NCBI RefSeq assembly: GCF_030013595.1
Contig: NZ_CP122768.1
Direction: 5' to 3' (one strand)
DNA length: 64,000 nt
Source: Escherichia coli
GTDB lineage: Bacteria > Pseudomonadota > Gammaproteobacteria > Enterobacterales > Enterobacteriaceae
In this document: piece by piece, positions 1 through 64,000 of the stretch
Position numbering within the stretch: position 1 is the first letter of the stretch
Layout of the letters: every line of letters begins with the position of its first letter
Position numbers and translations under genes: made by a program
The notes under the pieces: generated by a model
What the model was told of the DNA's origin: nothing
Database searches by the model: none
The model's input: only the letters and a program-made list of their open reading frames with translations

Positions 1-424
1 ATCACTCTCCGGTGCCGGAGGGTGGCTTGGTACGGTCGGCGGATGGATTTCGGGGGCAGTGGCAAACGCAAAAGGTGGTGTTTACACATCGGCAAATCTG
101 AGTGCTTACAGTAACACTATTGTGGATACACCGACGTATTTTGCTTTTGCGAAAGGTGCCGGGCTGATGGGTGAGGCCGGGCCTGAAGCAATCATGCCAC
201 TGACACGGGCAGCGGACGGCTCTCTTGGGGTCAGGGCCATTGGAAATGTGAATGGTGGCGGTGGATTTGTTTATTCTCCCGTGTATCACATCAGCATTCA
301 GAATCAAGGGAGCAATGGCGAGATAGATGCGCGCTCAGCCAGGGGACTGGTGGATCTGATCGACAGCAGGGTTGTGTCAATTATGCAGTCATCGCGTCGG
401 GATGGAGGATTGTACAGTGCCTGA
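1..424 (+). CDS. H: Tail tape measure protein, C-terminal fragment (lambda H-like); 5' end outside window
   Basis: Open frame runs from window edge (frame of pos 2) to TGA at 422-424; position immediately upstream of M/L/K/I/J as in lambda. Confidence 0.6.
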   Translation, partial: SLSGAGGWLGTVGGWISGAVANAKGGVYTSANLSAYSNTIVDTPTYFAFAKGAGLMGEAGPEAIMPLTRAADGSLGVRAIGNVNGGGGFVYSPVYHISIQNQGSNGEIDARSARGLVDLIDSRVVSIMQSSRRDGGLYSA

Positions 425-758
425 GCCTGAAGTTTTTAACTGGATCCCCCGTGAGGGGATGGAGACGACACGAAAGCCATCAGTTATTACGGTAAAGTTT
501 GGTGACGGATATGAACAGCGACGGGCTGGTGGCCTGAATGCGGATCTGAAAACGTTTAAACCGGTATTTCGTGTCACAGATGAATATTCCCGTGCCGCGC
601 TGGACAGTTTTTTATCCCGTCATGCCGGGATTCGTGCTTTTTTGTGGCGTCCGCCAAAACACAACAGGACTGTCCGGGTTGTCTGCAGGGAGTGGAGCAT
701 TTCGGATAATGCCATGTATACCGATTTTAACTGTACCTTTGAAGAGGTCACTCACTGA
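417..758 (+). CDS. M: Minor tail protein M
   Basis: Translation contains the FGDGYxQR...GLNAxLKT...FLWxPP pattern of lambda M; GTG at 417 preceded by GGAGGA (404-409) at ideal spacing, so likely start rather than ORF-track start 372. Confidence 0.7.
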   Translation: MPEPEVFNWIPREGMETTRKPSVITVKFGDGYEQRRAGGLNADLKTFKPVFRVTDEYSRAALDSFLSRHAGIRAFLWRPPKHNRTVRVVCREWSISDNAMYTDFNCTFEEVTH

Positions 759-1456
759 TGCAGGGTATACAGCAGGAAACACTCAATGAGTGCACTAAAA
801 CGGAGCAATCCGCGCTGGTCGTGCTCTGGGAAATTGATCTGACAGAGGTCGGCGGAGAACGTTATTTCTTCTGTAATGAGCAGAACGAAAAAGGTGAACC
901 AGTCACCTGGCAGGGGCGGCAGTATCAGGCTTATCCCATTCAGGGAAGCGGATTTGAGATGAACGGCAAAGGAGCCAGTGCAAGGCCAACGCTTAAAGTC
1001 TCTAATCTGTACGGCATGGTCACCGGGATGGCGGAAGATTTGCAGAGTCTGGTCGGCGGAACGGTGGTCCGGCGTAAGGTTTACGCCCGTTTTCTGGATG
1101 CGGTGAACTTCGTCAACGGAAACAGCGAAGCCGATCCGGAGCAGGAGATTATCAGCCGCTGGCGCATCGAGCAGTGTAGCAATTTAACAGCGGTAAGTGC
1201 CTCCTTTGTACTGTCCACGCCGACGGAAACGGATGGCGCTGTTTTTCCGGGACGTATCATGCTGGCCAACACCTGCACCTGGACCTATCGCGGTGATGAG
1301 TGCGGTTATCACGGTCCGGCGGTCGCGGATGAATATGACCAGCCGACGTCCGATATCACGAAGGATAAATGCAGCAAATGCCTGAGCGGTTGTAAGTTCC
1401 GCAATAACGTCGGCAACTTTGGTGGCTTCCTTTCCATTAACAAACTTTCGCAGTAA
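758..1456 (+). CDS. L: Minor tail protein L
   Basis: 232 aa, near-identical in length and sequence to lambda L as recalled (MQ..QETLNEC...CSKCLSGCKFRNNVGNFGGFLSINKLSQ); start overlaps M stop (TGATG). Confidence 0.9.
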   Translation: MQGIQQETLNECTKTEQSALVVLWEIDLTEVGGERYFFCNEQNEKGEPVTWQGRQYQAYPIQGSGFEMNGKGASARPTLKVSNLYGMVTGMAEDLQSLVGGTVVRRKVYARFLDAVNFVNGNSEADPEQEIISRWRIEQCSNLTAVSASFVLSTPTETDGAVFPGRIMLANTCTWTYRGDECGYHGPAVADEYDQPTSDITKDKCSKCLSGCKFRNNVGNFGGFLSINKLSQ

Positions 1457-1461
1457 ATCCC

Positions 1462-2205
1462 ATGACACAGACAGAATCAGCGATTCTGGCGCACGCCCGG
1501 CGATGTGCGCCAGCGGAGTCGTGCGGCTTCGTGGTAAGCACGCCGGAGGGGGAAAGATATTTCCCCTGCGTGAATATCTCCGGTGAGCCGGAGGCGTATT
1601 TCCGTATGTCGCCGGAAGACTGGCTGCAGGCAGAAATGCAGGGTGAGATTGTGGCGCTGGTCCACAGCCACCCCGGTGGTCTGCCCTGGCTGAGTGAGGC
1701 CGACCGGCGGCTGCAGGTGCAGAGTGATTTGCCGTGGTGGCTGGTTTGCCGGGGGGCGATTCACAAGTTCCGCTGTGTGCCACATCTTTCCGGGCGGCGC
1801 TTTGAGCACGGGGTGACGGACTGTTACACGCTGTTCCGGGATGCTTACCATCTGGCGGGGATTGAGATGCCGGATTTTCATCGCGAGGATGACTGGTGGC
1901 GTCACGGTCAGAATCTCTATCTGGATAATCTGGAGGCCACAGGGCTGTATCAGGTGCCGTTGTCAGCGGCGCAGCCGGGCGATGTGCTGCTGTGCTGTTT
2001 TGGTTCATCGGTGCCGAATCATGCCGCCATTTACTGTGGTGACAGCGAGCTGCTGCACCATATTCCTGAACAACTGAGCAAACGAGAGAGGTACACCGAC
2101 AAATGGCAGCGACGCACACACTCCCTCTGGCGTCACCGGGCATGGCACGCATCTGCCTTTACGGGGATTTGCAACGATTTGGCCGCCGCATCGACCTTCG
2201 AGTGA
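1462..2205 (+). CDS. K: Tail tip assembly protein K (JAMM/MPN plus NlpC/P60 domains)
   Basis: Lambda K-like sequence; JAMM motif HSHPGGLPWLSEAD (HxHx7Sx2D) and NlpC/P60-type Cys (GVTDCYTLF) and His (NHAAIY) visible; 3' end overlaps I. Confidence 0.85.
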   Translation: MTQTESAILAHARRCAPAESCGFVVSTPEGERYFPCVNISGEPEAYFRMSPEDWLQAEMQGEIVALVHSHPGGLPWLSEADRRLQVQSDLPWWLVCRGAIHKFRCVPHLSGRRFEHGVTDCYTLFRDAYHLAGIEMPDFHREDDWWRHGQNLYLDNLEATGLYQVPLSAAQPGDVLLCCFGSSVPNHAAIYCGDSELLHHIPEQLSKRERYTDKWQRRTHSLWRHRAWHASAFTGICNDLAAASTFE

Positions 2206-2750
2206 AAACGGGGTCCGAAGCCATCCGGGCGCTGGCCATGCAGAACCCGGCGTTTCGTCAGAAACTGAGCGACGGCTGGTACCAGGTACGCATTGCCGGG
2301 CGTGATGCAGGTGAAACCGAATTGTCTGCCCGTCTTAATGAGCCGCTGGCAAATGGTGCCGTGATCCACATCGTGCCGCGTCTGGCGGGAGCTAAAAGTG
2401 GCGGTGTTTTTCAGGCAGTGCTGGGTGCGGCGCTGATTGCGGTGGCATGGTGGAACCCTGTGGGCTGGCTGGGTGCCGCGGCTGTATCGGGCATGTATGC
2501 GGCAGGGGCCAGTATGATCCTGGGCGGTGTTGCACAGATGCTGGCCCCTAAACCCAAAACTCCCCGCACACAGACAACGGATAACGGCAAACAGAACACC
2601 TATTTTTCTTCACTGGATAATATGGTTGCCCAGGGCAATGTTCTGCCCGTTCTGTACGGTGAAATGCGCGTGGGATCACGTGTGGTATCTCAGGAGATCA
2701 GCACAGCAGATGAAGGTGATGGTGGTCAGGTTGTGGTGATTGGTCGCTGA
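2103..2750 (+). CDS. I: Tail assembly protein I
   Basis: N-terminus MAATHTLPLASPGMARICLYGDLQRFGRRIDLRVKTG and C-terminus ...VVSQEISTADEGDGGQVVVIGR match lambda I as recalled; overlaps K 3' end. Confidence 0.85.
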   Translation: MAATHTLPLASPGMARICLYGDLQRFGRRIDLRVKTGSEAIRALAMQNPAFRQKLSDGWYQVRIAGRDAGETELSARLNEPLANGAVIHIVPRLAGAKSGGVFQAVLGAALIAVAWWNPVGWLGAAAVSGMYAAGASMILGGVAQMLAPKPKTPRTQTTDNGKQNTYFSSLDNMVAQGNVLPVLYGEMRVGSRVVSQEISTADEGDGGQVVVIGR

Positions 2751-2770
2751 TGCAAAATGTTTTATGTGAA

Positions 2771-2796
2771 ACCGCCTGCGGGCGGTTTTGTCGTTT
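2771..2796 (+). terminator. Hairpin plus T-tract (ACCGCC-TGCG-GGCGGT-TTTGTCGTTT) between I and J; terminator-like element inside the late tail operon
   Basis: Inverted repeat followed by T-rich run read directly from sequence. Confidence 0.3.
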
Positions 2797-2807
2797 CTGG
2801 AGCGTGA

Positions 2808-6209
<3,402 letters not shown>

Positions 6210-6227
6210 ATTTTATAATCCATAACG

Positions 6228-6251
6228 GGCGTCAGAAATGACGCCTTTTTT
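6228..6251 (+). terminator. Intrinsic terminator downstream of J (GGCGTCA-GAAA-TGACGCC + T6)
   Basis: Perfect 7-bp stem, 4-nt loop, followed by TTTTTT. Confidence 0.55.
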
Positions 6252-6275
6252 ATTGCAGAAAAGCGAGAGGTAATT

Positions 6276-6875
6276 ATGCGTAAACTTTATGCCGCCATTT
6301 TGTCCGCAGCCATTTGTCTGGCCGTATCCGGTGCGCCTGCATGGGCGTCTGAGCAGCAGGCCACGCTGAGCGTGGGGTATCTTCATGCCCGGACGAACGT
6401 TCCCGGCAGTGATGATCTGAACGGGATTAACGTGAAATACCGTTATGAGTTTACGGACACACTGGGGATGGTGACGTCATTCAGCTATGCAGGAGACAAG
6501 AATCGCCAGCTGACCCATTACAGCGATACCCGCTGGCATGAAGATTCCGTTCGTAACCGCTGGTTCAGCGTAATGGCGGGGCCGTCTGTGCGCGTGAATG
6601 AATGGTTCAGCGCGTATGCGATGGCGGGTGTGGCTTACAGCCGTGTGTCGACTTTCTCCGGGGATTATCTCCGCGTAACTGACAACAAGGGGAAAACGCA
6701 CGACGTGCTGACCGGAAGTGATGACGGTCGCCACAGCAACACGTCTCTGGCGTGGGGAGCTGGCGTGCAGTTTAACCCGACCGAATCCGTGGCCATTGAT
6801 ATTGCTTATGAAGGCTCCGGCAGTGGCGACTGGCGCACTGACGGTTTCATCGTGGGTGTCGGTTATAAGTTCTGA
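6276..6875 (+). CDS. lom: Outer membrane protein Lom (Ail/Lom/PagC family beta-barrel), prophage moron
   Basis: 199 aa with signal peptide (MRKLYAAILSAAICLAVSGAPAWA) and C-terminal ...GFIVGVGYKF; matches lambda Lom as recalled; flanked by terminators. Confidence 0.85.
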   Translation: MRKLYAAILSAAICLAVSGAPAWASEQQATLSVGYLHARTNVPGSDDLNGINVKYRYEFTDTLGMVTSFSYAGDKNRQLTHYSDTRWHEDSVRNRWFSVMAGPSVRVNEWFSAYAMAGVAYSRVSTFSGDYLRVTDNKGKTHDVLTGSDDGRHSNTSLAWGAGVQFNPTESVAIDIAYEGSGSGDWRTDGFIVGVGYKF

Positions 6876-6901
6876 TTAGCCAGGTAACACAGTGTTATGA
6901 C

Positions 6902-6929
6902 AGCCCGCCGGTTCAGGCGGGCTTTTTTG
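6902..6929 (+). terminator. Intrinsic terminator downstream of lom (AGCCCGCC-GGTTCA-GGCGGGCT + T6)
   Basis: 8-bp perfect stem followed by TTTTTTGT. Confidence 0.55.
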
Positions 6930-6939
6930 TGGGGTGAAT

Positions 6940-9900
6940 ATGGCAGTAAAGATTTCAGGTGTACTGAAAGACGGCACAGGAAAACCGGTACAGAACTGCA
7001 CAATCCAGCTGAAAGCAAAACGTAACAGCACCACGGTGGTGGTGAACACGCTGGCCTCAGAAAATCCGGATGAAGCCGGGCGTTACAGCATGGACGTTGA
7101 GTACGGTCAGTACAGCGTTATTCTGTTGGTGGAAGGATTCCCGCCGTCACATGCCGGGACCATCACCGTGTATGAAGATTCCCGACCCGGTACGCTGAAT
7201 GATTTTCTCGGTGCCATGACGGAGGATGATGCCCGTCCGGAGGCACTGCGCCGTTTTGAACTGATGGTGGAAGAGGTGGCGCGTAACGCGTCCGCGGTGG
7301 CACAGAACACGGCAGCCGCGAAGAAGTCAGCCAGCGATGCCGGCACATCAGCCCGTGAGGCGGCAACCCATGCGACTGATGCTGCAGGCTCAGCACGCGC
7401 AGCCAGCACGTCAGCCGGACAGGCCGCGTCGTCGGCTCAGTCAGCGTCTTCCAGCGCAGGAACGGCATCAACAAAGGCCACTGAAGCGGAAAAAAGTGCT
7501 GCCGCTGCAGAGTCCTCAAAAAGCGCGGCGGCCACCAGTGCCGGTGCGGCGAAAACGTCAGAAACGAATGCCGCAGCGTCACAACAATCAGCAGCCACTT
7601 CTGCATCCACCGCGACTACGAAAGCGTCAGAAGCTGCCACCTCAGCCCGGGATGCGGCGGCCTCAAAAGAGGCAGCGAAATCATCAGAAACGAACGCATC
7701 CTCGAGCGCCAGTAGCGCAGCTTCCTCGGCAACGGCGGCAGGAAATTCCGCGAAGGCGGCAAAAACGTCAGAGACGAACGCCAGGTCTTCTGAAACGGCA
7801 GCGGGACAGAGCGCCTCGGCTGCGGCAGGCTCAAAAACAGCGGCTGCATCATCTGCCAGTGCAGCGTCAACAAGTGCCGGGCAGGCCTCAGCCAGTGCCA
7901 CCGCCGCCGGAAAATCGGCAGAAAGCGCCGCATCGTCTGCTTCAACAGCCACAACGAAGGCTGGCGAAGCCACTGAACAGGCCAGCGCAGCAGCGAGGTC
8001 TGCTTCCGCAGCGAAGACATCCGAAACGAACGCGAAAGCGTCGGAAACCAGCGCAGAATCCTCAAAAACGGCAGCCGCATCGTCCGCCAGTTCGGCAGTG
8101 TCATCGGCATCATCTGCGTCTGCTTCAAAAGATGAGGCGACCAGACAGGCGTCAGCAGCGAAGGGCAGCGCCACGACGGCATCCACGAAGGCGACAGAGG
8201 CAGCTGGCAGTGCGAGGGCAGCAGCTCAGAGCAAAAGTACGGCGGAATCTGCAGCAACGCGCGCTGAGACAGCGGCAAAACGGGCAGAGGATATTGCATC
8301 CGCCGTGGCGCTTGAGGATGCGAGCACGACGAAAAAGGGGATAGTACAGCTCAGCAGTGCGACCAACAGTACGTCTGAAACGCTGGCGGCAACGCCAAAG
8401 GCAGTAAAATCAGCCTATGACAATGCAGAGAAACGTCTGCAGAAAGACCAGAACGGCGCTGATATACCCGATAAGGGACGCTTCCTGAACAACATTAACG
8501 CGGTCAGTAAAACAGACTTTGCTGATAAGCGTGGTATGCGTTATGTGCGGGTTAACGCTCCTGCAGGTGCAACATCTGGAAAATATTACCCTGTTGTTGT
8601 TATGCGTTCTGCTGGCTCAGTAAGCGAACTGGCATCAAGGGTCATTATCACCACGGCAACGCGAACCGCAGGCGATCCGATGAATAACTGCGAGTTTAAC
8701 GGGTTTGTTATGCCTGGTGGCTGGACTGACAGGGGGCGTTATGCTTATGGAATGTTCTGGCAATATCAAAACAATGAACGAGCCATCCACTCAATAATGA
8801 TGAGTAATAAGGGCGATGATTTGCGCTCTGTGTTCTATGTTGATGGTGCTGCTTTCCCTGTTTTTGCGTTTATTGAAGATGGCCTGTCAATATCCGCACC
8901 TGGTGCTGATCTCGTTGTTAATGATACGACCTATAAGTTTGGGGCAACAAATCCAGCGACGGAATGTATCGCGGCGGACGTTATCCTTGATTTTAAGAGT
9001 GGCCGTGGTTTTTATGAGTCCCATTCGTTAATCGTTAACGATAACTTGTCGTGCAAAAAACTTTTTGCCACAGACGAAATTGTAGCGCGTGGTGGTAATC
9101 AGATTCGAATGATAGGTGGGGAGTATGGTGCATTATGGCGTAATGATGGCGCTAAAACTTACCTGCTGCTTACCAATCAAGGTGATGTTTATGGTGGCTG
9201 GAATACATTAAGACCGTTTGCTATTGATAACGCAACCGGCGAACTGGTTATTGGAACCAAACTGTCCGCAAGTCTGAACGGTAATGCATTAACAGCAACA
9301 AAGCTGCAAACGCCAAGACTGGTTTCTGGGGTTGAGTTTGATGGTTCCAGAGATATTACTTTAACCGCTGCGCATGTTGCTGCTTTTGCCAGAAGAGCAA
9401 CGGATACGTATGCCGATGCGGATGGGGGCGTTCCCTGGAATGCCGAATCAGGCGCTTACAATGTCACCCGCTCTGGCAACAGCTATATTCTGGTTAACTT
9501 CTATACCGGAGTCGGAAGTTGCCGGACATTGCAGATGAAGGCGCATTACAGAAATGGAGGTCTGTTCTACCGTTCCTCAAGAGATGGCTATGGTTTTGAG
9601 GAAGACTGGGCAGAAGTTTATACCTCGAAAAATCTTCCACCAGAAAGCTACCCAGTCGGCGCACCAATCCCGTGGCCATCAGATACCGTTCCGTCTGGTT
9701 ATGCCCTGATGCAGGGGCAGACTTTTGACAAATCTGCTTACCCGAAACTTGCAGCCGCTTATCCGTCAGGCGTGATCCCTGATATGCGTGGCTGGACGAT
9801 TAAGGGCAAACCTGCCAGTGGTCGGGCCGTATTGTCTCAGGAACAGGACGGCATTAAATCGCACACCCACAGCGCCAGCGTATCCAGTACGGATTTGGGG

Positions 9901-10293
9901 ACGAAAACCACATCGTCGTTTGATTACGGCACTAAATCCACGAATAACACCGGGGCGCATACGCACAGTGTGAGCGGTACAGCCGCAAGTGCCGGAAACC
10001 ATACTCATAGTGTCACAGGCGCATCAGCAGTCAGCCAGTGGTCACAAAATGGGTCAGTACATAAGGTAGTGTCTGCGGCCAGTGTGAATACAAGTGCTGC
10101 AGGAGCACACACTCATAGTGTCAGCGGCACAGCTGCATCTGCAGGTGCTCACGCACATACTGTCGGTATTGGTGCTCATACGCACTCTGTTGCGATTGGC
10201 TCACATGGACACACTATCACCGTTAACGCTGCTGGTAACGCGGAAAACACCGTCAAAAACATCGCATTTAACTACATTGTGAGGCTTGCATAA
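6940..10293 (+). CDS. stf: Side tail fibre protein (Stf family), ~1117 aa
   Basis: N-terminus [24 protein letters not shown] and C-terminus ...[31 protein letters not shown] match lambda Stf as recalled; ATG at 6940 rather than ORF-track GTG at 6934; contains A/S/T-rich repeat block and HxH repeats. Confidence 0.85.
7261..8341 (+). repeat. Degenerate tandem coding repeat (Ala/Ser/Thr-rich, recurring AAKTSETNA / SAAxSASxATTKAxEA units) inside stf
   Basis: Motif KTSETNA or KSSETNA recurs at least four times in the translated ORF; low-complexity A/S/T composition over ~360 aa. Confidence 0.6.
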
Positions 10294-10877
10294 TGGCATT
10301 CAGAATGAGTGAACAACCACGGACCATAAAAATTTATAATCTGCTGGCCGGAACTAATGAATTTATTGGTGAAGGTGATGCATATATTCCGCCTCATACA
10401 GGTCTGCCAGCAAACAGTACCGATATTGCACCGCCAGATATTCCGGCTGACTTTGTGGCTGTTTTCAACAGTGATGAGGCATCGTGGCATCTCGTTGAAG
10501 ACCATCGGGGTAAAACAGTTTATGACGTGGCATCAGGGGACGCGTTATTTATTTCTGAACTCGGTCCGTTACCGGAAAATGTTACCTGGTTATCGCCGGA
10601 AGGGGAATATCAGAAGTGGAACGGCACAGCCTGGGTGAAAGATGCAGAAGCAGAAAAACTATTCCGGATCCGGGAAGCGGAAGAAACAAAAAACAGCTTG
10701 ATGCAGGTAGCCAGTGAGCATATAGCGCCGCTTCAGGATGCTGTAGATCTGGAGATCGCAACGGAGGAAGAAAACTCGTTGCTGGAAGCCTGGAAGAAGT
10801 ATCGGGTGTTGCTGAACCGTGTTGATACATCAACTGCACCTGATATTGAGTGGCCGGAAGAACCAGACACAATGTAA
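10293..10877 (+). CDS. tfa: Tail fibre assembly protein Tfa
   Basis: 194 aa; [44 protein letters not shown]... matches lambda Tfa as recalled; start overlaps stf stop. Confidence 0.9.
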
Positions 10878-11034
10878 GCGAAAAAGAAAAACCGCAGACA
10901 CGACGTATGCAGGACGTGCTGCGGTTGGCTGGTGAACTTTCGATAGTGCGAGTATTGAATGATTTCCAGCCGTTATTGATTTTATATAACTGTAGTGGAG
11001 TTATTCAACACACAGGCAAAACGGAATAATCTGA

Positions 11035-11073
11035 GAAAAAAGCGTGCTTCGCCAATCAGGGGGGCGAAGCACG
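11035..11073 (-). terminator. Terminator-like hairpin (CGTGCTTCGCC...GGCGAAGCACG) with T-tract on the minus strand, in the tfa-ssrA junction
   Basis: 11-bp inverted repeat preceded on + strand by A6 (T6 on minus strand after the stem). Confidence 0.4.
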
Positions 11074-11243
11074 TCTGAATGACACCTGAAAATTTCCCGT
11101 CCGTTAAGTGTCCGCCCCGAGAGAAGTGGGGAACCATAACACCCTGTCGGGACGCAGAAAGAAACAACACAACTTGCAGGGATATTTCTCGATACTGCGT
11201 CAATGGTGGGGGATGTTAAATTATTACACTTAGTTACAAATAG

Positions 11244-11277
11244 AAAAGCCTCTGACTTCATAAGCAGAGGCTTTTCT
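11244..11277. terminator. Bidirectional terminator-like hairpin (AAAAGCCTCTG-loop-CAGAGGCTTTT) in the tfa-ssrA junction
   Basis: 11-bp inverted repeat flanked by A-run upstream and T-run downstream. Confidence 0.4.
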
Positions 11278-11395
11278 TAAATGCGCGTGCATTTTGCGTG
11301 TATATTTTTGTCTTTTTCTGGTCCGCTCACTGTCTGGTCAGTGTCCATAAGTGACTGTTTTTATAGTCTCTGTCTGGTTGTGGTCCTGTCAAAAG

Positions 11396-11758
11396 TGGTG
11401 GAGCTGGCGGGAGTTGAACCCGCGTCCGAAATTCCTACGTCCTCGGTACTACATGCTTAGTCAGTCTTTACATTCGCTTGCCAGCTGCGGACGGACACGC
11501 CACTAACAAACTAGCCTGATTAAGTTTTAACGCTTCAACCCCAGGCAGGGCTTCCACGCGATCTCTTTTGGGTTTGACCTCTCTTGATCCCCGTCCTAAG
11601 AGCGGAGGCTAGGGAGAGAGGGCTCTAAGCAGGTTATTAAGCTGCTAAAGCGTAGTTTTCGTCGTTTGCGACTATTTTTTGCGGCTTTTTACGAGGCCAA
11701 CCGCCCCTCGGCATGCACCTTGGGTTTCGCAAATCCCGTCGAATCCAGAATCAGCCCC
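11396..11758 (-). ncRNA. ssrA: tmRNA (SsrA, transfer-messenger RNA), 363 nt
   Basis: Reverse complement reads GGGGCTGATTCTGGATTCGACGGGATTTGCGAAACCCAAGGTGCATGCC...GGTTCAACTCCCGCCAGCTCCACCA, i.e. full-length E. coli tmRNA including encoded CCA. Confidence 0.95.
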
Positions 11759-11972
11759 AATGTGTAACGGTAAGTATACCAGATTCATGAGTGCCATGAC
11801 CAGCCTCAATGGCGTTATCGTTAAAGATTTAGCACCCATGTAGCCTGATTTTTATTCGATTAAGCAATGGGATGGCAACATTTGTGTCGGATGTGATAGC
11901 CAATAAGATGTTCATTCGCGCCGCCGGAGAGGGAGGCGCGGTGAGGAACTGGTCAATAATTGGAGTGCAGGT

Positions 11973-12455
11973 TTAACGGTGGGCGTTTTTCATGATACGC
12001 GCTTTATCCACCTGCCATTCGCGCTCTTTGATATCTGAACGTTTATCGTGCTGTTTCTTACCTTTGGCGACGCCGATTTTCACTTTGCACCAGGCATTTT
12101 TCCAGTACAGGGAGAGCGCCACTACGGTATAGCCTTCTCGATTGACGCGACCGTACAATGAGTCCAGTTCGCGCTGGTTGAGAAGTAACTTGCGGGTACG
12201 GGTAGGATCGCACACCACATGCGTGGAGGCCACAGCCATTGGCGTGATGTTAGCGCCAAACAGAAATGCCTCTCCGTCACGCAGAAGGACGTAGCTGTCG
12301 CTGATATTGGCTTTTCCTGCGCGCAGGGATTTAACCTCCCAGCCTTGCAGGGCAAGTCCCGCCTCGAACTCTTCTTCGATAAAGTATTCGTGCCGGGCGC
12401 GCTTGTTAAGCGCGATGGTCGCTGAACCAGGTTTATGTGCTTTTTTCTTCGTCAT
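11973..12455 (-). CDS. smpB: SsrA-binding protein SmpB
   Basis: 160 aa, [45 protein letters not shown]...; adjacent to and co-oriented with ssrA. Confidence 0.95.
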
Positions 12456-12586
12456 AAGCGTCGTGAATCATCGGTAATCTGAAATCGAAAACACCCCATA
12501 TCAATCCTGCGGGGGACAAGGCTCTATCTTAGCATGAACCCGATGTTACCCAGCGCCGGGATAGCGTTTTTTTTACAGCAGGATAA

Positions 12587-13063
12587 ATGATATTATTTGT
12601 TGGATTTTTGTTGATGGAAATTGTTATGCCTCAGATTAGCCGGACCGCACTGGTACCCTACAGCGCGGAGCAAATGTATCAGTTAGTGAATGACGTTCAG
12701 TCTTATCCTCAGTTTTTGCCGGGTTGTACCGGAAGTCGGATTCTGGAGTCCACTCCTGGGCAGATGACTGCGGCGGTAGATGTCTCTAAGGCTGGGATCA
12801 GCAAAACGTTTACTACCCGCAACCAGTTGACCAGTAACCAAAGTATTCTTATGAATCTGGTGGATGGGCCGTTCAAGAAATTGATCGGTGGATGGAAGTT
12901 TACGCCGCTGAGCCAGGAGGCGTGTCGTATCGAGTTTCATCTCGATTTTGAGTTTACCAATAAGTTGATTGAACTCGCCTTTGGTCGCGTGTTTAAAGAG
13001 CTGGCGGCTAATATGGTCCGGGCTTTTACGGTTCGTGCGAAAGAGGTTTACAGTGCCAGGTAA
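12587..13063 (+). CDS. ratA: Ribosome association toxin RatA (SRPBCC/PasT family)
   Basis: 158 aa matching recalled K-12 RatA/YfjG; start may be the internal ATG at 12626 (MPQISR...). Confidence 0.85.
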
Positions 13064-13343
13064 AATTGCCGTTGAGGTGGCTTATGCGCTACCTGAGAAG
13101 CAGTACCTGCAGCGCGTGACGCTGCAGGAGGGCGCGACGGTTGAAGAAGCTATTCGCGCCAGTGGTTTGCTGGAATTGCGTACCGATATCGATTTAACTA
13201 AAAACAAAGTCGGCATTTACAGCCGTCCGGCCAAACTGAGCGATACCGTGCATGATGGCGATAGGGTGGAGATTTATCGTCCTCTCATTGCCGATCCGAA
13301 AGAGCTGCGCAGGCAACGAGCAGAAAAATCAGCGAATAAATAA
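13053..13343 (+). CDS. ratB: RatB / YfjF (RnfH-family protein), 96 aa
   Basis: GTG start at 13053 giving [41 protein letters not shown]...; overlaps ratA 3' end; ORF-track start 12969 is an upstream extension. Confidence 0.8.
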
Positions 13344-13350
13344 CAGACAG

Positions 13351-13379
13351 AAAAAAGGTGCTCATTGAGCACCTTTTTT
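13351..13379. terminator. Bidirectional intrinsic terminator between convergent ratB and bamE (AGGTGCTCA-loop-TGAGCACCT, A5 upstream, T5 downstream)
   Basis: Inverted repeat with flanking A and T runs. Confidence 0.6.
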
Positions 13380-13404
13380 AACGTCTTTGAGAGCAACTTT
13401 ATTA

Positions 13405-13746
13405 TTAGTTACCACTCAGCGCAGGTTTATTATCAATATTGGTCAACACCCCGCTACTATTAAAGGTCAGCGTCAGCGTTTGCTGCGTTACACCTTCATG
13501 ACCTGGTTGCTGGCGGAAGACATAGAACCAGGTATTCGTACCAAATGGATCGGACATCAGCGGTGTACCCAATGCGTACGCAACTTGTTGTTGCGTCATG
13601 CCAACGCGTATTTTGGATACGTCGTTAGCGGTCAGATAATTCCCTTGGTTGATATCAGGACGGTAAACCACTCGCTCCAGAGTGGAACAGCCTGCGGTCA
13701 ACATCAATAGTACTGCTGCTGCAGCAGTCAGCGTTTTACAGCGCAT
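13405..13746 (-). CDS. bamE: Outer membrane protein assembly factor BamE (SmpA lipoprotein)
   Basis: 113 aa, lipoprotein signal (LTAGCS), sequence matches recalled BamE. Confidence 0.95.
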
Positions 13747-13894
13747 AGTGATTTGATTCCTTTTCGGGCCCGAGCAGTACGTGGCTCATCTGTAATATGC
13801 CGATGATAATAGACCTTTCATCACTTTAAAACCTTTTGCTTTCCGGTCTTACGGCGTTTTGCTGTTTACTCTGACCGTGAAGCAGGAAAAAAGT

Positions 13895-15556
13895 TTACGC
13901 CGCAAGTAGTTCTTTCGCATTCGCCAGTGTGTTACGTGTGACTTCACTGCCACCAAGCAGGCGCGCCAGCTCTTGTAACCGCGCTTTTTTATCCAGGGAT
14001 TGCATATGCGTTTCTGTCATCGCACCATCGGTTTCTTTGCTGACAAAATAGTGTTGATGACCACATCCCGCGACTTGTGGCAGGTGGGTAACACACATCA
14101 CCTGAGTTGATTCGCCAAGTTGACGCAGCAGTTTGCCGACAACTGCCGCTGTTGGACCGCTAATCCCTACATCCACTTCATCAAAAATCAGTGCCGGGGT
14201 TTCCATTTTACGCGCCGTGATGACCTGAATTGCCAATGCGATGCGGGACAATTCACCACCGGATGCAACTTTGGCAATAGGCTGCATTGGCTGACCTGGG
14301 TTGGTGGTTACCCGAAACTCAATACGATCAGCGCCGTCAGCGCCCAGGTGATGCTCGTCAAATTTAATATCGATCGTAAACTGCCCATGTGGCATAGAGA
14401 GCGCATGCATACTTTTGGTGATCAGCTGTGCCAACTCATTTGCATAATGCTGGCGTTGCAGGTGTAATGCGTGCGCGGTTTCCAGTGCCTGCTGATGATG
14501 TTTCGTTACCGCCAGCGCGAGCGTTTCTTGTGAGTCGGCCTGATCGTCCAGTTGCTGCTGTTCTTCCAGTAGCGACTGGTAATACTGTGGCAATGCCTCA
14601 GGGCTGACGTGATGTTTACGTGCCAGCGAAATCTGTTTTGAGATGCGCTGTTCAAGTTCAAACAGTCGGTTGGGATCGAGATCCAGACGATCGCAGTAGT
14701 GGCGCAGTTCATCGCTGGCTTCAGTAATCTGGATGGTAGCTTCTTCCAGCATATCAAGTACGCCGGACAGTTTGCTGTCCATGCCAATCAATTCGCTCAC
14801 CAGTTGTTTAGCCGTGTAAAGCTGACTTTGCAGGTTTGCGTCTTCACCGTCGGCCATTACTGCCAATGCATTCTGGCTGGTAGTCAGCAATTGACCGCTG
14901 TTCGCCAGACGTTTGTACTCTTCGTCGATTTGCTCAAACTCTCCGGGCTGCGGATTAAATTCGTTAAGTTCTTTTAATTGGTATTGCAGCAGTTCTGCAC
15001 GGGCGGCGCGTTCCTGACTTAACTGTTGATGATGCGCGAGGTCACGGCAGCTTTGATGCCACAACTGATAACGTGCGGTCATTTCCTGGAGTAGAGAGGT
15101 TTCATTGGCATAGCCATCAAGCAGGAATTTTTGGTGCTCGGGTTTGGTGAGTAACTGATGAGCGTGCTGACCATGGATCTGAATCAGCAACTGACCCAGT
15201 TCGCGCAGTTGTGAAAGAGGAACCGCTGTACCGTTGATAAAACCACGGGAGCGACCATCGCTGCTGATTACGCGACGAAGCAAACATTCATGCCCGTCTT
15301 CAAGCTGGTTTTCTTCCAGCCAGCGCAGGGCCGCTGGCGTATCTTTCAGAGAAAAACGGGCGCACAGGTCGGCACGAGCAGCGCCGGTACGCACCATGTC
15401 GGCTTCAGCGCGACCACCGAGACAAAGGCCGAGGGCATCTATTGCAATAGATTTACCCGCGCCGGTCTCGCCAGTTATTACGGTCATGCCGCTATGAAAA
15501 TCAATCTCAAGCTCACGAACGATAGCAAAGTTGCTGATGGTCAGTTGTGCCAACAT
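13895..15556 (-). CDS. recN: DNA repair protein RecN
   Basis: 553 aa, N-terminal Walker A (GETGAGKS), SMC-like coiled coil, matches recalled RecN. Confidence 0.95.
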
Positions 15557-15566
15557 AGTTGTTTTC

Positions 15567-15622
15567 CTGTATGAAAAACCATTACTGTTATTGTGTACAG
15601 TATAAACTGGTTTTATATACAG
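15567..15622 (-). promoter_or_regulatory. recN SOS operator region: LexA boxes CTGT-N8-ACAG at 15585-15600 and CTGG-N8-ACAG at 15607-15622, plus weaker third site at 15567-15582
   Basis: Palindromic CTGT..ACAG motifs immediately upstream of recN start; matches the known three-operator recN promoter. Confidence 0.65.
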
Positions 15623-15641
15623 TAAAGAGGCTGGCGTAAAA

Positions 15642-16520
15642 TTAGAATAATTTTTTTGACCAGCCGAGCTTGGTGCTTAATGTATTGAAATAACTGTAAT
15701 CTTTCGGATGAATCAGATTCAGATGGTAATCACAGCGACGAATCAGGACATCTTCACCTTCCTGAATCGGCAGTGCTATCTGGCTGTCGCAACTGATTTC
15801 CAGGTCGTTACGGCGATGCGAAAAACGCAGACGGATCGTGCTGCTGCTGTTTATCACCAGCGGTCGCGCTGACAACGTATGCGGGAACATGGGCACCAGG
15901 GTAATCGCATCCAGAGAGGGTGTCAGAATAGGACCGCCCGCAGAGAGGGAATAGGCGGTGGAGCCTGTTGGCGTCGAAATAATCAGGCCATCAGAACGCT
16001 GAGAAAACGCAAAGATCTCGTCGATATACACTTCGAACTCAATCATATGCGCCACTTTGCCAGGATGAAGTACCACTTCGTTAATCGCCGTGCTGATGCG
16101 TTTCTGGCAATCTTGCTGACAAACTTGCGCTTCCAGCAAAAAACGTTTCTCGCTGATGTAGTGGCCTTCCAGCACATCGGCTAATTGTTGCTGGGCGTTA
16201 TCGGGATCAAGGTCGGTCAGGAAACCCAGGTTGCCACGGTTGATTCCAATAACTTTAATATCGTAACGGGCGAGTGTGCGTGCCGCGCCCAGCATATTAC
16301 CGTCGCCACCAACGACTACCGCGAGATCAGCCAGTTGTCCAATCTCCGCGAGCGTGCCAGTTTTCACATTCTTCAGTTGCAGTTCGTGAGCGATTTGCTG
16401 CTCAACGATGACCTCGTAACCTTTTGTGCACAGCCAGCGGTAGAGCATTTCATGTGTTGTCAGTGCAGTGGGGTGCCGTGGGTGTCCCACAATGCCAATA
16501 CACTTGAAATGATTATTCAT
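15642..16520 (-). CDS. nadK: NAD kinase
   Basis: 292 aa, GGDGN motif, matches recalled NadK. Confidence 0.95.
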
Positions 16521-16566
16521 TTTTCCGAGGTCCTTGTTGCGAAGATTGATGACAATGTGAGTGCTT

Positions 16567-16597
16567 CCCTTGAAACCCTGAAACTGATCCCCATAAT
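16567..16597 (+). promoter_or_regulatory. Sigma32 heat-shock promoter of grpE (-35 CCCTTGAAA, 13-bp spacer, -10 CCCCATAAT)
   Basis: Close match to the sigma32 consensus CTTGAAA-N13-15-CCCCATNT upstream of grpE. Confidence 0.6.
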
Positions 16598-16609
16598 AAG
16601 CGAAGTTAG

Positions 16610-17236
<627 letters not shown>

Positions 17237-17258
17237 TTTCTGCTTTCGTAATAAATCA

Positions 17259-17288
17259 CGGCCCAGCATGCGAATGCCGGGCCGTTTT
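17259..17288 (+). terminator. Intrinsic terminator downstream of grpE (CGGCCC-loop-GGGCCG + T4)
   Basis: 6-bp GC stem followed by TTTT. Confidence 0.5.
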
Positions 17289-17290
17289 CG

Positions 17291-18553
17291 TTACTCCGCC
17301 ACACTCTCGCGCAGCGGTTTCACAGGAAAAACTTTTACCTGTTTAATCATATTGTCCTGTACGTCGAGAATATCGATATCGTACTCGCCAATACGTACAC
17401 GGGTGCCCGCGACCGGGATCTCTTCCAGTGCCTCAAGAATGACGCCATTAACCGTTCGTGCATCATCTTCCGGTAGATGCCAGTTAAAGGCTTTGTTGAT
17501 TTCCCGCACGTTGGCGGTGCCATCAATAATCACCGAACCGTCGTTTTGCGGCGTGACCTCTTCGGCAAGTGTTGGCGACATGGACGTGGTGAAATCACCG
17601 ACGATCTCTTCCAGAATATCTTCAACCGTCACCAGTCCCTGAATGTCTCCATACTCGTTGACGACCAGGCCGACTTTCTTTTTGTTGCGCTGAAACTTCA
17701 CCAACTGCGTGCTGAGGGGCGTACCTTCCGGGACAAAATAGATCTCGTCCGCGGCGCGCAGCATGGTTTCTTTGGTGAACTCTTTTTTCTCCGACATCAA
17801 CCGCCAGGCTTCACGTACTCGCAGCATACTGATGGCGTCGTCCAGCGAATCACGGTAGAGCACGATGCGCCCGTGAGGTGAGTGGGATAGTTGGCGCAGA
17901 ATCGATTTCCAGTCATCGTTGATATCAATACCGATAATTTCACTGCGCGGCACCATGATGTCATCAACGGTCATCTTTTCCAGATCGAGCACAGACAGCA
18001 GCATATCCTGATTGCGACGGGAAATTTGTGAGCGCGACTCATGCACGATAGTGCGCAACTCTTCTTTGCTCAAAGAGCCGCTAACCACGATATCGGTTTT
18101 GATACCCATCATGCGCATCAGCATACGGGTGATAGCATTCAGCAACCAGACCAGCGGCATCATCAAAATTTGCAGCGGAGCCAGCAGAAAACTACTCGGA
18201 TAAGCGACTTTTTCCGGGTACAGCGCGGCAATGGTTTTCGGCAATACCTCAGCAAATACTAGTACGACAAAAGTCAGCACACCAGTTGCAATTGCCACGC
18301 CCGCATCGCCGTACAAACGCATCCCAACAATAGTGCCGAGCGCGGAGGCAAGAATATTGACCAGGTTATTGCCGATTAACACCAGGCTTATCAGGCGGTC
18401 TGGCTTACGCAGCAATTTTTCGACGCGTTTGGCCGAGCGATTACCCTGTTTCGCCATATGTCGCAGACGATAGCGGTTGAGGGTCATCATTCCGGTTTCG
18501 GACCCGGAAAAATAGGCTGAAATGACCACCATGATGATCAGAATAATGATCAA
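17291..18553 (-). CDS. yfjD: Inner membrane protein YfjD (DUF21-CBS-CorC/HlyC family putative transporter)
   Basis: 420 aa, N-terminal TM region followed by CBS pair and CorC_HlyC-type C-terminus; matches recalled K-12 YfjD. Confidence 0.9.
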   Translation of the reverse strand: MIIILIIMVVISAYFSGSETGMMTLNRYRLRHMAKQGNRSAKRVEKLLRKPDRLISLVLIGNNLVNILASALGTIVGMRLYGDAGVAIATGVLTFVVLVFAEVLPKTIAALYPEKVAYPSSFLLAPLQILMMPLVWLLNAITRMLMRMMGIKTDIVVSGSLSKEELRTIVHESRSQISRRNQDMLLSVLDLEKMTVDDIMVPRSEIIGIDINDDWKSILRQLSHSPHGRIVLYRDSLDDAISMLRVREAWRLMSEKKEFTKETMLRAADEIYFVPEGTPLSTQLVKFQRNKKKVGLVVNEYGDIQGLVTVEDILEEIVGDFTTSMSPTLAEEVTPQNDGSVIIDGTANVREINKAFNWHLPEDDARTVNGVILEALEEIPVAGTRVRIGEYDIDILDVQDNMIKQVKVFPVKPLRESVAE

Positions 18554-18597
18554 CGTAGTAGTAGAAATGTGTTCCAGGGGAAACTCCTTTTCTGGGT

Positions 18598-19389
18598 TTA
18601 GCTGATTAACTGCTGGACAATTCGGCTGCCGAAGTAGGCCAGTGTCAGAATGACTGCACCCGCAACGTTAAACCAGACGACGCGGCGTCCACGCCATCCT
18701 TCATGATAATGTCCCCACAGCAGCACAATATAGACAAACCACGCCACGATAGAGAGCACGGCCTTGTCGATATTTTCCATGCTAAATAAGTTGTGCATGT
18801 AGAACAGGCCAGTGCAAAGCGTGAGCGTTAGCAGCACCACGCCAATCTGCGTGATGTGGAACATTTTACGCTCGATACTCATTAATGGCGGCATTTCCTG
18901 GTTAAACGCCAGCTTCTTGTTCTTCAGTTGGTAATCAATCCACGCCAGTTGCAGCGCGTACAGGGCGGCGATAATCAGCGTGGCATAGGAAAAGAGCGAT
19001 AAGCCAATGTGCACCAGCATCCCAGGCGTTGCTTCCAGATGAGTGATGTATTCATTGGGCATGAAGGTCGCCAGCGCCAGGTTGATAAGCGCAAAGGCAT
19101 AGACAATGGGTAGCAGCAACCAGCCACGATTGCGAGAAGCCACAATGGTCATTACCGTACAGATCATCAAACTGACCAATGAACCAACGTTCAGCAGGCT
19201 GAGGTTTTGTCCGCTATCACCGTCGGGCAGGATGCGGGCTTCCAGAGCGATTGCGTGGCAGACCAGCGCAATGACCGCAGAAATAATAGCCATGCGCCGC
19301 CAGCCGCCGTTTTTTTGCAGCAGACCGGGAACAATCAGCGCAAGACTGACGGAGTAGGCGACAAGCGCGAGCAGAGCAAAAACGGGCAT
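18598..19389 (-). CDS. ypjD: Inner membrane protein YpjD (CcmC/cytochrome c assembly-like family)
   Basis: Polytopic membrane protein divergent from ffh as in K-12; start placed at internal ATG (MPVFALLALVAY...), ORF-track start 19464 is probably an extension. Confidence 0.8.
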   Translation of the reverse strand: MPVFALLALVAYSVSLALIVPGLLQKNGGWRRMAIISAVIALVCHAIALEARILPDGDSGQNLSLLNVGSLVSLMICTVMTIVASRNRGWLLLPIVYAFALINLALATFMPNEYITHLEATPGMLVHIGLSLFSYATLIIAALYALQLAWIDYQLKNKKLAFNQEMPPLMSIERKMFHITQIGVVLLTLTLCTGLFYMHNLFSMENIDKAVLSIVAWFVYIVLLWGHYHEGWRGRRVVWFNVAGAVILTLAYFGSRIVQQLIS

Positions 19390-19555
19390 AGTGATGTCGA
19401 CAGTTTGAGCAATAAGAAAGAGAAGCAGTATAGCGTCAGGTGAACGCTGCTCCAACCGTTGCATAACAACAAAGACGCCTTCATGTTATACTGCGGCAAA
19501 ATACTGATGATGTGTCGCGATTGCGGCCAACCGTTTCCACCCCAGGCGAGAGACA

Positions 19556-20917
19556 ATGTTTGATAATTTAACCGATCGTTTGTCGCGCACGCTGCGCAAT
19601 ATCAGTGGCCGTGGACGCCTCACTGAAGACAACGTAAAAGATACGCTGCGCGAAGTGCGCATGGCGCTGCTGGAGGCGGACGTCGCTCTGCCGGTAGTGC
19701 GTGAGTTTATCAATCGCGTAAAAGAGAAAGCGGTTGGTCATGAAGTTAATAAGAGCCTGACGCCGGGGCAGGAGTTCGTCAAAATCGTCCGTAACGAACT
19801 GGTTGCGGCGATGGGCGAACAGAACCAGACCCTGAACCTGGCTGCGCAACCGCCAGCGGTCGTGCTGATGGCGGGCCTGCAAGGTGCCGGTAAAACAACC
19901 AGCGTTGGTAAACTCGGTAAGTTCCTGCGCGAGAAGCACAAGAAGAAAGTGCTGGTGGTTTCCGCCGACGTTTATCGCCCGGCGGCAATCAAACAGCTTG
20001 AGACGCTGGCAGAGCAGGTGGGCGTTGATTTCTTCCCTTCTGATGTTGGTCAGAAGCCGGTAGATATCGTTAACGCGGCGCTGAAAGAAGCCAAACTGAA
20101 ATTCTACGACGTGCTGCTGGTGGATACCGCTGGTCGTCTGCACGTTGACGAAGCGATGATGGATGAGATCAAACAAGTCCATGCGTCGATTAATCCGGTT
20201 GAAACCCTGTTTGTGGTTGACGCCATGACCGGTCAGGATGCGGCCAATACGGCAAAAGCATTTAATGAAGCGTTACCGCTTACCGGCGTAGTGTTGACCA
20301 AAGTGGACGGCGATGCCCGCGGCGGTGCGGCACTCTCTATTCGTCACATCACTGGCAAACCGATCAAGTTCCTCGGTGTTGGCGAGAAAACTGAGGCGCT
20401 GGAGCCGTTCCATCCGGACCGCATCGCGTCGCGTATTCTCGGCATGGGCGACGTACTGTCACTGATCGAAGATATCGAAAGCAAAGTTGACCGCGCGCAG
20501 GCAGAGAAATTAGCCAGCAAGCTGAAAAAAGGCGACGGCTTCGATCTCAACGACTTTCTTGAGCAGCTGCGCCAGATGAAAAATATGGGCGGCATGGCTA
20601 GCCTGATGGGCAAGCTGCCGGGCATGGGGCAGATCCCGGATAACGTCAAGTCGCAGATGGACGATAAAGTGCTGGTGCGTATGGAAGCCATCATCAACTC
20701 GATGACGATGAAAGAGCGCGCTAAGCCAGAAATCATCAAAGGTTCGCGTAAGCGTCGTATCGCCGCCGGTTGCGGGATGCAGGTACAGGACGTTAACCGC
20801 CTTCTGAAGCAGTTCGACGACATGCAGCGCATGATGAAGAAAATGAAGAAGGGCGGAATGGCGAAGATGATGAGAAGCATGAAGGGTATGATGCCGCCGG
20901 GATTTCCTGGTCGCTAA
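19556..20917 (+). CDS. ffh: Signal recognition particle protein Ffh
   Basis: 453 aa, SRP54-type GTPase (GLQGAGKTT, DTAGR, TKVDGDARGG) and Met-rich M domain. Confidence 0.95.
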   Translation: MFDNLTDRLSRTLRNISGRGRLTEDNVKDTLREVRMALLEADVALPVVREFINRVKEKAVGHEVNKSLTPGQEFVKIVRNELVAAMGEQNQTLNLAAQPPAVVLMAGLQGAGKTTSVGKLGKFLREKHKKKVLVVSADVYRPAAIKQLETLAEQVGVDFFPSDVGQKPVDIVNAALKEAKLKFYDVLLVDTAGRLHVDEAMMDEIKQVHASINPVETLFVVDAMTGQDAANTAKAFNEALPLTGVVLTKVDGDARGGAALSIRHITGKPIKFLGVGEKTEALEPFHPDRIASRILGMGDVLSLIEDIESKVDRAQAEKLASKLKKGDGFDLNDFLEQLRQMKNMGGMASLMGKLPGMGQIPDNVKSQMDDKVLVRMEAIINSMTMKERAKPEIIKGSRKRRIAAGCGMQVQDVNRLLKQFDDMQRMMKKMKKGGMAKMMRSMKGMMPPGFPGR

Positions 20918-21062
20918 TCGGCCTGGCTTGTTTGCCATTTTGGCACCGGGGTGTGCTCGTCATCCTCACGTACTGCGTGTACGCTCCGGTGACTGCGCGC
21001 ACTCCGGCACCAGACTGGCTGCACCGCCGACGGCCTTTTACAGCAGAGTTAGCAACTGTTGA

Positions 21063-21414
<352 letters not shown>

Positions 21415-21432
21415 TCTGTCACGGTGGTCATG

Positions 21433-21981
21433 ATGAGCAAACAACTCACCGCGCAAGCACCTGTTGATCCCATCGTTTTGGGAAAAATGGGTTCGTCTTA
21501 CGGTATTCGTGGGTGGCTCAGAGTGTTTTCTTCCACCGAAGACGCCGAAAGCATTTTTGACTATCAGCCCTGGTTTATCCAGAAGGCGGGTCAGTGGCAG
21601 CAAGTCCAGCTGGAAAGCTGGAAGCACCACAATCAGGACATGATCATCAAGCTGAAAGGCGTTGACGATCGTGATGCGGCGAACCTGCTGACGAATTGTG
21701 AAATTGTCGTGGATTCATCGCAGCTGCCTCAGCTTGAAGAGGGTGACTACTACTGGAAAGACCTGATGGGCTGCCAGGTAGTAACCACTGAAGGCTACGA
21801 TCTCGGTAAAGTCGTCGATATGATGGAAACCGGATCTAATGACGTTCTCGTCATTAAGGCAAACCTGAAAGATGCGTTTGGTATCAAGGAACGTCTCGTA
21901 CCGTTCCTCGATGGGCAGGTTATCAAGAAAGTCGATCTCACTACTCGTTCAATCGAAGTAGATTGGGATCCTGGTTTTTAA
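21433..21981 (+). CDS. rimM: Ribosome maturation factor RimM
   Basis: 182 aa starting [37 protein letters not shown]. Confidence 0.9.
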
Positions 21982-22011
21982 ACCACCGGATAAACGGTAA
22001 AAGACGGCGCT

Positions 22012-22779
22012 ATGTGGATTGGCATAATTAGCCTGTTTCCTGAAATGTTCCGCGCAATTACCGATTACGGGGTAACTGGCCGGGCAGTTAAAAATGGCCT
22101 GCTGAGCATCCAGAGCTGGAGTCCTCGCGACTTCACGCATGACCGGCACCGTACCGTGGACGATCGTCCTTACGGCGGCGGACCGGGGATGTTAATGATG
22201 GTGCAACCTTTGCGGGACGCCATTCATGCAGCAAAAGCCGCGGCGGGTGAAGGCGCAAAGGTGATTTATCTGTCACCACAGGGACGCAAGCTTGATCAAG
22301 AGGGCGTCAGCGAACTGGCAACGAATCAAAAATTGATTCTGGTGTGCGGTCGCTACGAAGGTATAGATGAGCGCGTGATCCAAACCGAAATTGACGAAGA
22401 ATGGTCAATCGGCGATTACGTTCTCAGTGGTGGTGAGTTACCAGCAATGACGCTGATTGACTCCGTTTCCCGGTTTATTCCGGGAGTACTGGGACATGAA
22501 GCCTCGGCAACGGAAGATTCCTTTGCTGAAGGATTGCTGGATTGCCCGCACTATACGCGGCCTGAGGTGTTAGAAGGGATGGAAGTTCCGTCAGTGTTAC
22601 TGTCGGGCAACCATGCCGAGATACGTCGCTGGCGTTTGAAACAGTCGCTGGGCCGTACCTGGCTTAGAAGACCTGAACTTCTGGAAAACCTGGCTCTGAC
22701 TGAAGAGCAAGCAAGGTTGCTGGCGGAGTTCAAAACGGAACACGCACAACAGCAACATAAACATGATGGGATGGCGTAA
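22012..22779 (+). CDS. trmD: tRNA (guanine37-N1)-methyltransferase TrmD
   Basis: 255 aa, [13 protein letters not shown]..., SPOUT fold motifs. Confidence 0.95.
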
Positions 22780-22817
22780 GCCCCCGAGATATCAGTTTAC
22801 CCAGGATAAGAGATTAA

Positions 22818-23168
<351 letters not shown>

Positions 23169-23196
23169 GATTTCGCTTAAGCGACATCCTGTTAAG

Positions 23197-23227
23197 AAGG
23201 GCTGGCCAATTGGCTGGCCCTTTTTTT
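23197..23227 (+). terminator. Intrinsic terminator after rplS (AAGGGC-loop-GCCCTT + T7)
   Basis: 6-bp stem enclosing palindromic loop, followed by TTTTTTT. Confidence 0.6.
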
Positions 23228-23244
23228 GTCTGTTTGCTCGTGTT

Positions 23245-23727
23245 TTAAGGGGTTGTAATCACCACTGCGACGCGGCGGTTCTCGGCGCGGCCCTGGGCGG
23301 TCTTGTTACTGGCTATGGGATATTTTTTTCCTAAACCCTGTGTGGTGAGATTGCTGCGTGGAATTTTTCCACCCATAGCCCATGCATCGGCCACGACATT
23401 CGCCCGTTTCAATGATAAGCCTTCGTTGTAACTGTCTTCACCATAGTTATCGGTGTGTCCATCCATACGGGCATGTGTTAGCCCTGTCGAGGCCAATTTG
23501 GCTGCCATGGTTTGGATCTGTTGCTGGCTTTCCGGGAGCAATTTGTAGTCATTTTTTGCGAACAGAATGGCATCTGATAAGCCCAGCGACCAGTCGCCGG
23601 CGGATTCAGTAAATCCATAAGATTGCATAGCGACGACTTGCTCAGGAGTAAACTTTCCCTGAGGGGACTGGCAGCCAGTCAGTACTAGCGAGGTGAAAAT
23701 CAGGGGTGCTACCAGGTGCTTTATCAT
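23245..23727 (-). CDS. yfiB: OmpA-family lipoprotein YfiB (activator of DgcN via sequestration of YfiR)
   Basis: 160 aa, lipobox LTGC, C-terminal OmpA-like peptidoglycan-binding motif (NRRVAVVI); last gene of yfiR-yfiN-yfiB. Confidence 0.9.
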   Translation of the reverse strand: MIKHLVAPLIFTSLVLTGCQSPQGKFTPEQVVAMQSYGFTESAGDWSLGLSDAILFAKNDYKLLPESQQQIQTMAAKLASTGLTHARMDGHTDNYGEDSYNEGLSLKRANVVADAWAMGGKIPRSNLTTQGLGKKYPIASNKTAQGRAENRRVAVVITTP

Positions 23728-23742
23728 ATCGATATATCCTTG

Positions 23743-24969
23743 TTATCTCACCAGCTTTTCGGCACGCTGGTGTTTGGCCTGATACATATTGTGATCGGCC
23801 AGCTCTTGTAATTTTTCCGCAGAAGCGTGCGCAATGGTCATTGCGTAACCAATGCTTAATGTCATGGTGGTCTGATGGCCATTATGAAGATCAAACGGGC
23901 GATTAAAGATTTGTGTCAGTGCTGAGCATATCTGCTGCACTTCAGATTCCGACTGTACATCATAGAGCACCATCGCGAATTCATCGCCGCCCAGGCGGTA
24001 TGCTTTATGTTGCAGCCCGCCAAATTCAGCTAACCGTTTTGCGATTTCAATCAAGACTCTATCGCCCGTCGCATGACCCCAGGTATCATTGATATATTTG
24101 AAATTATCGCCATCAAGAAATAGTAACGCCGACGTTTTTCGGGCATCGGAACTGTTCATCAACGTGTTGATACCGCTACGAAACGCTGCGCGGTTAGCCA
24201 GCCCGGTTAATGGGTCATGTAGTGCGGTACGTAGAAGCTGCGCATTTTTGGCCTGTAAACGAAGCTGCCACTCTTCCATTTCATCCAGCAGACTGTTGAA
24301 GTCGAGAGCGAAGCGGTGAAACTCTGCGATACGTTCTTCCGAAACTCGTCGGGAAAAATTGCGGTTGGAACGCACATCATGTACGACATCGGTGATGTTT
24401 TTTAACGCTTCAACCAGACCATTGTGCAAATGGCGGGTGAGGGTAATTGCGATGCCTGATGCCAGCAGAATGCAGGCGGTCAGGACAGCGAGCGAAAACC
24501 AGATGAAATGGCTGATTGAACTGTCGCGAGCGGTTAAGCGAACTTCGCCAATGGTTTCACCATTGTGACGAATCGGCTGAACGATGGGGGCAGGGAAGAG
24601 CCAGTGGCTTATGAAATTACTGGAAGTATCGCCTGGATCCTTACGGGTGTAATGCCAGGATGCCAGAATATTTTGCTGCTTATCACGCACTTCTGCAGTT
24701 GAAAATTGGCCTTGCTGCCCCAGCGCTGCCAGTGTTTCAGTTGCTGCAGAGCCATCGGCAAAAACGACCGCTGCTTCCAGACTGTAAGTCATTGTTGCTG
24801 CTGTCAGTGCCAGGTTTTTTTGCGCGTACTGTTTCAGGGTCAGCACCGAGGTCACGGAAAGCAGCAACCAGATCAGCATCATAGTGATAAATATGCTGGT
24901 CATACTGATGTTGCGTAATGCTCTTTTAAACGTGGGGCGCTTATTAAGAGAATTATCGTTATCCATCAT
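23743..24969 (-). CDS. dgcN: Diguanylate cyclase DgcN (YfiN), membrane-bound GGDEF protein
   Basis: 408 aa, TM-periplasmic-TM-HAMP then GGDEF domain with RLGGDEF active-site motif. Confidence 0.9.
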
Positions 24970-25477
24970 TTTTCTTCCGTGCGAGCATTAAGACATCCGG
25001 GTTGACCTTTACTCCGCTACGCGATAAGGCATCCAGGTTTACGGCAAATCTGACGTCATTATTGTGGATGATCAGACAAAAGGCGCTACCAATAATGCAC
25101 TCGGTATTTTGTTCGGCAATTAATAATAACGCCCTTGACGGATATTGTTCGGTTAATTCCATCTGGAATGTCGGTGACTCGTTGCCAAAATAAAAACCAT
25201 TGCAGCCTGAAATCATCGCCTCTTGTTGAGTGTGAATGATGACAGGCAGATAAGGCAAAGATGTCGCGGCATTCTCTTGTAGGGCGGTACTAAAACGTGA
25301 AGATGAAAAGATACATAACTTTGGTGGCCCTGATAGCGCAGGCCAGCGGGTGTAACTGACAATACCGGAAACCATCATACGCACGTTTTTCGCAACGTCA
25401 GAAGATTCCTGAGCGAGTATTGGTGCTCCCGTCAGCAGGAGAATCAGCAGTAAGAACAGTCGGTGAGAAAAACGCAT
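24959..25477 (-). CDS. yfiR: Periplasmic repressor of DgcN, YfiR
   Basis: 172 aa with signal peptide; first gene of the yfiRNB cluster as in K-12. Confidence 0.9.
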
Positions 25478-25626
25478 TCAGGGATCCTCACCATCTTCGC
25501 TCGAAATGCATCGATATTTTTTCAGAATGCTCATTAAAATATCATTCTTTCATGCGGTCGTCATCAATGTGAGAAATAAAACACAATGAGCAAAATCTCA
25601 TGCTTAATTTATTTGCGGGGGTTTAA

Positions 25627-25992
25627 TTAATTTAATCGTATTGTGCTGGCATTTTCATCAGCCCCTTTTTGCCATACTTCATGCAGTTGGCTGGCATTTT
25701 CAACATTGTTGCAGCTGGCAGGAAAGCTTTTACCGGAAAGTCCTCGGGCATAAGTAAAATCGGTCTGGCAAGTTTTCTTTTGTCCTTCGGCATATCCTTT
25801 AAGGTATAGACCGCGATCCGCCTGTGAATCGCTAAATGCATCGTCATCTTTTATGGTGCTGCCCGATATCGCATCTTCCATACCGACATCATACCAGTCG
25901 GTGCTGGTCAAGGTTGGCGCGTGAGTATAAGGATCAATCTGACATCCGCTAACCAGTAAAGCCAACAAGGGGGCAATAAACTTTTTCATCAT
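25627..25992 (-). CDS. yfiL: Lipoprotein YfiL
   Basis: MMKKFIAPLLALLVSGCQ lipoprotein signal; ORF-track start 26010 is probably an extension. Confidence 0.8.
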   Translation of the reverse strand: MMKKFIAPLLALLVSGCQIDPYTHAPTLTSTDWYDVGMEDAISGSTIKDDDAFSDSQADRGLYLKGYAEGQKKTCQTDFTYARGLSGKSFPASCNNVENASQLHEVWQKGADENASTIRLN

Positions 25993-26037
25993 TTCTTTCT
26001 CCTTTTTCAAAGCATAGCGGATTGTTTTTAAAGGAGG

Positions 26038-26107
26038 TGTAAATTTATTTGTACGAAAATAAGCGTCAAAAGCGCGAATAAATTGCTTGTGTAAATAAAA
26101 ATGTACG
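26038..26107 (+). promoter_or_regulatory. aroF regulatory region with TyrR boxes (TGTAAA-N6-TGTACA at 26038-26055; TGTAAA-N6-TGTACG at 26090-26107)
   Basis: Two close matches to TyrR box consensus TGTAAA-N6-TTTACA upstream of aroF. Confidence 0.6.
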
Positions 26108-26201
26108 AAATATGGATTGAAAACTTTACTTTATGTGTTATCGTTACGTCATCCTCGCTGAGGATCAACTATCGCAAACGAGCATAAACAGGATCGCCAT
26201 C

Positions 26202-27272
26202 ATGCAAAAAGACGCGCTGAATAACGTACATATTACCGACGAACAGGTTTTAATGACTCCGGAACAACTGAAGGCCGCTTTTCCATTAAGCCTGCAACAA
26301 GAAGCCCAGATTGCTGACTCGCGTAAAACCATTTCAGATATTATCGCCGGGCGCGATCCTCGTCTGTTGGTAGTATGTGGTCCTTGTTCCATTCATGATC
26401 CGGAAACTGCTCTGGAATATGCTCGTCGATTTAAAGCCCTTGCCGCAGAGGTCAGCGATAGCCTCTATCTGGTAATGCGCGTCTATTTTGAAAAACCCCG
26501 TACCACTGTCGGTTGGAAAGGGTTGATTAACGATCCCCATATGGATGGCTCTTTTGATGTAGAAGCCGGGCTGCAGATCGCGCGTAAATTGCTGCTTGAG
26601 CTGGTGAATATGGGACTGCCACTGGCGACGGAAGCGTTAGATCCAAATAGCCCGCAATACCTGGGCGATCTGTTTAGCTGGTCAGCAATTGGTGCTCGTA
26701 CAACGGAATCGCAAACTCACCGTGAAATGGCCTCCGGGCTTTCCATGCCGGTTGGTTTTAAAAACGGCACCGACGGCAGCCTTGCAACGGCAATTAACGC
26801 TATGCGTGCCGCCGCCCAGCCGCACCGTTTTGTTGGCATTAACCAGGCAGGGCAGGTTGCGTTGCTACAAACTCAGGGGAATCCGGACGGGCATGTGATC
26901 CTGCGCGGTGGTAAAGCGCCGAACTATAGCCCTGCGGATGTTGCGCAATGTGAAAAAGAGATGGAACAGGCGGGACTGCGCCCGTCTCTGATGGTAGATT
27001 GCAGCCACGGTAATTCCAATAAAGATTATCGCCGTCAGCCTGCGGTGGCAGAATCCGTGGTTGCTCAAATCAAAGATGGCAATCGCTCAATTATTGGTCT
27101 GATGATCGAAAGTAATATCCACGAGGGCAATCAGTCTTCCGAGCAACCGCGCAGTGAAATGAAATACGGTGTATCCGTAACCGATGCCTGCATTAGTTGG
27201 GAAATGACCGATGCCTTGCTGCGTGAAATTCATCAGGATCTGAACGGGCAGCTGACGGCTCGCGTGGCTTAA
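26202..27272 (+). CDS. aroF: DAHP synthase, tyrosine-sensitive (AroF)
   Basis: 356 aa starting [30 protein letters not shown]; ORF-track start 26133 is an extension. Confidence 0.95.
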
Positions 27273-27282
27273 GAGGTTTATT

Positions 27283-28404
27283 ATGGTTGCTGAATTGACC
27301 GCATTACGCGATCAAATTGATGAAGTCGATAAAGCGCTGCTGAATTTATTAGCGAAGCGTCTGGAACTGGTTGCTGAAGTGGGAGAGGTGAAAAGCCGCT
27401 TTGGACTGCCTATTTATGTTCCGGAGCGAGAGGCATCTATGCTGGCCTCGCGTCGTGCAGAGGCGGAAGCTCTGGGTGTACCGCCAGATCTGATTGAGGA
27501 TGTTTTGCGTCGGGTGATGCGTGAATCTTACTCCAGTGAAAACGACAAAGGATTTAAAACGCTTTGTCCGTCACTGCGTCCGGTGGTTATCGTCGGTGGT
27601 GGCGGTCAGATGGGACGTCTGTTCGAGAAGATGCTGGCACTCTCGGGTTATCAGGTGCGGATTCTGGAGCAACATGACTGGGATCGAGCGGCTGATATTG
27701 TTGCCGATGCCGGAATGGTGATTGTTAGTGTGCCCATCCACGTTACTGAACAAGTTATTGGCAAATTACCGCCTTTACCGAAAGATTGTATTCTGGTTGA
27801 TCTGGCATCGGTGAAAAATGGACCATTACAGGCCATGCTGGCGGCGCATGATGGTCCGGTGCTGGGGTTACACCCGATGTTCGGCCCGGACAGCGGTAGC
27901 CTGGCAAAGCAAGTTGTGGTCTGGTGTGATGGACGTAAGCCGGAAGCATACCAATGGTTTCTGGAGCAAATTCAGGTCTGGGGCGCTCGGCTGCATCGTA
28001 TTAGCGCCGTCGAGCACGATCAGAATATGGCGTTTATTCAGGCTCTGCGCCACTTTGCTACTTTTGCTTATGGGCTGCACCTGGCAGAAGAAAATGTTCA
28101 GCTTGAGCAACTTCTGGCACTTTCTTCGCCGATTTACCGCCTTGAGCTGGCGATGGTCGGGCGACTGTTTGCTCAGGATCCGCAGCTTTATGCCGACATC
28201 ATTATGTCGTCAGAGCGTAATCTGGCGTTGATCAAACGTTATTATAAGCGTTTCGGCGAGGCGATTGAGTTGCTGGAGCAGGGCGATAAGCAGGCGTTTA
28301 TTGACAGTTTCCGTAAGGTGGAGCACTGGTTCGGCGATTACGCACAGCGTTTTCAGAGTGAAAGCCGCGTGTTATTGCGTCAGGCGAATGACAGTCGCCA
28401 GTAA
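27283..28404 (+). CDS. tyrA: Bifunctional chorismate mutase / prephenate dehydrogenase TyrA
   Basis: 373 aa, [37 protein letters not shown]... Confidence 0.95.
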
Positions 28405-28411
28405 TAATCCA

Positions 28412-28439
28412 GTGCCGGGTGGCGTGTTTCACCCGGCAC
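28412..28439. terminator. Hairpin between convergent tyrA and pheA (GTGCCGGGT-loop-ACCCGGCAC)
   Basis: 9-bp inverted repeat; flanking T/A runs weak. Confidence 0.35.
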
Positions 28440-28446
28440 GATTTCA

Positions 28447-29607
28447 TTATGCCGGATCGACTGGTACCACATTCTCGCTTGGGTAACAGCCCAGGACTTT
28501 CATCGAGCGAGTGATTTCACCTAGCTCTTTCAACGCCTGTTGCATTTCCGCTGATTCCAGATTGGCCTGAATATCCAGATAAAACATCTCTTCCCACGGG
28601 TTTCCGTGAATCGGGCGTGATTCCAGACGGGTCATAATCAGATTGTGGTTGCGCAGTACCAGCAACGCTTCAACCAGCGCACCAGCTTGTTGGCCGGTCG
28701 CCATTAACAACGTCGTTTTCGCCGGAACCTGGTCAGAAACGTTAATGGCTTTACGTGCCAACACCACAAATCGGGTGAAGTTTTGTCGCTGATTCGCTTC
28801 AATACGCTCCAGTACCTGCAAACCGTACAAAGTGCCGCCAGCTTCGCTTCCCAACGCAGCAATATGCGGTGATTTTGCCTGTGCAACCTTTTCCATTGCC
28901 GCAGACGTACTTTCGGTATATTCAATCTTCCAGTGTGGATAACGATTAAGGAATTTGCTGCATTGCTGGAATGGCTGCGGATGGCTGTAGACCGTATTAA
29001 TGGTGGATAAATCAGTAGTGCCGGAGACCAACAAACAATGGTCGATAGTTAACGTCATCTCGCCAACAATCGACAAACTGGTATGTTGCAGCAGATCGTA
29101 AACGTCGTTTATGGCACCGGAGCTGGTATTTTCAATCGGTACGACGGCATAGTCGGCCTGGCCGGTTTCCACCTGATTAAAAATATCGGCAAATTTGGCG
29201 CAGCCACTTTCAATGAATTGCTCAAAGTGACGGGCAGCGTACTGACGAGCGGCAAGATGTGAATAGGAGCCTTTGGGGCCGAGAAAAGCAATGCGGGCAG
29301 AGTGTGGATTAATTTTATTGAGATGTTGCTGGAGCAAAGCCTGCTGAGTTAATACGGAATCTTCAATGATGAGCTGGAACAGGCGAGTAATGTAATGGGC
29401 GTCCAGATGGTGCGCTTTACCGAGCGTAATTAATCTTTCCAGTAAATCGCGTTCACGATCAATATCACGTACCGGGCGATGCGAGAGCAGTTTGGCTTTT
29501 CCCACCTCGACGGCCAGTTCGCGCCGCTCTGCGAGTAATGCTAATAATTTTTCATCCAGCGCGCTGATTTTCTCTCGCAGCGCCAGTAACGGGTTTTCCG
29601 ATGTCAT
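28447..29607 (-). CDS. pheA: Bifunctional chorismate mutase / prephenate dehydratase PheA
   Basis: 386 aa, [39 protein letters not shown]... Confidence 0.95.
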
Positions 29608-29630
29608 AGTGTTGCCTTTTTGTTATCAAT

Positions 29631-29660
29631 AAAAAAGGCCCCCCGATTTGGGAGGCCTTA
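29631..29660 (-). terminator. pheA attenuator terminator (minus strand GGCCTCCC-AAATC-GGGGGGCC + T6)
   Basis: GC-rich hairpin followed by T-run on the minus strand between pheL and pheA. Confidence 0.7.
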
Positions 29661-29705
29661 TTGTTCGTCTTCGCATTCTGTTTCACACGACGAAACGCCT
29701 CCCAT

Positions 29706-29753
29706 TCAGGGGAAGGTAAAAAAGAATGCGAAGAAAAACGGTGTGTGTTTCAT
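29706..29753 (-). CDS. pheL: pheA leader peptide PheL (15 aa: [15 protein letters not shown], seven Phe codons)
   Basis: Minus-strand ATG AAA CAC ACA CCG TTT TTC TTC GCA TTC TTT TTT ACC TTC CCC TGA read directly. Confidence 0.85.
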   Translation of the reverse strand: [15 protein letters not shown]

Positions 29754-29809
29754 GTTTGTTTCCTTAAGTGACTTCAGTACAGTACCCGTACTGTTTTCAC
29801 GCTGTCAAC

Positions 29810-29832
29810 AAAAAACGCGCCCGAAGGCGCGT
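29810..29832 (-). terminator. Intrinsic terminator downstream of raiA (minus strand AACGCGCC-TTCG-GGCGCGTT + T5)
   Basis: Inverted repeat ACGCGCCCGAAGGCGCGT with A5 on + strand immediately upstream (T5 on minus). Confidence 0.55.
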
Positions 29833-29856
29833 TGGCGATACACTCAATATAAAGGA

Positions 29857-30252
<396 letters not shown>

Positions 30253-30431
30253 TCAAAATGTGTGATGGAAATCTCATAATTTTGTCACTTTTTGTCAACG
30301 AATCTTTTTTGTGAGAAATCGCAGGAAGAGGTGTTTTTTTACTTGAGGAATATCTCAAAGCGAGCCATATTTGATGAGATCGATAGTGACTAAATCGCTT
30401 CAGTTTCACAACTAACAGAATAAAAAAACGG

Positions 30432-30445
30432 CAGCTCAAGGGCTG
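30432..30445. repeat. Target-site duplication, left copy (CAGCTCAAGGGCTG) flanking IS4
   Basis: Identical 14-mer occurs immediately outside both IS4 ends (30432-30445 and 31872-31885); true TSD 12-14 bp depending on end assignment. Confidence 0.7.
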
Positions 30446-31871
30446 TAATGCCAGTCAGTTAAGCAACTTACTGGCTCTTTTTCGGGGCTGTGGGGTATTT
30501 CCAGGGCCTCTCCTTTACCACTCTCGGGAAGGCCCTTTCCCTTCTTGTCGGTAATTTCACAAGTTGTCCCATACTTGCAAGATCGCGCATCAGCTCCGGT
30601 ATACGTCCCGGTGAAGCGCCCTGCAATGTCATCAGCATTCTCATCACCATTCCGCATGATTCTGAGAAACTCAGTTGATTCGGCCAGTAACCTTTCAGAT
30701 GTTCCGCCATTTTAATCATCTGATATCTCACCAGATTATAAGCCAGTAAGACACCCCACAGCTCTTGCTCCACAAGCTCCGGTTTTTTACTTCTCAGCGT
30801 CAGCCTGCTCAGTTGCATCGTCTGTTTTATCTCCCTGTATCCCAGTTCGATTTCCCAGCGATGACTGTACAGATCCGCCATTTCTCCTCCGGGGAAGCGC
30901 ATGGCGTCCGTCATCGACGTCAGCAGATGGCAGACTTTTCCTTTGCGCGTCACGGTCAGCAGGCGGGCTGTCACTTCATTTCCCAGTCCCGGCCACTTTT
31001 TTCGTGCCTGCGGGCTGGTTTTCAGCTTCACCAGATGATCGCCTTTACCCAGTTTTCTGATCTCTTCATATTGCGCTCCCTTTCTGAGAGGTATCATCCA
31101 GTGGCGGTGTTCTCCCGCCAGGCTCCAGGCATTTAACAGTCCCAGTGAGTAATAACCTTTATCCATTAACGTCAGAGTGTTATCGCCGGTTTGTTCTATA
31201 AGTTGCTCAGCAAGCTCATTTTCGCTGTTCTTCATCGTGCCGAAGGCTGCAGCCGTCAGCAGATGGCTGGTCAGTTCCATCTGGCAGACCATTTTGACCT
31301 GCGGGTAGAGCGCCGGGTTCCCGGCATGTGTCTGGCGGGGGAAGGCTGCATCGTTCTCTGGTGTATCCGGTGTGCGCCAGAACACACCATCGATGGCCAG
31401 CAGGGTCAGGCCGCACCAGTGCGGATGCGGCGTGGCGTTATGCCAGAGCTGCGCTGTTTTCGTGAACACGCGGCGGACAGCCTCACTTCCCAGGCGCTGG
31501 CGGGCCTGAATAACGGCACTGGGAGCAACGAAGGGGCGATTGCCCGGCAGCATGATGTCCAGGCGATTCACAATCTGGTGAAGAGGTTCTTTACGCTCAA
31601 GCGCCATGCCAACAATACACCAGACCATCATTTCGAGGGGAAGACGGCGCTTGCGTAGCGTTACAGTACCTGATTCGGCAAGGCAACGAGAGATGAGTTC
31701 GGGATCGAGGTAATCCCCCAGAGAAGTCAGTGGGTTACGCAGAGAATCGTAACGGGATACCAGATCAAGAGCCTGTCCAATGTGCATAAAAAAATCCGGA
31801 AACAAGTGAGCGTTTCCGGATTCTTACACAGCCACTGGATCGGTCAACTGATCCTTAACTGATCGGCATTA
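30446..31871 (-). mobile_element. Insertion sequence IS4 (1426 bp) with imperfect terminal inverted repeats TAATGCCAGTCAGTTAAG / TAATGCCGATCAGTTAAGG
   Basis: Terminal IRs read from sequence, length equals canonical IS4, single IS4-type DDE transposase ORF, flanking direct repeat. Confidence 0.9.
30468..31805 (-). CDS. insG: IS4 family transposase (InsG)
   Basis: 445-aa ORF matching recalled IS4 transposase; true start may be an internal ATG (MHIGQALD...). Confidence 0.9.
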
Positions 31872-31885
31872 CAGCTCAAGGGCTG
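31872..31885. repeat. Target-site duplication, right copy (CAGCTCAAGGGCTG) flanking IS4
   Basis: See left copy. Confidence 0.7.
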
Positions 31886-31908
31886 CCGTTTTGTGTTTCA
31901 GGTTTTTG

Positions 31909-32646
31909 TTATGTATTGCTGCTGTTTGCAGCGATGATTTTCGCTACTTTTTCAGCTTGCGCATTCATCTGCATCTGACGGTATGCATTTTCCATCAGCG
32001 GCAGCGCATCACGCGTCGCCTGGGTATCCGGGTAGTCGCGCAACATGCCTTCTACGCGGTTAACGACGGCAACCCATGCACCACGTTCTGTATAGTACTC
32101 GGCAACGGAGTATTCATATTTCGCCAGACGATCTTTCAGGAATACCAGACGTTTGGTGGCATCGGTGGTGTACTGACTGTTCGGATAGCCGCGCACCAGT
32201 TTGGAAAAGTCACTAAACGCAGCTCGTGCATGTTGAGGATCGCGATCGCTACGATCAACGCCAAAGAACCCTTGCAGCGCACTGTCATCCAGCGCCATAT
32301 TGGTCAGGCCACGCATGTACATGACATAATCGATATTCGGATGGGTCGGGTTAAGGCGAATAAAACGATCGATGGCAGCCTGCGCTAACGGCAAATCGGC
32401 GTTTTTATAGTAGGCGTAGATGAGATCCAGCTGCACCTGCTGCGAATATGGACCAAACGGATAGCGATTATCTAACGCTTCCAGTTGCGTTATTGCCTGT
32501 CTCCAGTTACCGTCCTGCAGCTTTTGTTGTGCAGTCGCGTAAATTTCATTTGGCGGATTATCAGGTACTTCTTCCTTTGACCCCGAGCAACCCGCCAAAA
32601 ACAGGCTTAGTGTGGCGGCTGCCACCAGATATTTCATGCGCGTCAT
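31909..32646 (-). CDS. bamD: Outer membrane protein assembly factor BamD (YfiO), TPR lipoprotein
   Basis: 245 aa, lipobox LAGCSGS, matches recalled BamD. Confidence 0.95.
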
Positions 32647-32780
32647 GACGTTTTGACTTTCCTCAAAATGTAATACGGGAGATTCTCTGTTCCTGCTCCC
32701 GGTTAAGACCAGCTACAATAGCACACTATATTAAACGGCAAAGCCGTAAAACCCCAACGATAAACGAAGAAGCAGTATAT

Positions 32781-33761
32781 ATGGCACAACGAGTACAGCT
32801 CACTGCAACGGTGTCCGAAAACCAACTCGGTCAACGCTTAGATCAGGCTTTGGCCGAAATGTTCCCGGATTATTCACGTTCGCGGATAAAAGAATGGATC
32901 CTCGACCAGCGCGTGCTGGTTAACGGCAAAGTTTGTGATAAGCCGAAAGAAAAAGTATTGGGTGGCGAGCAGGTTGCCATCAACGCTGAGATTGAAGAAG
33001 AAGCGCGTTTTGAACCGCAGGATATCCCGCTGGATATTGTCTATGAAGATGACGATATCATCGTCATTAATAAACCACGCGACCTGGTGGTACATCCTGG
33101 CGCGGGTAACCCGGATGGCACGGTACTGAATGCGTTGCTTCATTATTATCCGCCCATTGCCGATGTACCGCGTGCGGGCATCGTCCATCGTCTGGATAAA
33201 GACACCACCGGCCTGATGGTTGTGGCAAAAACCGTTCCGGCTCAGACGCGTTTAGTCGAATCTTTGCAACGGCGTGAAATTACTCGTGAGTATGAAGCGG
33301 TGGCAATTGGTCATATGACCGCTGGCGGTACAGTAGATGAACCAATCAGCCGCCACCCGACCAAACGTACTCACATGGCGGTGCATCCCATGGGCAAACC
33401 GGCGGTCACTCACTATCGCATCATGGAACACTTCCGTGTGCACACGCGTCTGCGGTTGCGTCTGGAAACTGGACGTACGCACCAGATCCGCGTGCATATG
33501 GCCCATATCACTCATCCGCTGGTGGGCGATCCGGTTTATGGTGGCCGTCCGCGTCCGCCAAAAGGTGCTTCGGAAGCGTTTATCTCCACGCTGCGTAAGT
33601 TTGACCGCCAGGCGCTTCATGCAACCATGCTGCGTCTTTATCACCCAATCTCCGGCATCGAAATGGAATGGCATGCGCCTATTCCACAAGATATGGTGGA
33701 GCTGATTGAGGTGATGCGCGCCGATTTCGAAGAGCATAAAGATGAAGTGGACTGGTTATGA
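32781..33761 (+). CDS. rluD: 23S rRNA pseudouridine(1911/1915/1917) synthase RluD
   Basis: 326 aa, S4 domain plus RluA-family catalytic motif (HRLDKDTTGLMVVAK). Confidence 0.95.
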   Translation: MAQRVQLTATVSENQLGQRLDQALAEMFPDYSRSRIKEWILDQRVLVNGKVCDKPKEKVLGGEQVAINAEIEEEARFEPQDIPLDIVYEDDDIIVINKPRDLVVHPGAGNPDGTVLNALLHYYPPIADVPRAGIVHRLDKDTTGLMVVAKTVPAQTRLVESLQRREITREYEAVAIGHMTAGGTVDEPISRHPTKRTHMAVHPMGKPAVTHYRIMEHFRVHTRLRLRLETGRTHQIRVHMAHITHPLVGDPVYGGRPRPPKGASEAFISTLRKFDRQALHATMLRLYHPISGIEMEWHAPIPQDMVELIEVMRADFEEHKDEVDWL

Positions 33762-34489
33762 GTAAGCTGATTGTCCCGCAGTGGCCCCTGCCAAAAGGTG
33801 TTGCGGCCTGTAGCTCTACTCGTATCGGCGGCGTGAGCTTGCCCCCGTATGACTCGCTCAACCTCGGTGCTCATTGTGGCGATAACCCGGATCACGTTGA
33901 GGAGAATCGCAAGCGACTTTTTGCTGCGGGCAATTTGCCTTCAAAACCGGTCTGGCTTGAGCAGGTACACGGCAGAGATGTGCTTAAGCTTACTGGCGAA
34001 CCTTATGCCTCAAAACGAGCAGATGCCTCTTATAGCAACACGCCGGGCACGGTTTGCGCAGTGATGACTGCCGACTGCCTCCCCGTGCTGTTTTGCAATC
34101 GAGCGGGAACGGAAGTCGCCGCCGCTCATGCTGGCTGGCGTGGACTGTGCGCTGGCGTGTTGGAGGAGACGGTTTCCTGTTTTGCTGATAATCCGGAAAA
34201 TATTCTCGCCTGGTTAGGGCCGGCAATTGGTCCACGCGCGTTTGAAGTGGGGGCGGAGGTTCGCGAGGCGTTTATGGCAGTAGACGCCAAAGCGAGTACA
34301 GCTTTCATTCAGCATGGTGATAAGTATCTGGCGGATATTTATCTCCTTGCCCGGCAGCGTCTGGCGAACGTCGGTGTCGAACAAATTTTCGGCGGCAACC
34401 GTTGTACATATACGGAAAATGAGACTTTCTTCTCTTATCGTCGCGACAAGACCACTGGTCGTATGGCAAGTTTCATTTGGCTGATATAA
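33758..34489 (+). CDS. yfiH: YfiH / PgeF (DUF152 purine nucleoside phosphorylase/laccase-like family)
   Basis: 243 aa, start overlaps rluD stop (ATGA); matches recalled YfiH. Confidence 0.9.
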   Translation: MSKLIVPQWPLPKGVAACSSTRIGGVSLPPYDSLNLGAHCGDNPDHVEENRKRLFAAGNLPSKPVWLEQVHGRDVLKLTGEPYASKRADASYSNTPGTVCAVMTADCLPVLFCNRAGTEVAAAHAGWRGLCAGVLEETVSCFADNPENILAWLGPAIGPRAFEVGAEVREAFMAVDAKASTAFIQHGDKYLADIYLLARQRLANVGVEQIFGGNRCTYTENETFFSYRRDKTTGRMASFIWLI

Positions 34490-34551
34490 CCTAAAGAATC
34501 AAGACGATCCGGTACGCGTGATTTTCTTTTCACATTAATCTGGTCAATAAC

Positions 34552-34579
34552 CTTGAATAATTGAGGGATGACCTCATTT
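34552..34579 (+). promoter_or_regulatory. Sigma32 heat-shock promoter of clpB (-35 CTTGAAT, 14-bp spacer, -10 CCTCATTT)
   Basis: Match to sigma32 consensus upstream of clpB. Confidence 0.5.
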
Positions 34580-34618
34580 AATCTCCAGTAGCAACTTTGA
34601 TCCGTTATGGGAGGAGTT

Positions 34619-37192
34619 ATGCGTCTGGATCGTCTTACTAATAAATTCCAGCTTGCTCTTGCCGATGCCCAATCACTTGCACTCGGGCACGACAACCAAT
34701 TTATCGAACCACTTCATTTAATGAGCGCCCTGCTGAATCAGGAAGGGGGGTCGGTTAGTCCTTTATTAACATCCGCTGGCATAAATGCTGGCCAGTTGCG
34801 CACAGATATCAATCAGGCATTAAATCGTTTACCGCAGGTTGAAGGTACTGGTGGTGATGTCCAGCCATCACAGGATCTGGTGCGCGTTCTTAATCTTTGC
34901 GACAAGCTGGCGCAAAAACGTGGTGATAACTTTATCTCGTCAGAACTGTTCGTTCTGGCGGCACTTGAGTCTCGCGGCACGCTGGCCGACATCCTGAAAG
35001 CAGCAGGGGCGACCACCGCCAACATTACTCAAGCGATTGAACAAATGCGTGGAGGTGAAAGCGTGAACGATCAAGGTGCTGAAGACCAACGTCAGGCTTT
35101 GAAAAAATATACCATCGACCTTACCGAACGAGCCGAACAGGGCAAACTCGATCCGGTGATTGGTCGTGATGAAGAAATTCGCCGTACCATTCAGGTGCTG
35201 CAACGTCGTACTAAAAATAACCCAGTACTGATTGGTGAACCCGGCGTCGGTAAAACTGCCATCGTTGAAGGTCTGGCGCAGCGTATTATCAACGGCGAAG
35301 TGCCGGAAGGGTTGAAAGGCCGCCGCGTACTGGCGCTGGATATGGGCGCGCTGGTGGCTGGGGCGAAATATCGCGGTGAGTTTGAAGAACGTTTAAAAGG
35401 CGTGCTTAACGATCTTGCCAAACAGGAAGGCAACGTCATCCTGTTTATCGACGAATTACATACCATGGTCGGCGCGGGTAAAGCCGATGGCGCAATGGAC
35501 GCCGGAAACATGCTGAAACCGGCGCTGGCGCGTGGTGAATTGCACTGCGTAGGTGCCACGACGCTTGACGAATATCGCCAGTACATCGAAAAAGATGCTG
35601 CGCTGGAACGTCGTTTCCAGAAAGTGTTTGTTGCCGAGCCTTCTGTTGAAGACACCATTGCTATTCTGCGTGGCTTAAAAGAACGTTACGAACTGCACCA
35701 CCATGTGCAAATTACTGACCCGGCAATTGTTGCAGCGGCGACGTTGTCTCATCGCTACATTGCTGACCGTCAGCTGCCGGATAAAGCCATCGACCTGATC
35801 GATGAAGCAGCATCCAGCATTCGTATGCAGATTGACTCAAAACCAGAAGAACTCGACCGACTCGATCGTCGTATCATCCAGCTCAAACTGGAACAACAGG
35901 CGTTAATGAAAGAGTCTGATGAAGCCAGTAAAAAACGCCTGGATATGCTCAACGAAGAACTGAGCGACAAAGAACGTCAGTACTCCGAGTTAGAAGAAGA
36001 GTGGAAAGCAGAGAAAGCATCGCTTTCTGGTACACAGACCATTAAAGCGGAACTGGAACAGGCGAAAATCGCTATTGAACAGGCTCGCCGTGTGGGTGAC
36101 CTGGCGCGGATGTCTGAACTGCAATACGGCAAAATCCCGGAACTGGAAAAGCAACTGGAAGCCGCAACGCAGCTCGAAGGCAAAACTATGCGTCTGTTGC
36201 GTAATAAAGTGACCGACGCCGAAATTGCTGAAGTGCTGGCGCGTTGGACGGGGATTCCGGTTTCTCGCATGATGGAAAGCGAGCGCGAAAAACTGCTGCG
36301 TATGGAGCAAGAGCTGCACCATCGCGTTATTGGTCAGAACGAAGCGGTTGATGCGGTATCTAACGCTATTCGTCGTAGCCGCGCAGGGCTTGCTGACCCG
36401 AATCGCCCGATTGGTTCATTCCTGTTCCTCGGCCCAACCGGTGTGGGGAAAACTGAGCTTTGTAAGGCGCTGGCGAACTTTATGTTTGATAGCGACGAGG
36501 CGATGATCCGTATCGATATGTCCGAGTTTATGGAGAAACACTCGGTGTCTCGTCTGGTTGGTGCGCCTCCGGGATATGTCGGTTATGAAGAAGGTGGCTA
36601 CCTGACCGAAGCGGTGCGTCGTCGTCCGTATTCCGTCATCCTGCTGGATGAAGTGGAAAAAGCGCATCCGGATGTCTTCAACATTCTGTTGCAGGTACTG
36701 GATGATGGGCGTCTGACTGACGGGCAGGGGAGAACGGTCGACTTCCGTAATACGGTTGTCATTATGACCTCTAACCTCGGTTCCGATTTGATTCAGGAAC
36801 GCTTCGGTGAACTGGATTATGCGCACATGAAAGAGCTGGTGCTCGGTGTGGTAAGCCATAACTTCCGTCCGGAATTCATTAACCGTATCGATGAAGTGGT
36901 GGTCTTCCATCCGCTGGGTGAACAGCACATTGCGTCGATTGCGCAGATTCAGTTGAAACGTCTGTACAAACGTCTGGAAGAACGTGGTTATGAAATCCAC
37001 ATTTCTGACGAGGCGCTGAAACTGCTGAGCGAGAACGGTTACGATCCGGTCTATGGTGCACGTCCTCTGAAACGTGCAATTCAGCAGCAGATTGAAAACC
37101 CGCTGGCACAGCAAATACTGTCTGGTGAATTGGTTCCGGGTAAAGTGATTCGCCTGGAAGTTAATGAAGACCGGATTGTCGCCGTCCAGTAA
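34619..37192 (+). CDS. clpB: Chaperone ClpB (Hsp100 disaggregase)
   Basis: 857 aa from [18 protein letters not shown]; two AAA+ modules ([16 protein letters not shown]); ATG at 34619 preceded by GGGAGGAG. Confidence 0.95.
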
Positions 37193-37198
37193 ATGATA

Positions 37199-37226
37199 AA
37201 ACGAGCCCTTCGGGGCTCATTTTTGT
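37199..37226 (+). terminator. Intrinsic terminator after clpB (GAGCCC-TTCG-GGGCTC + T5)
   Basis: Perfect hairpin followed by ATTTTTGT. Confidence 0.6.
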
Positions 37227-37307
37227 CTATAAGTTAGACGGAAAAGACTATATTTAAGATGTTTTGCCTGAAAAATGAGCGAACGATAAAGTTTTTATAT
37301 TTTTCGC

Positions 37308-37335
37308 TTGTCAGGCCGGAATAACTCCTTATAAT
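37308..37335 (+). promoter_or_regulatory. rRNA operon promoter P1 (-35 TTGTCA, 16 bp, -10 TATAAT) with AT-rich UP region upstream
   Basis: Canonical rrn P1 hexamers and spacing. Confidence 0.65.
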
Positions 37336-37426
37336 GCGCCGCCACTGACACGGAACAACGGCAAACACGCCGCCGGGTCAGCGGGGTTCTCCTGAGAACT
37401 TCGGCAGAGAAAGCAAAAATAAATGC

Positions 37427-37454
37427 TTGACTCTGTAGCGGGAAAGCGTATTAT
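37427..37454 (+). promoter_or_regulatory. rRNA operon promoter P2 (-35 TTGACT, 16 bp, -10 TATTAT)
   Basis: Canonical rrn P2 hexamers. Confidence 0.65.
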
Positions 37455-37491
37455 GCACACCCCGCGCCGCTGAGAAAAAGCGAAGCGGCAC

Positions 37492-37511
37492 TGCTCTTTA
37501 ACAATTTATCA
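37492..37511 (+). promoter_or_regulatory. rrn leader boxA antitermination element (TGCTCTTTAACAATTTATCA)
   Basis: Exact match to the rrn boxA sequence. Confidence 0.7.
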
Positions 37512-37636
37512 GGCAATCTGTGTGGGCACTCGAAGATACGGATTCTTAACGTCGCAAGACGAAAAAATGAATACCAAGTCTCAAGAGTGAACACGTAATT
37601 CATTACGAAGTTTAATTCTTTGAGCATCAAACTTTT

Positions 37637-39178
<1,542 letters not shown>

Positions 39179-39263
39179 CCTTAAAGAAGCGTACTTTGCA
39201 GTGCTCACACAGATTGTCTGATAGAAAGTGAAAAGCAAGGCGTCTTGCGAAGCAGACTGATAC

Positions 39264-39339
39264 GTCCCCTTCGTCTAGAGGCCCAGGACACCGCCCTTTC
39301 ACGGCGGTAACAGGGGTTCGAATCCCCTAGGGGACGCCA
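39264..39339 (+). tRNA. gltW: tRNA-Glu (anticodon UUC) in the 16S-23S spacer
   Basis: GTCCCCTTCGTCTAGAGGCCCAGGACACCGCCCTTTCACGGCGGTAACAGGGGTTCGAATCCCCTAGGGGACGCCA. Confidence 0.95.
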
Positions 39340-39532
39340 CTTGCTGGTTTGTGAGTGAAAGTCACCTGCCTTAATATCTCAAAACTCATCTTCGGGTGAT
39401 GTTTGAGATATTTGCTCTTTAAAAATCTGGATCAAGCTGAAAATTGAAACACTGAACAACGAAAGTTGTTCGTGAGTCTCTCAAATTTTCGCAACACGAT
39501 GATGAATCGAAAGAAACATCTTCGGGTTGTGA

Positions 39533-42437
<2,905 letters not shown>

Positions 42438-42529
42438 ACAACGCCGAAGATGTTTTGGCGGATGAGAGAAGATTTTCAGCCTGATACAGATTAACTCAGA
42501 ACGCAGAAGCGGTCTGATGAAACAGAATT

Positions 42530-42649
42530 TGCCTGGCGGCCTTAGCGCGGTGGTCCCACCTGACCCCATGCCGAACTCAGAAGTGAAACGCCGTAGCGCC
42601 GATGGTAGTGTGGGGTCTCCCCATGCGAGAGTAGGGAACTGCCAGGCAT
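42530..42649 (+). rRNA. rrfG: 5S ribosomal RNA (120 nt)
   Basis: TGCCTGGCGGCCTTAGCGCGGTGGTCCCACCTGACCCCATGCCGAACTCAG...GGAACTGCCAGGCAT. Confidence 0.95.
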
Positions 42650-42660
42650 CAAATTAAGCG

Positions 42661-42690
42661 AAAGGCCATCCGTCAGGATGGCCTTTTTGC
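42661..42690 (+). terminator. rRNA operon terminator (AGGCCATCC-GTCAG-GGATGGCCT + T5)
   Basis: 9-bp perfect stem followed by TTTTT just after 5S. Confidence 0.65.
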
Positions 42691-42704
42691 GTTGGTGAAA
42701 AAAA

Positions 42705-42741
42705 TGCCGGATGCGACGCTGGCGCGTCTTATCCAGCTTAC
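42705..42741. repeat. REP (repetitive extragenic palindromic) element
   Basis: GCCGGATGCGACGCTGGCGCGTCTTATCCAGCTTACG resembles REP consensus. Confidence 0.5.
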
Positions 42742-42994
42742 GCAGGCACGATAGGGGGCAGCTTATTCCTCCACATACGCCAGCGAATACGGCTTCCCCA
42801 ACTTGCTCACTTCCATATGTGTCCTCCTTACCAGAAATCTATCCTTAAGCTCCTTAATAACCATTTTCCTGCTAACTAAATTCATGGTTAAGGTTGCATA
42901 ATGGTGCGCAACAAATGTATAACATTTTCTTTACCAAAAAAATAAACAACAGCGACCGACAAAAGCATCGGATTACGGCAGGAGATATAATGGC

Positions 42995-44293
42995 ATGGCT
43001 GAAAGTACTGTAACGGCAGACAGCAAACTGACAAGTAGTGATACTCGTCGCCGCATTTGGGCAATTGTGGGGGCCTCTTCAGGTAATCTGGTCGAGTGGT
43101 TCGATTTCTATGTCTACTCGTTCTGTTCACTCTACTTCGCCCACATCTTCTTCCCTTCCGGGAACACGACGACTCAACTACTGCAAACAGCAGGTGTTTT
43201 TGCTGCGGGATTTCTGATGCGCCCGATAGGCGGTTGGCTATTTGGCCGCATAGCCGATAAACATGGTCGCAAAAAATCGATGCTGTTATCGGTGTGTATG
43301 ATGTGTTTCGGCTCACTGGTTATCGCCTGTTTGCCAGGCTACGAAACAATCGGTACCTGGGCTCCGGCATTATTGCTTCTTGCTCGTTTATTCCAGGGAT
43401 TATCCGTTGGCGGAGAATATGGCACCAGCGCCACCTATATGAGTGAAGTTGCCGTTGAAGGGCGCAAAGGTTTTTACGCATCATTTCAGTATGTGACGTT
43501 GATCGGCGGGCAATTGCTAGCTCTACTGGTTGTCGTGGTTTTACAACACACCATGGAAGACGCTGCACTCAGAGAGTGGGGATGGCGTATTCCTTTCGCG
43601 TTAGGAGCTGTGTTAGCTGTTGTGGCGTTGTGGTTACGTCGTCAGTTAGATGAAACTTCACAACAAGAAACACGCGCTTTAAAAGAAGCTGGATCTCTGA
43701 AAGGATTATGGCGCAATCGCCGTGCATTCATCATGGTTCTCGGTTTTACCGCTGCGGGCTCCCTTTGTTTCTATACCTTCACCACTTATATGCAGAAGTA
43801 TCTGGTAAATACTGCGGGAATGCATGCCAACGTGGCGAGTGGCATTATGACTGCCGCATTGTTTGTATTCATGCTTATTCAACCACTTATTGGCGCGCTG
43901 TCGGATAAGATTGGTCGTCGTACCTCAATGTTATGTTTCGGTTCGCTGGCAACCATTTTTACCGTTCCTATTCTCTCAGCATTGCAGAACGTTTCTTCGC
44001 CTTATGCCGCTTTTGGTCTGGTGATGTGCGCCCTGCTGATAGTGAGTTTTTATACTTCAATCAGTGGAATACTGAAGGCTGAGATGTTCCCGGCACAGGT
44101 TCGCGCATTAGGCGTTGGTCTGTCATATGCGGTCGCCAATGCTATATTTGGTGGCTCAGCAGAGTATGTAGCGTTGTCGCTGAAATCAATAGGAATGGAA
44201 ACAGCCTTCTTCTGGTATGTGACCTTGATGGCCGTGGTGGCGTTTCTGGTTTCTTTGATGCTACATCGCAAAGGGAAGGGGATGCGCCTTTAA
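42995..44293 (+). CDS. kgtP: Alpha-ketoglutarate permease KgtP (MFS transporter)
   Basis: 432 aa, 12-TM MFS with [11 protein letters not shown] motif; matches recalled KgtP. Confidence 0.9.
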
Positions 44294-44634
44294 TTATGCG
44301 CCAACTGCCAGACGGTATAGCCAGTAGTTGCACCGGCGACATCCCAGGTAAAATCTTTCCAGCTCCAGCCGCTCCCCTCGGGGCGGCTATCCCAAAGTTC
44401 TTTTGACGCGCCCAGCCCAACAGAGAACATCAGCCCGAAAGTGGCACTGCGATCGCGACTCATCCCCTGATGCTGTGCATATTCATTTCCGGCGGCGGAA
44501 AGCATCGCCGAGGCGATAAAGTGTTGAGCTTTATCCTGCCCGCTCCAGCTATCGTTAGCCATATGGCTGCATCCAGAAAGTAACAATAGCGAGCAGACAA
44601 AAAGAATACGCAAAACGTGGCCTCCAAAAAACAA
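44290..44634 (-). CDS. yfiM: Lipoprotein YfiM
   Basis: Lipobox LLLSGCSH; ORF-track start is TTG, true start uncertain (alternative TTG at 44613); 3' end overlaps kgtP stop by 4 nt. Confidence 0.75.
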
Positions 44635-44658
44635 ACCCCGTACAGGACGGGGTTGTGA

Positions 44659-46017
44659 TTACAGGATGCGGCTAATTAATCGGTCGATGCGGATACGGCG
44701 CAAACGGCGGATGAGTTTACGAACCTTCACCGGATAATCGGCAATACTTTGCAGATCGCGATAGTGCTTAACGATGGTGGTATGCTCGCGGATCAGCTCC
44801 AGTTCTTTCTCTCGCTGCGGCGCAAGCTCCAGTTGTGGATCGTGGATCAAAATGGCGTTTTCCAGATCCAGACGCCAGGCGCGCGGGTTCAGGTTATTAC
44901 CGGTGATCAACATCCACTTATCATCAACCCACATCCCTTTCAGGTGATAGGTGTTGTCGTCATCTTTCCATAACCGAACCACTAGCTGGTCAGTATTGAC
45001 GTAATACTGCAAACGGCTCAGGAAACGACGCAGATTGATCTCATAGAGATAAGGCAATGCGCCAATTATCTTGAAAGGTTCATCTTCCGGAATGTAGAAG
45101 TCGTTCGCGGTTTTATCACCAACAATAATTTCGACCTTTTTCCCTTCGCGCAGCAACTGGATAATATTGCGCACAAGGATTGCTGGCAGGTTGAAGTATG
45201 GCGTACAGATGGTTAGTTTCTGCTCGGCACAAGGCATAAGATGGAAAATGGTCTTGTTCAACAGACTCGATTTCCCCAGCCCCACTAGCGGCGTTACGGA
45301 AAGCTGATCGTTGTCGGCATCGCCCTGGAAATGATAAGCGGCATCACGCAGCTCCTGGCGGAACAGACGAATATCGTTCTTGATTTCCGGGCTTTTTGGC
45401 CGATTAACATCATCCAGACGATTAACGCCGCGGCCATTCATAATATTCTGTGTAACCCATTCAAACATAATGTCTGACATCTTACGGTTACGGATCAGAT
45501 GATAACGGTCGTAGCGATATTTATCGTGCTGATGCAGGTAAACATCGTTCAGGCTGGCACCGCTATAAAGTACGCTATCGTCGATGATAAAGCCTTTAAA
45601 GTGCAGAACACCAAGGGCTTCACGGGTATTGATTGGCACGCCATAAACCGGAACATCTACGCCCGGATTTTCCTGCGCCATGCGGCAGTACCAGTCAGCG
45701 TTAGTGTTAGATGCCGCAGCGCCAATGCGTCCACGTTGTGCACGATGCCAGTCGACCAGCACCCGCACATCCAGTTCAGGACGCTGCCTTTTAGCCTCAT
45801 ACAACGCGTTCAGAATGCCTTTGCCACCGTCATCCTGTTCGAGATACAGGGCGACAATGCAAATGCGCTGCTTCGCGCTGGCTATTTTTTCCAGCAGCGT
45901 CTCCCGGAAGTCGGCGGGAGCGTAAAAGAAATCGACATCATCAACTGATTGAGAAATCTTGGGTAGTTGGGCAAGGTGTTGTTGATGTTTATTACGCTTA
46001 AATTTTGACAACATCAC
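44659..46017 (-). CDS. pssA: CDP-diacylglycerol--serine O-phosphatidyltransferase PssA (PLD superfamily)
   Basis: 451 aa, two HKD-like motifs (HFKGFIID, HLKGMWVD). Confidence 0.95.
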   Translation of the reverse strand: MMLSKFKRNKHQQHLAQLPKISQSVDDVDFFYAPADFRETLLEKIASAKQRICIVALYLEQDDGGKGILNALYEAKRQRPELDVRVLVDWHRAQRGRIGAAASNTNADWYCRMAQENPGVDVPVYGVPINTREALGVLHFKGFIIDDSVLYSGASLNDVYLHQHDKYRYDRYHLIRNRKMSDIMFEWVTQNIMNGRGVNRLDDVNRPKSPEIKNDIRLFRQELRDAAYHFQGDADNDQLSVTPLVGLGKSSLLNKTIFHLMPCAEQKLTICTPYFNLPAILVRNIIQLLREGKKVEIIVGDKTANDFYIPEDEPFKIIGALPYLYEINLRRFLSRLQYYVNTDQLVVRLWKDDDNTYHLKGMWVDDKWMLITGNNLNPRAWRLDLENAILIHDPQLELAPQREKELELIREHTTIVKHYRDLQSIADYPVKVRKLIRRLRRIRIDRLISRIL

Positions 46018-46127
46018 AGTGCATTTCTTCTCTGTTCATTGAAGGGTCCTCTGTGCAATGCAGACGACATAAGCGGGCAATAATAACACCAGTCCCGATT
46101 AAGTGGTCAACATTTCCAGTACCTTAC

Positions 46128-48788
46128 TCATGATTCCTCGCGCTGGGCAAGATTTAGCGTAAGCCCAACGATCCCCTCTTCGAGCTGGATATCAACGTTA
46201 AACCCGAGCTTGCGGGCCAGCGCCACCATGCCACGATTGTTTGGCATCGTAATACCATTCAGACGTTGCAGTCCGTGATCTCGCGTATAGGTAATCAACT
46301 TTTCCATTAAGCGTCGACCTAAGCCTAACCCTTTGAGATCCGAGCGAACCAGCACGGCAAATTCGGCATCGATGTTATCAGGGTCGGAGATCGCACGCGT
46401 GACGCCGAGGATCTCTTCCGTTTGTTCAATACGTCGTACTGCTACAAACGCCATTTCCCGATCGTAGTCGATCTGCGTCATGTTGGCTAAATCTTCATGG
46501 GTAAATTCGTTGATCTCGCTAAAGTAGCGGTAATAAAGATCTTCTTTGGTGACTCGCGAAATGAACTGCTGAAGTTGTGGCTCATCTTCTGGCAAAATCG
46601 GGCGGAACAAGCAGCGTTCACCGTTTTTCAATTCTACCCATTCTTCCAGCTGATGCGGATAAGGGCGCACTGCCAGCCGGCTCTCGTTATCGCCTTCAAA
46701 CGGCGCGATATCCAGCGTGACATCCAGCGCGGTAAATTCACTGCCAGAAGCCAGCAAAGGATGAATGTCCAGACGTTGAATTTCCGGGCAATCGACAATC
46801 AAGTTGGAAACCTGCACCAGAAGCTGGCTCAAGCCTGCAACATCCAATGGGCGTAGCGCACTGCGCGCACGAATCTTTTTACTTTTGATCCCCTGAATAA
46901 CCAGATAGCGGGCCAGGTTCATGTTTAGCGGCGGTAGTGCGACGACGGCTTGATCTTCAGGACGCCACTCCACACCGCCTTCGCCCAGCATGATCAACGG
47001 CCCGAAAACCGGATCGTGCTCAACCACAACCCGCAACTCCTGAGCGCCAGCACGGTTAGCCATACTTTGCACCAACAGGCCGTGGATCCGCGCCTGCGGC
47101 CAGGCCATTTTTACGCGATCGAAAATAGCGTTTGCCGCTTGCTGGACTTCATTAGCTGTACGCAGGTAGAGCATTACGCCCTGAACTTCCGATTTATGTG
47201 GAATATCCGGCGAACGCAATTTCAGCGCCACCGGATAACCAATCTGTTCGGCAATATGCACCGCTTCGGTGCTATCGCTGGCAATCCAGGTGGGGAGCGT
47301 GTTCATGCCATACGCTTGCAGGATGGGCTGAACTTCATGGGTATCGAGCGACGTAGCCCCTTCGGCAATCGCCTGTTGCAACAGAAGATGTGCTTCTGCG
47401 GTATTGGAGGTCAGATTGCTGGGCAACGCCGGCGTTTCGCGTAGTTGCTTCTGATTACGTCGGTACTCCACCATATGCATAAAAGCAGTGATGGTTCCTT
47501 CCGGCGTGCGATAGGTCGGCAGCCCGGCTTCACTGAATAATCGTCGTGCCTCTTGAGAGGAGTGCTCGCCGCACCAGTTCGTCAGCAGAGAAACATACTT
47601 GCTGCGGGGATGATGCTTTACCGCTTCAATTAATACTTGCGCGCTTTCTGTTGCGGGAGCAGCGGCGCTGGGCGAATGAATAACCATCAGCGCATCAAAA
47701 TCCTGGCTGTGGAGCAGAATGTCCAGCGTTTTGACATAATGCTCGCTGCTGGCGTCATCGCGTAGATCGAGCGGGTTAGAGATTGCCACATGTCCTGGCA
47801 GTGCATCGCGCAGTTTCTGGCAGGTTTCTTCGCTTAGCGTTGCCAGCTTGCCATTGCGTGACCATAAGGCATCCAGCGCCAGCGCGGCAGGCGCAGCACC
47901 GTTGCTGATAATCATCAACCGGTCGCCACGCAGCGGGCGCATATGGCTAAGGGTTTCCACCGCCGAAAACAGCTCGTGGGTGTCCTGTACCCGCAACAAA
48001 CCGGCACGCTGAATAGCCGCATCCCACGCCGGATCCATTCCTGCCGTGGTGTTCAACAGACGTTGAGCCGCCGGACTACGTCCGCTTTTAATCACCAGAA
48101 TCGGTTTATTGCGCGAGGCACTACGGGCCGCCGAAACAAAGCGTCGCGCGTCGCTTAACTGTTCGAGATAGAGCAGGATGGCGCTGGTTTTACTGTCGCG
48201 CGCCAGATAGTCGAGCAATTCATCAACGTCGATATCCAGGCTGTCGCCAAGCGCAATAAAGTAGGAAAAGCCCATCTCACGCTGTTGCGCCCAGTCGAGG
48301 ATGGTGTTGGAGACGGCAGCCGATTGCGAAATAAACGCCAGCTTGCCGCGTTTAATCGGCACAGGTGAAAAGCTGGCATTTAGACCTTGCCAGGGAGCCA
48401 GTAAACCCAGACTGTTTGGTCCTAGCAGGCGCATGTTATGGCGCAGGGCGCAGGCGCGGAGATCTTCGTGTTGCGATGCCGGGGCGGAAAGAATAATGCA
48501 GGTTTTACAGCCTTTCTCGCCGAGCTCTTCCAGAAGAGCAAGATTACGGCTGGCATTGGTACATAAAACCGCAAGGTCGGGTGTAAAGGGCAAGCTGGCA
48601 ATATCCGGCCAGGCCAACACACCCAACACCGCTTTCCAGGCAGGCGTCACCGGGAGTACCGGTCCGTTAAAGCCTCCCGCCAGCAGGTTACGCATCATCA
48701 GGTAACCTGCTCGATTGGGTTTCATCGATGCGCCAATTACCGCAATCGATTTTGGTCGCAATAGTGCTTCCAGTCCTCGCTGACTCAT
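46128..48788 (-). CDS. yfiQ: Protein lysine acetyltransferase YfiQ/PatZ/Pka (NDP-forming acyl-CoA synthetase-like plus GNAT domain)
   Basis: 886 aa, CoA-binding/ATP-grasp N-terminal region and C-terminal GNAT; matches recalled YfiQ. Confidence 0.9.
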   Translation of the reverse strand: MSQRGLEALLRPKSIAVIGASMKPNRAGYLMMRNLLAGGFNGPVLPVTPAWKAVLGVLAWPDIASLPFTPDLAVLCTNASRNLALLEELGEKGCKTCIILSAPASQHEDLRACALRHNMRLLGPNSLGLLAPWQGLNASFSPVPIKRGKLAFISQSAAVSNTILDWAQQREMGFSYFIALGDSLDIDVDELLDYLARDSKTSAILLYLEQLSDARRFVSAARSASRNKPILVIKSGRSPAAQRLLNTTAGMDPAWDAAIQRAGLLRVQDTHELFSAVETLSHMRPLRGDRLMIISNGAAPAALALDALWSRNGKLATLSEETCQKLRDALPGHVAISNPLDLRDDASSEHYVKTLDILLHSQDFDALMVIHSPSAAAPATESAQVLIEAVKHHPRSKYVSLLTNWCGEHSSQEARRLFSEAGLPTYRTPEGTITAFMHMVEYRRNQKQLRETPALPSNLTSNTAEAHLLLQQAIAEGATSLDTHEVQPILQAYGMNTLPTWIASDSTEAVHIAEQIGYPVALKLRSPDIPHKSEVQGVMLYLRTANEVQQAANAIFDRVKMAWPQARIHGLLVQSMANRAGAQELRVVVEHDPVFGPLIMLGEGGVEWRPEDQAVVALPPLNMNLARYLVIQGIKSKKIRARSALRPLDVAGLSQLLVQVSNLIVDCPEIQRLDIHPLLASGSEFTALDVTLDIAPFEGDNESRLAVRPYPHQLEEWVELKNGERCLFRPILPEDEPQLQQFISRVTKEDLYYRYFSEINEFTHEDLANMTQIDYDREMAFVAVRRIEQTEEILGVTRAISDPDNIDAEFAVLVRSDLKGLGLGRRLMEKLITYTRDHGLQRLNGITMPNNRGMVALARKLGFNVDIQLEEGIVGLTLNLAQREES

Positions 48789-48819
48789 ACCGGTCTCCCG
48801 CAGAAGTGACCGAATGATT

Positions 48820-49518
48820 TTAAACGCTTTCTAACTGTTCTGCTGTGATGCTACCCAGATGTTGCGTTTTTCCTGCCAGATAGCGTGTTTTAAAGCGGGT
48901 AAAATGCTCGCCTAACCCTGCCGCCGCCCCGGTATCGCCGGCCATATCTAACAGTGCGATGGCTACTTCGGCAGTACAATATTGGCCTTCAGCCTGGGCT
49001 TCACGCAGGCGATAGGCAGAAAGCCGGGAAAGATCGACGGAAATGACGGGAAGATTATCCAGATACGGACTTTTACGAAACATCTTGCGAGCTTCAGGCC
49101 AGGTACCATCGAGCATGATAAATAGCGGAGGCTTACCGGCAGGTGGTGTGAAGATCACTTCCCGTTGCTCATCAGCATACGAGGCGGGAAAGACCACCAT
49201 TGGCTGATAGTCCGGGTTTTGTACCAGATCCAGCAAATCTAGCGAGGGTTCGGTACGCGACCATTGAAACGCAACGGTATCAGGCAAAATATCAGCAATC
49301 AGACGCCCGGTATTACTGGGCTTCATTGGCTCGGTGTCGAACATCAGCAAACAGAAGCGACTTTTTGCTTGTGCTGGGGTAATTGTCGAACAGAGACATA
49401 ATTTCTCTGGCAAAAGACAGCGTTGGCAGCGACGAACGCGATTACCGCGGGCAAGAAAAGGACGTGTTGCGCGCGCAATACGCTCGGCGCGTAACTGGAG
49501 AACAGCGTTTTCGGTCAT
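48820..49518 (-). CDS. yfiP: DTW-domain protein YfiP (TapT-like tRNA aminocarboxypropyltransferase)
   Basis: CxxC...CxC motif and DGTW motif; start placed at internal ATG (MTENAVLQL...). Confidence 0.85.
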   Translation of the reverse strand: MTENAVLQLRAERIARATRPFLARGNRVRRCQRCLLPEKLCLCSTITPAQAKSRFCLLMFDTEPMKPSNTGRLIADILPDTVAFQWSRTEPSLDLLDLVQNPDYQPMVVFPASYADEQREVIFTPPAGKPPLFIMLDGTWPEARKMFRKSPYLDNLPVISVDLSRLSAYRLREAQAEGQYCTAEVAIALLDMAGDTGAAAGLGEHFTRFKTRYLAGKTQHLGSITAEQLESV

Positions 49519-49586
49519 AAGAGAGCGTCGAAAAAACGCCATTGTCGCAGAGGAGAAAACGGGGCACAAGATGCGCCCCGGTAAGA

Positions 49587-50006
49587 TTAAAGAGATTCGT
49601 TCAGCCAGCTATCAAACGGCGCTTTCGGTACTGCGCCATTAAGCATGTCGACAACCTGACCGTTTTTGAAAATCATGATCGTCGGTATACTACGAATTCC
49701 AAAGCGACTGCTTAATTCACGTTCAGCTTCGGTATTCACTTTCACAAAGCGCACTTTACCGCTACGCTCTTGCGCGACATCTTCAAAAATTGGTGCGAAA
49801 TTACGGCAGGGGCCGCACCACGGTGCCCAGAAGTCGATCACCACAGGTAGATCATCTTTCAGCAATTTGTCGAGCGTTTCACCGGTCGCGTTAATCACCT
49901 CTCCGTCAAACAAGTCGTGACCGCAGCGTCCGCATTTTGCCGCATCTTCGATCCGATCGTCGGGAATGCGATTGATGGCCTGACAATGGGTACAAACGGT
50001 ATTCAT
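49587..50006 (-). CDS. trxC: Thioredoxin 2 (TrxC) with N-terminal zinc-finger
   Basis: 139 aa, CxxC-x-CxxC zinc motif and WCGPC active site. Confidence 0.95.
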
Positions 50007-50212
50007 AACTAACCTCGGGATGAGTAAGGAGACTTATCGGCAACGACGCCGGTATGTTTCTAATATGTTACATATTATCGGGGACATTGTTCCAGACAAC
50101 AATCTGTTTTATTCAATAGGTATGATAGTCGTAGGCTTTGGTACGAAATCATGGCGAACCGCGCGGACTTCGGGTAATCTGCGCGCTTCGCGCAGCGCTG
50201 GTGGAGAAAAGC

Positions 50213-51250
50213 ATGAACGATGAAATGAAAGGTAAAAGCGGCAAGGTCAAAGTGATGTATGTCCGCAGTGATGATGATTCTGATAAACGTACCCACAACC
50301 CGCGTACCGGGAAAGGGGGCGGGCGTCCAGGAAAATCTCGTGCTGACGGTGGCCGTCGCCCCGCCCGCGATGACAAACAGAGTCAGCCCCGTGATCGCAA
50401 GTGGGAAGAGTCGCCGTGGCGCACAGTTTCCCGCGCGCCGGGTGATGAGACGCCGGAAAAGGCCGATCACGGTGGCATCAGTGGTAAAAGTTTTATTGAT
50501 CCGGAAGTGTTGCGTCGTCAGCGTGCGGAAGAAACCCGCGTCTACGGCGAAAATGCATGTCAGGCACTGTTCCAGAGCCGTCCGGAAGCGATTGTTCGCG
50601 CCTGGTTTATCCAGAGTGTAACGCCGCGTTTTAAAGAAGCCTTGCGCTGGATGGCAGCAAACCGCAAAGCGTACCATGTGGTAGATGAAGCGGAACTGAC
50701 AAAAGCGTCAGGCACGGAACATCACGGCGGCGTTTGCTTCCTGATCAAAAAGCGTAATGGTACAACCGTGCAGCAGTGGGTAAGCCAGGCAGGCGCGCAG
50801 GATTGTGTACTGGCGCTGGAAAACGAATCTAACCCGCATAACCTGGGTGGCATGATGCGCAGCTGCGCGCACTTCGGCGTGAAAGGCGTTGTGGTGCAGG
50901 ATGCGGCACTGCTGGAGTCGGGTGCGGCTATCCGTACCGCAGAAGGCGGCGCAGAGCACGTTCAGCCGATTACTGGCGACAACATTGTTAACGTGCTGGA
51001 TGATTTCCGTGAGGCAGGTTACACCGTAGTGACCACTTCCAGCGAGCAGGGGAAACCGCTGTTCAAAACCAGTCTGCCAGCGAAAATGGTACTGGTGCTG
51101 GGTCAGGAATATGAAGGGTTACCGGATGCCGCACGCGATCCGAACGATTTGCGCGTGAAGATTGATGGTACTGGCAACGTTGCCGGGCTAAATATCTCTG
51201 TTGCAACCGGTGTTTTGCTTGGTGAATGGTGGCGTCAGAATAAAGCCTGA
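50213..51250 (+). CDS. yfiF: SpoU-family RNA 2'-O-methyltransferase YfiF
   Basis: 345 aa from [14 protein letters not shown]; basic low-complexity N-terminus plus SpoU methylase domain; ORF-track start 50138 is an extension. Confidence 0.85.
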
Positions 51251-51297
51251 TAAATCAGCCGGGTGGCAACGCTGCCATCCGGCGTTTTCCTGCAAAT

Positions 51298-51987
51298 TTA
51301 CTCACTTTCTGCCGGTAATACTGGCATCCAGTCAATCGGTTTCTCGCCACGTTGTTCCAGCCACTGATTTGCCAGCACAAAATGGTTGCAGCCAAAGAAC
51401 CCACGATGCGCCGAAAGCGGTGATGGATGCGGCGCTTTCAGTACGTGATGGCGTTGTTTATCAATAATCGCCCCTTTCTTCTGTGCATGTGATCCCCACA
51501 ACAAAAACACCACGCCTTCGCGGTGCTGGTTAATCAGGCTGATGACTTTATCGGTGAAGGTCTCCCAGCCGAGGCTGGCGTGGGAATGCGCCTGACCTGC
51601 GCGAACCGTCAACACAGTATTGAGTAGCAGAACGCCCTGACGCGCCCAGCTTTCAAGATAACCATGATTAGGGCGGGTGAAACCGGGAATAGTATTTTCC
51701 AGCTCTTTATACATATTCAGCAGTGACGGCGGTGTCGCAATGCCGGGGCGAACGGAAAATGCCAGACCATGCGCCTGTCCCGGTCCGTGATAAGGATCCT
51801 GGCCGAGAATCACCACTTTAACGTCACCCAACTCTGTAAAGCGGAACGCGTTAAAGACATCCTTTTGTGGCGGATAGATAGTGACGCCGGACTGCCGCTC
51901 GCTGGCGACGGTCTGTAGGGTATTAAGAAAATAGGGTTGTTGCTTCTCTTCAGCCAGCACGTCATGCCAGGTTAATTCGTTTGCCAT
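51298..51987 (-). CDS. ung: Uracil-DNA glycosylase
   Basis: 229 aa, [20 protein letters not shown]..., GQDPYHG motif. Confidence 0.95.
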
Positions 51988-52117
51988 CTCGCTCTCCCGC
52001 GAATCTTCAATCCGCCTAGCTTAACTGCTTCTTTCTACAGAACAAAATCATGCTCATTTTTTAGACTTAAACGAGTGCAAAAAAATGTAAATTGGTAAAA
52101 TTTCACACCTGCATAAG

Positions 52118-52184
52118 TTGATGTAAAACAATAAAATCCATTTGCGACCATACTTGATGTGTGGTTTTTATTGATTTAAATCAA
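52118..52184 (+). promoter_or_regulatory. grcA (yfiD) promoter region with two FNR/CRP-type sites: TTGAT-GTAA-AACAA (52118-52131) and perfect TTGAT-TTAA-ATCAA (52171-52184), centres 53 bp apart
   Basis: Palindromes read from sequence; arrangement matches the known tandem FNR sites of yfiD. Confidence 0.6.
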
Positions 52185-52291
52185 AGATTCAAGGGTGTTT
52201 GAGGAGTATATATACACTCAAGCAACAATAGTTTTACCAATTGGCCGCGACAGGCTGAACAAATCAAATAATTTTGCCGGGGAGGCATCAC

Positions 52292-52675
52292 ATGATTACA
52301 GGTATCCAGATTACTAAAGCCGCTAACGACGATCTGCTGAACTCTTTCTGGCTGCTGGACAGCGAAAAAGGCGAAGCGCGTTGCATCGTTGCGAAAGCAG
52401 GTTTTGCAGAAGACGAAGTGGTTGCAGTAAGCAAACTGGGTGACATTGAGTACCGTGAAGTTCCAGTAGAAGTGAAACCAGAAGTTCGCGTTGAAGGTGG
52501 TCAACACCTGAACGTAAACGTTCTGCGTCGTGAAACTCTGGAAGATGCAGTTAAGCATCCGGAAAAATATCCGCAGCTGACCATCCGTGTATCCGGTTAT
52601 GCAGTTCGCTTTAACTCTCTGACTCCGGAACAGCAGCGCGACGTTATCGCTCGTACCTTTACTGAAAGCCTGTAA
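52292..52675 (+). CDS. grcA: Autonomous glycyl radical cofactor GrcA (YfiD)
   Basis: 127 aa from [33 protein letters not shown]...[13 protein letters not shown] glycyl-radical motif. Confidence 0.95.
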
Positions 52676-52697
52676 GGCTTAAGTAGCAAGTTACTAA

Positions 52698-52727
52698 GCG
52701 GAAGAGGGCGACCTCTTCCGCTTTTTT
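52698..52727. terminator. Bidirectional intrinsic terminator between convergent grcA and eamB (GCGGAAGAG-loop-CTCTTCCGC + T6)
   Basis: 9-bp perfect stem followed by TTTTTT. Confidence 0.65.
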
Positions 52728-52729
52728 CA

Positions 52730-53317
52730 TTAATAGAAAATGCGTACCGCGCAATAGACCAGCAGCAGCGCGAGCACGATATTTAACTGGCGACCATACT
52801 GGCGAAACAATCGCTGAAACAGGTGCCCCGCCAGCGCCCAGCACACATTGCCAAACGTCCCAATCATCGCCAGCAAAACGCTGACGCCAACTACCCAGCT
52901 TAGCGCCTGCGTTTGCGGCAGGACAAACGTCGACAGTGCCGTAACGCCATACAAAATGATTTTGACGTTCACAAACTGCAAAGCAAAGCTGGCCCAAAAG
53001 CTGATTGGTTTTGCCTGAAGTCCGTCTTCCTTTGTTGGACTGGTAGCGATTTTCCATGCCAGCCAGACAATGTATGCCGCTCCTGCCCAGCTCAACAGAT
53101 GCACTGCTGCCGGGTCGATAACAGCCAGTGAAAACGAAATTCCCGCACACAGCAACATGACGATTAAAAATCCCAGACTCATCCCTGCCAGCACGCGGGT
53201 ACTCTGACGAAATCCGTGCGATGTGGCTGAGCTAAGGGCGAGAATATTGTTCGGTCCTGGCGTCATGGCGGTAATCAGGGTGTAAGTCCAAAAAGCACTT
53301 AAAAGGGTCGGTGTCAC
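52730..53317 (-). CDS. eamB: Cysteine/O-acetylserine efflux protein EamB (YfiK, LysE family)
   Basis: 195 aa, 6-TM LysE-type protein matching recalled EamB. Confidence 0.9.
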   Translation of the reverse strand: MTPTLLSAFWTYTLITAMTPGPNNILALSSATSHGFRQSTRVLAGMSLGFLIVMLLCAGISFSLAVIDPAAVHLLSWAGAAYIVWLAWKIATSPTKEDGLQAKPISFWASFALQFVNVKIILYGVTALSTFVLPQTQALSWVVGVSVLLAMIGTFGNVCWALAGHLFQRLFRQYGRQLNIVLALLLVYCAVRIFY

Positions 53318-53419
53318 TTGTTATCTCCTCTGTTTTGGTAGACAGTACCCGACACGTAACATTTAAAAAAATGAATGTTTTTACATTCTAAATTCGATAT
53401 TTTCGATAGGTTTGGGGTT

Positions 53420-54301
53420 ATGGATCTGCGCCGTTTTATTACGCTTAAAACTGTGGTGGAAGAGGGTTCCTTTTTGCGAGCTTCGCAAAAATTGTGCTGC
53501 ACACAATCGACGGTGACTTTTCATATTCAGCAGCTTGAGCAGGAGTTCTCAGTCCAGTTATTTGAGAAAATTGGTCGACGAATGTGCCTTACCCGCGAAG
53601 GAAAAAAGCTGCTGCCGCACATCTATGAACTCACCAGAGTGATGGATACCCTTCGTGAGGCTGCCAAAAAAGAGTCGGATCCGGACGGGGAACTACGCGT
53701 TGTTTCAGGCGAAACGTTGCTTTCTTACCGAATGCCGCAGGTGTTGCAGCGTTTTCGGCAACGCGCACCAAAAGTGCGTTTATCGTTGCAGTCTCTGAAC
53801 TGTTACGTGATCCGTGATGCGCTACTGAATGATGAGGCTGATGTCGGCGTCTTTTACCGCGTAGGGAATGATGATGCTCTGAACCGACGAGAGTTGGGTG
53901 AACAATCACTGGTGCTGGTGGCTTCACCGCAAATTAAAGATGTCGATTTTACTGAGCCGGGAAGACATAACGCCTGTAGTTTTATTATCAATGAACCGCA
54001 ATGTGTCTTCCGCCAGCTATTTGAGAGCACGCTGCGCCAGCGACGGATCACGGTGGAAAACACCATTGAGCTTATAAGTATCGAAAGCATCAAGCGTTGT
54101 GTCGCGGCAAATATCGGGGTCAGTTACCTGCCGCGCTTTACAGTGGCAAATGAACTTGCGAGTGGCGAATTAATCGAATTGCCTTTTGGCGAACAGTCGC
54201 AGACCATTACGGCAATGTGCGCTCACCATGCCGGAAAAGCGGTTAGCCCGGCGATGCACATTTTTATTCAGTGTGTTGAAGAGTGTTTTTTGCCGGGATA
54301 A
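53420..54301 (+). CDS. yfiE: LysR-family transcriptional regulator YfiE
   Basis: 293 aa from MDLRRFITLKTVVEEGSFLRASQKL (LysR HTH); divergent from eamB. Confidence 0.85.
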   Translation: MDLRRFITLKTVVEEGSFLRASQKLCCTQSTVTFHIQQLEQEFSVQLFEKIGRRMCLTREGKKLLPHIYELTRVMDTLREAAKKESDPDGELRVVSGETLLSYRMPQVLQRFRQRAPKVRLSLQSLNCYVIRDALLNDEADVGVFYRVGNDDALNRRELGEQSLVLVASPQIKDVDFTEPGRHNACSFIINEPQCVFRQLFESTLRQRRITVENTIELISIESIKRCVAANIGVSYLPRFTVANELASGELIELPFGEQSQTITAMCAHHAGKAVSPAMHIFIQCVEECFLPG

Positions 54302-54305
54302 AAAT

Positions 54306-54329
54306 AATGCCGGGCTTAAACCCGGCATT
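54306..54329. terminator. Hairpin between convergent yfiE and srmB (AATGCCGGG-loop-CCCGGCATT)
   Basis: 9-bp inverted repeat; T-run present on minus strand side. Confidence 0.5.
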
Positions 54330-54333
54330 GAGA

Positions 54334-55668
54334 TTACTCTTCTGTCGTTTGCGGTGGCACGCCCGTTCCGCTCGGTTTACGGCGCTTACCAATATTTTTG
54401 GTGTCGCGATGGCGTTTTTTCACCCGCGGCTTCTCTTTCTCTTTAGCTTTTTTCTTCTCGGCGCGTTTTGCCAGTACTTTCTTCGATGGCTTGCCGGTCT
54501 GCTTCTCGCTTGGCGCACGCGTTTTCGGGCGTAACTCATCAATTACACGAGCTTTAATTGGCTCTTCAATATAGCGACCAACTTTGCCCAGCAGCAGATG
54601 GTCATGGGCTTCTACCAGCGAAATTGCGGTGCCTTTACGACCGGCGCGCGCGGTACGTCCGATACGGTGCAAATAAGTATCACCACTGCGCGGCATATCG
54701 AAGTTAAAGACGTGGCTGACGTCTGGAATGTCGATACCGCGTGCAGCAACGTCGGTGGCAACCAGTACGTTTACGCGGCCTTCGGTCAAACGCTTGATCG
54801 CTTCGTTACGCTTGCCCTGTACCATCTCACCTTCGAGATAGCAGTTGTTGATGCCCGCTTCGCGCAGCCAGTTTGCCAGCTCATGCACACGCTCACGCTT
54901 ACGCACAAACACAATTGAGCGGGTCGCTTCCGGCTGTTTTAACAGATGCACCAGCAATGCGGTTTTATGTTCCAGGTCATCGGCGCGGTAATACCACTGA
55001 TGAATTTTTTTGCGCTCACGGGTGGACGGATTGGCAGAAACCTCCACCGGATCTTCCAGCAGACGCTCGGCAAAGTCCTGAATCGCATCGCCTTCCAGCG
55101 TTGCCGAAAAGAGCAGGGTCTGTTTACGCCAGCGCGTTTCGCCAGCAATATGTTCGATATCCTGAGCGAAGCCCATATCCAGCATACGGTCTGCTTCGTC
55201 GAGAATCAGCGTTTCAACCGCGCGGCAATCGAAGTTCTCTTCTTTTATGTATTGCAGCAGACGTCCGGTCGTGGCGACCACGATGTCCTGATTTTCGCTG
55301 AACACTTCCGCGTGGTTCATATAGGCTACGCCGCCGGTGATGGTGGCGATATCCAGATGCGTATGTTTCGCCAGTTCGCGGGCATGATCGGCCACCTGCA
55401 TCGCCAGCTCGCGAGTTGGGGTGAGGATCAAAATACGCGGCGGACCGGATTTCTTACGTGGGAAATCGAGCAGGTGCTGCAACGCTGGCAGCAGATACGC
55501 CGCCGTTTTACCGGTGCCTGTCGGCGCAGAACCGAGTACATCACGGCCATCGAGCGCAGGCGGAATGGCGGCAGCCTGAATGGCGGTCGGGCGAGTGAAA
55601 CCTTTATCCTGGAGGGCTTCCAGCAGGCTTTCGTCGAGTTCAAGTTCGGAAAAAGTCGTTACAGTCAT
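54334..55668 (-). CDS. srmB: ATP-dependent RNA helicase SrmB (DEAD-box)
   Basis: 444 aa, motifs [27 protein letters not shown]; lysine-rich C-terminus. Confidence 0.95.
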
Positions 55669-55799
55669 GTTCTACCTCTGTGTGGGGCGCTGATTATAGA
55701 CGTTACGGCTGCAATCTTCATCTGTTTGTATGGATATCGCTTCTCGGGTATTGTTCTCACCCGGTGCTATCGCCGTTTTTCCTGCAAGGTTTTATTTTC

Positions 55800-56537
55800 A
55801 TGTCACAGTCTACATCCGTGCTTCGTCGTAATGGATTTACTTTTAAACAGTTTTTTGTTGCTCACGATCGTTGTGCGATGAAAGTGGGAACGGATGGCAT
55901 TTTGCTGGGCGCATGGGCACCGGTGGCTGGGGTAAAACGTTGCCTTGATATCGGCGCGGGTAGCGGGTTGCTGGCATTAATGCTGGCGCAGCGAACCGAT
56001 GACAGCGTAATGATTGATGCAGTTGAACTGGAAAGTGAAGCTGCCGCGCAGGCGCAGGAAAATATCAACCAGTCCCCGTGGGCAGAGCGGATTAACGTCC
56101 ATACGGCGGATATTCAGCAGTGGATCACACAGCAGACAGTACGCTTCGATTTAATCATCAGTAACCCACCTTACTATCAGCAGGGAGTAGAGTGCTCGAC
56201 ACCTCAACGGGAACAGGCTCGCTATACCACTACGCTTGATCACCCATCGTTGCTGACCTGTGCGGCGGAGTGCATTACCGAAGAGGGATTTTTCTGCGTG
56301 GTGCTGCCAGAGCAGATTGGTAATGGTTTTACTGAACTGGCATTAAGTATGGGCTGGCATTTACGTTTGCGGACGGATGTGGCGGAAAACGAAGCGCGAC
56401 TGCCGCATCGGGTGCTGCTGGCATTCTCCCCGCAGGCGGGAGAATGCTTTAGCGATCGCTTAGTCATTCGTGGGCCAGACCAGAACTATTCCGAAGCGTA
56501 TACGGCGCTGACCCAGGCTTTTTATCTGTTTATGTAA
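55800..56537 (+). CDS. yfiC: tRNA1(Val) (adenine37-N6)-methyltransferase YfiC (TrmN6)
   Basis: 245 aa from [19 protein letters not shown]; NPPY motif (IISNPPYY); 3' end overlaps nadB 3' end by 16 nt. Confidence 0.85.
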
Positions 56538-58144
56538 TGATTGCCGGGGGAAAGGATCGATGGACCGGAATGCGTGAGCAGTTCCGGATAATCCAGCGTG
56601 AAATGCAACCCCCGACTCTCCTTGCGCATCATCGCACAGCAAACAATCAACTCGGCAACCTGTACCAGATTACGCAGCTCCAGCAAATTATTTGAGACGC
56701 GGAAATGGGCGTAATATTCGTCTATTTCTTGTTGGAGCATGGTTATCCGCCGCAGGGCGCGTTCCAGGCGCTTCGTTGTGCGCACAATGCCAACGTAATC
56801 CCACATAAACAGACGTAGCTCGTGCCAGTTATGTTGAATCACCACCCGTTCGTCAGGGTTCTCAACGCGGCTTTCATCCCACGGCGGTAACGTACTGACG
56901 CCGTGGGCATAAGGCATACATCTGGTGATATCTTCTGCCGCCGACCAGCCATAGACCAGACACTCCAGCAAGGAGTTAGAGGCCATGCGGTTAGCGCCGT
57001 GTAAGCCGGTATAACTCACTTCGCCAATGGCATACAAACCCTCGACGTCCGTACGCCCATGATCATCAACCATTACACCACCGCAGGTATAGTGTGCAGC
57101 AGGCACAATCGGTACCGGTTCTTGTGTGAGATCAATCCCCAGCCCGAGCAACTTTTCATAGATCATCGGGAAATGCTGGCGAATAAAATCGGCAGGCTTA
57201 TGGCTGATGTCGAGATACATACAATCCGCACCGAGGCGTTTCATTTCATGATCAATAGCGCGGGCGACAATATCGCGCGGGGCCAGTTCGCCGCGCTCAT
57301 CGAAATCGGGCATAAAACGCGTGCCATCCGGGCGCTTGAGATAAGCGCCTTCGCCGCGCAGTGCTTCTGTTAACAGGAAATTGCGTGCCTGTGGGTGATA
57401 CAGTGCGGTAGGGTGGAACTGATTAAATTCGAGATTGGCAACCCGGCAGCCTGCGCGCCACGCCATAGCAATGCCATCGCCAGAAGAAATATCTGGATTG
57501 GTGGTGTACTGATAAACCTTCGACGCACCGCCGGTTGCCAGTACCACTGCTTTTGCGTGGCAGGTTTCCACCGTTTCTTTATTTCGGTTCCATACCCACG
57601 CGCCAACAACCCGTCGCGTGCCCGGCAGGCCAATTTTGTCAGAGACAATCAGATCAACCGCGTTGCTGCGCTCCAGCACACGAATATTCGGATGGTTCTG
57701 CGCCTTGCTCACCAGCGTGGATTGTACTTCTCTACCGGTGGCGTCGGCGGCATGAAGAATACGACGGTGACTATGTCCACCTTCACGGGTCAGATGGTAG
57801 CTTTCTTCGCCATTCGGTTGAACGTGGGTATCAAACAAAACCCCCTGGTCAATTAACCATTGCACACAGGAACGAGCATTGCTGGCGACAAATTCAACTG
57901 CATGGCGATCGCAAATACCAGCCCCGGCAATCAATGTGTCTTCCACATGCGAGTCAATGCTGTCAGTTTCATCAAACACGGCGGCAATACCGCCCTGGGC
58001 ATAAAATGTTGAACCTTCCGTTACCGGGCCTTTACTTAGAACGATGACCTGATGCTGATCAGCCAGGCGCAGCGCCAGTGAAAGTCCGGCTGCGCCGCTA
58101 CCGATAATCAACACGTCACATGAATGATCAGGGAGAGTATTCAT
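56522..58144 (-). CDS. nadB: L-aspartate oxidase NadB
   Basis: 540 aa, FAD-binding GSGAAGLS motif, matches recalled NadB. Confidence 0.95.
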
Positions 58145-58399
58145 TTTCTTTGTTTAATTTACTAAACACGGTTTGGTCAGCATAGCATCATGTTGTGCGA
58201 TTAAACACCTGCTATTTTAATATTTGTTACAGTGGCTAAACACGCTGACGCAGGGCGGCGAGAAAAAGAGAAGTTACTGGCTGGTGGAGGATTAGGTGGT
58301 GAAATAAAAAGGCCGTTGGGTTACTCTTCAGGCAGTTAAATGGGCATTTCTACACAGATAATGCGATGTTCAGATTCTGTAGACTTATAATGATAGATA

Positions 58400-58555
58400 A
58401 TGATCCGTCTACAGCATGACAAACAAAAACAGATGCGTTACGGAACTTTACAAAAACGAGACACTCTAACCCTTTGCTTGCTCAAATTGCAGCTAATGGA
58501 GTGGCGTTTCGATAGCGCGTGGAAATTTGGTTTGGGGAGACTTTACCTCGGATGA
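58400..58555 (+). CDS. rseD: Small leader ORF upstream of rpoE (51 codons, MIRLQHDKQKQMRYGTLQKRDTLTLCLLKLQLMEWRFDSAWKFGLGRLYLG), stop overlapping rpoE start as ATGA; consistent with rseD
   Basis: Translated by hand in the +1 frame relative to rpoE; ATG at 58400, TGA at 58553-58555; too short for the supplied ORF track. Confidence 0.5.
   Translation: MIRLQHDKQKQMRYGTLQKRDTLTLCLLKLQLMEWRFDSAWKFGLGRLYLG
58442..58469 (+). promoter_or_regulatory. SigmaE-dependent rpoE promoter (-35 GGAACTT, 16 bp, -10 TCTAA)
   Basis: Match to sigmaE consensus; corresponds to the autoregulated rpoE promoter. Confidence 0.6.
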
Positions 58556-59127
58556 GCGAGCAGTTAACGGACCAGGTCCTGGTTGAACGGGTCCAGAAGG
58601 GAGATCAGAAAGCCTTTAACTTACTGGTAGTGCGCTATCAGCATAAAGTGGCGAGTCTGGTTTCCCGCTATGTGCCGTCGGGTGATGTTCCCGATGTGGT
58701 ACAAGAAGCTTTTATTAAAGCCTATCGTGCGCTGGATTCGTTCCGGGGAGATAGCGCTTTTTATACATGGCTGTATCGGATTGCTGTAAATACAGCGAAA
58801 AATTACCTGGTTGCTCAGGGGCGTCGTCCACCTTCCAGTGATGTGGATGCCATTGAAGCTGAAAACTTCGAAAGTGGCGGCGCGTTGAAAGAAATTTCGA
58901 ACCCTGAGAACTTAATGTTGTCAGAAGAACTGAGACAGATAGTTTTCCGAACTATTGAGTCCCTCCCGGAAGATTTACGCATGGCAATAACCTTGCGGGA
59001 GCTGGATGGCCTGAGCTATGAAGAGATAGCCGCTATCATGGATTGTCCGGTAGGTACGGTGCGTTCACGTATCTTCCGAGCGAGGGAAGCTATTGATAAC
59101 AAAGTTCAACCGCTTATCAGGCGTTGA
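58552..59127 (+). CDS. rpoE: RNA polymerase sigma factor RpoE (sigma-24, ECF)
   Basis: 191 aa from MSEQLTDQVLVERVQKGDQKAFNLLVVRYQHKVASLV; ORF-track start 58519 is an in-frame extension. Confidence 0.95.
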   Translation: MSEQLTDQVLVERVQKGDQKAFNLLVVRYQHKVASLVSRYVPSGDVPDVVQEAFIKAYRALDSFRGDSAFYTWLYRIAVNTAKNYLVAQGRRPPSSDVDAIEAENFESGGALKEISNPENLMLSEELRQIVFRTIESLPEDLRMAITLRELDGLSYEEIAAIMDCPVGTVRSRIFRAREAIDNKVQPLIRR

Positions 59128-59159
59128 CGATAGCGGGATACTGGATAAGGGTATTAGGC

Positions 59160-59810
59160 ATGCAGAAAGAACAACTTTCCGCTTTAATGGATGGCGAAAC
59201 GCTGGATAGTGAGCTGCTTAACGAACTGGCTCATAACCCAGAAATGCAGAAAACCTGGGAAAGCTATCACTTAATCCGTGACTCAATGCGGGGTGATACT
59301 CCCGAGGTGCTCCATTTCGATATCTCTTCACGCGTGATGGCCGCCATTGAAGAAGAGCCAGTACGTCAACCGGCGACATTGATCCCGGAAGCCCAGCCTG
59401 CGCCGCATCAATGGCAGAAAATGCCATTCTGGCAGAAAGTACGTCCGTGGGCGGCACAGCTTACCCAAATGGGCGTAGCCGCATGCGTATCGCTTGCAGT
59501 TATCGTTGGCGTCCAGCACTATAATGGACAATCTGAAACGTCCCAGCAGCCCGAAACGCCGGTATTTAATACACTGCCGATGATGGGTAAAGCCAGCCCG
59601 GTAAGCCTGGGAGTACCTTCTGAAGCGACCGCAAACAATGGTCAACAGCAGCAGGTACAGGAGCAGCGTCGTCGCATTAATGCAATGTTGCAGGATTACG
59701 AACTGCAACGCCGACTCCACTCTGAACAGCTTCAGTTTGAGCAGGCGCAAACCCAGCAAGCCGCTGTACAGGTGCCAGGAATTCAAACTTTAGGAACGCA
59801 ATCGCAGTAA
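59160..59810 (+). CDS. rseA: Anti-sigma-E factor RseA
   Basis: 216 aa from MQKEQLSALMDGETLDSELLNELAHNPEMQKTW. Confidence 0.9.
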   Translation: MQKEQLSALMDGETLDSELLNELAHNPEMQKTWESYHLIRDSMRGDTPEVLHFDISSRVMAAIEEEPVRQPATLIPEAQPAPHQWQKMPFWQKVRPWAAQLTQMGVAACVSLAVIVGVQHYNGQSETSQQPETPVFNTLPMMGKASPVSLGVPSEATANNGQQQQVQEQRRRINAMLQDYELQRRLHSEQLQFEQAQTQQAAVQVPGIQTLGTQSQ

Positions 59811-60766
59811 TGAAGCAACTTTGGTTTGCCATGTCATTAGTGACAGGTAGCCTGTTATTCTCTGCTAACGCCTCGGCCACTCCCGCGTCCGGGGCGTTAT
59901 TACAGCAGATGAACCTGGCCAGTCAGTCACTGAATTACGAGCTGTCATTCATCAGCATCAATAAACAGGGTGTTGAGTCTCTGCGTTATCGACATGCACG
60001 CCTCGATAACCGTCCTCTTGCACAATTGTTGCAAATGGATGGCCCGCGCCGGGAAGTGGTACAGCGCGGCAATGAAATCAGCTATTTTGAACCGGGACTT
60101 GAACCGTTCACGCTTAATGGCGATTACATTGTTGATTCTCTGCCATCGCTCATCTATACCGATTTCAAACGCCTTTCTCCTTACTACGACTTTATCTCCG
60201 TCGGGCGGACGCGTATTGCTGATCGTCTTTGCGAAGTTATTCGCGTGGTTGCCCGAGATGGTACACGCTACAGCTACATCGTGTGGATGGACACCGAATC
60301 GAAATTACCGATGAGGGTTGATCTCCTTGATCGCGATGGTGAAACGCTGGAACAATTTCGCGTGATTGCTTTTAATGTCAATCAGGAAATCAGCAGCAGT
60401 ATGCAGACGCTGGCGAAGGCAAATTTGCCGCCGTTGCTTTCTGTTCCTGTAGGTGAAAAAGCTAAATTCAGCTGGACGCCAACCTGGTTGCCACAGGGTT
60501 TTAGCGAAGTTTCCAGTAGTCGACGTCCGCTACCGACGATGGACAACATGCCTATCGAATCACGTCTCTATTCCGACGGATTATTCAGCTTCTCGGTAAA
60601 CGTTAACCGCGCTACGCCATCGAGCACCGATCAGATGTTGCGCACCGGGCGCAGAACCGTCAGTACAAGCGTACGTGATAACGCCGAAATCACCATTGTC
60701 GGTGAACTGCCGCCGCAAACGGCGAAACGCATTGCCGAGAATATTAAGTTCGGGGCAGCGCAATGA
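59810..60766 (+). CDS. rseB: Sigma-E regulatory protein RseB
   Basis: 318 aa with signal peptide, start overlaps rseA stop. Confidence 0.95.
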   Translation: MKQLWFAMSLVTGSLLFSANASATPASGALLQQMNLASQSLNYELSFISINKQGVESLRYRHARLDNRPLAQLLQMDGPRREVVQRGNEISYFEPGLEPFTLNGDYIVDSLPSLIYTDFKRLSPYYDFISVGRTRIADRLCEVIRVVARDGTRYSYIVWMDTESKLPMRVDLLDRDGETLEQFRVIAFNVNQEISSSMQTLAKANLPPLLSVPVGEKAKFSWTPTWLPQGFSEVSSSRRPLPTMDNMPIESRLYSDGLFSFSVNVNRATPSSTDQMLRTGRRTVSTSVRDNAEITIVGELPPQTAKRIAENIKFGAAQ

Positions 60767-61242
60767 TCAAAGAGTGGGCTACCGTCGTCTCCTGGGAAAA
60801 CGGGCAGGCGCTGGTCAGTTGTGATGTTAAAGCCTCATGCAGCAGCTGCGCTTCACGTGCCGGTTGCGGTAGCCGCGTGTTGAATAAACTTGGCCCGCAA
60901 ACCACGCATACTATTGTCGTACCCTGTGATGAGCCGTTAGTGCCGGGGCAAAAAGTAGAATTAGGAATCGCCGAAGGCAGCCTGCTTAGCTCCGCATTAC
61001 TGGTTTATATGTCGCCGTTGATGGGACTATTCCTCATCGCTTCACTATTTCAGCTACTCTTTGCTTCAGATATTGCAGCATTATGCGGTGCGATTCTCGG
61101 TGGCGTTGGTGGATTCCTGATTGCACGTGGCTGCTCTCGAAAGTTTGCTGCCCGGTCTGAATGGCAACCGATCATCTTAAGCGTGGCATTGCCGCCTGGC
61201 CTTGTGCGATTTGAAACATCTTCGGAAGACGCGAGCCAGTGA
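60763..61242 (+). CDS. rseC: Sigma-E regulatory protein RseC
   Basis: 159 aa, Cys-rich N-terminus and two TM segments; overlaps rseB stop. Confidence 0.95.
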   Translation: MIKEWATVVSWENGQALVSCDVKASCSSCASRAGCGSRVLNKLGPQTTHTIVVPCDEPLVPGQKVELGIAEGSLLSSALLVYMSPLMGLFLIASLFQLLFASDIAALCGAILGGVGGFLIARGCSRKFAARSEWQPIILSVALPPGLVRFETSSEDASQ

Positions 61243-61439
61243 TTTCACTGGCTTTGTTGCATTTTGCATAACAAATGCGAGGACGTTTCCAGATACCACA
61301 ATCCATACGGTATGAACATTTCCTCGCCTCAATGTTGTAGTGTAGAATGCGGCGTTTCTATTAATACAGACGTTAAGCTCAGAACAGCGACTTCTAAAAG
61401 CCTGGTTAACCGGGCATTAAGGCACAATAATCATACTTT

Positions 61440-63239
<1,800 letters not shown>

Positions 63240-63254
63240 CCCTTAGGAGTTGGC

Positions 63255-64000
63255 ATGGCGAATATGTTTGCCCTGATTCTGGTGATTGCCACACTAGTGA
63301 CGGGCATTTTATGGTGCGTGGATAAATTCTTTTTCGCACCTAAACGGCGGGAACGTCAGGCAGCGGCGCAGGCGGCTGCCGGTGACTCACTGGATAAAGC
63401 AACGCTGAAGAAAGTTGCGCCGAAGCCTGGCTGGCTGGAAACCGGTGCTTCTGTTTTTCCGGTGCTGGCTATCGTATTGATTGTGCGTTCGTTTATTTAT
63501 GAACCGTTCCAGATCCCGTCAGGTTCGATGATGCCGACTCTGTTAATCGGTGATTTTATTCTGGTAGAGAAGTTTGCTTATGGCATTAAAGATCCTATCT
63601 ACCAGAAAACGCTGATCGAAACCGGTCATCCGAAACGCGGCGATATCGTGGTCTTTAAATATCCGGAAGATCCAAAGCTTGATTACATCAAGCGCGCGGT
63701 GGGTTTACCGGGCGATAAAGTCACTTATGATCCGGTCTCAAAAGAGCTGACGATTCAACCGGGATGCAGTTCCGGCCAGGCGTGTGAAAACGCGCTGCCG
63801 GTCACCTACTCCAACGTGGAACCGAGCGATTTCGTTCAGACCTTCTCACGCCGTAATGGTGGGGAAGCGACCAGCGGATTCTTTGAAGTGCCGAAAAACG
63901 AAACCAAAGAAAATGGAATTCGTCTTTCCGAGCGTAAAGAGACACTGGGTGATGTGACGCACCGCATTCTGACAGTGCCGATTGCGCAGGACCAGGTGGG
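63255..64000 (+). CDS. lepB: Signal peptidase I (LepB), 5' portion; continues beyond window end
   Basis: MANMFALILVIATLVTGILWCVDKFFFAPKRRE...SGSMMPTLLIGDFILVEKFAYGIKDPIYQ (catalytic Ser region); no stop before position 64000. Confidence 0.9.
   Translation, partial: MANMFALILVIATLVTGILWCVDKFFFAPKRRERQAAAQAAAGDSLDKATLKKVAPKPGWLETGASVFPVLAIVLIVRSFIYEPFQIPSGSMMPTLLIGDFILVEKFAYGIKDPIYQKTLIETGHPKRGDIVVFKYPEDPKLDYIKRAVGLPGDKVTYDPVSKELTIQPGCSSGQACENALPVTYSNVEPSDFVQTFSRRNGGEATSGFFEVPKNETKENGIRLSERKETLGDVTHRILTVPIAQDQV

What the first reader, a model, noticed from the sequence alone, without database searches (positions are those of the whole stretch)
1462..2205. Tail protein K: full-length frame carries an intact JAMM metalloprotease motif and NlpC/P60 catalytic residues
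The frame from ATG 1462 gives 247 aa with a complete HxHx7Sx2D motif (HSHPGGLPWLSEAD) and, downstream, an NlpC/P60-type Cys (GVTDCYTLF) and His (NHAAIY). The motif-associated Glu (…APAESCGF…) lies upstream of the internal Met (codon 49) used in older lambda K annotations, so the longer start is more plausible. The last ~100 nt overlap gene I in another frame.
Basis: partly seen in the sequence, partly recalled or inferred. Interest (0 to 1): 0.2.

Follow-up and report, generated by a model that had tools for sequence, protein, structure and literature searches.

The report
Full-length lambda-type tail assembly protease K
This is the ordinary, intact gene K of a lambda-like prophage, a two-domain assembly protease (a JAB/JAMM domain plus an NlpC/P60 domain) that is already described; the short 199-residue version in the lambda reference comes from one base missing from that reference sequence.

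Summary
Window 1462..2205 (+) is a 247-codon ORF. It carries E19, the motif H68-S-H70-x7-S78-x2-D81, and the NlpC/P60 residues C121, H187 and H199. Pfam finds Prok-JAB (51.9 bits) and NLPC_P60 (47.6 bits). An AlphaFold model (pLDDT 97) matches JAMM deubiquitinases and MepS-type peptidases.

The long start is also supported:
- Codons 1-48 are under the same purifying selection as the rest of the gene (pN/pS 0.23).
- ATG-1 follows the L stop by 4-15 nt in most related loci.
- Codon 49 is ATG in only 94 of 173 distinct relatives, and is mostly Ile in distant homologues.
- E19 is essentially invariant.

The reference (J02459/NC_001416) lacks one G (window G1596; after lambda 14266), and this breaks the long frame. 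Other lambda, DE3 and 434 records have the G and an open 247-codon frame.

Gene I starts at ATG 2103, so the 103-nt overlap is real.

None of this is new. [quoted passage not shown] A 2025 conference talk reports that gpK cleaves that domain off gpI. Interest is low.

The parts
1462..2205 (+). Gene K, 247 codons plus TGA; tail tip assembly protein K (JAB + NlpC/P60)
   Evidence: ORF list. Pfam. phrog_30 'minor tail protein', E 1e-162. 8 of 247 residues differ from the lambda PV340536 K.
1454..1464 (+). L stop TAA (1454-1456), 5-nt spacer, K start ATG (1462-1464). No Shine-Dalgarno motif is visible, so translational coupling to L is likely.
   Evidence: Sequence. An ATG 4-15 nt after the L stop is seen in 214 of the 228 related loci where an L stop was located, in several relative frames.
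1468..1755 (+). JAB/JAMM (MPN+) metalloprotease domain, residues 3-98
   Evidence: Pfam PF14464, 51.9 bits. PDB 2kks aligns to residues 7-105. Foldseek finds PfJAMM1 5ld9 at TMt 0.67-0.69, plus AMSH, CSN5 and Rpn11.
1516..1518 (+). Codon for the catalytic Glu, E19, in the P-x-E-x-C-G motif
   Evidence: E in 72 of 73 aligned distant homologues and in 173 of 173 close relatives.
1663..1704 (+). Zinc-site motif H68-S-H70-x7-S78-x2-D81
   Evidence: H68, H70 and D81 are invariant in 73 of 73; S78 is S or T.
1590..1608 (+). Internal SD-like GGAGG (1590-1594) and ATG codon 49 (1606-1608), the start used in the lambda reference. G1596 is the base missing from J02459/NC_001416.
   Evidence: Alignments. 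Codon 49 is ATG in 94 of 173 relatives, Ile in 76 and Leu in 3.
1792..2133 (+). NlpC/P60 (C40) papain-like peptidase domain, residues 111-224, with triad C121 (1822-1824), H187 (2020-2022), H199 (2056-2058)
   Evidence: Pfam PF00877, 47.6 bits. C121, H187 and H199 are each 72 of 73. Foldseek finds MepS 8xup, Acd33800 9ubf and 4hpe.
2143..2202 (+). K C-terminal tail, residues 228-247, specific to the lambda clade and weakly constrained in the K frame
   Evidence: Most distant homologues end about 5 residues after R224. pN/pS in the K frame is 9.8 in close relatives and 0.62 in the wider set.
2103..2750 (+). Gene I (215 aa). It has a variable 13-residue leader and a ubiquitin-like domain at residues 14-97, followed by Gly-Gly at 100-101, hydrophobic helices and a C-terminal plug domain.
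   Evidence: Pfam PF06805 at residues 14-97. ATG 2103 is present in 182 of 182 distinct loci, while the M14 codon is CTG in 72. GG position.
2086..2091 (+). GAGAGG Shine-Dalgarno-like motif, 11 nt upstream of the I start and inside K codons R-E-R
   Evidence: Conserved as GAGAGG or GAGGGG in the related loci. The equivalent site is annotated as an RBS in phage 434 and lambda imm21.

Best explanation
Window 1462..2205 is the intact gene K of a lambda-like prophage. It is translated from ATG 1462, probably by coupling to termination of gene L 5 nt upstream, and gives a 247-residue non-structural tail-tip assembly enzyme. Its N-terminal JAB/JAMM domain is a zinc metalloprotease (E19, H68, H70, S78, D81). 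That domain recognises the ubiquitin-like domain at the N-terminus of gpI, the product of the next gene, and cuts it off at the conserved glycines that end the domain (around G96 to G101). The membrane-active and plug part of gpI is then left in the tail tip, and gpK leaves. The C-terminal NlpC/P60 domain (C121, H187, H199) is a second, apparently active, cysteine peptidase with no known substrate. What is shown here: the ORF, the domains, the conservation of catalytic residues, the start codon and the gene order. What comes from the literature: cleavage of gpI by gpK. What is inferred: translational coupling, the exact cleavage site, and any role for the NlpC/P60 domain.
For: Domains: Pfam finds Prok-JAB and NLPC_P60 above their cut-offs. 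The AlphaFold2 model has pLDDT 97.1 and pTM 0.91. Its Foldseek matches are PfJAMM1, AMSH, CSN5, Rpn11, MepS and Acd33800.

Catalytic residues: all are conserved in 72 homologues of 34-59% identity and in 173 closer coding sequences.

Start codon:
- pN/pS for codons 1-48 is 0.24 (above 2 in the other two frames) and 0.23 in the wider set, against 0.18-0.20 for the rest of the gene.
- Codon 1 is ATG in 171 of 173 relatives, and codon 49 is ATG in only 94 of 173.
- Position 49 is Ile, Leu or Val in 61 of 73 distant homologues.
- Distant homologues begin 10-34 residues before the Glu.
- The truncated 199-aa form drops Prok-JAB to 22.9 bits, below the cut-off of 25.

Context: the gene order is L-K-I-J.

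Literature:
- TAPK as JAB+NlpC/P60 next to a Ubl-bearing TAPI, with predicted cleavage at the Ubl C-terminal Gly (PMC1779556).
- A conference report that gpK cleaves the Ubl from gpI after gpI joins the tip complex (PMC12908700).
- gpK was absent from virions by mass spectrometry (PMC10721106).
- Virion gpI is resolved only from residue 101 (PMC11101478) or 135. Residue 101 is just past the GG at positions 100-101.
Against: No protein-level evidence for the N-terminus was available here. ATG 1462 has no recognisable Shine-Dalgarno sequence, whereas the internal ATG 1606 has GGAGG 11 nt upstream, so a minor internal-start product cannot be excluded in this subgroup. The gpK-gpI cleavage is known to me only from a meeting summary, not from a paper with data. 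The unresolved N-terminus of gpI in cryo-EM maps could reflect disorder rather than cleavage. Nothing here tests the NlpC/P60 domain's substrate.
Confidence: 0.9

Rival explanations
1. K is the 199-residue protein that starts at the internal Met49 (ATG 1606), as in the lambda reference annotation, and the upstream 144 nt are untranslated spacer.
For: GGAGG lies 11 nt upstream of ATG 1606. Lambda J02459/NC_001416, DE3 and lambda imm21 annotate 199 aa. Database clusters of 199 aa with thousands of members exist.
Against: The long frame is open in every record checked except the lambda reference and two records identical to it. That includes records where 199 aa was called: DE3, lambda imm21, and loci L009 and L010. 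Codons 1-48 show purifying selection only in the K frame. Codon 49 is not ATG in 79 of 173 relatives. The essentially invariant catalytic Glu and two beta-strands of the JAB fold lie upstream of Met49. The GGAGG is simply the codons for Pro-Glu-Ala/Glu.
Confidence: 0.03
2. Both products are made: full-length gpK, plus an internal-start 199-aa form carrying only the NlpC/P60 activity, with separate roles.
For: The internal SD-like motif plus ATG is present in this window and in about half of the close relatives.
Against: The internal ATG is absent in 46% of close relatives and in most distant ones, so any such isoform is not a conserved feature. There are no data for two products.
Confidence: 0.07
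3. The domains are catalytically dead scaffolds (pseudo-enzymes), or the NlpC/P60 domain is a virion-borne cell-wall hydrolase used during infection.
For: The annotation names suggest cell-wall activity: 'C40 family peptidase' and 'cell wall-associated NlpC family hydrolase', and a weak match to TIGR02219 'putative phage cell wall peptidase'.
Against: Every catalytic residue of both domains is conserved at 94% or more across homologues of 34-59% identity, which argues against dead domains. gpK was not found in lambda virions by mass spectrometry or cryo-EM, which argues against a role at infection. The TIGR02219 score (23.9 bits) is far below its cut-off of 81.9.
Confidence: 0.05

Closest known systems
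Bacteriophage lambda gpK (tail tip assembly protein K; TAPK of Iyer, Burroughs and Aravind 2006)
   Same: Same gene in the same L-K-I-J order. 239 of 247 residues are identical to the K frame of resequenced lambda. It has the same two domains and the same 103-nt overlap with I.
   Different: Eight substitutions, five of them outside the conserved cores and four in the unconstrained C-terminal tail. The reference lambda entry (199 aa) differs only because of the missing G after position 14266.
JAMM/MPN+ deubiquitinases and desampylases (Rpn11, CSN5, AMSH, PfJAMM1/HvJAMM1; Pfam Prok-JAB)
   Same: The complete E...HxHx7Sx2D motif and the MPN fold (TMt 0.67-0.69 to PfJAMM1), and a partner protein with a ubiquitin-like beta-grasp domain ending in Gly.
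   Different: A minimal prokaryotic JAB of about 100 residues, fused to a papain-like domain. Its presumed substrate is a linear Ubl-protein fusion (gpI), not an isopeptide conjugate. There is no E1/E2 partner in the locus. The NCBIfam desampylase model scores far below its cut-off (29 against 130 bits).
NlpC/P60 (C40) peptidases such as E. coli MepS/Spr
   Same: A Cys-His-His triad with the same 12-residue His-His spacing (MepS residue numbers are from my own knowledge), the Pfam match, and Foldseek matches to MepS.
   Different: No signal peptide, and cytoplasmic action during tail assembly. The substrate is probably a protein rather than peptidoglycan, and is unknown.

Membership tests
JAMM/MPN+ metalloprotease (Pfam PF14464 Prok-JAB) | Profile HMM match above the curated cut-off | tested here: met
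   51.9 bits against a cut-off of 25, residues 3-98. The 199-aa truncation scores only 22.9 bits.
JAMM/MPN+ metalloprotease (Pfam PF14464 Prok-JAB) | Complete catalytic and zinc motif: upstream Glu plus H-x-H-x7-S-x2-D | tested here: met
   E19, H68, H70, S78 and D81 are present and conserved in homologues.
JAMM/MPN+ metalloprotease (Pfam PF14464 Prok-JAB) | MPN fold | tested here: met
   AlphaFold2 model with pLDDT 97. Foldseek finds PfJAMM1 5ld9 at rmsd 2.5-2.7 and TMt 0.67-0.69, plus AMSH, CSN5 and Rpn11.
JAMM/MPN+ metalloprotease (Pfam PF14464 Prok-JAB) | Zinc binding and peptidase activity on a Ubl C-terminus | not testable with these tools
   Only a meeting report states that gpK cleaves the Ubl of gpI (PMC12908700).
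NlpC/P60 (C40) cysteine peptidase (Pfam PF00877) | Profile HMM match above the curated cut-off | tested here: met
   47.6 bits against a cut-off of 23, residues 111-224.
NlpC/P60 (C40) cysteine peptidase (Pfam PF00877) | Catalytic Cys and His plus a third polar residue | tested here: met
   C121, H187 and H199 are each conserved in 72 of 73 homologues, and 173, 173 and 172 of 173 in close relatives.
NlpC/P60 (C40) cysteine peptidase (Pfam PF00877) | Papain-like fold | tested here: met
   Foldseek matches to MepS 8xup, Acd33800 9ubf, 7v6s and 4hpe.
NlpC/P60 (C40) cysteine peptidase (Pfam PF00877) | Hydrolytic activity and an identified substrate | not testable with these tools
   No experimental data were found.
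Lambda gpK / TAPK tail tip assembly protein | Position between minor tail protein L and the Ubl-bearing tail assembly protein I, upstream of J | tested here: met
   L 758..1456 (PF05100), I 2103..2750 (PF06805), J 2811..6209. The same order is seen in lambda, phage 434 and E. coli ETEC1732.
Lambda gpK / TAPK tail tip assembly protein | Close sequence similarity to lambda K | tested here: met
   239 of 247 residues identical to lambda PV340536 K. phrog_30, E 1e-162.
Lambda gpK / TAPK tail tip assembly protein | Required for tail assembly but absent from the virion | not testable with these tools
   Literature for lambda only: scored essential; not detected in virions.

The most novel reading that the evidence does not exclude
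The NlpC/P60 half of gpK, whose catalytic triad is as conserved as the JAB site, may be a second dedicated assembly protease with a protein substrate. One candidate is the still unassigned cut that turns the tape measure gpH into gpH*; another is a second cut in gpI. On this reading it is not a cell-wall hydrolase, and the conserved 103-nt K/I overlap would tie production of the enzyme to production of its substrate.
Probability: 0.15. Interest if true: 0.45.

Novelty: already known. Interest (0 to 1): 0.1.

Why it matters
It matters mainly for annotation. The lambda reference entry, and annotations copied from it, show a 199-residue K that hides the JAB domain. One structural review, for example, analysed the 199-aa form and reported only the peptidase domain (PMC7291167). 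Recognising the 247-residue form restores the catalytic Glu and explains the enzyme-substrate pairing with gpI. Biologically, the gene is a textbook example of a phage using a ubiquitin-like domain and a JAMM protease as an assembly checkpoint, but that idea is already published and is being worked out experimentally by others.

Tried and rejected
1. I suspected that the abundant 199-aa database clusters came from real lambda DNA carrying the frameshift. Fetching two of them (L009, L010) showed an open 247-codon frame. These are gene-caller choices of the internal SD+ATG, not frameshifts.

2. I tested whether gene I starts at M14 (ATG 2142) or at the GTG at 2202 used by PGAP and other annotations. 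Both were rejected. The M14 codon is CTG in 72 distinct loci, and GTG 2202 is GTA in 6 of 76, whereas ATG 2103 is universal.

3. I looked by eye for a programmed -1 frameshift site that would fuse K to I in the overlap and found no canonical slippery heptamer. The K-I fusion proteins in the database are singletons and were not pursued.

4. Literature searches for the 14266 insertion and for a full paper on gpK cleavage of gpI found nothing beyond the meeting report. Two ids recalled from memory for the Casjens and Hendrix lambda review and the lambda ribosome-profiling paper (PMC4424060, PMC3718152) returned nothing held.

5. I did not model a K-I complex, because the structure tool returns no coordinates or contact information.

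Full report
**The observation**

Window 1462..2205 on the + strand is an ORF of 247 codons that ends in TGA.
- E19 within APAESCGF (nt 1516-1518).
- H68-S-H70-PGGLPWL-S78-EA-D81 (nt 1663-1704).
- C121 within GVTDCYTLF (nt 1822-1824).
- H187 within NHAAIY (nt 2020-2022).
- The only early internal Met, at codon 49 (ATG 1606-1608).

The regex H.H.{7}S..D is expected about 0.003 times in a protein of this composition. More to the point, Pfam finds Prok-JAB (residues 3-98, E 8e-14, 51.9 bits, cut-off 25) and NLPC_P60 (residues 111-224, E 2e-12, 47.6 bits, cut-off 23).

An AlphaFold2 model built on 72 distant homologues has mean pLDDT 97.1 and pTM 0.91. Its best PDB matches by Foldseek fall into two groups. 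The first is JAMM/MPN+ enzymes: PfJAMM1 5ld9 at TMt 0.67-0.69 and rmsd 2.5-2.7, plus AMSH, CSN5 and Rpn11. The second is NlpC/P60 peptidases: MepS, C. difficile Acd33800 and 4hpe.

**Context**

The gene sits in a lambda-type tail cluster:
- L at 758..1456 (PF05100).
- K at 1462..2205.
- I at 2103..2750 (PF06805).
- J at 2811..6209, followed by lom, stf and tfa.

A tmRNA gene lies at 11396..11758, so this is a lambdoid prophage beside ssrA in an Escherichia chromosome. The best complete-genome matches are about 96% identical. K differs from the K frame of resequenced lambda at 8 of 247 residues.

**Why lambda K was annotated as 199 residues**

J02459 and NC_001416 annotate K at 14276..14875, which leaves 148 nt between L and K. 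When I tried to translate the equivalent long frame in the reference, it contained a stop. The alignment shows that the reference reads GGAGGC-TATTTCC where this window and phage 434 read GGAGGCGTATTTCC. The missing base is window G1596, after lambda position 14266 and 10 nt upstream of the internal ATG. In the reference, the ATG after L therefore opens only a 76-codon frame.

Of 221 phage records matching this stretch, only four share the shorter version. Two are the reference entries. The third is an UNVERIFIED engineered-strain record. The fourth is a near-reference 'isolate' from chicken swabs. Every other lambda or lambda-hybrid record spans one extra base, and the records read directly have an open 247-codon frame:
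- LC730321, whose total length is 48,503 bp, one more than the reference.
- PV340536 and KT232076.
- Lambda imm21, imm434 and h434.
- DE3, HK629 and HK630.

From my own memory, not from a tool, resequencing pipelines routinely report '+G at 14,266, intergenic L/K' as a fixed difference from NC_001416. The simplest reading is an error in the 1982 sequence. A mutation private to the sequenced stock cannot be formally excluded here.

**Start codon**

The first line of evidence is selection. In 76 distinct close relatives, codons 1-48 have pN/pS 0.24 in the K frame, against 2.5 and 2.6 in the other two frames. In 173 distinct coding sequences of 71-100% identity, codons 1-48 have pN/pS 0.23, against 0.18-0.20 for codons 49-227.

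The second is conservation of the start codons. Codon 1 is ATG in 171 of 173. Codon 49 is ATG in 94, Ile in 76 and Leu in 3. Among 72 homologues of 34-59% identity, position 49 is Ile in 47, Leu in 10, Met in 9 and Val in 4 of the 73 aligned sequences.

The third is the junction with L. In 214 of the 228 loci where the L stop was located, an ATG lies 4-15 nt after it. The spacings of 4, 5, 6, 9 and 10 nt put L and K in different relative frames, so K is neither a read-through nor a fusion of L.

The fourth is the position of the N-terminus in distant homologues. They start 10-34 residues before the catalytic Glu, and phmmer alignments begin at query residues 4-10.

The fifth is domain integrity. 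E19 is E in 72 of 73, and the N-terminal helix and two strands belong to the confidently modelled MPN fold. The 199-residue form scores only 22.9 bits against Prok-JAB, below the cut-off. This explains why the lambda entry is named only 'C40 family peptidase', and why a structural review that used the 199-aa sequence saw only the peptidase domain (PMC7291167).

ATG 1462 has no visible Shine-Dalgarno motif and sits 5 nt after the L stop, so translational coupling is the likely initiation mode; this is an inference. The GGAGG before Met49 is made of the codons for Pro-Glu-Ala. It probably explains why gene callers, and annotators working from the lambda entry, still choose 199 aa even where the long frame is open. 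A minor internal-start product in this subgroup cannot be excluded.

**Catalytic residues across the family**

Counts in the 73-sequence alignment of distant homologues:

| Residue | Conservation |
|---|---|
| P17 | 69 of 73 |
| E19 | 72 of 73 |
| C21 | 68 of 73 |
| G22 | 73 of 73 |
| H68, H70, D81 | 73 of 73 each |
| S78 | S 69, T 4 |
| D120 | 73 of 73 |
| C121, H187, H199 | 72 of 73 each |

The 12-residue H187-H199 spacing equals that of the MepS triad (MepS numbering is from my own knowledge). Both active sites therefore look functional.

**How it works**

Iyer, Burroughs and Aravind (2006) made the following points (PMC1779556):
- They described TAPK as JAB plus NlpC/P60.
- They showed that TAPI has an N-terminal ThiS/MoaD-like ubiquitin-fold domain ending in a conserved Gly.
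- They noted the K-I-J neighbourhood.
- They predicted that the JAB domain releases the Ubl by cutting at that Gly.

[quoted passage not shown] Independent structural work fits this. gpK is absent from virions by mass spectrometry and cryo-EM. Virion gpI is resolved only from residue 101 or 135. In this window the Ubl domain spans I residues 14-97 and is followed by ...PRLAG96-AKS-G100-G101.

I therefore take the JAB-Ubl cleavage as the mechanism. The exact scissile bond is undetermined. The substrate of the NlpC/P60 domain is unknown. A cell-wall role at infection is unlikely because gpK is not carried in the particle.

**The overlap with gene I**

ATG 2103 is present in all 182 distinct related loci. 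The codon for I residue 14 (ATG here) is CTG in 72 of them. The GTG at 2202, which PGAP and some phage records use as the I start, is GTA in 6 of 76, and starting there would remove the first strand of the Ubl.

Selection switches frame inside the overlap:
- Over 2103-2141 the K frame is constrained (pN/pS 0.19) and the 13-residue I leader is not (2.7).
- From 2142 onward, among close relatives, variation is synonymous for I (0.025) and non-synonymous for K (9.8).

Most distant K homologues end about 5 residues after R224, so the last 20 or so residues of K are an extension specific to the lambda clade.

**Verdict**

This analysis adds two things. It identifies the reason for the short lambda annotation, a single base missing from the reference. 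It also gives comparative evidence that fixes the starts of both K and I.

Noticed in passing
window 1596 (equivalent to lambda NC_001416 after position 14266; locus L004 around 1267): The lambda reference sequence lacks one G present in this window, in phage 434 and in nearly all other lambda-derived records. This breaks the 247-codon K frame and produced the 199-aa annotation, which has been copied into DE3 and lambda imm21 even though their long frame is open.
   Followed up: yes
window 2103..2205 and 2202: Annotations disagree on the start of gene I: ATG at the 2103 equivalent in lambda and 434, and GTG at the 2202 equivalent in PGAP, PV340536 and KT232076. Comparative data favour ATG 2103. 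The GTG start would truncate the ubiquitin-like domain, and the M14 codon is CTG in 72 related loci.
   Followed up: yes
window 2143..2202: The last 20 or so residues of K are a lambda-clade extension that most distant homologues lack and that is weakly constrained in the K frame. AlphaFold still models them as a confident helix (residues 230-243). No function is evident.
   Followed up: partly
window 2400..2405 (gpI G100-G101): The Gly-Gly just after the Ubl domain of gpI coincides with the first residue (101) resolved for gpI in a published closed-state lambda tail structure. This is consistent with cleavage there, but disorder is not excluded.
   Followed up: partly
proteins P0015, P0030, P0081, P0115, P0118: Singleton database proteins combine Prok-JAB, NLPC_P60 and Lambda_tail_I in one chain (apparent K-I fusions), and others fuse L to K. 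They are probably frameshift errors or pseudogenes in prophages. The 2006 paper also mentions one E. coli prophage with TAPI fused to the JAB.
   Followed up: no
window 11396..11758 (- strand): A tmRNA gene (ssrA, tag ANDENYALAA) lies about 500 nt beyond the tail fibre assembly gene, so the prophage's right end abuts ssrA. The same arrangement is seen in E. coli ETEC1732, where smpB follows.
   Followed up: partly
window 6934..10293 and 10293..10877: An intact 1119-residue side tail fibre gene (GTG start) with a long Ala/Ser/Thr-rich repetitive N-terminal half, followed by a 194-residue tail fibre assembly gene. In laboratory lambda, by contrast, stf is frameshifted.
   Followed up: no
window 402..758 and 758..1456: Gene junctions in the tail cluster are tight: the M stop overlaps the L start at 758, and the L stop lies 5 nt before the K start. 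This is consistent with translational coupling along the operon.
   Followed up: no

What the first reader, a model, noticed from the sequence alone, without database searches (positions are those of the whole stretch)
2760..2800. Terminator-like hairpin inside the late tail operon between I and J
ACCGCC-TGCG-GGCGGT followed by TTTGTCGTTT sits in the 60-bp I-J gap. In a Q-antiterminated late transcript it would be read through, but it could modulate J dosage or act as an RNA processing or stability element.
Basis: seen in the sequence. Interest (0 to 1): 0.15.

Follow-up and report, generated by a model that had tools for sequence, protein, structure and literature searches.

The report
Conserved terminator hairpin before tail gene J
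The 60-base spacer between tail genes I and J of this lambda-like prophage holds a real hairpin of the transcription-terminator type that evolution has kept; it is the same element as in phage lambda, so it is genuine but ordinary, and its function has not been tested.

Summary
ACCGCC-TGCG-GGCGGT (2771-2786; full stem 2768-2789) followed by a U-rich stretch lies in the 60-nt gap between gene I (stop 2748-2750) and gene J (ATG 2811). A hairpin plus T-tail this good is expected about 0.0005-0.002 times per 60 nt by chance.

The stem and spacing are identical in phage lambda (15462-15483). GenBank records of phage 434 and Ayreon already annotate the element as a predicted terminator.

Among 67 distinct lambda-type sequences the stem is as invariant as second codon positions (pi 0.002), while neighbouring third codon positions reach 0.12-0.22. 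The loop and flanks vary.

Hairpins with different sequences but the same layout sit just upstream of J in Stx-type (72/77), HK97/HK022-type (76/79) and T1-like (26/27) phages. Lineages without an I-J gap have none. Accessory DNA inserts between gene I and the hairpin in the three insert types read in detail.

My best reading is a sense-strand intrinsic terminator. It would stop unmodified RNA polymerase and be bypassed by Q-modified polymerase. The folded hairpin may also protect upstream mRNA. This function is inferred, not shown.

The U tract is interrupted, and the session's terminator scan missed it. I rate the element already known and of low interest.

The parts
2103..2750 (+). Tail assembly gene I (upstream gene; stop TGA 2748-2750)
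   Evidence: ORF; Pfam Lambda_tail_I E=3.7e-23; PHROG tail assembly protein
2751..2767 (+). 17-nt spacer between the I stop codon and the stem. Its sequence varies among relatives. The equivalent spacer is about 17-19 nt in lambda-type, HK97-type, Bonzee and BR178a gaps.
   Evidence: pi 0.092; 10 of 17 columns variable. Li et al. PMC4824070: terminators closer than about 27-30 nt to a stop codon are partly repressed by the terminating ribosome.
2768..2776 (+). 5' arm of the hairpin, GAAACCGCC
   Evidence: Invariant among relatives except one A->G change that gives G.U.
2777..2780 (+). Tetraloop TGCG (UNCG type). Relatives carry TCCG or TCAG.
   Evidence: the two middle loop positions vary
2781..2789 (+). 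3' arm GGCGGTTTT. Its last four Ts are also the proximal part of the U tract.
2786..2798 (+). U-rich tract TTTTGTCGTTTCT, interrupted. The proximal TTTT is invariant and the distal part varies.
   Evidence: distal tail pi 0.075; not accepted by the tool scan
2799..2802 (+). GGAG, probable Shine-Dalgarno sequence of J, 8 nt before the ATG. A second GAGG at 2806-2809 is too close to the ATG and is GACG in many relatives.
   Evidence: the phage 434 record annotates the RBS at the equivalent GGAG
2811..6209 (+). Tip attachment / host specificity gene J (downstream gene)
   Evidence: ORF; six GpJ-specific Pfam domains

Best explanation
The element is a factor-independent (intrinsic) transcription terminator on the sense strand of the late tail operon, packed into the I-J spacer. 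The spacer reads: about 17 nt to clear the ribosome stopping at the I stop codon, a 9-bp GC-rich hairpin with a fast-folding UNCG tetraloop, a U tract, and then the J ribosome-binding site.

Inferred mechanism. Ordinary, unmodified RNA polymerase entering from upstream pauses on the U tract, the hairpin forms in the exit channel, and part of the transcripts are released before J. Such polymerase could come from stray promoters or from promoter-bearing accessory genes that insert into this slot. Polymerase modified by the late antiterminator Q cannot form the hairpin in its channel and reads through, so J is made in lytic growth.

The element therefore acts as an insulator that makes transcription of J and the distal genes depend on antitermination. 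Once the read-through RNA has left the polymerase, the same hairpin can still fold.

Shown: the anatomy, the orientation, purifying selection on the stem, and recurrence at this position across lineages. Inferred: actual termination, Q bypass, and the biological role.
For: 1. Anatomy. The hairpin folds at -15.2 kcal/mol (z = -4.5), similar to lambda tR2, and forms in the nascent-RNA context. UUUU follows the GC core directly, and a GAAA tract lies upstream.

2. Chance. About 0.0005-0.002 such sites are expected per 60 nt. The only three such sites on the + strand of the phage part are all intergenic.

3. Purifying selection. Stem pi is 0.002, with 1 of 18 columns variable. Third codon positions of I and J have pi 0.22 and 0.12, with 77% and 68% of columns variable (Fisher p = 3e-8). 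Loop, 5' spacer, distal tail and SD region have pi 0.075-0.155.

4. Recurrence with different sequences. A hairpin plus T run lies just upstream of J in 79/80 lambda-type, 72/77 Stx-type and 76/79 HK97/HK022-type loci, a 38-75x enrichment over the rest of the same strand. It is also present in 26/27 T1-like phages, in Serratia phage Bonzee and in Pseudomonas phage BR178a. In a 16-lineage sample all 6 lineages with an I-J gap of at least 50 nt have it, and 9 lineages with a gap under 20 nt have none (Ralstonia YO005_1 also has no site, but its gap was not determined).

5. Sense-strand RNA signature. Among stem variants, 11 give G.U on the sense strand against 2 that give A.C, and one C-G/U.G/U-A series occurs in Stx-type phages. 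The T run is always on the sense side.

6. Loops are mostly UNCG tetraloops (UGCG, UCCG, UUCG).

7. In the insert types read in detail (a + strand lipoprotein ORF, about 180 nt of non-coding DNA, and minus-strand ORFs) the insert lies between the I stop and the hairpin.

8. Independent annotators called the same hairpin a terminator in phage 434 and Ayreon.

9. Q-lambda blocks terminator hairpin formation by extending the RNA exit channel (PMC9388147, abstract seen). A comparable ssrA prophage carries a Q-family gene upstream of the same operon.
Against: The U tract is interrupted after four Us (UUUUGUCG), the distal part is not conserved, and the session's consensus scan rejects the site. Termination may therefore be weak.

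No promoter-like site was found upstream in the window that would supply unmodified polymerase.

The stop-to-stem spacing of 17-18 nt lies in the range where a terminating ribosome can suppress termination; efficiency was 0.12-0.8 at 17-18 nt in the tR2 system (PMC4824070).

Strong conservation in phages without any insert is not obviously explained by insulation alone.

Many J-bearing lineages manage without the element.

No experimental 3' end or termination measurement was found in the searchable literature.

Q is not in the window.
Confidence: 0.55

Rival explanations
1. The selected function is an mRNA 3'-end barrier. Q-modified polymerase reads through, the hairpin folds afterwards, and when the long, weakly translated J segment is cut, 3'-to-5' exonucleases stop at the hairpin. 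This would protect the upstream tail-gene message; termination itself would be incidental.
For: The stem is strongly conserved while the distal U tract is not. In lambda the other larger gaps of the late operon (D-E, E-FI) also hold such hairpins, after the two most abundant head proteins. Terminator hairpins are known to define mature 3' ends by exonucleolytic trimming, for example in the gal operon (abstract of 10.1101/2024.10.01.616006). The hairpin is as stable as tR2.
Against: A pure stability hairpin needs no U run, yet every lineage has one on the sense side, up to T8 in HK97-type, Bonzee and T1-like phages. No decay or 3'-end data are available.
Confidence: 0.25
2. It is a partial attenuator in lytic growth. 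A fraction of late transcripts end before J, which lowers J relative to the upstream tail genes. J nucleates tail assembly and is needed in only a few copies.
For: The position is immediately upstream of J in many lineages. In T1-like virulent phages the terminator is followed by a conserved TGTATAAT or TGTACAAT motif, so J looks like a separate transcription unit there.
Against: Q-modified polymerase is built to ignore such hairpins (PMC9388147). From memory and not checked here, Sampson et al. 1988 (PNAS 85:5439) reported roughly even mRNA levels along the lambda late operon, with translation setting protein ratios. The genes just upstream (M, L, K, I) are also low-copy, so no step down is needed at this point.
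Confidence: 0.12
3. It is a translational element for J. Either a longer helix pairs the upstream AUGUUUUAUGUG with the downstream region including the GGAG ribosome-binding site, or the hairpin isolates the J start region from upstream structure.
For: The minimum-energy fold of the 60-nt gap is a 20-pair helix that includes GGAG (-19.8 kcal/mol, z = -2.5). 96.7% of cells stay paired across 36 distinct relatives, with a U-A/U.G/C-G series at one pair. The hairpin always stays attached to the J side of inserts.
Against: The outer helix does not exceed column-composition shuffles (40/500 for percentage paired, 77/500 for pairs changed on both sides). It is rich in G.U pairs and adds only about 5 kcal/mol. 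It has no counterpart in the HK97-type or T1-like gaps. The variable loop argues against a sequence-specific protein operator.
Confidence: 0.06
4. It has no present function: a chance palindrome or the leftover terminator of a lost accessory gene.
For: The I-J slot does hold accessory inserts in relatives, with a hairpin at their downstream end. Morons carry their own terminators (PMC3594210).
Against: Stem diversity equals that of second codon positions while the surrounding spacer varies freely. The chance expectation is about 0.001. The element recurs in four lineages with different stems. It is retained next to minus-strand inserts, which it cannot terminate.
Confidence: 0.03
5. It is a DNA-level or antisense-strand element, such as a protein-binding palindrome, a recombination site or a terminator for leftward transcription.
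For: The core is a perfect palindrome, so it also folds on the minus strand (-12 kcal/mol).
Against: On the minus strand the hairpin is followed by UUUCACAUAAAAC, not a U run. Tolerated stem changes are sense-strand wobbles, 11 against 2. The stems differ in sequence between lineages. The element is single-copy in the window.
Confidence: 0.02

Closest known systems
The I-J intergenic hairpin of phage lambda itself (NC_001416 15462-15483), annotated as a predicted 'terminator' in phage 434 (OL657226 15466-15485) and phage Ayreon (MF807953 14895-14934)
   Same: Same genes on both sides, same 60-nt gap, identical stem and spacing. The window differs from lambda at 2 of the 60 gap positions, both in the distal tail.
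   Different: Nothing of substance. The lambda reference record does not annotate it. The 434 and Ayreon annotations carry no supporting note and I take them to be software predictions, not experiments.
Intrinsic terminators read through by Q-modified polymerase in lambdoid late operons (tR' and downstream sites)
   Same: A GC-rich hairpin plus U tract on the late-operon sense strand. It is expected to be bypassed because Q extends the RNA exit channel (PMC9388147).
   Different: It lies about 15 kb inside the operon, between two essential tail genes. Termination and bypass have not been measured for this site. Q is off-window.
Moron-flanking terminators (lom in this window; HK97/HK022 morons; Juhala et al. 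2000 as summarised in PMC3594210)
   Same: Same hairpin style as the two hairpins that bracket lom at 6227-6246 and 6902-6923. In some relatives an accessory gene sits directly upstream of the I-J hairpin.
   Different: In the window and in lambda the gap holds no accessory gene and no promoter. The hairpin is also kept next to minus-strand inserts.
Lambda tR2 (NC_001416 40596-40619)
   Same: Similar hairpin stability, -15.7 against -15.2 kcal/mol.
   Different: tR2 has an uninterrupted U5 run and an 8-nt loop. The I-J site has UUUU followed by GUCG and a tetraloop, so it is probably weaker.
Intercistronic stabiliser hairpins such as REP sequences in malE-malF (recalled from memory, Newbury et al. 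1987)
   Same: A stable hairpin between cistrons of a long operon could block 3' exonucleases.
   Different: REP elements are multi-copy with a consensus and lack U tracts. This element is single-copy, has a U tract and matches no Rfam family.

Membership tests
Intrinsic (Rho-independent) terminator | Stable GC-rich stem with a short loop | tested here: met
   9-bp stem with 5 G-C pairs and a tetraloop; -15.2 kcal/mol, z = -4.5, 0/200 shuffles fold as well
Intrinsic (Rho-independent) terminator | U-rich tract immediately 3' of the stem | tested here: inconclusive
   UUUUGUCGUUUCU: 5 U in 8 after the GC core, but interrupted. The tool scan with maximal stem extension rejects it. Orthologous positions in HK97-type, Bonzee and T1-like phages have T5-T8.
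Intrinsic (Rho-independent) terminator | Sense orientation, downstream of a stop codon and outside the ribosome footprint | tested here: met
   The stem starts 17-18 nt after the TGA of I, on the coding strand. This spacing lies in the partly ribosome-sensitive range (PMC4824070).
Intrinsic (Rho-independent) terminator | Structure maintained by selection (stem conserved or compensated; loop free) | tested here: met
   Stem pi 0.002 against 0.12-0.22 at third codon positions, p = 3e-8. No within-lineage double changes in lambda-type or HK-type alignments. One compensated pair in Stx-type and one in the insert-bearing variant.
Intrinsic (Rho-independent) terminator | Releases RNA polymerase in vitro or in vivo | not testable with these tools
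   No experimental data found
Q-antiterminated lambdoid late operon | Operon transcribed from pR' under a Q-family antiterminator | not testable with these tools
   The window starts inside the tail genes, so Q/pR' are off-window. A comparable ssrA prophage in E. coli ETEC4085 has a Q-family gene and the same hairpin.
Moron (accessory gene with its own promoter and terminator) | An extra gene with its own promoter directly upstream of the terminator | tested here: not met
   The gap is 60 nt with no ORF and no promoter-like site. The feature is met only in related loci such as L008 (477-nt insert, phrog_914 lipoprotein-like ORF).
RNase III processing site | About 20 bp or more of double-stranded RNA | tested here: not met
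   The conserved stem is 9-10 bp. The 20-pair predicted helix is not supported beyond composition (40/500 shuffles).
Repeated extragenic palindromes / curated RNA families | Multiple copies with a consensus, or a match to an Rfam model | tested here: not met
   One copy in the window at up to 2 mismatches, plus one unrelated 2-mismatch hit. No Rfam match at E <= 1.

The most novel reading that the evidence does not exclude
The terminator just upstream of J is not a lambda detail but an architectural feature found in several siphophage lineages with lambda-type tail tips. It would mark a boundary of the transcription unit in front of the tail-tip / host-range gene. Virulent T1-like phages pair it with a dedicated promoter. 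Temperate lambdoids keep it as an antitermination-gated lock, and that lock also makes the I-J junction a safe docking slot for promoter-bearing accessory genes and small non-coding inserts.
Probability: 0.25. Interest if true: 0.35.

Novelty: already known. Interest (0 to 1): 0.15.

Why it matters
For this window it matters little. The element is the lambda I-J hairpin, already annotated by software in sister phages, and terminators inside Q-antiterminated late operons are expected.

Two modest points of wider value came out of the check. First, the stem is under selection as strong as protein-coding constraint, so it does something, yet I found no experiment on it. Second, a terminator occupies this junction in several otherwise diverged tail modules, and accessory DNA repeatedly lands just upstream of it. 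That is useful for annotating prophage accessory genes and for engineering J (host-range) swaps without disturbing expression.

Tried and rejected
1. The session's promoter/terminator scan does not report the hairpin. I traced this to maximal G.T stem extension swallowing the U tract. I replaced it with a script that scores all stem truncations and validated that script on lambda tR2, t-oop and the lom terminators.

2. Rfam at E <= 1, on the window's first 13 kb and on six related loci, gave no family for the hairpin or for the Stx-type insert.

3. The extended 20-pair helix that would sequester the J ribosome-binding site looked well kept (96.7% paired) but does not beat composition-preserving shuffles. 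I demoted it to a minor rival.

4. Within-lineage covariation tests on lambda-type and HK-type alignments found no double changes, because there is too little variation. The case rests instead on a diversity contrast and on recurrence across lineages.

5. I asked whether the Stx-type I-J insert is one of the known EHEC prophage anti-sRNAs (AgvB/AsxR). Those map to the pR' moron site, not here.

6. Literature searches for an experimental description of an I-J terminator, for lambda late-transcript 3' ends, or for the exact sequence found nothing.

7. Repeat-family (REP-like) status was rejected because the element is single-copy.

8. An antisense or DNA-level role was rejected on tail orientation and wobble asymmetry.

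9. One fold (L087:836-858) used wrong coordinates and is ignored.

Full report
**What is in the sequence**

The window's first ~11 kb is the right end of a lambda-like prophage tail operon on the + strand. Its genes are L (758-1456), K (1462-2205), I (2103-2750), J (2811-6209), a Lom-family gene (6276-6875), stf (6934-10293) and tfa (10293-10877). Pfam confirms I, J, K and Lom.

The prophage ends next to the tmRNA gene ssrA (11396-11758, minus strand). The flanking chromosome is about 98% identical to E. coli.

The I-J gap is 2751-2810, 60 nt. It reads UGCAAAAUGUUUUAUGU-GAAACCGCC-UGCG-GGCGGUUUU-GUCGUUUCU-GGAG-CGUGAGGA, followed by the J AUG.

**More than chance**

- The isolated hairpin folds at -15.2 kcal/mol (z = -4.5; 0 of 200 shuffles fold as well). 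This is about as stable as the lambda tR2 hairpin at -15.7.
- It forms without competition in the nascent-RNA context.
- With a script that scores every stem truncation, the + strand of the phage part has exactly three hairpin-plus-T-tail sites. All three are intergenic: I-J, J-lom and lom-stf.
- Dinucleotide shuffles of that 11 kb give 0.09-0.35 sites, about 0.0005-0.002 per 60 nt.
- The session's own scan misses the site. Its maximal G.T-extended stem (to 2766/2791) leaves only 4 T in the next 8 bases.
- This is a fair warning that the U tract (UUUUGUCGUUUCU) is interrupted and the site is borderline by strict rules.

**It is the lambda element**

Lambda has the same 60-nt gap and an identical stem at 15462-15483. 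The lambda reference record does not annotate it. The GenBank records of phage 434 (15466-15485) and Ayreon (14895-14934) annotate it as a regulatory 'terminator'.

A comparable ssrA-integrated prophage in E. coli ETEC4085 has the same hairpin with a UCCG loop. It also has a Q-family antiterminator upstream of the late genes. The window itself does not reach Q.

**Selection on the stem**

I compared 80 lambda-type loci from IMG/VR, which gave 67 distinct 540-nt regions.

| Region | Nucleotide diversity (pi) | Variable columns |
|---|---|---|
| Stem | 0.002 | 1 of 18 |
| J second codon positions | 0.003 | 4% |
| I third codon positions | 0.22 | 77% |
| J third codon positions | 0.12 | 68% |
| Loop | 0.155 | 2 of 4 |
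| 5' spacer | 0.092 | 10 of 17 |
| Distal tail | 0.075 | 6 of 9 |
| Ribosome-binding region | 0.104 | 7 of 12 |

The stem differs from third codon positions at Fisher p = 3e-8 and from the rest of the gap at p = 1.2e-4.

The loop alternates between UGCG, UCCG and UCAG. The one stem change seen is A-U to G.U.

Formal covariation tests within the lambda-type and HK-type sets find no double changes, because the stems hardly vary.

**Recurrence at the same position**

Hairpins with different sequences but the same layout sit just upstream of J in several lineages. The criteria were a stem of at least 5 pairs, dG of -7 or better, and at least 5 T in 8.

| Lineage | J identity to the window (first 300 aa) | Hairpin | Loci with a site |
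|---|---|---|---|
| Lambda-type | 97-99% | GAAACCGCC-UNCG-GGCGGUUUU | 79/80 |
| Stx-type | about 78% | ACAGGCA(C/U)CC-UCCG-GG(G/A)UGCCUGU + UGUUUUU | 72/77 |
| HK97/HK022-type | about 37% | GGCCACC-UUCG-GGUGGCU + U5-U7 | 76/79 |
| T1-like virulent | about 38% | AACCCGC-CUUGC-GCGGGUU + U6-U8 | 26/27 |

- The density of such sites in the gap is 38-75 times that on the rest of the same strand in the same loci.
- In T1-like phages the hairpin is followed by a conserved TGTATAAT or TGTACAAT motif.
- Serratia phage Bonzee and Pseudomonas phage BR178a also have the element. BR178a reads AACCGCC-AAGA-GGCGGUU + U5.
- In a sample of 16 lineages, all 6 with a gap of at least 50 nt have the element.
- Nine lineages whose I and J genes abut or overlap have none: ES18, SSU5, eiAU, SO-1, Torfinnsbu, phiBtTUL1a, Vibrio p41, Mcat27 and K34PH164. 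Ralstonia YO005_1 also shows no site, but it is unannotated and its gap was not determined.
- The element is therefore recurrent, not universal.
- Across lineages, tolerated stem variants are mostly sense-strand wobbles: 11 G.U against 2 A.C. There is one C-G/U.G/U-A series.
- The T run is always on the sense side. This points to the sense transcript as the functional form.

**The I-J junction as an insertion slot**

- Three lambda-type loci carry a 477-nt AT-rich insert with a lipoprotein-like ORF (phrog_914, no Pfam family). It lies right after the I stop and is followed by a variant hairpin, GAGCCGCC-UUUUG-GGCGGCUU. That variant differs by an A-U to G-C compensated pair.
- Stx-type gaps of 240-343 nt contain about 140-180 nt of non-coding DNA. 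This is bounded by a minus-strand terminator next to I and a + strand hairpin upstream of J (41-65 nt before the ATG in most variants, 104 nt in the 343-nt variant).
- Some HK-type loci hold minus-strand ORFs in the gap, the HK022 gp22/23 position.
- In these three insert types the insert lies between I and the hairpin. The exception is five Stx-type loci with a 178-nt gap carrying a minus-strand ORF, which show no + strand hairpin upstream of J.
- Morons are defined as carrying their own promoter and terminator (PMC3594210). Here the hairpin is present without any insert and next to inserts it cannot terminate, so it is not simply a moron part.

**Context in lambda**

On the lambda late-operon sense strand, terminator-like hairpins in intergenic gaps lie in the few larger gaps: D-E (6099-6116), E-FI (7163-7180), I-J (the most stable), J-lom and lom-stf; a few weaker hits fall inside coding sequence.

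**Mechanism**

I commit to an intrinsic terminator that acts on unmodified polymerase and is bypassed by Q-modified polymerase. [quoted passage not shown]

The compact layout fits this reading: about 17-19 nt after the stop codon, then the hairpin, then the U tract running into the ribosome-binding site. The spacing is near the minimum at which a terminating ribosome no longer blocks the hairpin. Li et al. found termination efficiency of 0.12-0.8 at 17-18 nt and the maximum beyond about 27-30 nt (PMC4824070).

- **Shown:** structure, orientation, selection and recurrence.
- **Inferred:** termination, Q bypass and the biological role as an insulator.
- **Main rival:** the folded hairpin in read-through RNA protects upstream message from 3' exonucleases.
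- **Other rivals:** a lytic-phase attenuator of J dosage, and a translational role through a longer helix. The longer helix is not supported beyond composition.
- **Disfavoured:** relic or chance, and DNA-level readings.

**Verdict**

The feature is real, conserved and correctly described, but it is the known lambda I-J hairpin and belongs to an expected class. No experimental characterisation was found in the searchable literature. Interest is low.

Noticed in passing
window 11396-11758 (-), with 11973-12455 (-): A tmRNA gene ssrA (Rfam 292.8 bits) and an smpB-sized ORF lie directly beyond tfa, so the lambdoid prophage is integrated at the ssrA site. The flanking chromosome is about 98% identical to E. 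coli.
   Followed up: partly
window 10636-10834 (+): A strong Rfam hit to IS009 (213.9 bits against a gathering score of 117) lies inside the tail fibre assembly ORF 10293-10877.
   Followed up: no
window 6227-6246 and 6902-6923 (+): Two clean terminator hairpins with T5 runs bracket the Ail/Lom-family gene 6276-6875, the classic moron layout. The same pair exists in lambda at 18920-18935 and 19612-19633.
   Followed up: partly
L008:1024-1500 (and two sister loci): A 477-nt AT-rich insert lies between I and J. It carries a 112-aa lipoprotein-like ORF (MNKTILFCTIIALTGC...; phrog_914, unknown function, no Pfam) followed by a compensated variant of the hairpin.
   Followed up: partly
L090:1261-1500; L085:662-900 (JLK-2012); other Stx-type loci: The I-J gap is 240-343 nt, with a minus-strand terminator right after I (L090 1289-1273) and a plus-strand terminator before J (1427-1450). 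About 140 nt is bounded by these convergent terminators, with no conserved ORF and no Rfam match. It could be a small RNA or a decayed moron.
   Followed up: partly
L261-L287 (T1-like phages), about 55 to 20 nt upstream of the J-like ATG at 1501: The I-J terminator is followed by a conserved TGTATAAT/TGTACAAT motif resembling an extended -10 element. This suggests that J starts its own transcription unit in these virulent phages.
   Followed up: no
L250 (lambda) 6099-6116 and 7163-7180 (+): The D-E and E-FI gaps of lambda also hold terminator-like hairpins. Together with I-J, every larger gap of the essential late operon therefore carries one.
   Followed up: no
window 2650-2900: The session's terminator scan misses this hairpin. 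G.T-extended maximal stems absorb the U tract, so borderline terminators with A/U-tract pairing can be under-called by that tool.
   Followed up: yes
L259 (Pseudomonas phage BR178a) 803-858: The I-J gap of a Pseudomonas phage (J about 36% identical) has nearly the same stem as lambda (AACCGCC/GGCGGTT) and the same 'TTTATG...GGAG' continuation. I did not resolve whether this is deep conservation or convergence.
   Followed up: no

What the first reader, a model, noticed from the sequence alone, without database searches (positions are those of the whole stretch)
6210..6935. lom is an insulated moron flanked by intrinsic terminators inside the tail operon
Strong hairpin-plus-T-tract terminators lie immediately upstream (6228-6251) and downstream (6902-6929) of lom, an Ail/PagC-family outer membrane protein gene. 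This is the classic moron architecture, implying lom is expressed independently in the lysogen and could affect host adhesion or serum resistance.
Basis: partly seen in the sequence, partly recalled or inferred. Interest (0 to 1): 0.3.

Follow-up and report, generated by a model that had tools for sequence, protein, structure and literature searches.

The report
Terminator-bracketed lom gene in lambdoid prophage
The two terminator hairpins around the prophage outer-membrane gene lom are real and conserved, but phage lambda has the same layout, so this is a textbook feature; the one thing missing is a recognisable lom promoter.

Summary
Hairpin-plus-T-tract elements lie at 6227-6251 and 6902-6928, on the sense strand, on either side of lom (6276-6875). 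Under strict criteria the whole 64-kb window holds 9 such sites against 0.02 expected by chance, and two of them bracket lom.

Both are under selection. The upstream stem shows two compensatory pair changes and no one-sided change. Downstream, substitutions fall in the loop, or whole different terminators occupy the same position.

Phage lambda has the same J-hairpin-lom-hairpin-stf layout. Hundreds of annotated lambdoid and Stx phages carry this same DNA segment at 95-99% identity. The feature is therefore already known in kind.

- A downstream terminator follows lom in every context examined.
- The upstream hairpin is seen only at the J-lom junction.
- No significant or conserved sigma-70 promoter was found. 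The 24 nt proposed for one (6252-6275) hold only the ribosome-binding site.
- GC content is not distinctive, and mosaic boundaries do not coincide with the terminators.

Independent expression in the lysogen is inferred from published work on lambda and phi24B, not from this sequence. Interest is low.

The parts
2811..6209 (+). J, the tail tip / host specificity protein (1132 aa). Its receptor-binding C-terminus (from about 5720) is the variable part.
   Evidence: Pfam hits to Phage-tail_3, Ig_J, FNIII-A_GpJ, Ig_GpJ_C and others. Identity to lambda drops from 90-100% to 30-65% at about 5720.
6227..6251 (+). Upstream intrinsic-terminator-like element: 8-bp stem, GAAA loop, then a T run (TTTTTTATT). 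It starts 17 nt after the J stop codon and ends 24 nt before the lom ATG.
   Evidence: Compensatory changes in 2 of 8 pairs, no one-sided change, 98.4% of cells paired against 31-61% in slid controls. Lambda has a different hairpin plus T-tract at the same place.
6265..6270 (+). Shine-Dalgarno sequence GAGAGG of lom, 5 nt before the ATG.
   Evidence: Read from the sequence. Invariant in all relatives and also present in lambda.
6276..6875 (+). lom, a 199-aa Ail/Lom-family outer-membrane beta-barrel protein precursor. It has the signal peptide MRKLYAAILSAAICLAVSGAPAWA and ends in ...GVGYKF.
   Evidence: PF06316 E = 6e-119 over the full length. 47% aa identity to lambda Lom. 94-98% identity to 80 IMG/VR loci and 95-99% to more than 100 annotated phages.
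6876..6901 (+). Short lom 3'UTR. It is identical to lambda's, although most of the lom coding region is highly diverged from lambda's.
6902..6928 (+). Downstream intrinsic-terminator-like element: 8-bp GC-rich stem, 6-nt loop, T6. It ends 11 nt before the stf ATG.
   Evidence: Among relatives there are five loop variants, and the only stem substitution is C>T, which gives a G.U pair. Unrelated terminators hold the same position in L070 and after lom in short-tailed Stx phages.
6940..10293 (+). stf, the side tail fibre gene, intact. By homology with lambda orf-401 the real start is the ATG at 6940; the ORF list gives an upstream GTG at 6934.
   Evidence: Pfam phage_tail_N, Gp34_trimer and Collar. 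Alignment with the lambda stf start.
10293..10877 (+). tfa, the tail fibre assembly protein and last gene of the late cluster. It must be transcribed through both terminators.
   Evidence: PF02413 E = 4e-45.

Best explanation
Both hairpins are Rho-independent terminators that act on rightward, sense-strand RNA, and together they make lom a separate transcription compartment inside the tail gene cluster.

Proposed mechanism:
- In the repressed prophage, ordinary RNA polymerase arriving from within the tail genes is stopped just after J (6227-6251).
- Any transcript that covers lom is stopped at 6902-6928, before it reaches stf and tfa.
- After induction, Q-modified polymerase from the late promoter, which lies outside this window, ignores both terminators. 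J, lom, stf and tfa are then all expressed late.
- lom is therefore expressed in two modes: low-level in the lysogen, from a promoter that has not been located, and strongly late. This is what has been reported for lambda.

Shown here: the structures, their selection, their strand, and their presence in lambda.
Inferred: termination activity, read-through by Q-modified polymerase, and expression in the lysogen.
For: - Canonical anatomy and rarity: 9 strict sites in 64 kb against 0.02 expected, two of them flanking lom.
- Upstream stem: two pairs changed on both sides (G-C>A-U, C-G>U-A), none on one side only, 98.4% of cells paired against 31-61% when slid. Loop changes, including a flipped loop, are tolerated.
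- Downstream stem: variation is confined to the loop, plus one G.U-compatible change.
- The G.U wobbles are allowed only in + strand RNA. They occur at the base pair 6227/6246, in the lambda and L016 GGTGGGCT variant, and in lambda's upstream CGTCCG/CGGGCG stem.
- Neither hairpin is followed by a T-tract on the - strand.
- Lambda has a different upstream hairpin followed by TTTTATTAT at the same position, and a near-identical downstream one. The same scanner calls both.
- Three unrelated terminator sequences follow lom in other contexts: VT2-Sakai and Stx2_112991 and L070.
- stf and tfa downstream are intact, so late transcription must pass both sites.
- HK97 and N15 records already annotate putative terminators inside their tail operons.
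- Literature: lambda Lom is constitutive in the prophage and rises sharply late (PMC12366544). The phi24B lom is expressed independently of induction (PMC3342100).
Against: - No sigma-70 promoter is detectable between J and lom or in the conserved block 6156-6275.
- With an efficient terminator 24 nt before the ATG, it is unclear where a lysogenic lom transcript would start.
- One microarray study did not detect lom in a lambda lysogen (PMC2147009).
- Termination and antitermination were not measured, and Q and pR' are outside the window.
- The covariation rests on only 8 distinct, closely related sequences.
Confidence: 0.75

Rival explanations
1. This lom lineage has no promoter of its own. 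lom is expressed essentially only as part of the Q-antiterminated late transcript, and the upstream terminator keeps it silent or very low in the lysogen. Lom would then act late, for example by reducing adsorption of progeny or superinfecting phage, rather than as a lysogenic-conversion factor.
For: - No significant or conserved promoter was found.
- A strong terminator lies 24 nt before the ATG.
- Lom overexpression blocks lambda-vir, Lom rises strongly late in infection, and prophage-level Lom does not protect a lysogen (PMC12366544).
- lom was not detected in one lambda lysogen array study (PMC2147009).
Against: - Several papers report lambda lom as expressed from the repressed prophage. 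Lambda has the same terminator-RBS-ATG arrangement.
- The phi24B lom is expressed equally in lysogens and in induced cells.
- Consensus scans miss weak or activator-dependent promoters.
- The same Lom type occurs with at least 6 different J receptor-binding types, so there is no sign of receptor-matched exclusion.
Confidence: 0.2
2. The hairpins are mainly RNA-stability or processing elements. They would act as 3' stem-loops that protect the J and lom segments of the long late mRNA from 3' exonucleases, or as a 5' protective hairpin for lom mRNA, with termination incidental.
For: The stems are selected at the RNA level on the + strand. Both sit exactly at gene ends. During lytic growth they are presumably not used as terminators.
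Against: - Every version has an uninterrupted T-tract directly after the stem, including lambda's unrelated upstream hairpin and the unrelated terminators in L070 and the Stx phages. Termination needs that tract; exonuclease protection does not.
- HK97, HK022 and N15 have no hairpin directly after J, so J mRNA does not generally need one.
Confidence: 0.1
3. The hairpins are DNA-level features: recombination 'boundary sequences' or palindromes that mark module junctions in mosaic lambdoid genomes.
For: - The upstream hairpin lies in a junction zone. Hairpin variants track J-end variants, while the T-tract-to-ATG segment tracks lom.
- One variant has its loop flipped (GAAA to TTTC), which looks like a DNA-level event.
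- An IS66-family element inserted exactly at the T-tract in L030.
- A T6-ATTGC tail recurs after several unrelated terminators.
Against: - Mosaic boundaries do not coincide with the hairpins. They fall at about 5720 and about 6800 relative to lambda, and at about 6156 among close relatives.
- The G.U wobble pairs would be A.C mismatches in the complementary strand.
- The strictly one-sided T-tracts fit an RNA signal.
Confidence: 0.05

Closest known systems
Phage lambda J-lom-stf region (NC_001416, 18903-19650)
   Same: Same gene order. A hairpin plus T-tract lies between J and lom (record 18920-18935) and another between lom and stf (19612-19633). The downstream terminator, the lom 3' end, the 3'UTR and the stf start are 87-100% identical at the DNA level. 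The RBS and start context are also shared.
   Different: Lom is only 47% identical (199 aa here, 206 aa in lambda). The upstream hairpin has an unrelated stem sequence (6 bp, GGAA loop). The J receptor-binding end is about 43% identical. Lambda's T-tract extension reads TATTAT/TATAAA, which is -10-like; here it reads TATTGC.
Morons of lambdoid phages (HK97 gp15, gp22 and gp23; cor of HK022 and N15), as defined by Juhala/Hendrix and reviewed in PMC3594210
   Same: An accessory gene sits between tail genes and is followed by its own intrinsic terminator immediately before the next gene's RBS. The site downstream of J holds different cargo in different phages: lom, cor plus other genes, or none. 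Lom is listed among moron products.
   Different: No recognisable promoter and no distinct GC content here. There is an additional terminator upstream of the gene, which the cor morons lack directly after J.
lom of short-tailed Stx phages (VT2-Sakai, 933W, phi24B)
   Same: An Ail/Lom-family gene followed by an intrinsic terminator. It is reported as expressed in the lysogen.
   Different: Only about 32% aa identity and a 244-aa product. It lies in a different genomic context with no J. It has no upstream hairpin but a roughly 90-nt AT-rich spacer with promoter-like matches. A small RNA (24B_1) is reported downstream of it.

Membership tests
Ail/Lom outer membrane protein family (Pfam PF06316) | Full-length match to the family profile above the curated cut-off | tested here: met
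   395 bits against a cut-off of 23, E = 6e-119, residues 1-199 on profile positions 1-199 of 199. Also matches OMP_b-brl, PF13505.
Ail/Lom outer membrane protein family (Pfam PF06316) | Sec signal peptide and a C-terminal aromatic beta-signal, as expected for an outer-membrane beta-barrel | tested here: met
   Read from the translation: MRKLYAAILSAAICLAVSGAPAWA/SEQ at the N-terminus and ...GVGYKF at the C-terminus. No dedicated predictor was run.
Ail/Lom outer membrane protein family (Pfam PF06316) | Eight-stranded beta-barrel fold; adhesion, serum-resistance or anti-phage activity | not tested
   No structure prediction was run and function cannot be tested here. For lambda Lom, adhesion and lambda-vir blocking are literature claims.
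Moron (independent accessory transcription unit in a phage operon) | Extra DNA between genes that are adjacent in related phages | tested here: inconclusive
   HK97 has J followed by stf with no lom, but its 207-nt gap holds an IS5-end-like palindrome and its stf start differs. N15 and HK022 carry cor and other genes at this site. No relative with identical flanks and a clean empty site was found.
Moron (independent accessory transcription unit in a phage operon) | Own transcription terminator downstream of the gene | tested here: met
   Element at 6902-6928. It is conserved, with variation confined to the loop. Unrelated terminators fill the same position in L070, VT2-Sakai and Stx2_112991.
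Moron (independent accessory transcription unit in a phage operon) | Own promoter upstream of the gene | tested here: inconclusive
   The consensus scan gives no + strand hit near lom. The best PWM hit, 5994-6023, is at a level expected about 0.4 times by chance and lies in a non-conserved part of J. TATAAT at 6214-6219 is unique to this window; relatives have TATAAC. The interval 6252-6275 is too short to hold a promoter. Weak, activator-dependent or alternative-sigma promoters cannot be excluded.
Moron (independent accessory transcription unit in a phage operon) | GC content different from the surrounding genes | tested here: not met
   lom is 0.50-0.58 GC, within the range of the J 3' end (0.46-0.53) and stf (0.51-0.64).
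Moron (independent accessory transcription unit in a phage operon) | Expressed from the repressed prophage | not testable with these tools
   Reported for lambda lom and phi24B lom. Not detected in one lambda array study. No data exist for this prophage.
Rho-independent (intrinsic) terminator | Stable GC-rich stem-loop followed immediately by a U-tract on the transcribed strand | tested here: met
   Both sites: 8-bp stems, -13.6 and about -19 kcal/mol, each followed by T6; the - strand has no T-tract.
Rho-independent (intrinsic) terminator | Structure maintained by selection across relatives | tested here: met
   Upstream: 2 compensatory pairs and 0 one-sided changes. Downstream: changes only in the loop or G.U-compatible. 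Structural analogues with unrelated sequence occur at the same positions.
Rho-independent (intrinsic) terminator | Measured termination, and read-through by Q-modified polymerase | not testable with these tools
   Needs Term-seq or in vitro transcription. Q and pR' lie outside the window.

The most novel reading that the evidence does not exclude
The upstream terminator may be more than passive insulation. It could be the control point for lom. With no promoter of its own in the 24-nt gap, lysogenic lom expression would depend on regulated read-through (attenuation) of transcripts that start in or before the J 3' end. Lom's main role would then be late in infection, as an anti-adsorption or superinfection-exclusion factor rather than a virulence moron. 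In this particular prophage, the unique C>T change that creates a perfect TATAAT at 6214-6219, just before the hairpin, could feed such read-through.
Probability: 0.12. Interest if true: 0.4.

Novelty: already known. Interest (0 to 1): 0.12.

Why it matters
It matters little as a discovery. lom is a long-known accessory gene of lambdoid prophages, and phage lambda itself has the same terminator-gene-terminator layout. What this analysis adds is modest:
- It gives comparative evidence, from compensatory changes and from replacement by unrelated terminators, that both hairpins are maintained by selection as sense-strand RNA signals.
- It shows that only the downstream terminator accompanies lom in every context examined.
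- It shows that the lom promoter, which the literature admits is uncharacterised, is not visible in the sequence.

That last gap, where lysogenic lom transcripts start and how they pass a terminator 24 nt before the ATG, is a small but real open question. It bears on the recent suggestion that Lom is an anti-phage factor.

Tried and rejected
1. Rejected: 24 nt filled by the SD and its spacer.
2. Promoter elsewhere. The simple scan and my own PWM scan gave nothing above chance. The best hit lies in non-conserved J sequence. TATAAT at 6214 is private to this window.
3. L030 as a natural module boundary just after the T-tract. Rejected: it is an IS66-family transposase insertion.
4. Co-evolution of Lom with the J receptor-binding domain, suggested by the single divergent block 5720-6800 relative to lambda. 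Rejected: the same Lom type (94% identity or more) occurs with at least 6 J C-terminal types of 35-75% identity.
5. HK97 as a clean empty site. Not clean: the gap holds an IS5-end-like palindrome.
6. The upstream hairpin as a general end-of-J terminator. Rejected: there is none directly after J in HK97, HK022 or N15.
7. Covariation in the lambda-type upstream hairpin. The 5 extra loci were identical, so there is no information.
8. A known RNA family in 6100-7000. Only sub-threshold chance hits, and none at gathering score.
9. Compositional anomaly. None.
10. Primary transcript-mapping data. Liu et al. 2013 is not in the library, and nine literature searches found no mapped lom TSS or 3' end.

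Full report
**What is in the window.** The first ~11.4 kb of the window is the right arm of a lambdoid prophage that ends next to ssrA (tmRNA at 11396-11758, minus strand). The genes run rightward:
- J, 2811-6209 (tail tip, several GpJ Pfam domains);
- lom, 6276-6875;
- stf, whose real start is the ATG at 6940, ending at 10293;
- tfa, 10293-10877.

The lom product is a full-length Ail/Lom protein (PF06316, 395 bits, E = 6e-119). It has a typical signal peptide and a C-terminal ...GYKF. The 901-nt segment 6100-7000, which spans lom and both hairpins, is 95-99% identical to 140 annotated phage records, mostly Escherichia and Stx-converting phages. The first 20 kb matches E. coli chromosomes at about 97%.

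**Checking the observation.**
- Upstream: GGGCGTCA-GAAA-TGACGCCT at 6227-6246, followed by TTTTTATT. MFE is -13.6 kcal/mol and z = -3.5.
- Downstream: AGCCCGCC-GGTTCA-GGCGGGCT at 6902-6923, followed by a T run to 6928. MFE is about -19 kcal/mol.

They are the two top-ranked terminator-like sites in 12 kb. That generic scan is not enriched overall (16 sites against 11.3 expected), so I applied strict criteria: at least 7 perfect pairs, at least 5 GC, a loop of 3-8, and T6 immediately after. The whole 64-kb window then has 9 sites on both strands against 0.02 in 100 dinucleotide shuffles, and two of the nine flank lom. Neither hairpin has a T-tract on the minus strand, so both are unidirectional and oriented with the genes.

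**Evidence of selection.** I collected 80 related loci from IMG/VR and several annotated phages.

The upstream stem exists as GGCGTCA/TGACGCC, GGCGCCA/TGGCGCC and GGCACCA/TGGTGCC. There are also loop variants, including a flipped loop (GAAA to TTTC). On 8 distinct sequences:
- 2 of 8 pairs changed on both sides and none on one side only;
- 98.4% of cells are paired, against 31-61% when the 3' partners are slid;
- only 2 of 500 column shuffles reach the observed covariation score.

The sample is small and closely related, so this is supportive rather than overwhelming.

Downstream, five variants differ in the loop. The only stem substitution is C>T, which makes a G.U pair. Lambda carries that same wobble, and its own upstream hairpin also contains one. 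G.U pairs are tolerated only in + strand RNA. This argues for an RNA-level signal on the sense strand rather than a DNA palindrome.

**Comparison with lambda and other contexts.** Lambda (NC_001416) has the same layout. Between J and lom there is an unrelated 6-bp hairpin, CGTCCG-GGAA-CGGGCG, followed by TTTTATTAT. After lom there is a near-identical terminator. The same scanner calls both.

In L070 the 3' end of lom and its 3'UTR are different, and a third, unrelated terminator (AGCCCG...CGGGCT + T7) sits directly before the stf RBS. In the short-tailed Stx phages (VT2-Sakai, Stx2_112991), a distant lom (about 32-43% identity) lies in a different context with no J. It is again followed by a terminator of its own (ACCCGC-TGTGAT-GGCGGGT + T-tract). 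It has no upstream hairpin; instead there is a ~90-nt AT-rich spacer with promoter-like matches.

HK97, HK022 and N15 have no terminator directly after J. HK022 and N15 have one after the cor cargo, just before the next tail-fibre gene.

In summary, a downstream terminator follows lom in every context examined, and the same holds for other cargo at this site. The upstream terminator is specific to the J-lom junction of lambda-like siphoviruses.

**The missing promoter.** From the end of the T-tract (6251) to the ATG (6276) there are 24 nt. They contain the SD GAGAGG at 6265-6270, and this segment is invariant in relatives.

The consensus scan finds no + strand promoter near lom. My approximate sigma-70 PWM gave its best hit at 5994-6023, inside J (99.985th percentile). 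About 0.4 hits at that level are expected by chance in a region this size, and the hit lies where relatives are only about 60-68% identical. The perfect TATAAT at 6214-6219 is private to this window: all 79 other loci with the J-lom junction, plus PhiR46_1 and JLK-2012, read TATAAC. It also lacks a -35, and it would start transcripts directly at the hairpin. Lambda has -10-like TATTAT/TATAAA in its T-tract extension, but the window reads TATTGC there.

Osterhout et al. state that little is known about the lom promoter, and they did not detect lom in their lysogen (PMC2147009). I could not find any mapped lom TSS.

**Mosaic structure.** Relative to lambda, a single divergent block spans about 5720-6800. 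It comprises the J receptor-binding end, the upstream hairpin, and about 175 codons of lom. The flanks on both sides are mostly 87-100% identical per 30-nt bin. On the right side, that conserved flank includes the lom 3' end, the downstream terminator and the stf N-terminus.

Among close relatives, the conserved block begins at about 6156. Module boundaries therefore do not coincide with the terminators, and lom plus its terminators is not exchanged as one neat cassette.

The co-divergence of J and lom suggested receptor-matched function. That idea fails, because the same Lom type occurs with at least six J C-terminal types. GC content across lom is unremarkable.

**Most likely mechanism.** Both elements are intrinsic terminators for non-antiterminated polymerase. 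Together they isolate lom from stray transcription coming out of the tail genes, and they keep lom transcription out of stf and tfa in the lysogen. Q-modified polymerase reads through both during lytic growth; this is established lambda biology and was not tested here. stf and tfa are intact and lie downstream, so read-through is required.

This fits published reports. Lambda Lom is made constitutively from the prophage and rises sharply late in infection (PMC12366544, citing Liu et al. 2013). The phi24B lom is expressed whether or not the prophage is induced (PMC3342100).

The rivals are listed with their tests: a late-only lom with no promoter of its own, RNA-stability hairpins, and DNA boundary sequences. 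The first is the only one with appreciable probability, and it is not fully exclusive of the main model.

**Verdict.** The architecture is that of lambda itself and of hundreds of sequenced lambdoid prophages. lom is already cited as a moron product (PMC3594210). Tail-operon terminators are annotated in the HK97 and N15 records. The call of "classic moron" is only partly borne out:
- downstream terminator: met;
- promoter: not found;
- distinct composition: not met;
- clean empty site: inconclusive;
- expression in the lysogen: not testable here.

Novelty: already known. Interest: low.

Noticed in passing
window 6214-6219: A perfect -10 hexamer, TATAAT, lies 7 nt before the upstream hairpin. 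It is private to this window: all 79 other loci that retain the J-lom junction, plus PhiR46_1 and JLK-2012, read TATAAC. It has no good -35 (GTATCA at a 15-nt spacing; PWM 99.96th percentile). Any transcript from it would begin at the terminator hairpin.
   Followed up: partly
window 5720-6800, compared with L001 (lambda): One contiguous divergent block relative to lambda covers the J receptor-binding end, the upstream hairpin and the first ~175 codons of lom. The right-hand breakpoint is inside lom at about 6800, so the lom 3' end, 3'UTR and terminator are shared with lambda even though Lom is only 47% identical overall.
   Followed up: yes
L057 and L063, upstream hairpin: The stem is the same, but the loop is the reverse complement of the usual one (GAAA becomes TTTC). 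It looks as if the loop was inverted at the DNA level.
   Followed up: no
L030 907-2445 and the junction at about 2478: An IS66-family transposase (512-aa ORF) is inserted exactly at the T-tract upstream of lom. It replaces J and the hairpin but leaves the lom RBS and gene intact.
   Followed up: partly
L070, downstream of lom: A variant lom 3' end (...DAFIVGIGYRF) has a longer, unrelated 3'UTR of about 125 nt and a different terminator (AGCCCG...CGGGCT + T7) directly before a variant stf start.
   Followed up: partly
window 6246-6256; L082 (VT2-Sakai) after lom; L088 4990-5021; L089 6022-6053: The tail 'TTTTTTATTGC' recurs directly after otherwise unrelated terminator stems: the window's upstream terminator, the VT2-Sakai lom terminator, and the HK022 and N15 cor terminators. 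L070 has TTTTTTTATTGG. It may be chance or a shared junction sequence.
   Followed up: no
L087 (HK97) 5040-5170, the J-stf gap: The 207-nt gap between HK97 J and stf folds into a long perfect palindrome, GGGAAGGTGCGAATAAGT...ACTTATTCGCACCTTCC. From memory, the arms resemble IS5 terminal inverted repeats, so it may be a MITE-like remnant where lambda has lom. The IS5 resemblance was not tested.
   Followed up: no
window 10636-10834 (+): An Rfam hit to IS009 (RF02111, 214 bits, full length) lies inside the 3' part of the tfa coding region.
   Followed up: no
window 10885-10925: Just after the tfa stop there is a hairpin, CCGCAG...CTGCGG. Its T-tract is on the minus strand (AAAAAGAAAAA on the plus strand), so it is a leftward-facing terminator-like element between the prophage end and ssrA (sequence read only).
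   Followed up: no
IMG/VR loci L002-L081: The same Lom type (94-98% aa identity) is combined with at least six different J C-terminal (receptor-binding) types of 35-75% identity. J receptor domains are therefore swapped independently of lom, with a boundary near window 6156.
   Followed up: yes
window 37637-42647, 29629-29754, 34500-34638, 60727-61558: Ordinary chromosomal features lie outside the prophage: an rRNA operon (16S, tRNA, 23S, 5S), the Phe leader, RyfD, and an AsrC antisense RNA match.
   Followed up: no

Follow-up and report, generated by a model that had tools for sequence, protein, structure and literature searches.

Ur-lambda carries four side tail fibres (Stf) per virion, each a trimer, which accelerate adsorption, features known for Ur-lambda only; cryo-EM and ET resolve them into an N-domain collar, a coil, a hinge and a distal part, with twelve copies of the N-domain forming the collar at the gpV/gpM junction, the coil spanning residues 102-393, and the proximal part of that coil visible in lambda as a bundle of three chains (PMC12617516). 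Related coils, termed PCoil regions, are trimeric and α-helical (PMC3368898). In the tip of the T4 fibre protein gp37, seven irons are bound, and the iron-binding pair H929/H931 is essential (PMC6957217).

The fibre gene described here lies in a window of 64,000 nucleotides of Escherichia coli DNA (contig NZ_CP122768.1), and its product is, very probably, the side tail fibre of a lambdoid prophage next to ssrA, of the same allelic type as StfR of Rac. It is a close allele of this well-known protein, whose parts have already been described in close relatives; by its N-domain, its gene position and its full-length similarity it belongs to the lambda Stf/StfR family. The features of the gene and its neighbours, all on the + strand, are as follows:

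2811-6209, +: J, central tail fibre gene, upstream of stf (Pfam J domains)
6276-6875, +: lom, between J and stf (Pfam Ail_Lom)
6940-10293, +: stf (stfR-type), side tail fibre gene, 1117 codons plus stop
6940-7221, +: N-terminal tail-attachment domain (PfN / phage_tail_N), residues 1-94 (PF08400, E 1.6e-71)
7222-7251, +: putative short linker, residues 95-104, placed by homology to lambda Stf linker residues 92-101
7252-8322, +: proximal rod, residues 105-461, 51 uninterrupted heptads x-A-x-x-S-A-x, predicted trimeric α-helical coiled coil of ~53 nm
8323-8445, +: Phage_fiber_2 repeat, residues 462-502 (PF03406, E 1.6e-22), conserved junction to varied distal modules
8446-9642, +: distal shaft without lambda Stf counterpart, residues 503-901, with Mu gpS-like and T4 gp34-like segments
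8926-9267, +: T4 gp34 C-terminal-like segment, residues 663-776 (PF21446 Gp34_trimer, E 3.3e-27)
9364-9660, +: Mu gpS-like segment, residues 809-907 (PDB sequence match to 8JU3/5YVQ)
9643-9861, +: Collar domain, residues 902-974 (PF07484, E 7e-12), aligning to the T4 gp37 collar in 2XGF
9862-10212, +: HxH 'needle', residues 975-1091, with seven His-x-His motifs aligned with T4 gp37; seven metal ions per trimer predicted
10009-10107, +: tip head domain, residues 1024-1056, between HxH 3 and 4, likely receptor-binding surface and hypervariable cassette
10293-10877, +: tfa, tail fibre assembly chaperone, 194 residues (PF02413 Caudo_TAP, E 3.7e-45)

The stf reading frame starts with the ATG at 6940 and stops at 10291-10293, giving a product of 1117 residues, and the best E. 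coli match in RefSeq is annotated with the same 3354-nt span; over its full length the gene is 98.4% identical in nucleotide sequence to stfR of E. coli 2014C-3061. Pfam recognizes phage_tail_N, Collar, Phage_fiber and Phage_fiber_2 in the protein (the last was absent from the whole-protein scan and was found when residues 451-540 were scanned alone), and an NCBIfam scan of it returned no match. These domains and the tfa gene downstream bear out an earlier note, made from the DNA letters alone, that had called the product an Stf side tail fibre and had proposed an HMM search for fibre domains, which detected both Phage_fiber_2 and the collar at the E-values listed. The order J-lom-stf-tfa is that of lambda; the ATG of tfa overlaps the stop codon of stf (TAATG; read in the sequence), and 3' of tfa come 520 bp and then ssrA, which the prophage adjoins. 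The window holds just the tail end of this prophage. A nearly identical prophage occupies the same ssrA site in ETEC1732.

It is improbable that stf is an inert remnant in a defective prophage, like stfR in K-12 Rac, and yields no fibre; its closest named homologue does sit in the defective Rac prophage, and the window covers only the tail end of the element, but L, K, I, J, lom, stf and tfa form a contiguous run of intact tail genes, the 3.35-kb stf frame is free of frameshifts, unlike that of laboratory lambda, and full-length matches with 95.6-97.8% nucleotide identity occur in deposited phage genomes (for example 2H10, Kati, ev099, mEp332, and PhiR34_1). Of 5426 complete E. coli genomes, 1230 carry a gene covering at least 80% of stf.

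The N-domain aligns over 94 residues with the lambda Stf N-domain chain in PDB 9E7M/9MGH (E 2e-51); by homology to Ur-lambda Stf, it would dock on the tail at the junction of tube and tip. After the linker, the three chains of the presumed homotrimer would enter a thin, Ala/Ser-cored coiled coil of 51 heptads and ~53 nm. Ala accounts for 36% of the stretch in question (residues 105-461), Ser for 23% and Thr for 12%, where the remainder of the protein has 12%, 9% and 9%; together the three make up 70% of the stretch, and just 10 of its 357 residues are large and hydrophobic. Its heptads are strict: position 2 is Ala in 47 of 51, position 5 Ser in 37 and position 6 Ala in 35, without proline and without a register shift from the first heptad to the last. 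The autocorrelation of residue identity peaks at every seventh lag through 56 (z = 8-11) and is near zero or negative at all other lags, and 7-mers recur 18 times, compared with a mean of 2.4 and a maximum of 13 in 2000 column-preserving shuffles. KTSETNA occurs in exactly three copies (residues 205, 275, and 359) and KSSETNA in one (residue 247), all spaced by multiples of 7, where four or more copies of KTSETNA had been counted earlier. AF2, run on the single sequence, predicts one continuous helix over residues 98-469 (pLDDT 75). The stretch, with Ala/Ser heptads directly after PfN, a predicted helix and length steps of seven among its relatives, is thus best read as a 'PCoil' coiled-coil rod, probably trimeric as in its homologues, and not as plain low complexity; the earlier note was right about Ala/Ser/Thr-rich repetition beyond chance, which it placed at residues ~110-470, and missed the 51-heptad rod. 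A collagen-like G-X-Y run of at least four triplets, the mark of an EPcl protein, is absent from this Stf; such runs do occur in other representatives of the family. Nor does a higher-order, multi-heptad repeat stand out from a column-shuffle null: the best identity between 35-residue blocks, 0.69, only reaches its 95th percentile, with 11 heptads as the sole offset to attain a z of 3.2. Since block identity does not exceed this null, no recent block duplications are claimed.

In relatives, the coil falls into length classes of 145, 257, 264, 320, 341, 355, and 369 residues, which differ by whole heptads; classes of 152 and 166, and further cases of 264 and 320, were counted after anchors placed 17 residues early had been corrected. 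A non-integral heptad difference is seen in 4 of 38 sampled coils of other length (161, 339, 340, and 364 residues). Independent deletions of 14, 28, 49, 105, and 112 residues are found at different positions of the coil. The length of 51 heptads recurs in K-12 StfR, in ETEC1732 and in 84 of 111 sampled relatives, a sample chosen by similarity to this Stf. The comparison of relatives thus does yield length variants, mostly differing by whole heptads, as the earlier note had anticipated; the proposed cause, recombination between nucleotide repeats, is not supported, as the DNA of the heptads is alike only as far as the amino acids force it to be. The coil DNA does have a 21-nt periodicity, with an identity of 0.43 for in-phase offsets, 0.36 for the remaining codon offsets and 0.23 for offsets that break the frame; the in-phase values, 0.42-0.46, are those expected when synonymous codons are shuffled under an unchanged protein (z -1.2 to +1.6), and the highest-scoring 60-nt window, at 67%, lies under the mean of such shuffles, 69%. 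TRF finds no array in 6900-10400 at a minimum score of 30, and the longest exact direct repeat in the coil DNA is 12 nt. The nucleotide repeat of the coil is therefore very weak, and no stronger than its codons require.

It is accordingly very unlikely that the coil is a nucleotide tandem repeat acting as a 'contingency' locus, in which fast recombination or slippage would produce frequent length variants. Close relatives do include length variants, the top nucleotide-identity offsets are all multiples of 21, and some deletion end-points fall at recurring motifs, the 112-residue deletion lying between KSSETNA at residue 247 and KTSETNA at residue 359 (23 of 27 nt match between 7672-7698 and 8008-8034). 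DNA copies alike enough for slippage or homologous recombination, by which such a locus would be recognized, are however not found in the coil: to the absence of TRF arrays, the limit of 12 nt on exact repeats, and the agreement of the in-phase identity with its synonymous-shuffle null, with the best window below the mean of that null, come the lack of any block repeat beyond the column-shuffle null and the constancy of the 51-heptad length in K-12 StfR, ETEC1732 and most of the similarity-chosen relatives. Rod length in whole heptads may instead be a selected, tunable 'reach', carrying the tip beyond the central J fibre and fitted to the thickness of O-antigen or capsule, a possibility that we rate as low; the sequences show only that there are discrete, heptad-integral length classes, spanning about 20 to 51 heptads or roughly 20-53 nm in the sample, and that the 51-heptad class is combined with at least eight distal modules. 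If it holds, the low nucleotide identity among the heptads would point to length classes that are old and stable, and not to a fast-switching repeat.

The weakest alternative, a disordered low-complexity spacer or glycosylated mucin-like linker in place of a folded rod, might be invited by the extreme composition of the stretch and by a genome survey that marks StfR as a low-complexity outlier (PMC12695832), but is hardly credible given 51 repeats in one unbroken register, free of proline and with positions 2, 5, and 6 held by small residues, the single helix predicted by AF2, homologous PfN-PCoil fragments that are α-helical trimers by CD and SEC-MALLS (PMC3368898), the proximal trimeric bundle of lambda (PMC12617516), and length variants that keep to the heptad, for which a disordered spacer has no need.

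The coiled-coil rod would be linked by the Phage_fiber_2 junction to a β-rich distal shaft of Mu gpS-like and T4 gp34-like modules. In relatives with the same 51-heptad coil, at least eight different sequences follow the 'AVK' at this junction. The shaft has a GC content of 0.465, against 0.60-0.62 for the coil, and the same module is found in fibres of 650-720 residues that lack the lambda N-domain. Matches to PDB sequences cover residues 706-776 (4UXE/5NXF) and residues 436-521 and 809-907 (8JU3/5YVQ), and residues about 522-705 are without a solved relative. As an AF2 monomer model of residues 462-905, computed with 14 aligned sequences, was too poor to use (mean pLDDT 34), the fold proposed for the shaft rests on these partial sequence matches only.

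At its end the fibre would carry a collar of gp37 type and a needle of six strands that metal ions hold together. The last 216 residues (902-1117) match the T4 gp37 tip in PDB 2XGF (E 5.6e-88), with all seven HxH motifs, at residues 975, 1007, 1021, 1057, 1071, 1080, and 1089, aligned to their T4 partners (883/885, 915/917, 929/931, 966/968, 980/982, 989/991, and 998/1000); PF03335 matches six stretches of the needle. H1021/H1023 correspond to the T4 pair H929/H931. By this homology, the motifs would be the metal-binding motifs of a gp37-type tip, as the earlier note had surmised, with seven metal ions each bound by HxH from the three chains in an octahedral, six-His coordination (two per chain). 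The collar, the HxH motifs in register and a dedicated tip chaperone gene downstream are all present, as expected of such a tip, and Tfa, the product of that gene, would fold it.

The head domain, inserted between HxH 3 and HxH 4, aligns to T4 gp37 residues about 932-965, the site of the OmpC/LPS host-range residues, and would contact the host surface receptor, OmpC/LPS-like in lambda and T4. Of 46 differences from K-12 StfR, 24 fall within residues 1021-1056, and the head domain lies in the sole stretch of stf-tfa (nt 9975-10143) for which the same-site prophage of ETEC1732 gives no alignment; the sharpest difference from both is a swap of the head domain between these two HxH motifs. The head-domain allele is found in 751 of the 5426 genomes. 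In T-even phages, recombination takes place at such motifs, known as 'His boxes'. PMC9659904 makes no mention of HxH, iron or StfR. The family diversifies in three ways: (a) the rod gains or loses whole heptads, (b) one distal module takes the place of another at the Phage_fiber_2 junction, and (c) the head-domain cassette, flanked by conserved HxH repeats, is swapped.

This stf is a common allele of an E. coli prophage gene that already has a name, and each of its parts has been described in print, structurally or biochemically, for a close relative; as a discovery it carries little weight. For annotation, its "low-complexity" stretch should read as a 51-heptad coiled-coil rod; for engineering, the junction (residues 462-490) and the HxH-flanked head domain (residues 1024-1056) would offer natural swap points setting host range. 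Because the head domain differs, neither K-12 StfR nor the ETEC1732 prophage should be taken as a guide to the receptor specificity of this allele.

Among the described systems, the collagen-like EPclA/B of EHEC prophages share with this Stf the Ala/Ser-rich heptads directly after PfN, but continue into collagen Gly-X-Y triple helices, and their region of predicted coiled coil (about residues 101-245) is shorter than the 357 residues of the rod described here (PMC3368898). Mu gpS (5YVQ, 8JU3) and the C-terminal region of T4 gp34 (4UXE, 5NXF) match in segments only, which stand in a different order and context. T4 is a virulent myovirus. The tip of its gp37 (2XGF) has the same collar, seven HxH motifs in register and an identical C-terminus, and T4 gp38, like Tfa, is a dedicated chaperone encoded downstream of its fibre; the receptor of this Stf cannot be inferred from T4, whose head domain between HxH 3 and 4 has another sequence, and the remainder of gp37 is unrelated.

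Ur-lambda Stf (774 residues, rebuilt by adding one C that laboratory lambda lacks) has in common with this Stf the N-domain, the linker, the Ala/Ser heptad rod, the Phage_fiber_2 junction, the collar, the HxH needle, and the C-terminal 60 residues, the two proteins aligning at residues 1-303, 409-490, and 903-1117. Residues 491-902 (nt 8410-9645) are without lambda counterpart, which agrees with the mosaic of lambda-like ends and a foreign middle that the earlier note had seen. Its estimate of an excess of ~345 residues over lambda Stf is close to the 343 found; the foreign middle is however not the sole source, as the coil adds 105 residues (15 heptads, an indel placed from the protein alignment), the middle 269, and the tip -31. 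The rod of 51 heptads, compared with 36 in lambda, would be roughly 15 nm longer; the lambda hinge and distal part (residues 386-528) are replaced by the 412-residue shaft resembling Mu gpS and T4 gp34, and the lambda tip is 31 residues longer, with extra HxH and FDYGTK repeats.

Closest of all is StfR of K-12 Rac (P76072; WP_071842875, 1120 residues). Rac lies at another chromosomal site and has pinR after tfaR, where here tfa is followed by the 520 bp leading to ssrA, and its StfR carries a different head-domain cassette (residues 1021-1056); the two proteins nonetheless agree in architecture over their whole length, are 95.9% identical over 1117/1120 residues and share the 51 heptads, the distal shaft and the seven HxH motifs, followed in both by tfa.

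The repeat in the proximal part of the side tail fibre Stf (1117 residues), which the earlier note described as a degenerate, low-complexity tract rich in Ala, Ser and Thr, is real in composition (Ala 36%, Ser 23% and Thr 12% of residues 105-461), but the description overlooked a strict heptad rod: these residues form 51 unbroken heptads x-A-x-x-S-A-x, with Ala at position 2 in 47 of 51, Ser at position 5 in 37 and Ala at position 6 in 35, and contain neither a proline nor, by Viterbi scan, a register shift. Residue autocorrelation reaches z = 8-11 at each multiple of 7 up to lag 56, and lies at or below expectation at other lags. Exact motifs recur more often than chance allows: 18 7-mers are repeated, whereas 2000 column-preserving shuffles gave 2.4 on average and never more than 13. 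KTSETNA stands at residues 205, 275 and 359 and KSSETNA at 247, all at spacings that are multiples of 7; no higher-order collinear block repeat in the region is significant. Modelled alone in AF2, residues 95-470 are predicted as a single unbroken helix (98-469, pLDDT 75). An α-helix rises 0.148 nm per residue; at that rate the 51 heptads would span about 53 nm and the 36 of lambda about 37 nm.

At the nucleotide level, the internal repetition expected in a dot-plot is present only as a 21-nt periodicity: positions a multiple of 21 nt apart have a mean identity of 0.43, against 0.36 for other whole-codon offsets and 0.23 for the remaining ones, and a control region lacks the period. The amino-acid repeat fully accounts for this period. 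TRF reports nothing, the longest exact direct repeat in the coil DNA is 12 nt, and the best 60-nt window reaches an identity of 0.67, against a mean of 0.69 in synonymous-codon shuffles; in-phase identity likewise matches the shuffles (z -1.2 to +1.6), so the repeat belongs to the protein rather than to the DNA. Long stop-free ORFs of 147-335 aa cross the heptad region in other frames and on the opposite strand (7337-8344, plus strand; 7437-8186, 7616-8299 and 7163-7606, minus strand) and look like by-products of its GCN/TCN/ACN codon repeat; lambda carries an annotated antisense 'orf206b' at the equivalent place.

Length variants, which the earlier note suggested the nucleotide repeat could permit through recombination, do exist and respect the heptad, but that mechanism is not supported, as the DNA offers only microhomology. 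In 111 relatives having both anchors, a sample biased to sequences resembling the query, the distance from the end of the N-terminal phage_tail_N domain to the KKGIVQL motif falls into classes of 145, 257, 264, 320, 341, 355 and 369 residues, with more proteins at 152, 166, 264 and 320 once anchors matching 17 residues early are corrected; all these differ by whole heptads, and only four proteins (161, 339, 340 and 364) depart from the rule. Alignments show independent rod deletions of 14, 28, 49, 105 (two distinct ones) and 112 residues at separate positions, the last spanning between KSSETNA and KTSETNA units. Some family representatives (P0184, P0215, P0216, P0218, P0231 and others) join the same N-terminal domain to only 2-3 heptads and then to collagen-like Gly-X-Y repeats of the EPcl type, so that a different triple-helical spacer can take the place of nearly the whole rod.

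Relatives vary in rod length, in distal module and in tip cassette; the same 51-heptad rod and conserved ATPKAVK junction are followed by at least eight different sequences. Relative to the reconstructed 774-residue Ur-lambda Stf, the excess is 343 residues, and it does not all come from the foreign middle, to which the earlier note attributed the whole of it: the rod gains 105 residues (exactly 15 heptads), the hinge and distal part of lambda (143 residues) give way to a 412-residue shaft (491-902, +269), and the tip loses 31. The shaft has a GC content of 0.465, against 0.60-0.62 in the rod, and also occurs in fibres of 650-720 residues lacking the lambda N-domain, as would be expected of a shuffled module. 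The sharp composition step within stf (7500-8500 against 8500-9500; rod GC 0.57-0.62 and AT skew +0.41, shaft GC about 0.465 and AT skew about 0) fits a mosaic origin.

Pfam places phage_tail_N at residues 1-134, Gp34_trimer at 663-762, Collar at 907-954 and also Phage_fiber; Phage_fiber_2 (462-502, E 1.6e-22) appears on scanning that segment alone. The AF2 model of the distal shaft is unusable (pLDDT 34), and a PDB sequence search finds no solved relative for residues 522-705.

Matches of Stf to solved structures in the PDB
1-94, lambda Stf N-domain (9E7M/9MGH), E 2e-51
436-521 and 809-907, Mu tail fibre gpS (5YVQ, 8JU3)
706-776, T4 gp34 C-terminal region (4UXE, 5NXF)
902-1117, T4 gp37 tip crystal structure (2XGF), E 5.6e-88

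These domains and the 2XGF match bear out the earlier note's identification of an Stf with a gp37-like tip predicted to bind metal. Each of the seven His-x-His motifs (residues 975-1091) lines up in register with one of the seven in gp37, and H1021/H1023 align with T4 H929/H931, an essential pair that binds one of the seven iron atoms along the axis (PMC6957217); metal binding by the tip is thus well supported by homology. Differences from the K-12 homologue StfR concentrate at residues 1021-1056 (24 of 46). The 1137-residue Stf of pig strain ETEC1732, whose prophage occupies the same ssrA site, is 94% identical, and its sole unalignable stretch (window nt 9975-10143) lies between motifs 3 and 4 and aligns with the T4 head domain, which bears the OmpC/LPS host-range residues. 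According to Tétart and Krisch, such 'His boxes' reportedly flank tip exchanges in T-even adhesins. The tip allele of the window is itself common (751 of 5426 genomes).

The window covers the tail end of a prophage of lambdoid type; the flanking chromosome is E. coli and 100% identical to pig isolates.

Genes at the prophage end
tail genes of L, K and I size (by size), in the prophage part of the window
2811-6209, J
6276-6875, lom
6940-10293, stf, ATG to stop, 1117 aa
10293-10877, tfa, its ATG overlapping the stf stop as TAATG
11396-11758, minus strand, ssrA (tmRNA), 3' end about 520 bp beyond tfa
after ssrA, smpB

At 10878-11758, the tail-fibre end adjoins the ssrA 3' end through a 520-bp spacer without annotated gene, 100% identical in four pig E. 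coli strains (three named ETEC and rl0044); no pin invertase follows tfa here, in contrast to Rac (pinR) and strain 2014C-3061. Between lom and stf, a terminator-like GC-rich hairpin and T-run (6902-6933) ends about 10 nt 5' of the stf ATG and its Shine-Dalgarno-like GGGGTGA; starting from the GTG at 6934 would add two codons, but homologues begin at 6940. The receptor-binding C-terminus of the central fibre J (5831-6125, residues ~1007-1105) is unalignable with the ETEC1732 prophage, otherwise 95-96% identical, and the last 200 residues share only 53% identity with lambda J. Hence J may use a receptor other than LamB, and the tips of both fibres are swapped in this phage.

The best match (98.4% nt) has the identical 3354-nt span annotated in RefSeq as stfR, 'prophage tail fiber N-terminal domain-containing protein', and full-length genes at 95.6-97.8% nt identity occur in deposited phage genomes. 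Very many database homologues (P0094, P0096, P0303, P0316 and others) are 'partial', probably through assemblies breaking inside the multi-copy stf gene; several are misnamed, for example as 'short-chain fatty acid transporter', 'PPE-repeat protein' or 'terminase large subunit'. For the fibre itself, we infer the oligomeric state, the metal content, the receptor and the expression.

In EHEC prophage fibres, the region after phage_tail_N equivalent to the rod has been termed 'PCoil', with a loose heptad, lengths varying in multiples of seven and StfR among its homologues (Ghosh et al. 2012, PMC3368898). A 2025 structure divides Ur-lambda Stf into a collar domain (1-91), of which twelve copies ring the gpV/gpM junction, a linker (92-101), a proximal coiled coil (102-393) and, beyond, hinge, distal part and receptor-binding domain (PMC12617516). 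Stf here is an allele of a named gene, both ordinary and widespread, and its heptad rule, coil and His-x-His needle have each been published already.

Follow-up and report, generated by a model that had tools for sequence, protein, structure and literature searches.

The tail-side junction of a lambda-like prophage at the 3' end of ssrA in Escherichia coli and its place among known ssrA-integrated elements

Introduction

In phage lambda, attP lies between the end of the tail genes and b-region and the 3' end of int; arm sites are found in both of its arms, and on the int strand attP is followed by the terminator tI/sib. The attB of lambda is intergenic (gal-bio), with a 15-bp core. Several integrase subfamilies reportedly target enterobacterial ssrA, the gene for tmRNA, and conserved ssrA terminators are said to occur at the att sites. 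In elements that use such genes, attP carries a fragment of the target (a tDNA fragment), and integration restores the target gene and leaves a displaced fragment behind (PMC4383910). The same paper notes tandem arrays and finds ssrA to be the most enriched target (PMC4383910). In E. coli K-12 the site holds CP4-57, with intA directly after ssrA, as a preliminary description of the DNA studied here had stated. The cryptic Stx1 prophage CP-1639 (AJ304858) is described as integrated in ssrA (Creuzburg et al., 2005, as cited in PMC8065619), and Sp17 of strain Sakai (O157:H7) is annotated as a lambda-like prophage beginning right after ssrA. Two phage genomes represent the free form of such elements: LMessi (PP925823, an Escherichia phage genome record) and phiES15 (JQ780327/NC_018454), a temperate phage of Cronobacter whose record gives it as UV-induced.

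The stretch of E. coli DNA analysed here (64,000 nt; the window) carries the tail genes of a lambda-like prophage beside ssrA. The preliminary description had drawn attention to this orientation, tail-fibre end rather than integrase end next to the gene, and had offered two alternatives, namely an integrase module at the distal end or a rearranged element. We argue that the junction is of an ordinary, already known kind, whose site and principle have been documented for about twenty years. The 518-bp stretch between the last phage gene and ssrA very probably represents the tail-side junction (attR, in the lambda convention) of a lambda-like prophage inserted by a tyrosine integrase into the 3' end of ssrA.

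The tail module and its chromosomal setting

The eight ORFs M-L-K-I-J-lom-stf-tfa stand in the lambda-type tail order, all of them open and matched by Pfam (Table 1), and the annotation of the tail module in the RefSeq genome of strain ETEC1732 agrees with that of the window. Among 5426 complete E. coli genomes, the best match for window positions 1-12500 has 96% identity. The J-lom-stf segment (about 2750-10300) differs from that of ETEC1732, otherwise the closest relative, by a net 51 nt in length; no exact 40-mers were common to the two segments at the positions sampled, whereas both flanks are identical or near-identical. The host-range module seems to have undergone a mosaic exchange and, since J-stf of the window departs from the closest relative, recombination has occurred in this prophage lineage. 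A match to the Rfam family IS009 (213.9 bits, window 10636-10834) lies wholly within the tfa coding sequence; it most likely reflects homology between tfa and the K-12 prophage region behind the family rather than an RNA gene of its own. On the other side of ssrA, window positions 12500-64000 are ordinary E. coli chromosome with ratA and recN, a pheL leader (29629-29754), RyfD (34500-34638), an rRNA operon with tRNA-Glu (37637-42647) and an rseC antisense region (60727-61558).

Table 1. Features of the prophage end, the ssrA junction and the distal ends in four related genomes. Positions are those of the window, except where a segment of another genome (L001, L005, L014, L015) is named.
Feature	Position	Strand	Sequence	Basis or remark
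Tail module	1..10877	+		upstream of ssrA; starts inside tape-measure gene
M	372-758	+		Pfam Phage_min_tail
L	758-1456	+		Pfam Phage_tail_L
K	1462-2205	+		Pfam Prok-JAB/NLPC_P60
I	2103-2750	+		Pfam Lambda_tail_I
J	2811-6209	+		Pfam GpJ domains
lom	6276-6875	+		Pfam Ail_Lom
stf	6934-10293	+		Pfam phage_tail_N
tfa, tail-fibre assembly, 194 aa	10293-10877	+		Pfam Caudo_TAP E=3.7e-45
Generic post-tfa spacer, non-coding, 317 nt	10878..11194	.		not ssrA-specific
Hairpin 3, terminator-like	10890..10926	-	followed by UUUUUCUUUUU on minus strand	inverted repeat I11; -19.0 kcal/mol, z=-3.8
73-aa ORF in gap	10982..11203	-		ORF list, >=60 aa
86-aa ORF in gap	11001..11261	-		ORF list, >=60 aa
Hairpin 2, terminator-like	11043..11073	-	followed by CUUUUUUCUC on minus strand	inverted repeat I6, 11/11 complementary; -20.8 kcal/mol, z=-4.9
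ssrA-specific attP arm, tail side	about 11213..11395	.		found in 45/5426 genomes
Hairpin 1, bidirectional	11242..11277	-	AGAAAAGCCUCUG..CAGAGGCUUUUCU	inverted repeat I2, 13/13 complementary; -23.2 kcal/mol, z=-5.3
Candidate arm-type integrase-binding element, 26 nt	11287..11312	.	GTGCATTTTGCGTGTATATTTTTGTC	top-scoring direct repeat in reconstructed attP
att core, last 27 nt of ssrA (T-stem/T-loop through CCA)	11396..11422	-	CGGGTTCAACTCCCGCCAGCTCCACCA	identity block shared with distal repeat and phage attP
ssrA (tmRNA), intact, 363 nt	11396..11758	-		ARAGORN; Rfam RF00023, 292.8 bits
smpB, chromosomal neighbour upstream of ssrA	11973..12455	-		ORF; Pfam SmpB E=1.5e-57
ETEC1732, distal end	L001: 27-bp repeat 6972-6998; integrase 7131-8303			41.4 kb between repeats
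WAT, distal end	L005: 27-bp repeat 46074-46100; integrase 44769-45941			44.4 kb between repeats
E94, distal end	L014: 27-bp repeat 9169-9195; integrase 9328-10500			39.6 kb between repeats
'numer 3', distal end	L015: 27-bp repeat 2209-2235; integrase 2368-3540			46.6 kb between repeats

Two-part structure of the junction

The preliminary description had placed the end of tfa at 10877 and the encoded CCA end of the tmRNA at 11396. Both positions hold, the one by its ORF and Caudo_TAP match and the other by ARAGORN and Rfam, and they enclose a gap of 518 bp (10878-11395). The tmRNA tag read by ARAGORN is ANDENYALAA. The gap had also been described as lacking a convincing ORF, which agrees with what we found: its only ORFs of at least 60 aa are two on the minus strand, of 73 and 86 aa, and a Pfam search of both gave no match.

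Some portion of the junction query is matched in 3130 of the 5426 complete E. coli genomes, and the match is uneven along its length. The tfa-proximal 317 nt recur at 91-97% identity in listed genomes that have no remainder of the junction; they terminate prophages at ompW (L010, L011) and at a tRNA-Ser gene (L012), and the first ~107 nt are common to lambda, HK97, phi80 and mEp460. By these comparisons the spacer is generic lambdoid post-tfa sequence, whatever the integration site. Four pig ETEC genomes have the whole junction (523 nt as searched) at 100% identity, and four further genomes have it at 94-98.5%.

The part next to ssrA is much more restricted. The cognate integrase occurs in 41 of the 5426 genomes, about as many as the 45 that have the tail-side arm, and at least 11 genomes found in both lists have the two on the same relative strand, with 39-48 kb between them. 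The arm is homologous in CP-1639 and in strain 06-00048. It is the equivalent of the P arm of lambda, and integration turns it into a new 3' trailer for ssrA. The possibility that the arm (201 nt as searched) is unique to this strain was rejected, given its presence in the 45 genomes, LMessi and CP-1639. In strain PSS-15 (NZ_AP027709.1), the arm and a 78%-identical integrase are 41.8 kb apart on opposite relative strands, unlike in the other 11 genomes compared, which could be an inversion or a different arrangement. Copies of the ssrA-type arm with a truncated ssrA-like core (about 18-22 nt) were also seen in strains E10 (L007 3001-3210) and A25 (L008 3001-3175), inside prophages that are not at ssrA: one adjoins dinI and prfC, and the other is near nleH and nleF. 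Such copies may be left over from a previous integration module, or they may be secondary att-like sites within the prophages.

The att core and the target gene

According to the preliminary description, no second tmRNA 3' terminus was visible and the att core could not be delimited within the window. The observation stands: CGGGTTCAACTCCCGCCAGCTCCACCA occurs once in the window when up to three mismatches are allowed, because the window ends inside the prophage. The core can nevertheless be set at the last 27 nt of ssrA with the help of relatives and phages. Exact second copies lie at the distal ends of four related prophages (Table 1), the attP of LMessi contains the 27-nt block (L002 2954-2980), and the annotated attP of phiES15 equals its first 26 nt. 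This fixes the prophage boundary, with the core at 11396-11422 and phage-type DNA from 11395. The block, which runs from the T stem to CCA, corresponds to the T-loop or T/acceptor-junction crossover class of PMC4383910; the exact crossover is not placeable within it.

Two features that Islander-type definitions look for (PMC4383910) are present, in that the target gene is complete at one end of the element (ssrA, 11396-11758) and free elements whose attP holds a fragment of that gene are seen in LMessi and phiES15. The components of a phiES15-type module, a core of 26-27 bp equal to the ssrA terminus and homologous arms, are found as well, with the int-side arm seen only in the relatives. The ssrA gene is identical to that of K-12 except for U320C (window 11439). 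This change, C for U at tmRNA position 320, is also the sole difference from ETEC1732, WAT and 'numer 3', is shared with O157:H7 Sakai, and looks like a natural polymorphism. The prophage has left the tmRNA sequence unaltered, and only the 3' trailer and terminator have been replaced by phage DNA.

The distal end in related genomes

Because the int end of this prophage lies outside the window, we infer the distal end for this strain from relatives. It was examined in four independent genomes that carry the junction at 94-100% identity, namely ETEC1732, WAT, E94 and 'numer 3' (Table 1). Each of the four has, at the distal end, the ssrA terminus repeated exactly and in direct orientation, and 132-133 bp from this repeat a tyrosine integrase with the Pfam domains Arm-DNA-bind_2 and Phage_integrase. 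A 69-aa ORF precedes the integrase in ETEC1732, and the annotations of other genomes and of phiES15 name its homologue an excisionase; such an excisionase-like ORF is kept alongside int and the 27-bp repeat in each of the four. A lambdoid early region and head genes (LexA-family repressor, helicase, Q, holins and HK97-type head genes) are present in ETEC1732, WAT and E94. The first of the two alternatives in the preliminary description, an integrase module at the distal end, is thus borne out in four of four relatives, with repeat and int about 40-47 kb from ssrA, and by extension would apply to the strain of the window. An ssrA site with neither a duplicated terminus nor an integrase within prophage length, which had been named as the sign of a remnant or rearranged fragment, was found in none of these four.

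A second integrase lies beyond the distal repeat in three of the four genomes (ETEC1732, E94 and 'numer 3') and points away from the repeat, as K-12 intA does from ssrA; in ETEC1732 it is of P4 type by Pfam (Arm-DNA-bind_3, Phage_int_M). WAT has restriction-modification genes at this place, not a second integrase. As the distal repeat is followed by a P4-type element, the relatives carry a tandem array of ssrA, lambdoid prophage, displaced ssrA terminus and P4-type element. For a synthetic unoccupied site, composed of the P4-type int flank, the core and the ssrA body, contiguous matches are found in 373 genomes, with identities reaching 99.5%. The arrangement of CP4-57 and the P4-type elements is not that of the window, where no integrase lies between ssrA and tfa.

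The relatives differ in cargo. In 'numer 3', a pigeon strain, the prophage (L015 2236-48803) combines the same int, xis, attP and early region with a contractile-tail structural module of sheath, tube and baseplate genes, and genes for the A and B subunits of heat-labile enterotoxin type II lie between the lysis genes. The ETEC1732 prophage contains an ompC-like porin gene and a tRNA-Gly gene (L001 19611-20708 and 22812-22886), and its P4-type neighbour (L001 1-6788) encodes a Psu-like polarity-suppression protein and abuts an IS21-family element.

Hairpins and arm-type repeats

On the minus strand, which is the direction of ssrA transcription, a U-tract follows each of three hairpins in the junction. 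The hairpins were judged by folding; the built-in terminator scan missed all three, probably because their loops exceed its 8-nt limit, and returned only a weak plus-strand site at 11281-11303. Hairpin 1 sits 118 nt downstream of the CCA end of ssrA, and LMessi and CP-1639 have a hairpin at the same position with different stem sequences. Hairpin 2 shows a compensatory change, GTG..CAC to GCG..CGC, in the copy from the tRNA-Ser prophage. Hairpin 3 stands directly outside the tfa stop codon and is nearly invariant (one loop-region substitution) in four copies from different integration sites. Since int reads toward the core on the same strand, hairpin 1 lies downstream of int in the circular phage, at the place of lambda tI/sib; it is probably the terminator of ssrA in the lysogen and a terminator downstream of int in the circular phage.

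Near hairpin 3, the minus strand (window 10880-11008) has a promoter-like site, TTGAAT and TAAAAT with an 18-nt spacer or, alternatively, TATAAA with a 16-nt spacer. A stem-loop at 10927-10971 separates this site from the hairpin, and the predicted transcript would be about 95 nt long. The promoter-like and stem-loop segment is conserved across thousands of E. coli prophage copies.

In the attP reconstructed for this prophage, the top-scoring direct repeat pairs the 26-nt element GTGCATTTTGCGTGTATATTTTTGTC of the tail-side arm with GTGCATTTTACGTACATATTGTTGTC in the int-side arm, which in L001 lies 61 nt past the core. The LMessi attP has both elements as well, and one copy is visible in the int-side arm of phiES15. 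We suggest that these repeats bind the arm domain of the integrase.

The layout invites a broader functional interpretation, which we offer as conjecture and think more doubtful than probable. The junction might act as a functional end-cap whose three terminators, facing ssrA transcription, shield the tail genes from antisense read-through, with hairpin 1 doing double duty and the shared terminator favouring tail-proximal cores. If this were true, the tail genes would be protected from one of the most strongly transcribed genes of the cell, and hairpin 1 would serve the circular phage as a tI/sib-like terminator and, in the lysogen, would terminate ssrA.

Why the tail end adjoins ssrA

Sequence comparison shows that, in the circular phage, attP lies between tfa and the 3' end of int, in the order tfa, generic spacer, tail-side arm of ~180 nt, 27-bp core identical to the ssrA terminus, int-side arm of ~132 nt, and int, which is read in the direction of the core. 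On its ssrA-sense strand, the core runs from the int side to the tail side. Recombination in the core then joins the ssrA body to the tail-side arm, and int and the displaced 27-bp terminus are carried about 40 kb off, to the far end. From the polarity of the core in attP it follows that the tail end is proximal to ssrA and int is at the far end; in P4-type elements, int lies on the opposite side of the core, and for this reason the int of K-12 is next to ssrA. The lambdoid phage may well have entered a site already occupied by a P4/CP4-57-type element, which would have given the present tandem array, and the genome of the window is likely to have the same distal end as the relatives.

The surprise at a tail-proximal orientation that was implied in the preliminary description was therefore unwarranted. 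The apparent anomaly disappears because orientation follows the polarity of the ssrA fragment in attP, as set in the attP of LMessi, and matches that of CP-1639, Sp17 and other lambdoid ssrA prophages. We also considered whether the orientation is a peculiarity of ssrA and rejected this, since the lambdoid prophage at the tRNA-Ser gene puts tfa next to the tRNA 3' end; there, too, a phage-supplied hairpin lies just beyond that end. The locus illustrates cleanly how elements of two unrelated integrase families come to be stacked at ssrA, and matters little beyond annotation.

In this strain the element could be a remnant, its tail end still on ssrA but its int end and distal repeat lost through deletion or disruption, which would make excision impossible. 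Such decay is seen in elements of the same orientation: CP-1639 has IS629 copies and one core copy only, and Sp17 is IS-ridden, with no ssrA-terminus repeat of at least 16 nt found in the Sp17 region retrieved. The distal end of the present prophage is moreover not visible, as the window starts in the tape-measure gene. We consider a remnant improbable, given that all eight tail ORFs in the window are open and that four of four independent genomes with the junction keep int, the xis-like ORF and the exact 27-bp repeat; still, because the int ends of CP-1639 and Sp17 are lost to IS elements, the intactness of this prophage is not asserted. In another reading, resident lambdoid prophages would have recombined homologously or undergone inversion between them, and the tail module would have come to ssrA in this way instead of through site-specific integration of this phage. 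The J-stf segment does differ from that of ETEC1732 between near-identical flanks, and the 317-nt post-tfa spacer, common to prophages at many sites, could serve as a recombination substrate. However, the 183 nt next to ssrA are an attP arm specific to the ssrA-targeting integrase family and are joined to the core as in phage attP, an arm-core junction that illegitimate or homologous rearrangement would not recreate, and we give this origin hardly any credence.

A different question is whether the junction encodes a product of its own, which would be the 73-aa or the 86-aa minus-strand ORF, or a minus-strand small RNA of ~95 nt running from the promoter-like site (about 11008-10979) to the hairpin at 10926-10890. 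The succession of TTGAAT/TAAAAT, a conserved stem-loop and a terminator would fit a small RNA, and the segment is conserved in lambda, HK97 and phi80. Set against this, neither ORF has a Pfam match, and the longer one spans the mosaic boundary and a terminator hairpin. An Rfam scan at E<=1 matched no family inside the gap, PGAP annotates zero features in the corresponding gap of four RefSeq genomes, and in the copy from the tRNA-Ser prophage 11 nt are deleted at the promoter-like -10 region. An encoded product is in our judgement unlikely.

Comparison with known systems

Among described elements at ssrA, CP4-57 of K-12 resembles the present prophage in target gene and 3' terminal region and is likewise co-directional with ssrA. 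It differs in its integrase (Arm-DNA-bind_3 and Phage_int_M), whose gene lies downstream of the core and so next to ssrA, in an annotated ssrA overlap of about 15 nt versus 27, and in not being a tailed-phage genome. CP-1639 is lambdoid, with J, lom and tail-fibre genes adjoining ssrA at its 3' end, an attP arm that shares 78% identity with that of the window and, on the distal side, a remnant element with a CP4-57-type intA. It differs in carrying stx1 and dinI, in disruption by IS629, in the loss of its own integrase and in the single core copy of the record. In Sp17, which has the same orientation, the late end (dinI, an effector locus, a tail-fibre remnant, lysis genes and Q) is proximal to ssrA and the early genes are distal. 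This prophage is heavily degraded and IS-ridden and carries type III effector genes, and its arm is absent among the listed matches of the arm search.

LMessi has an attP layout like the reconstructed one, in which a hairpin-bearing arm, the 27-bp core, the second arm and the 3' end of int are contiguous; the tail-fibre gene lies ~580 bp beyond the first arm, across an annotated hypothetical ORF. The reconstructed attP and LMessi align in one 602-nt match of about 80% identity. LMessi differs in its 37-kb genome, in other cargo and tail-fibre genes, and in a longer identity with ssrA (27 nt, one mismatch, then 7 nt). At the DNA level, the phiES15 integrase and that of the relatives share about 80% identity; as in these, an overlapping excisionase gene is present, the attP of the record, TGGTGGAGCTGGCGGGAGTTGAACCC, is the ssrA terminus, and the int-side arm has a GTGCA..GCGTGCATAT element as in the reconstructed attP. 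Its host belongs to another genus, two extra ORFs lie between attP and int, and its structural genes are different.

The geometry of lambda itself is matched by this module, in that int reads toward the core and the first hairpin stands 118 nt beyond the core on the same strand. The module departs from lambda in the arm-binding domain family of its integrase (PF12167) and in its core, which is the 3' end of an RNA gene. For this last reason, and unlike in lambda, the hairpin also lands downstream of that gene.

Follow-up and report, generated by a model that had tools for sequence, protein, structure and literature searches.

What does a lambda-like prophage carry at its tail-fibre end when only a few hundred base pairs separate its last late gene from the host chromosome? 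This question is raised by the left 11.4 kb of a 64,000-nucleotide stretch of Escherichia coli DNA (hereafter, the window), which is the late end of such a prophage, with all genes on the plus strand and in the order minor tail genes, J (2811-6209), lom (6276-6875), stf (to 10293) and tfa. The tail fibre assembly gene tfa (10293-10877, plus strand; a 194-aa ORF) is the last late gene and forms the left edge of the interval studied here; in an identical sequence of the genome ETEC1732 it is annotated as 'tail fiber assembly protein'. The initial annotation had placed about 520 bp between tfa and the host junction, and we can confirm this, as 518 bp (10878-11395) lie between the tfa stop, which ends at 10877, and the mature 3' end of ssrA at 11396. 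Our answer, which we hold to be very probable, is that the interval represents the right, attR-side terminus of a roughly 41-kb lambda-like prophage in the 3' end of ssrA, that it has no gene cargo and that it contains three hairpin modules which would stop minus-strand transcription. It is free of genes but not featureless, since it holds a predicted attP arm and three predicted leftward terminators, one of them in a widely conserved element of about 95 nt.

The integration target, ssrA (11396-11758, minus strand), encodes tmRNA and was called both by ARAGORN, with the tag peptide ANDENYALAA, and by Rfam (RF00023, 292.8 bits). It is transcribed toward the prophage, and smpB (11973-12455) lies beyond it. 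In ETEC1732, the 27-bp sequence TGGTGGAGCTGGCGGGAGTTGAACCCG is an exact direct repeat at the two ends of the prophage, and we therefore take the corresponding 11396-11422 of the window, which is the 3' end of ssrA, as the att core. The predicted recombination joint is somewhere within this core, inside the last 27 nt of ssrA. The prophage of ETEC1732 is about 41 kb long, with a tyrosine integrase gene at its far end, and its gene set is complete between int and tfa. Four pig ETEC genomes, among them ETEC1732, match the 518 bp at 100% identity; the flanks in ETEC1732 are only 96-98% identical to those of the window, and the integrase and attL evidence used here comes from ETEC1732 and not from the window's own genome. 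Across 5,426 complete E. coli genomes, at least 80% of the interval is found in one piece in only eight.

Two further features of this neighbourhood were observed. In ETEC1732 the ssrA site (locus L011 2808-9303, outside the window) is occupied in tandem, with the lambdoid prophage lying between ssrA and a P4-like satellite island that has a polarity suppression protein and its own integrase; a copy of the 27-bp core lies between the two integrase genes. In the window, stf (6940-10293, plus strand) has a long, repetitive N-terminal half rich in Ala, Ser and Thr and differs by indels from the ETEC1732 allele (about 1117-1119 aa versus 1137 aa, at 96% DNA identity), and the DNA just downstream is identical.

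Three hairpins in the interval show the features of intrinsic terminators, namely a G+C-rich stem-loop with a U-rich tract directly 3' of the stem. Two of them had been described before as terminator-like, and both are real; the third, at 10891-10925, had been overlooked. This third hairpin, T3 (10880-10925, minus strand; -17.8 kcal/mol), has its stem at 10891-10925 and its U-tract at 10880-10890, so that it abuts the tfa stop. Its minus-strand tail, TTTTCTTTTT, reaches the tfa stop codon, and T occupies eight of the first nine nucleotides past the stem on the minus strand as against two on the plus strand. T2 (11036-11073, minus strand; about -14 to -14.5 kcal/mol) has arms at 11043-11053 and 11063-11073 that form 11 bp, followed by a U-tract at 11036-11041 (tail C+TTTTTT), and its T-run is found on the minus strand only. 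T1 (11242-11277; -16.8 kcal/mol), located 119-154 nt from the 3' end of ssrA, is a 13-nt perfect inverted repeat (11242-11254 and 11265-11277) with T-runs on both strands (TTTTCTATTT on the minus strand and TTTTCTT on the plus strand), and is predicted to be a bidirectional terminator; it alone of the three has a plus-strand U-tract. In an alignment of four ssrA phages the stem sequence of T1 varies while its pairing is kept and its T-run is invariant. The fold z-score was -4.8 for 10880-10985 and -5.4 for 11230-11395, whereas 11026-11195 reached only -1.6. A simple terminator scanner reported no more sites than in shuffles and called none of T1, T2 and T3, owing to its limits on loop size and its exclusion of bulges. 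From these features of the DNA, we infer a terminator function for all three.

Such terminators would have work to do at this site. In the lysogen, the only obvious source of minus-strand transcription would be ssrA, a gene that ranks among the most strongly transcribed. Integration would have severed ssrA from its own downstream sequence, which in ETEC1732 is found displaced at attL and has a hairpin and a T-run shortly after the core. T1 would then take over as the terminator, ending the strongly expressed ssrA transcript as it enters phage DNA, with T2 and T3 as backups; T3, with its hairpin and U-tract, would end leftward transcripts right at the tfa stop codon. T1 could also end the rightward late transcript, as it would be the sole plus-strand terminator past tfa. 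In the free phage, the minus strand would carry the int-xis transcripts across attP, and T1 would lie just past attP and downstream of int, at the place taken by tI/sib in lambda and HK97. The three predicted terminators would thereby shield the tail-fibre genes from antisense read-through, whether out of ssrA in the lysogen or out of int in the free phage. A phage that inserts behind a gene as highly expressed as ssrA must bring its own terminator, and here one is predicted within about 150 nt.

The part of the interval next to the core (11221-11395) is best described as the attP arm, on the side away from int, of an ssrA-integrating integrase module, and is 76-83% identical to the corresponding DNA of LMessi, PhiR12_1-5, phiES15 and CP-1639. 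In the free phage LMessi the arm (83% identical) lies directly beside the core and int, between them and the tail-fibre side, and the integrase of LMessi is 88% identical to that of the ETEC1732 prophage. Two aspects expected of an attP arm are seen: the contiguous core equals the 3' end of the target gene and is duplicated at both prophage ends, and LMessi, a free phage whose integrase is related, has a homologous arm beside its core and int. The arm contains two 12-nt direct repeats, TC(A/T)CTGTCTGGT, 40 nt apart (11327-11378, plus strand), a pair that may also be written as TCNCTGTCTGGT repeats; the repeat core, CCAGACAG in the minus sense, is invariant in all four ssrA phages, and the two repeats are candidate arm-type sites for the integrase. 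Furthermore, a 26-nt motif, GTGCATTTTGCGTGTATATTTTTGTC (11287-11312, plus strand), recurs on the int-side arm at attL, where the attL and attR flanks of ETEC1732 match at 85%, and is conserved among ssrA phages. It is a possible protein-binding site.

At the other end of the interval lies a conserved non-coding element of about 95 nt, here called element A (10886-10985, minus strand), which consists of a near-invariant 5' half of about 55 nt followed by hairpin T3. We found it at 18,569 places in 5,411 of the 5,426 complete E. coli genomes, or about three copies per genome. It occurs in the b region of lambda (NC_001416, 24162-24259), between ea47 and ea31, and also in HK97, next to the annotated sib, and in mEp460, phi80 and CP-1639. 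Most of the 83 distinct variants in viral contigs begin right after the stop codon of dinI, an SOS-induced gene. Their 5' 55 nt or so are nearly invariant, and the 3' hairpin varies. RNAalifold, applied to a MAFFT alignment of the element, did not recover this hairpin because of indels in the loop, and per-sequence folds with a count of arm matching were used instead. Arms matched their own partners only modestly better than those of other variants (7.12 versus 6.63 of 8), so that the claim of covariation rests on the individual compensatory variants, which are CAG/CTG, CGG/CCG, CAA/TTG, CCG/CGG and TGG/CTA. A good U-tract follows the hairpin in roughly half of the variants, and that of the window copy is very good.

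Element A is also present in the chromosome of K-12, in the spacer between ykgJ and ecpE (NC_000913, about 304228-304309). A decayed dinI-like sequence lies beside this copy (locus L135 6184-6495), which points to the remnant of an old prophage end that became fixed in the E. coli chromosome. A fixed remnant of this kind may account for the presence of at least one copy of element A in nearly every genome. The 3' region of the chromosomal dinI of K-12 is without element A, and the position near 3.009 Mb in a derivative of K-12 has no counterpart in MG1655.

Several public annotations run across element A. In phage HK633 (JQ086377, 20680-20760) it is labelled 'attP' on account of its resemblance to the ykgJ-yagV spacer of K-12, and PGAP has placed short ORFs across it, called 'capsid protein' in O157 MB41-1 and 'hypothetical protein' in TUM1881 (loci L007 2878-3045 and L004 2866-3045). 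All three annotations look wrong. A prophage element of about 95 nt that occurs in virtually every E. coli genome is almost never annotated and is sometimes misannotated, which is worth correcting and perhaps merits a look at the transcript level. A separate point concerns the IS009 family (RF02111), which matches 10636-10834 (plus strand, 213.9 bits), entirely inside the coding sequence of tfa; this 'small RNA' family seems to represent the conserved 3' portion of genes for tail fibre assembly.

One alternative is that the interval does carry cargo, in the form of RNA. Element A could be an RNA of about 90 nt that starts from a promoter-like site at 11008-10979 and ends at T3, and a further RNA of about 150 nt could be formed by T2 and the rare sequence preceding it (piece C, described below); either might be a small regulatory RNA or be derived from a 3'-UTR. 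A stem-loop together with a U-tailed terminator is the usual shape of Hfq-binding RNAs, and element A has a 5' stem-loop and a terminator with a U-tail, with a fold z-score of -4.77. Its unpaired 5' half has stayed almost invariant over the 83 variants while the hairpin varies, and the element is as widespread in E. coli as described above and is present in lambda. Promoter-like hexamers (TTGAAT, then TATAAA/TAAAAT; 10979-11008, minus strand; 9 of 12 matches in a consensus scan) lie at the right distance upstream and point into it. Convergent small RNAs at prophage moron sites are, moreover, documented in EHEC (PMC4104026).

However, promoter-like sites in the interval are no more numerous than in shuffles, and in most phages element A is simply the sequence after the dinI stop, without a good -35 box. 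The changes in its stem 1 are one-sided only and give no compensatory support. Piece C plus T2 shows no significant structure (z -1.56) and is rare, occurring in 86 genomes. An Rfam 15 scan of 10878-11395 gave no match at E<=1, the only families nearby being tmRNA and the IS009 match inside tfa. As for a conserved sRNA homologue in the interval, which would have counted against the earlier view, no Rfam family matches, but a conserved non-coding element does map here. Furthermore, element A could be matched to no prophage RNA in those parts of the published EHEC and EPEC Hfq CRAC and RIL-seq lists that were available to us. On these grounds an RNA cargo is unlikely.

Published prophage RNAs were also compared individually. 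PasB, a small RNA of EPEC prophages with IS009-enriched flanks, was considered and set aside, as it lies between gpI and gpJ in E2348/69 and differs in sequence from element A. The northern-probe sequences for EcOnc02-08 of O157 Sakai, as far as the source gives them, do not occur in the interval, and the right end of Sakai Sp5 (EcOnc43/31), the one EcOnc locus compared among 63 peaks, has no copy of element A. A search of the literature on ykgS, ykgJ and dinI and on small RNAs near tail fibre assembly genes found nothing relevant.

Many phage copies of element A are without a good U-tract, and the conservation of its 5' 55 nt exceeds what a terminator needs; on both counts the element may do something else. 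It could be a regulatory RNA from the 3' end of dinI, a processing or stability signal, or a recombination joint at which tail-fibre and cargo modules are swapped. That lambda-like phages have in element A a functional RNA or DNA signal which has gone unrecognised, and not just a terminator, is a tentative and rather unlikely proposal that draws on its near-universal presence in E. coli, its occurrence in lambda and HK97 and its lack of an Rfam family.

Between element A and the attP arm lies a non-coding cassette of 238 bp (10983-11220, minus strand), which occupies the slot of dinI and its promoter in related ssrA phages. We delimited the parts of this mosaic by BLAST against phages and E. 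coli genomes and then by local alignment to the loci fetched. CP-1639, which is also integrated at ssrA, aligns to 10889-10982 and to 11209-11420 and has a dinI cassette of 344 bp between the two, where the window has 226-238 bp of unrelated sequence. The alignments of PhiR12_1 and LMessi begin at 11221, and dinI or a dinI-like ORF lies just before that point; in LMessi the slot contains an unannotated minus-strand ORF with two LexA-type boxes upstream. Relative to its closest relatives, which carry either dinI (CP-1639, PhiR12_1) or a LexA-boxed ORF (LMessi), the slot in the window is, as judged by these alignments, 'empty'. In LMessi itself (locus L136 2123-2713), a plus-strand 'hypothetical protein' has been annotated over the dinI-like ORF and part of the attP arm, and this is probably a mis-call.

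The cassette is made up of a rare piece of 110 nt, T2 and a spacer of 50 nt. The rare piece, piece C (about 110 nt, 11093-11205), is non-coding and lies upstream of T2 in the minus sense. It is found at 90-100% identity in 86 of the 5,426 genomes, is never annotated, and is common to prophages at ompW and serT, with a 1-nt indel in one homologue; a scan of viral contigs gave one locus only. The T2 module (10985-11092) is present in 943 genomes. In other prophages the T2 hairpin lies about 170 nt past a tRNA-Ser att core, and so again just downstream of the attachment site in the sense of int. The block 10800-11205, which reaches from the 3' end of tfa across T2 to the 110-nt piece, matches prophages at ompW and serT at 94-97% identity, which indicates a portable 'tail-fibre end' unit that has been joined to different att modules.

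These comparisons bear on a second alternative, namely that the short interval is a scar of decay, left in a degenerating cryptic prophage by the deletion of a larger b region or a dinI cassette. Relatives integrated here do have dinI in exactly this slot, and the full 518-bp arrangement is as rare as noted above (8 of 5,426 genomes). However, the prophage of ETEC1732 is complete from int to tfa over its 41 kb, and viable free phages are equally compact at this end (416 bp in HK97 and about 600 bp in LMessi). The slot also holds a different sequence of 238 bp, common to the ompW and serT prophages, which argues for a swap of modules rather than a simple deletion, and there is no remnant of dinI. 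A decay scar is, in our view, very unlikely.

It remains to consider protein-coding cargo. Two overlapping minus-strand ORFs of 73 and 86 aa had been described as the only ORFs of the interval and as spurious. Both exist, but they are not the only ones, as four more on the plus strand touch the interval (59, 46, 41 and 59 aa). The verdict that they are spurious nevertheless holds up well. None of the six ORFs has a match in Pfam or PHROGs at E<=0.1. In shuffles of the 518 bp with the same composition, an ORF of at least 86 aa arises in 8% and one of at least 73 aa in 21%. Both minus-strand ORFs cross the loop of T2, which varies in length by 1-2 nt among close copies, and the TUM1881 homologue has an additional 1-nt deletion within the region of the two ORFs; the start of the 86-aa ORF lies within the stem of T1. 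One 59-aa plus-strand ORF spans the loop of T3, where most variants have one extra nucleotide, which turns ATG CAG GAC GTG... into ATG CAA GAA CGT GCT GCG GTT GGC TGG TGA and so brings in a stop after nine codons. We regard all short ORFs of the interval as spurious. That a small protein is encoded here, by the 73-aa or the 86-aa minus-strand ORF or by the 59-aa plus-strand ORF, is scarcely credible: the ORFs are present and PGAP has annotated equivalents of the 59-aa ORF in TUM1881 and O157 MB41-1, but their lengths are within chance (P of 0.08 and 0.21 for 86 and 73 aa), they match no family, the frames are broken in homologues on both strands, and one start codon is part of a hairpin.

Nor is there a sign of the gene that relatives carry. 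The best tblastn hit for dinI in the interval (E 0.46) is on the wrong strand and not credible, there is no dinI in the whole window at E<=1e-3, and the interval has no LexA box, its sole CTG-N10-CAG being the T1 hairpin itself. The earlier claim that the stretch from tfa to the host junction contains neither a protein-coding moron nor a defence gene is therefore upheld by the lack of Pfam and PHROGs matches, the chance lengths and indels of the ORFs and the absence of a dinI remnant. A moron, in the sense attributed to Juhala et al. 2000, is reportedly an additional gene that is set between conserved genes of a phage and has a promoter and a terminator of its own. The interval has terminator hairpins, its promoter-like sites are no commoner than in shuffles, and it has no protein-coding gene. 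Elsewhere in the prophage, lom (6276-6875, plus strand) is a classic moron that encodes an outer-membrane protein of the Ail/Lom type and lies, as in lambda, between J and stf, and the ETEC1732 prophage also has a porin gene, OmpC-like, and a DNA methyltransferase gene after Q.

This analysis corrects the picture of the prophage boundary, which now comprises an att core, an att arm and three predicted leftward terminators, and it shows that the tail-fibre end of this ssrA prophage is free of virulence, defence and SOS genes, whereas relatives have dinI, nleG, espK or cdt at that junction. The contrast with lambda that had been drawn is valid, as 5.2 kb with ea47, ea31 and ea59 separate tfa from the attP core in lambda. 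However, since HK97 has the same compact layout, an end without b-region genes was already known, and the finding is correct but ordinary. In HK97, and in phages of the HK022 type, tfa is likewise followed by element A (94% identical in HK97), a leftward hairpin by attP, the att core and int. Here 518 bp lie between tfa and the core, as compared with 416 bp in HK97. The two differ in that HK97 has the lambda att core and a lambda-type sib, whereas the prophage in the window has the ssrA 3' end as its core, a T1 of unrelated sequence and an extra 238-bp cassette with a further terminator. BLAST of the interval against the lambda and HK97 loci aligned tfa and element A only, with no homology to sib. 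Similarly to tI/sib of lambda, T1 forms a hairpin whose U-tract is on the int-sense strand, lies about 120-150 nt past the core and would be separated from int by integration; by contrast, T1 is predicted to be bidirectional and, in the lysogen, follows a host RNA gene.

The dinI morons of CP-1639, PhiR12_1, mEp460 and phage cdtI share flanks with the interval, namely the att arm in the ssrA phages and element A in CP-1639 and in mEp460, where dinI abuts it. Here, however, the dinI ORF, its promoter and the LexA boxes are absent without a remnant, and a non-coding cassette is found instead. The block formed by T2, the spacer and element A is also the distal edge of the cargo in prophages with virulence genes, such as those of O157 (nleG), SLK172 (espK/espO) and IHE3034 (cdtABC). 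In contrast to these exchangeable effector loci, tfa here directly abuts the block and nothing is inserted. Finally, as with other integrators at the 3' end of ssrA (CP4-57, P4-like islands and phage LLS), a phage-borne copy of the ssrA 3' end restores the gene; the att core is 29 bp in phage LLS (PMC12315714) and 27 bp here. Unlike in those elements, the complete ssrA in the window adjoins the tail-fibre end of the prophage and not int, and the integrase is of the LMessi/CP-1639 type.
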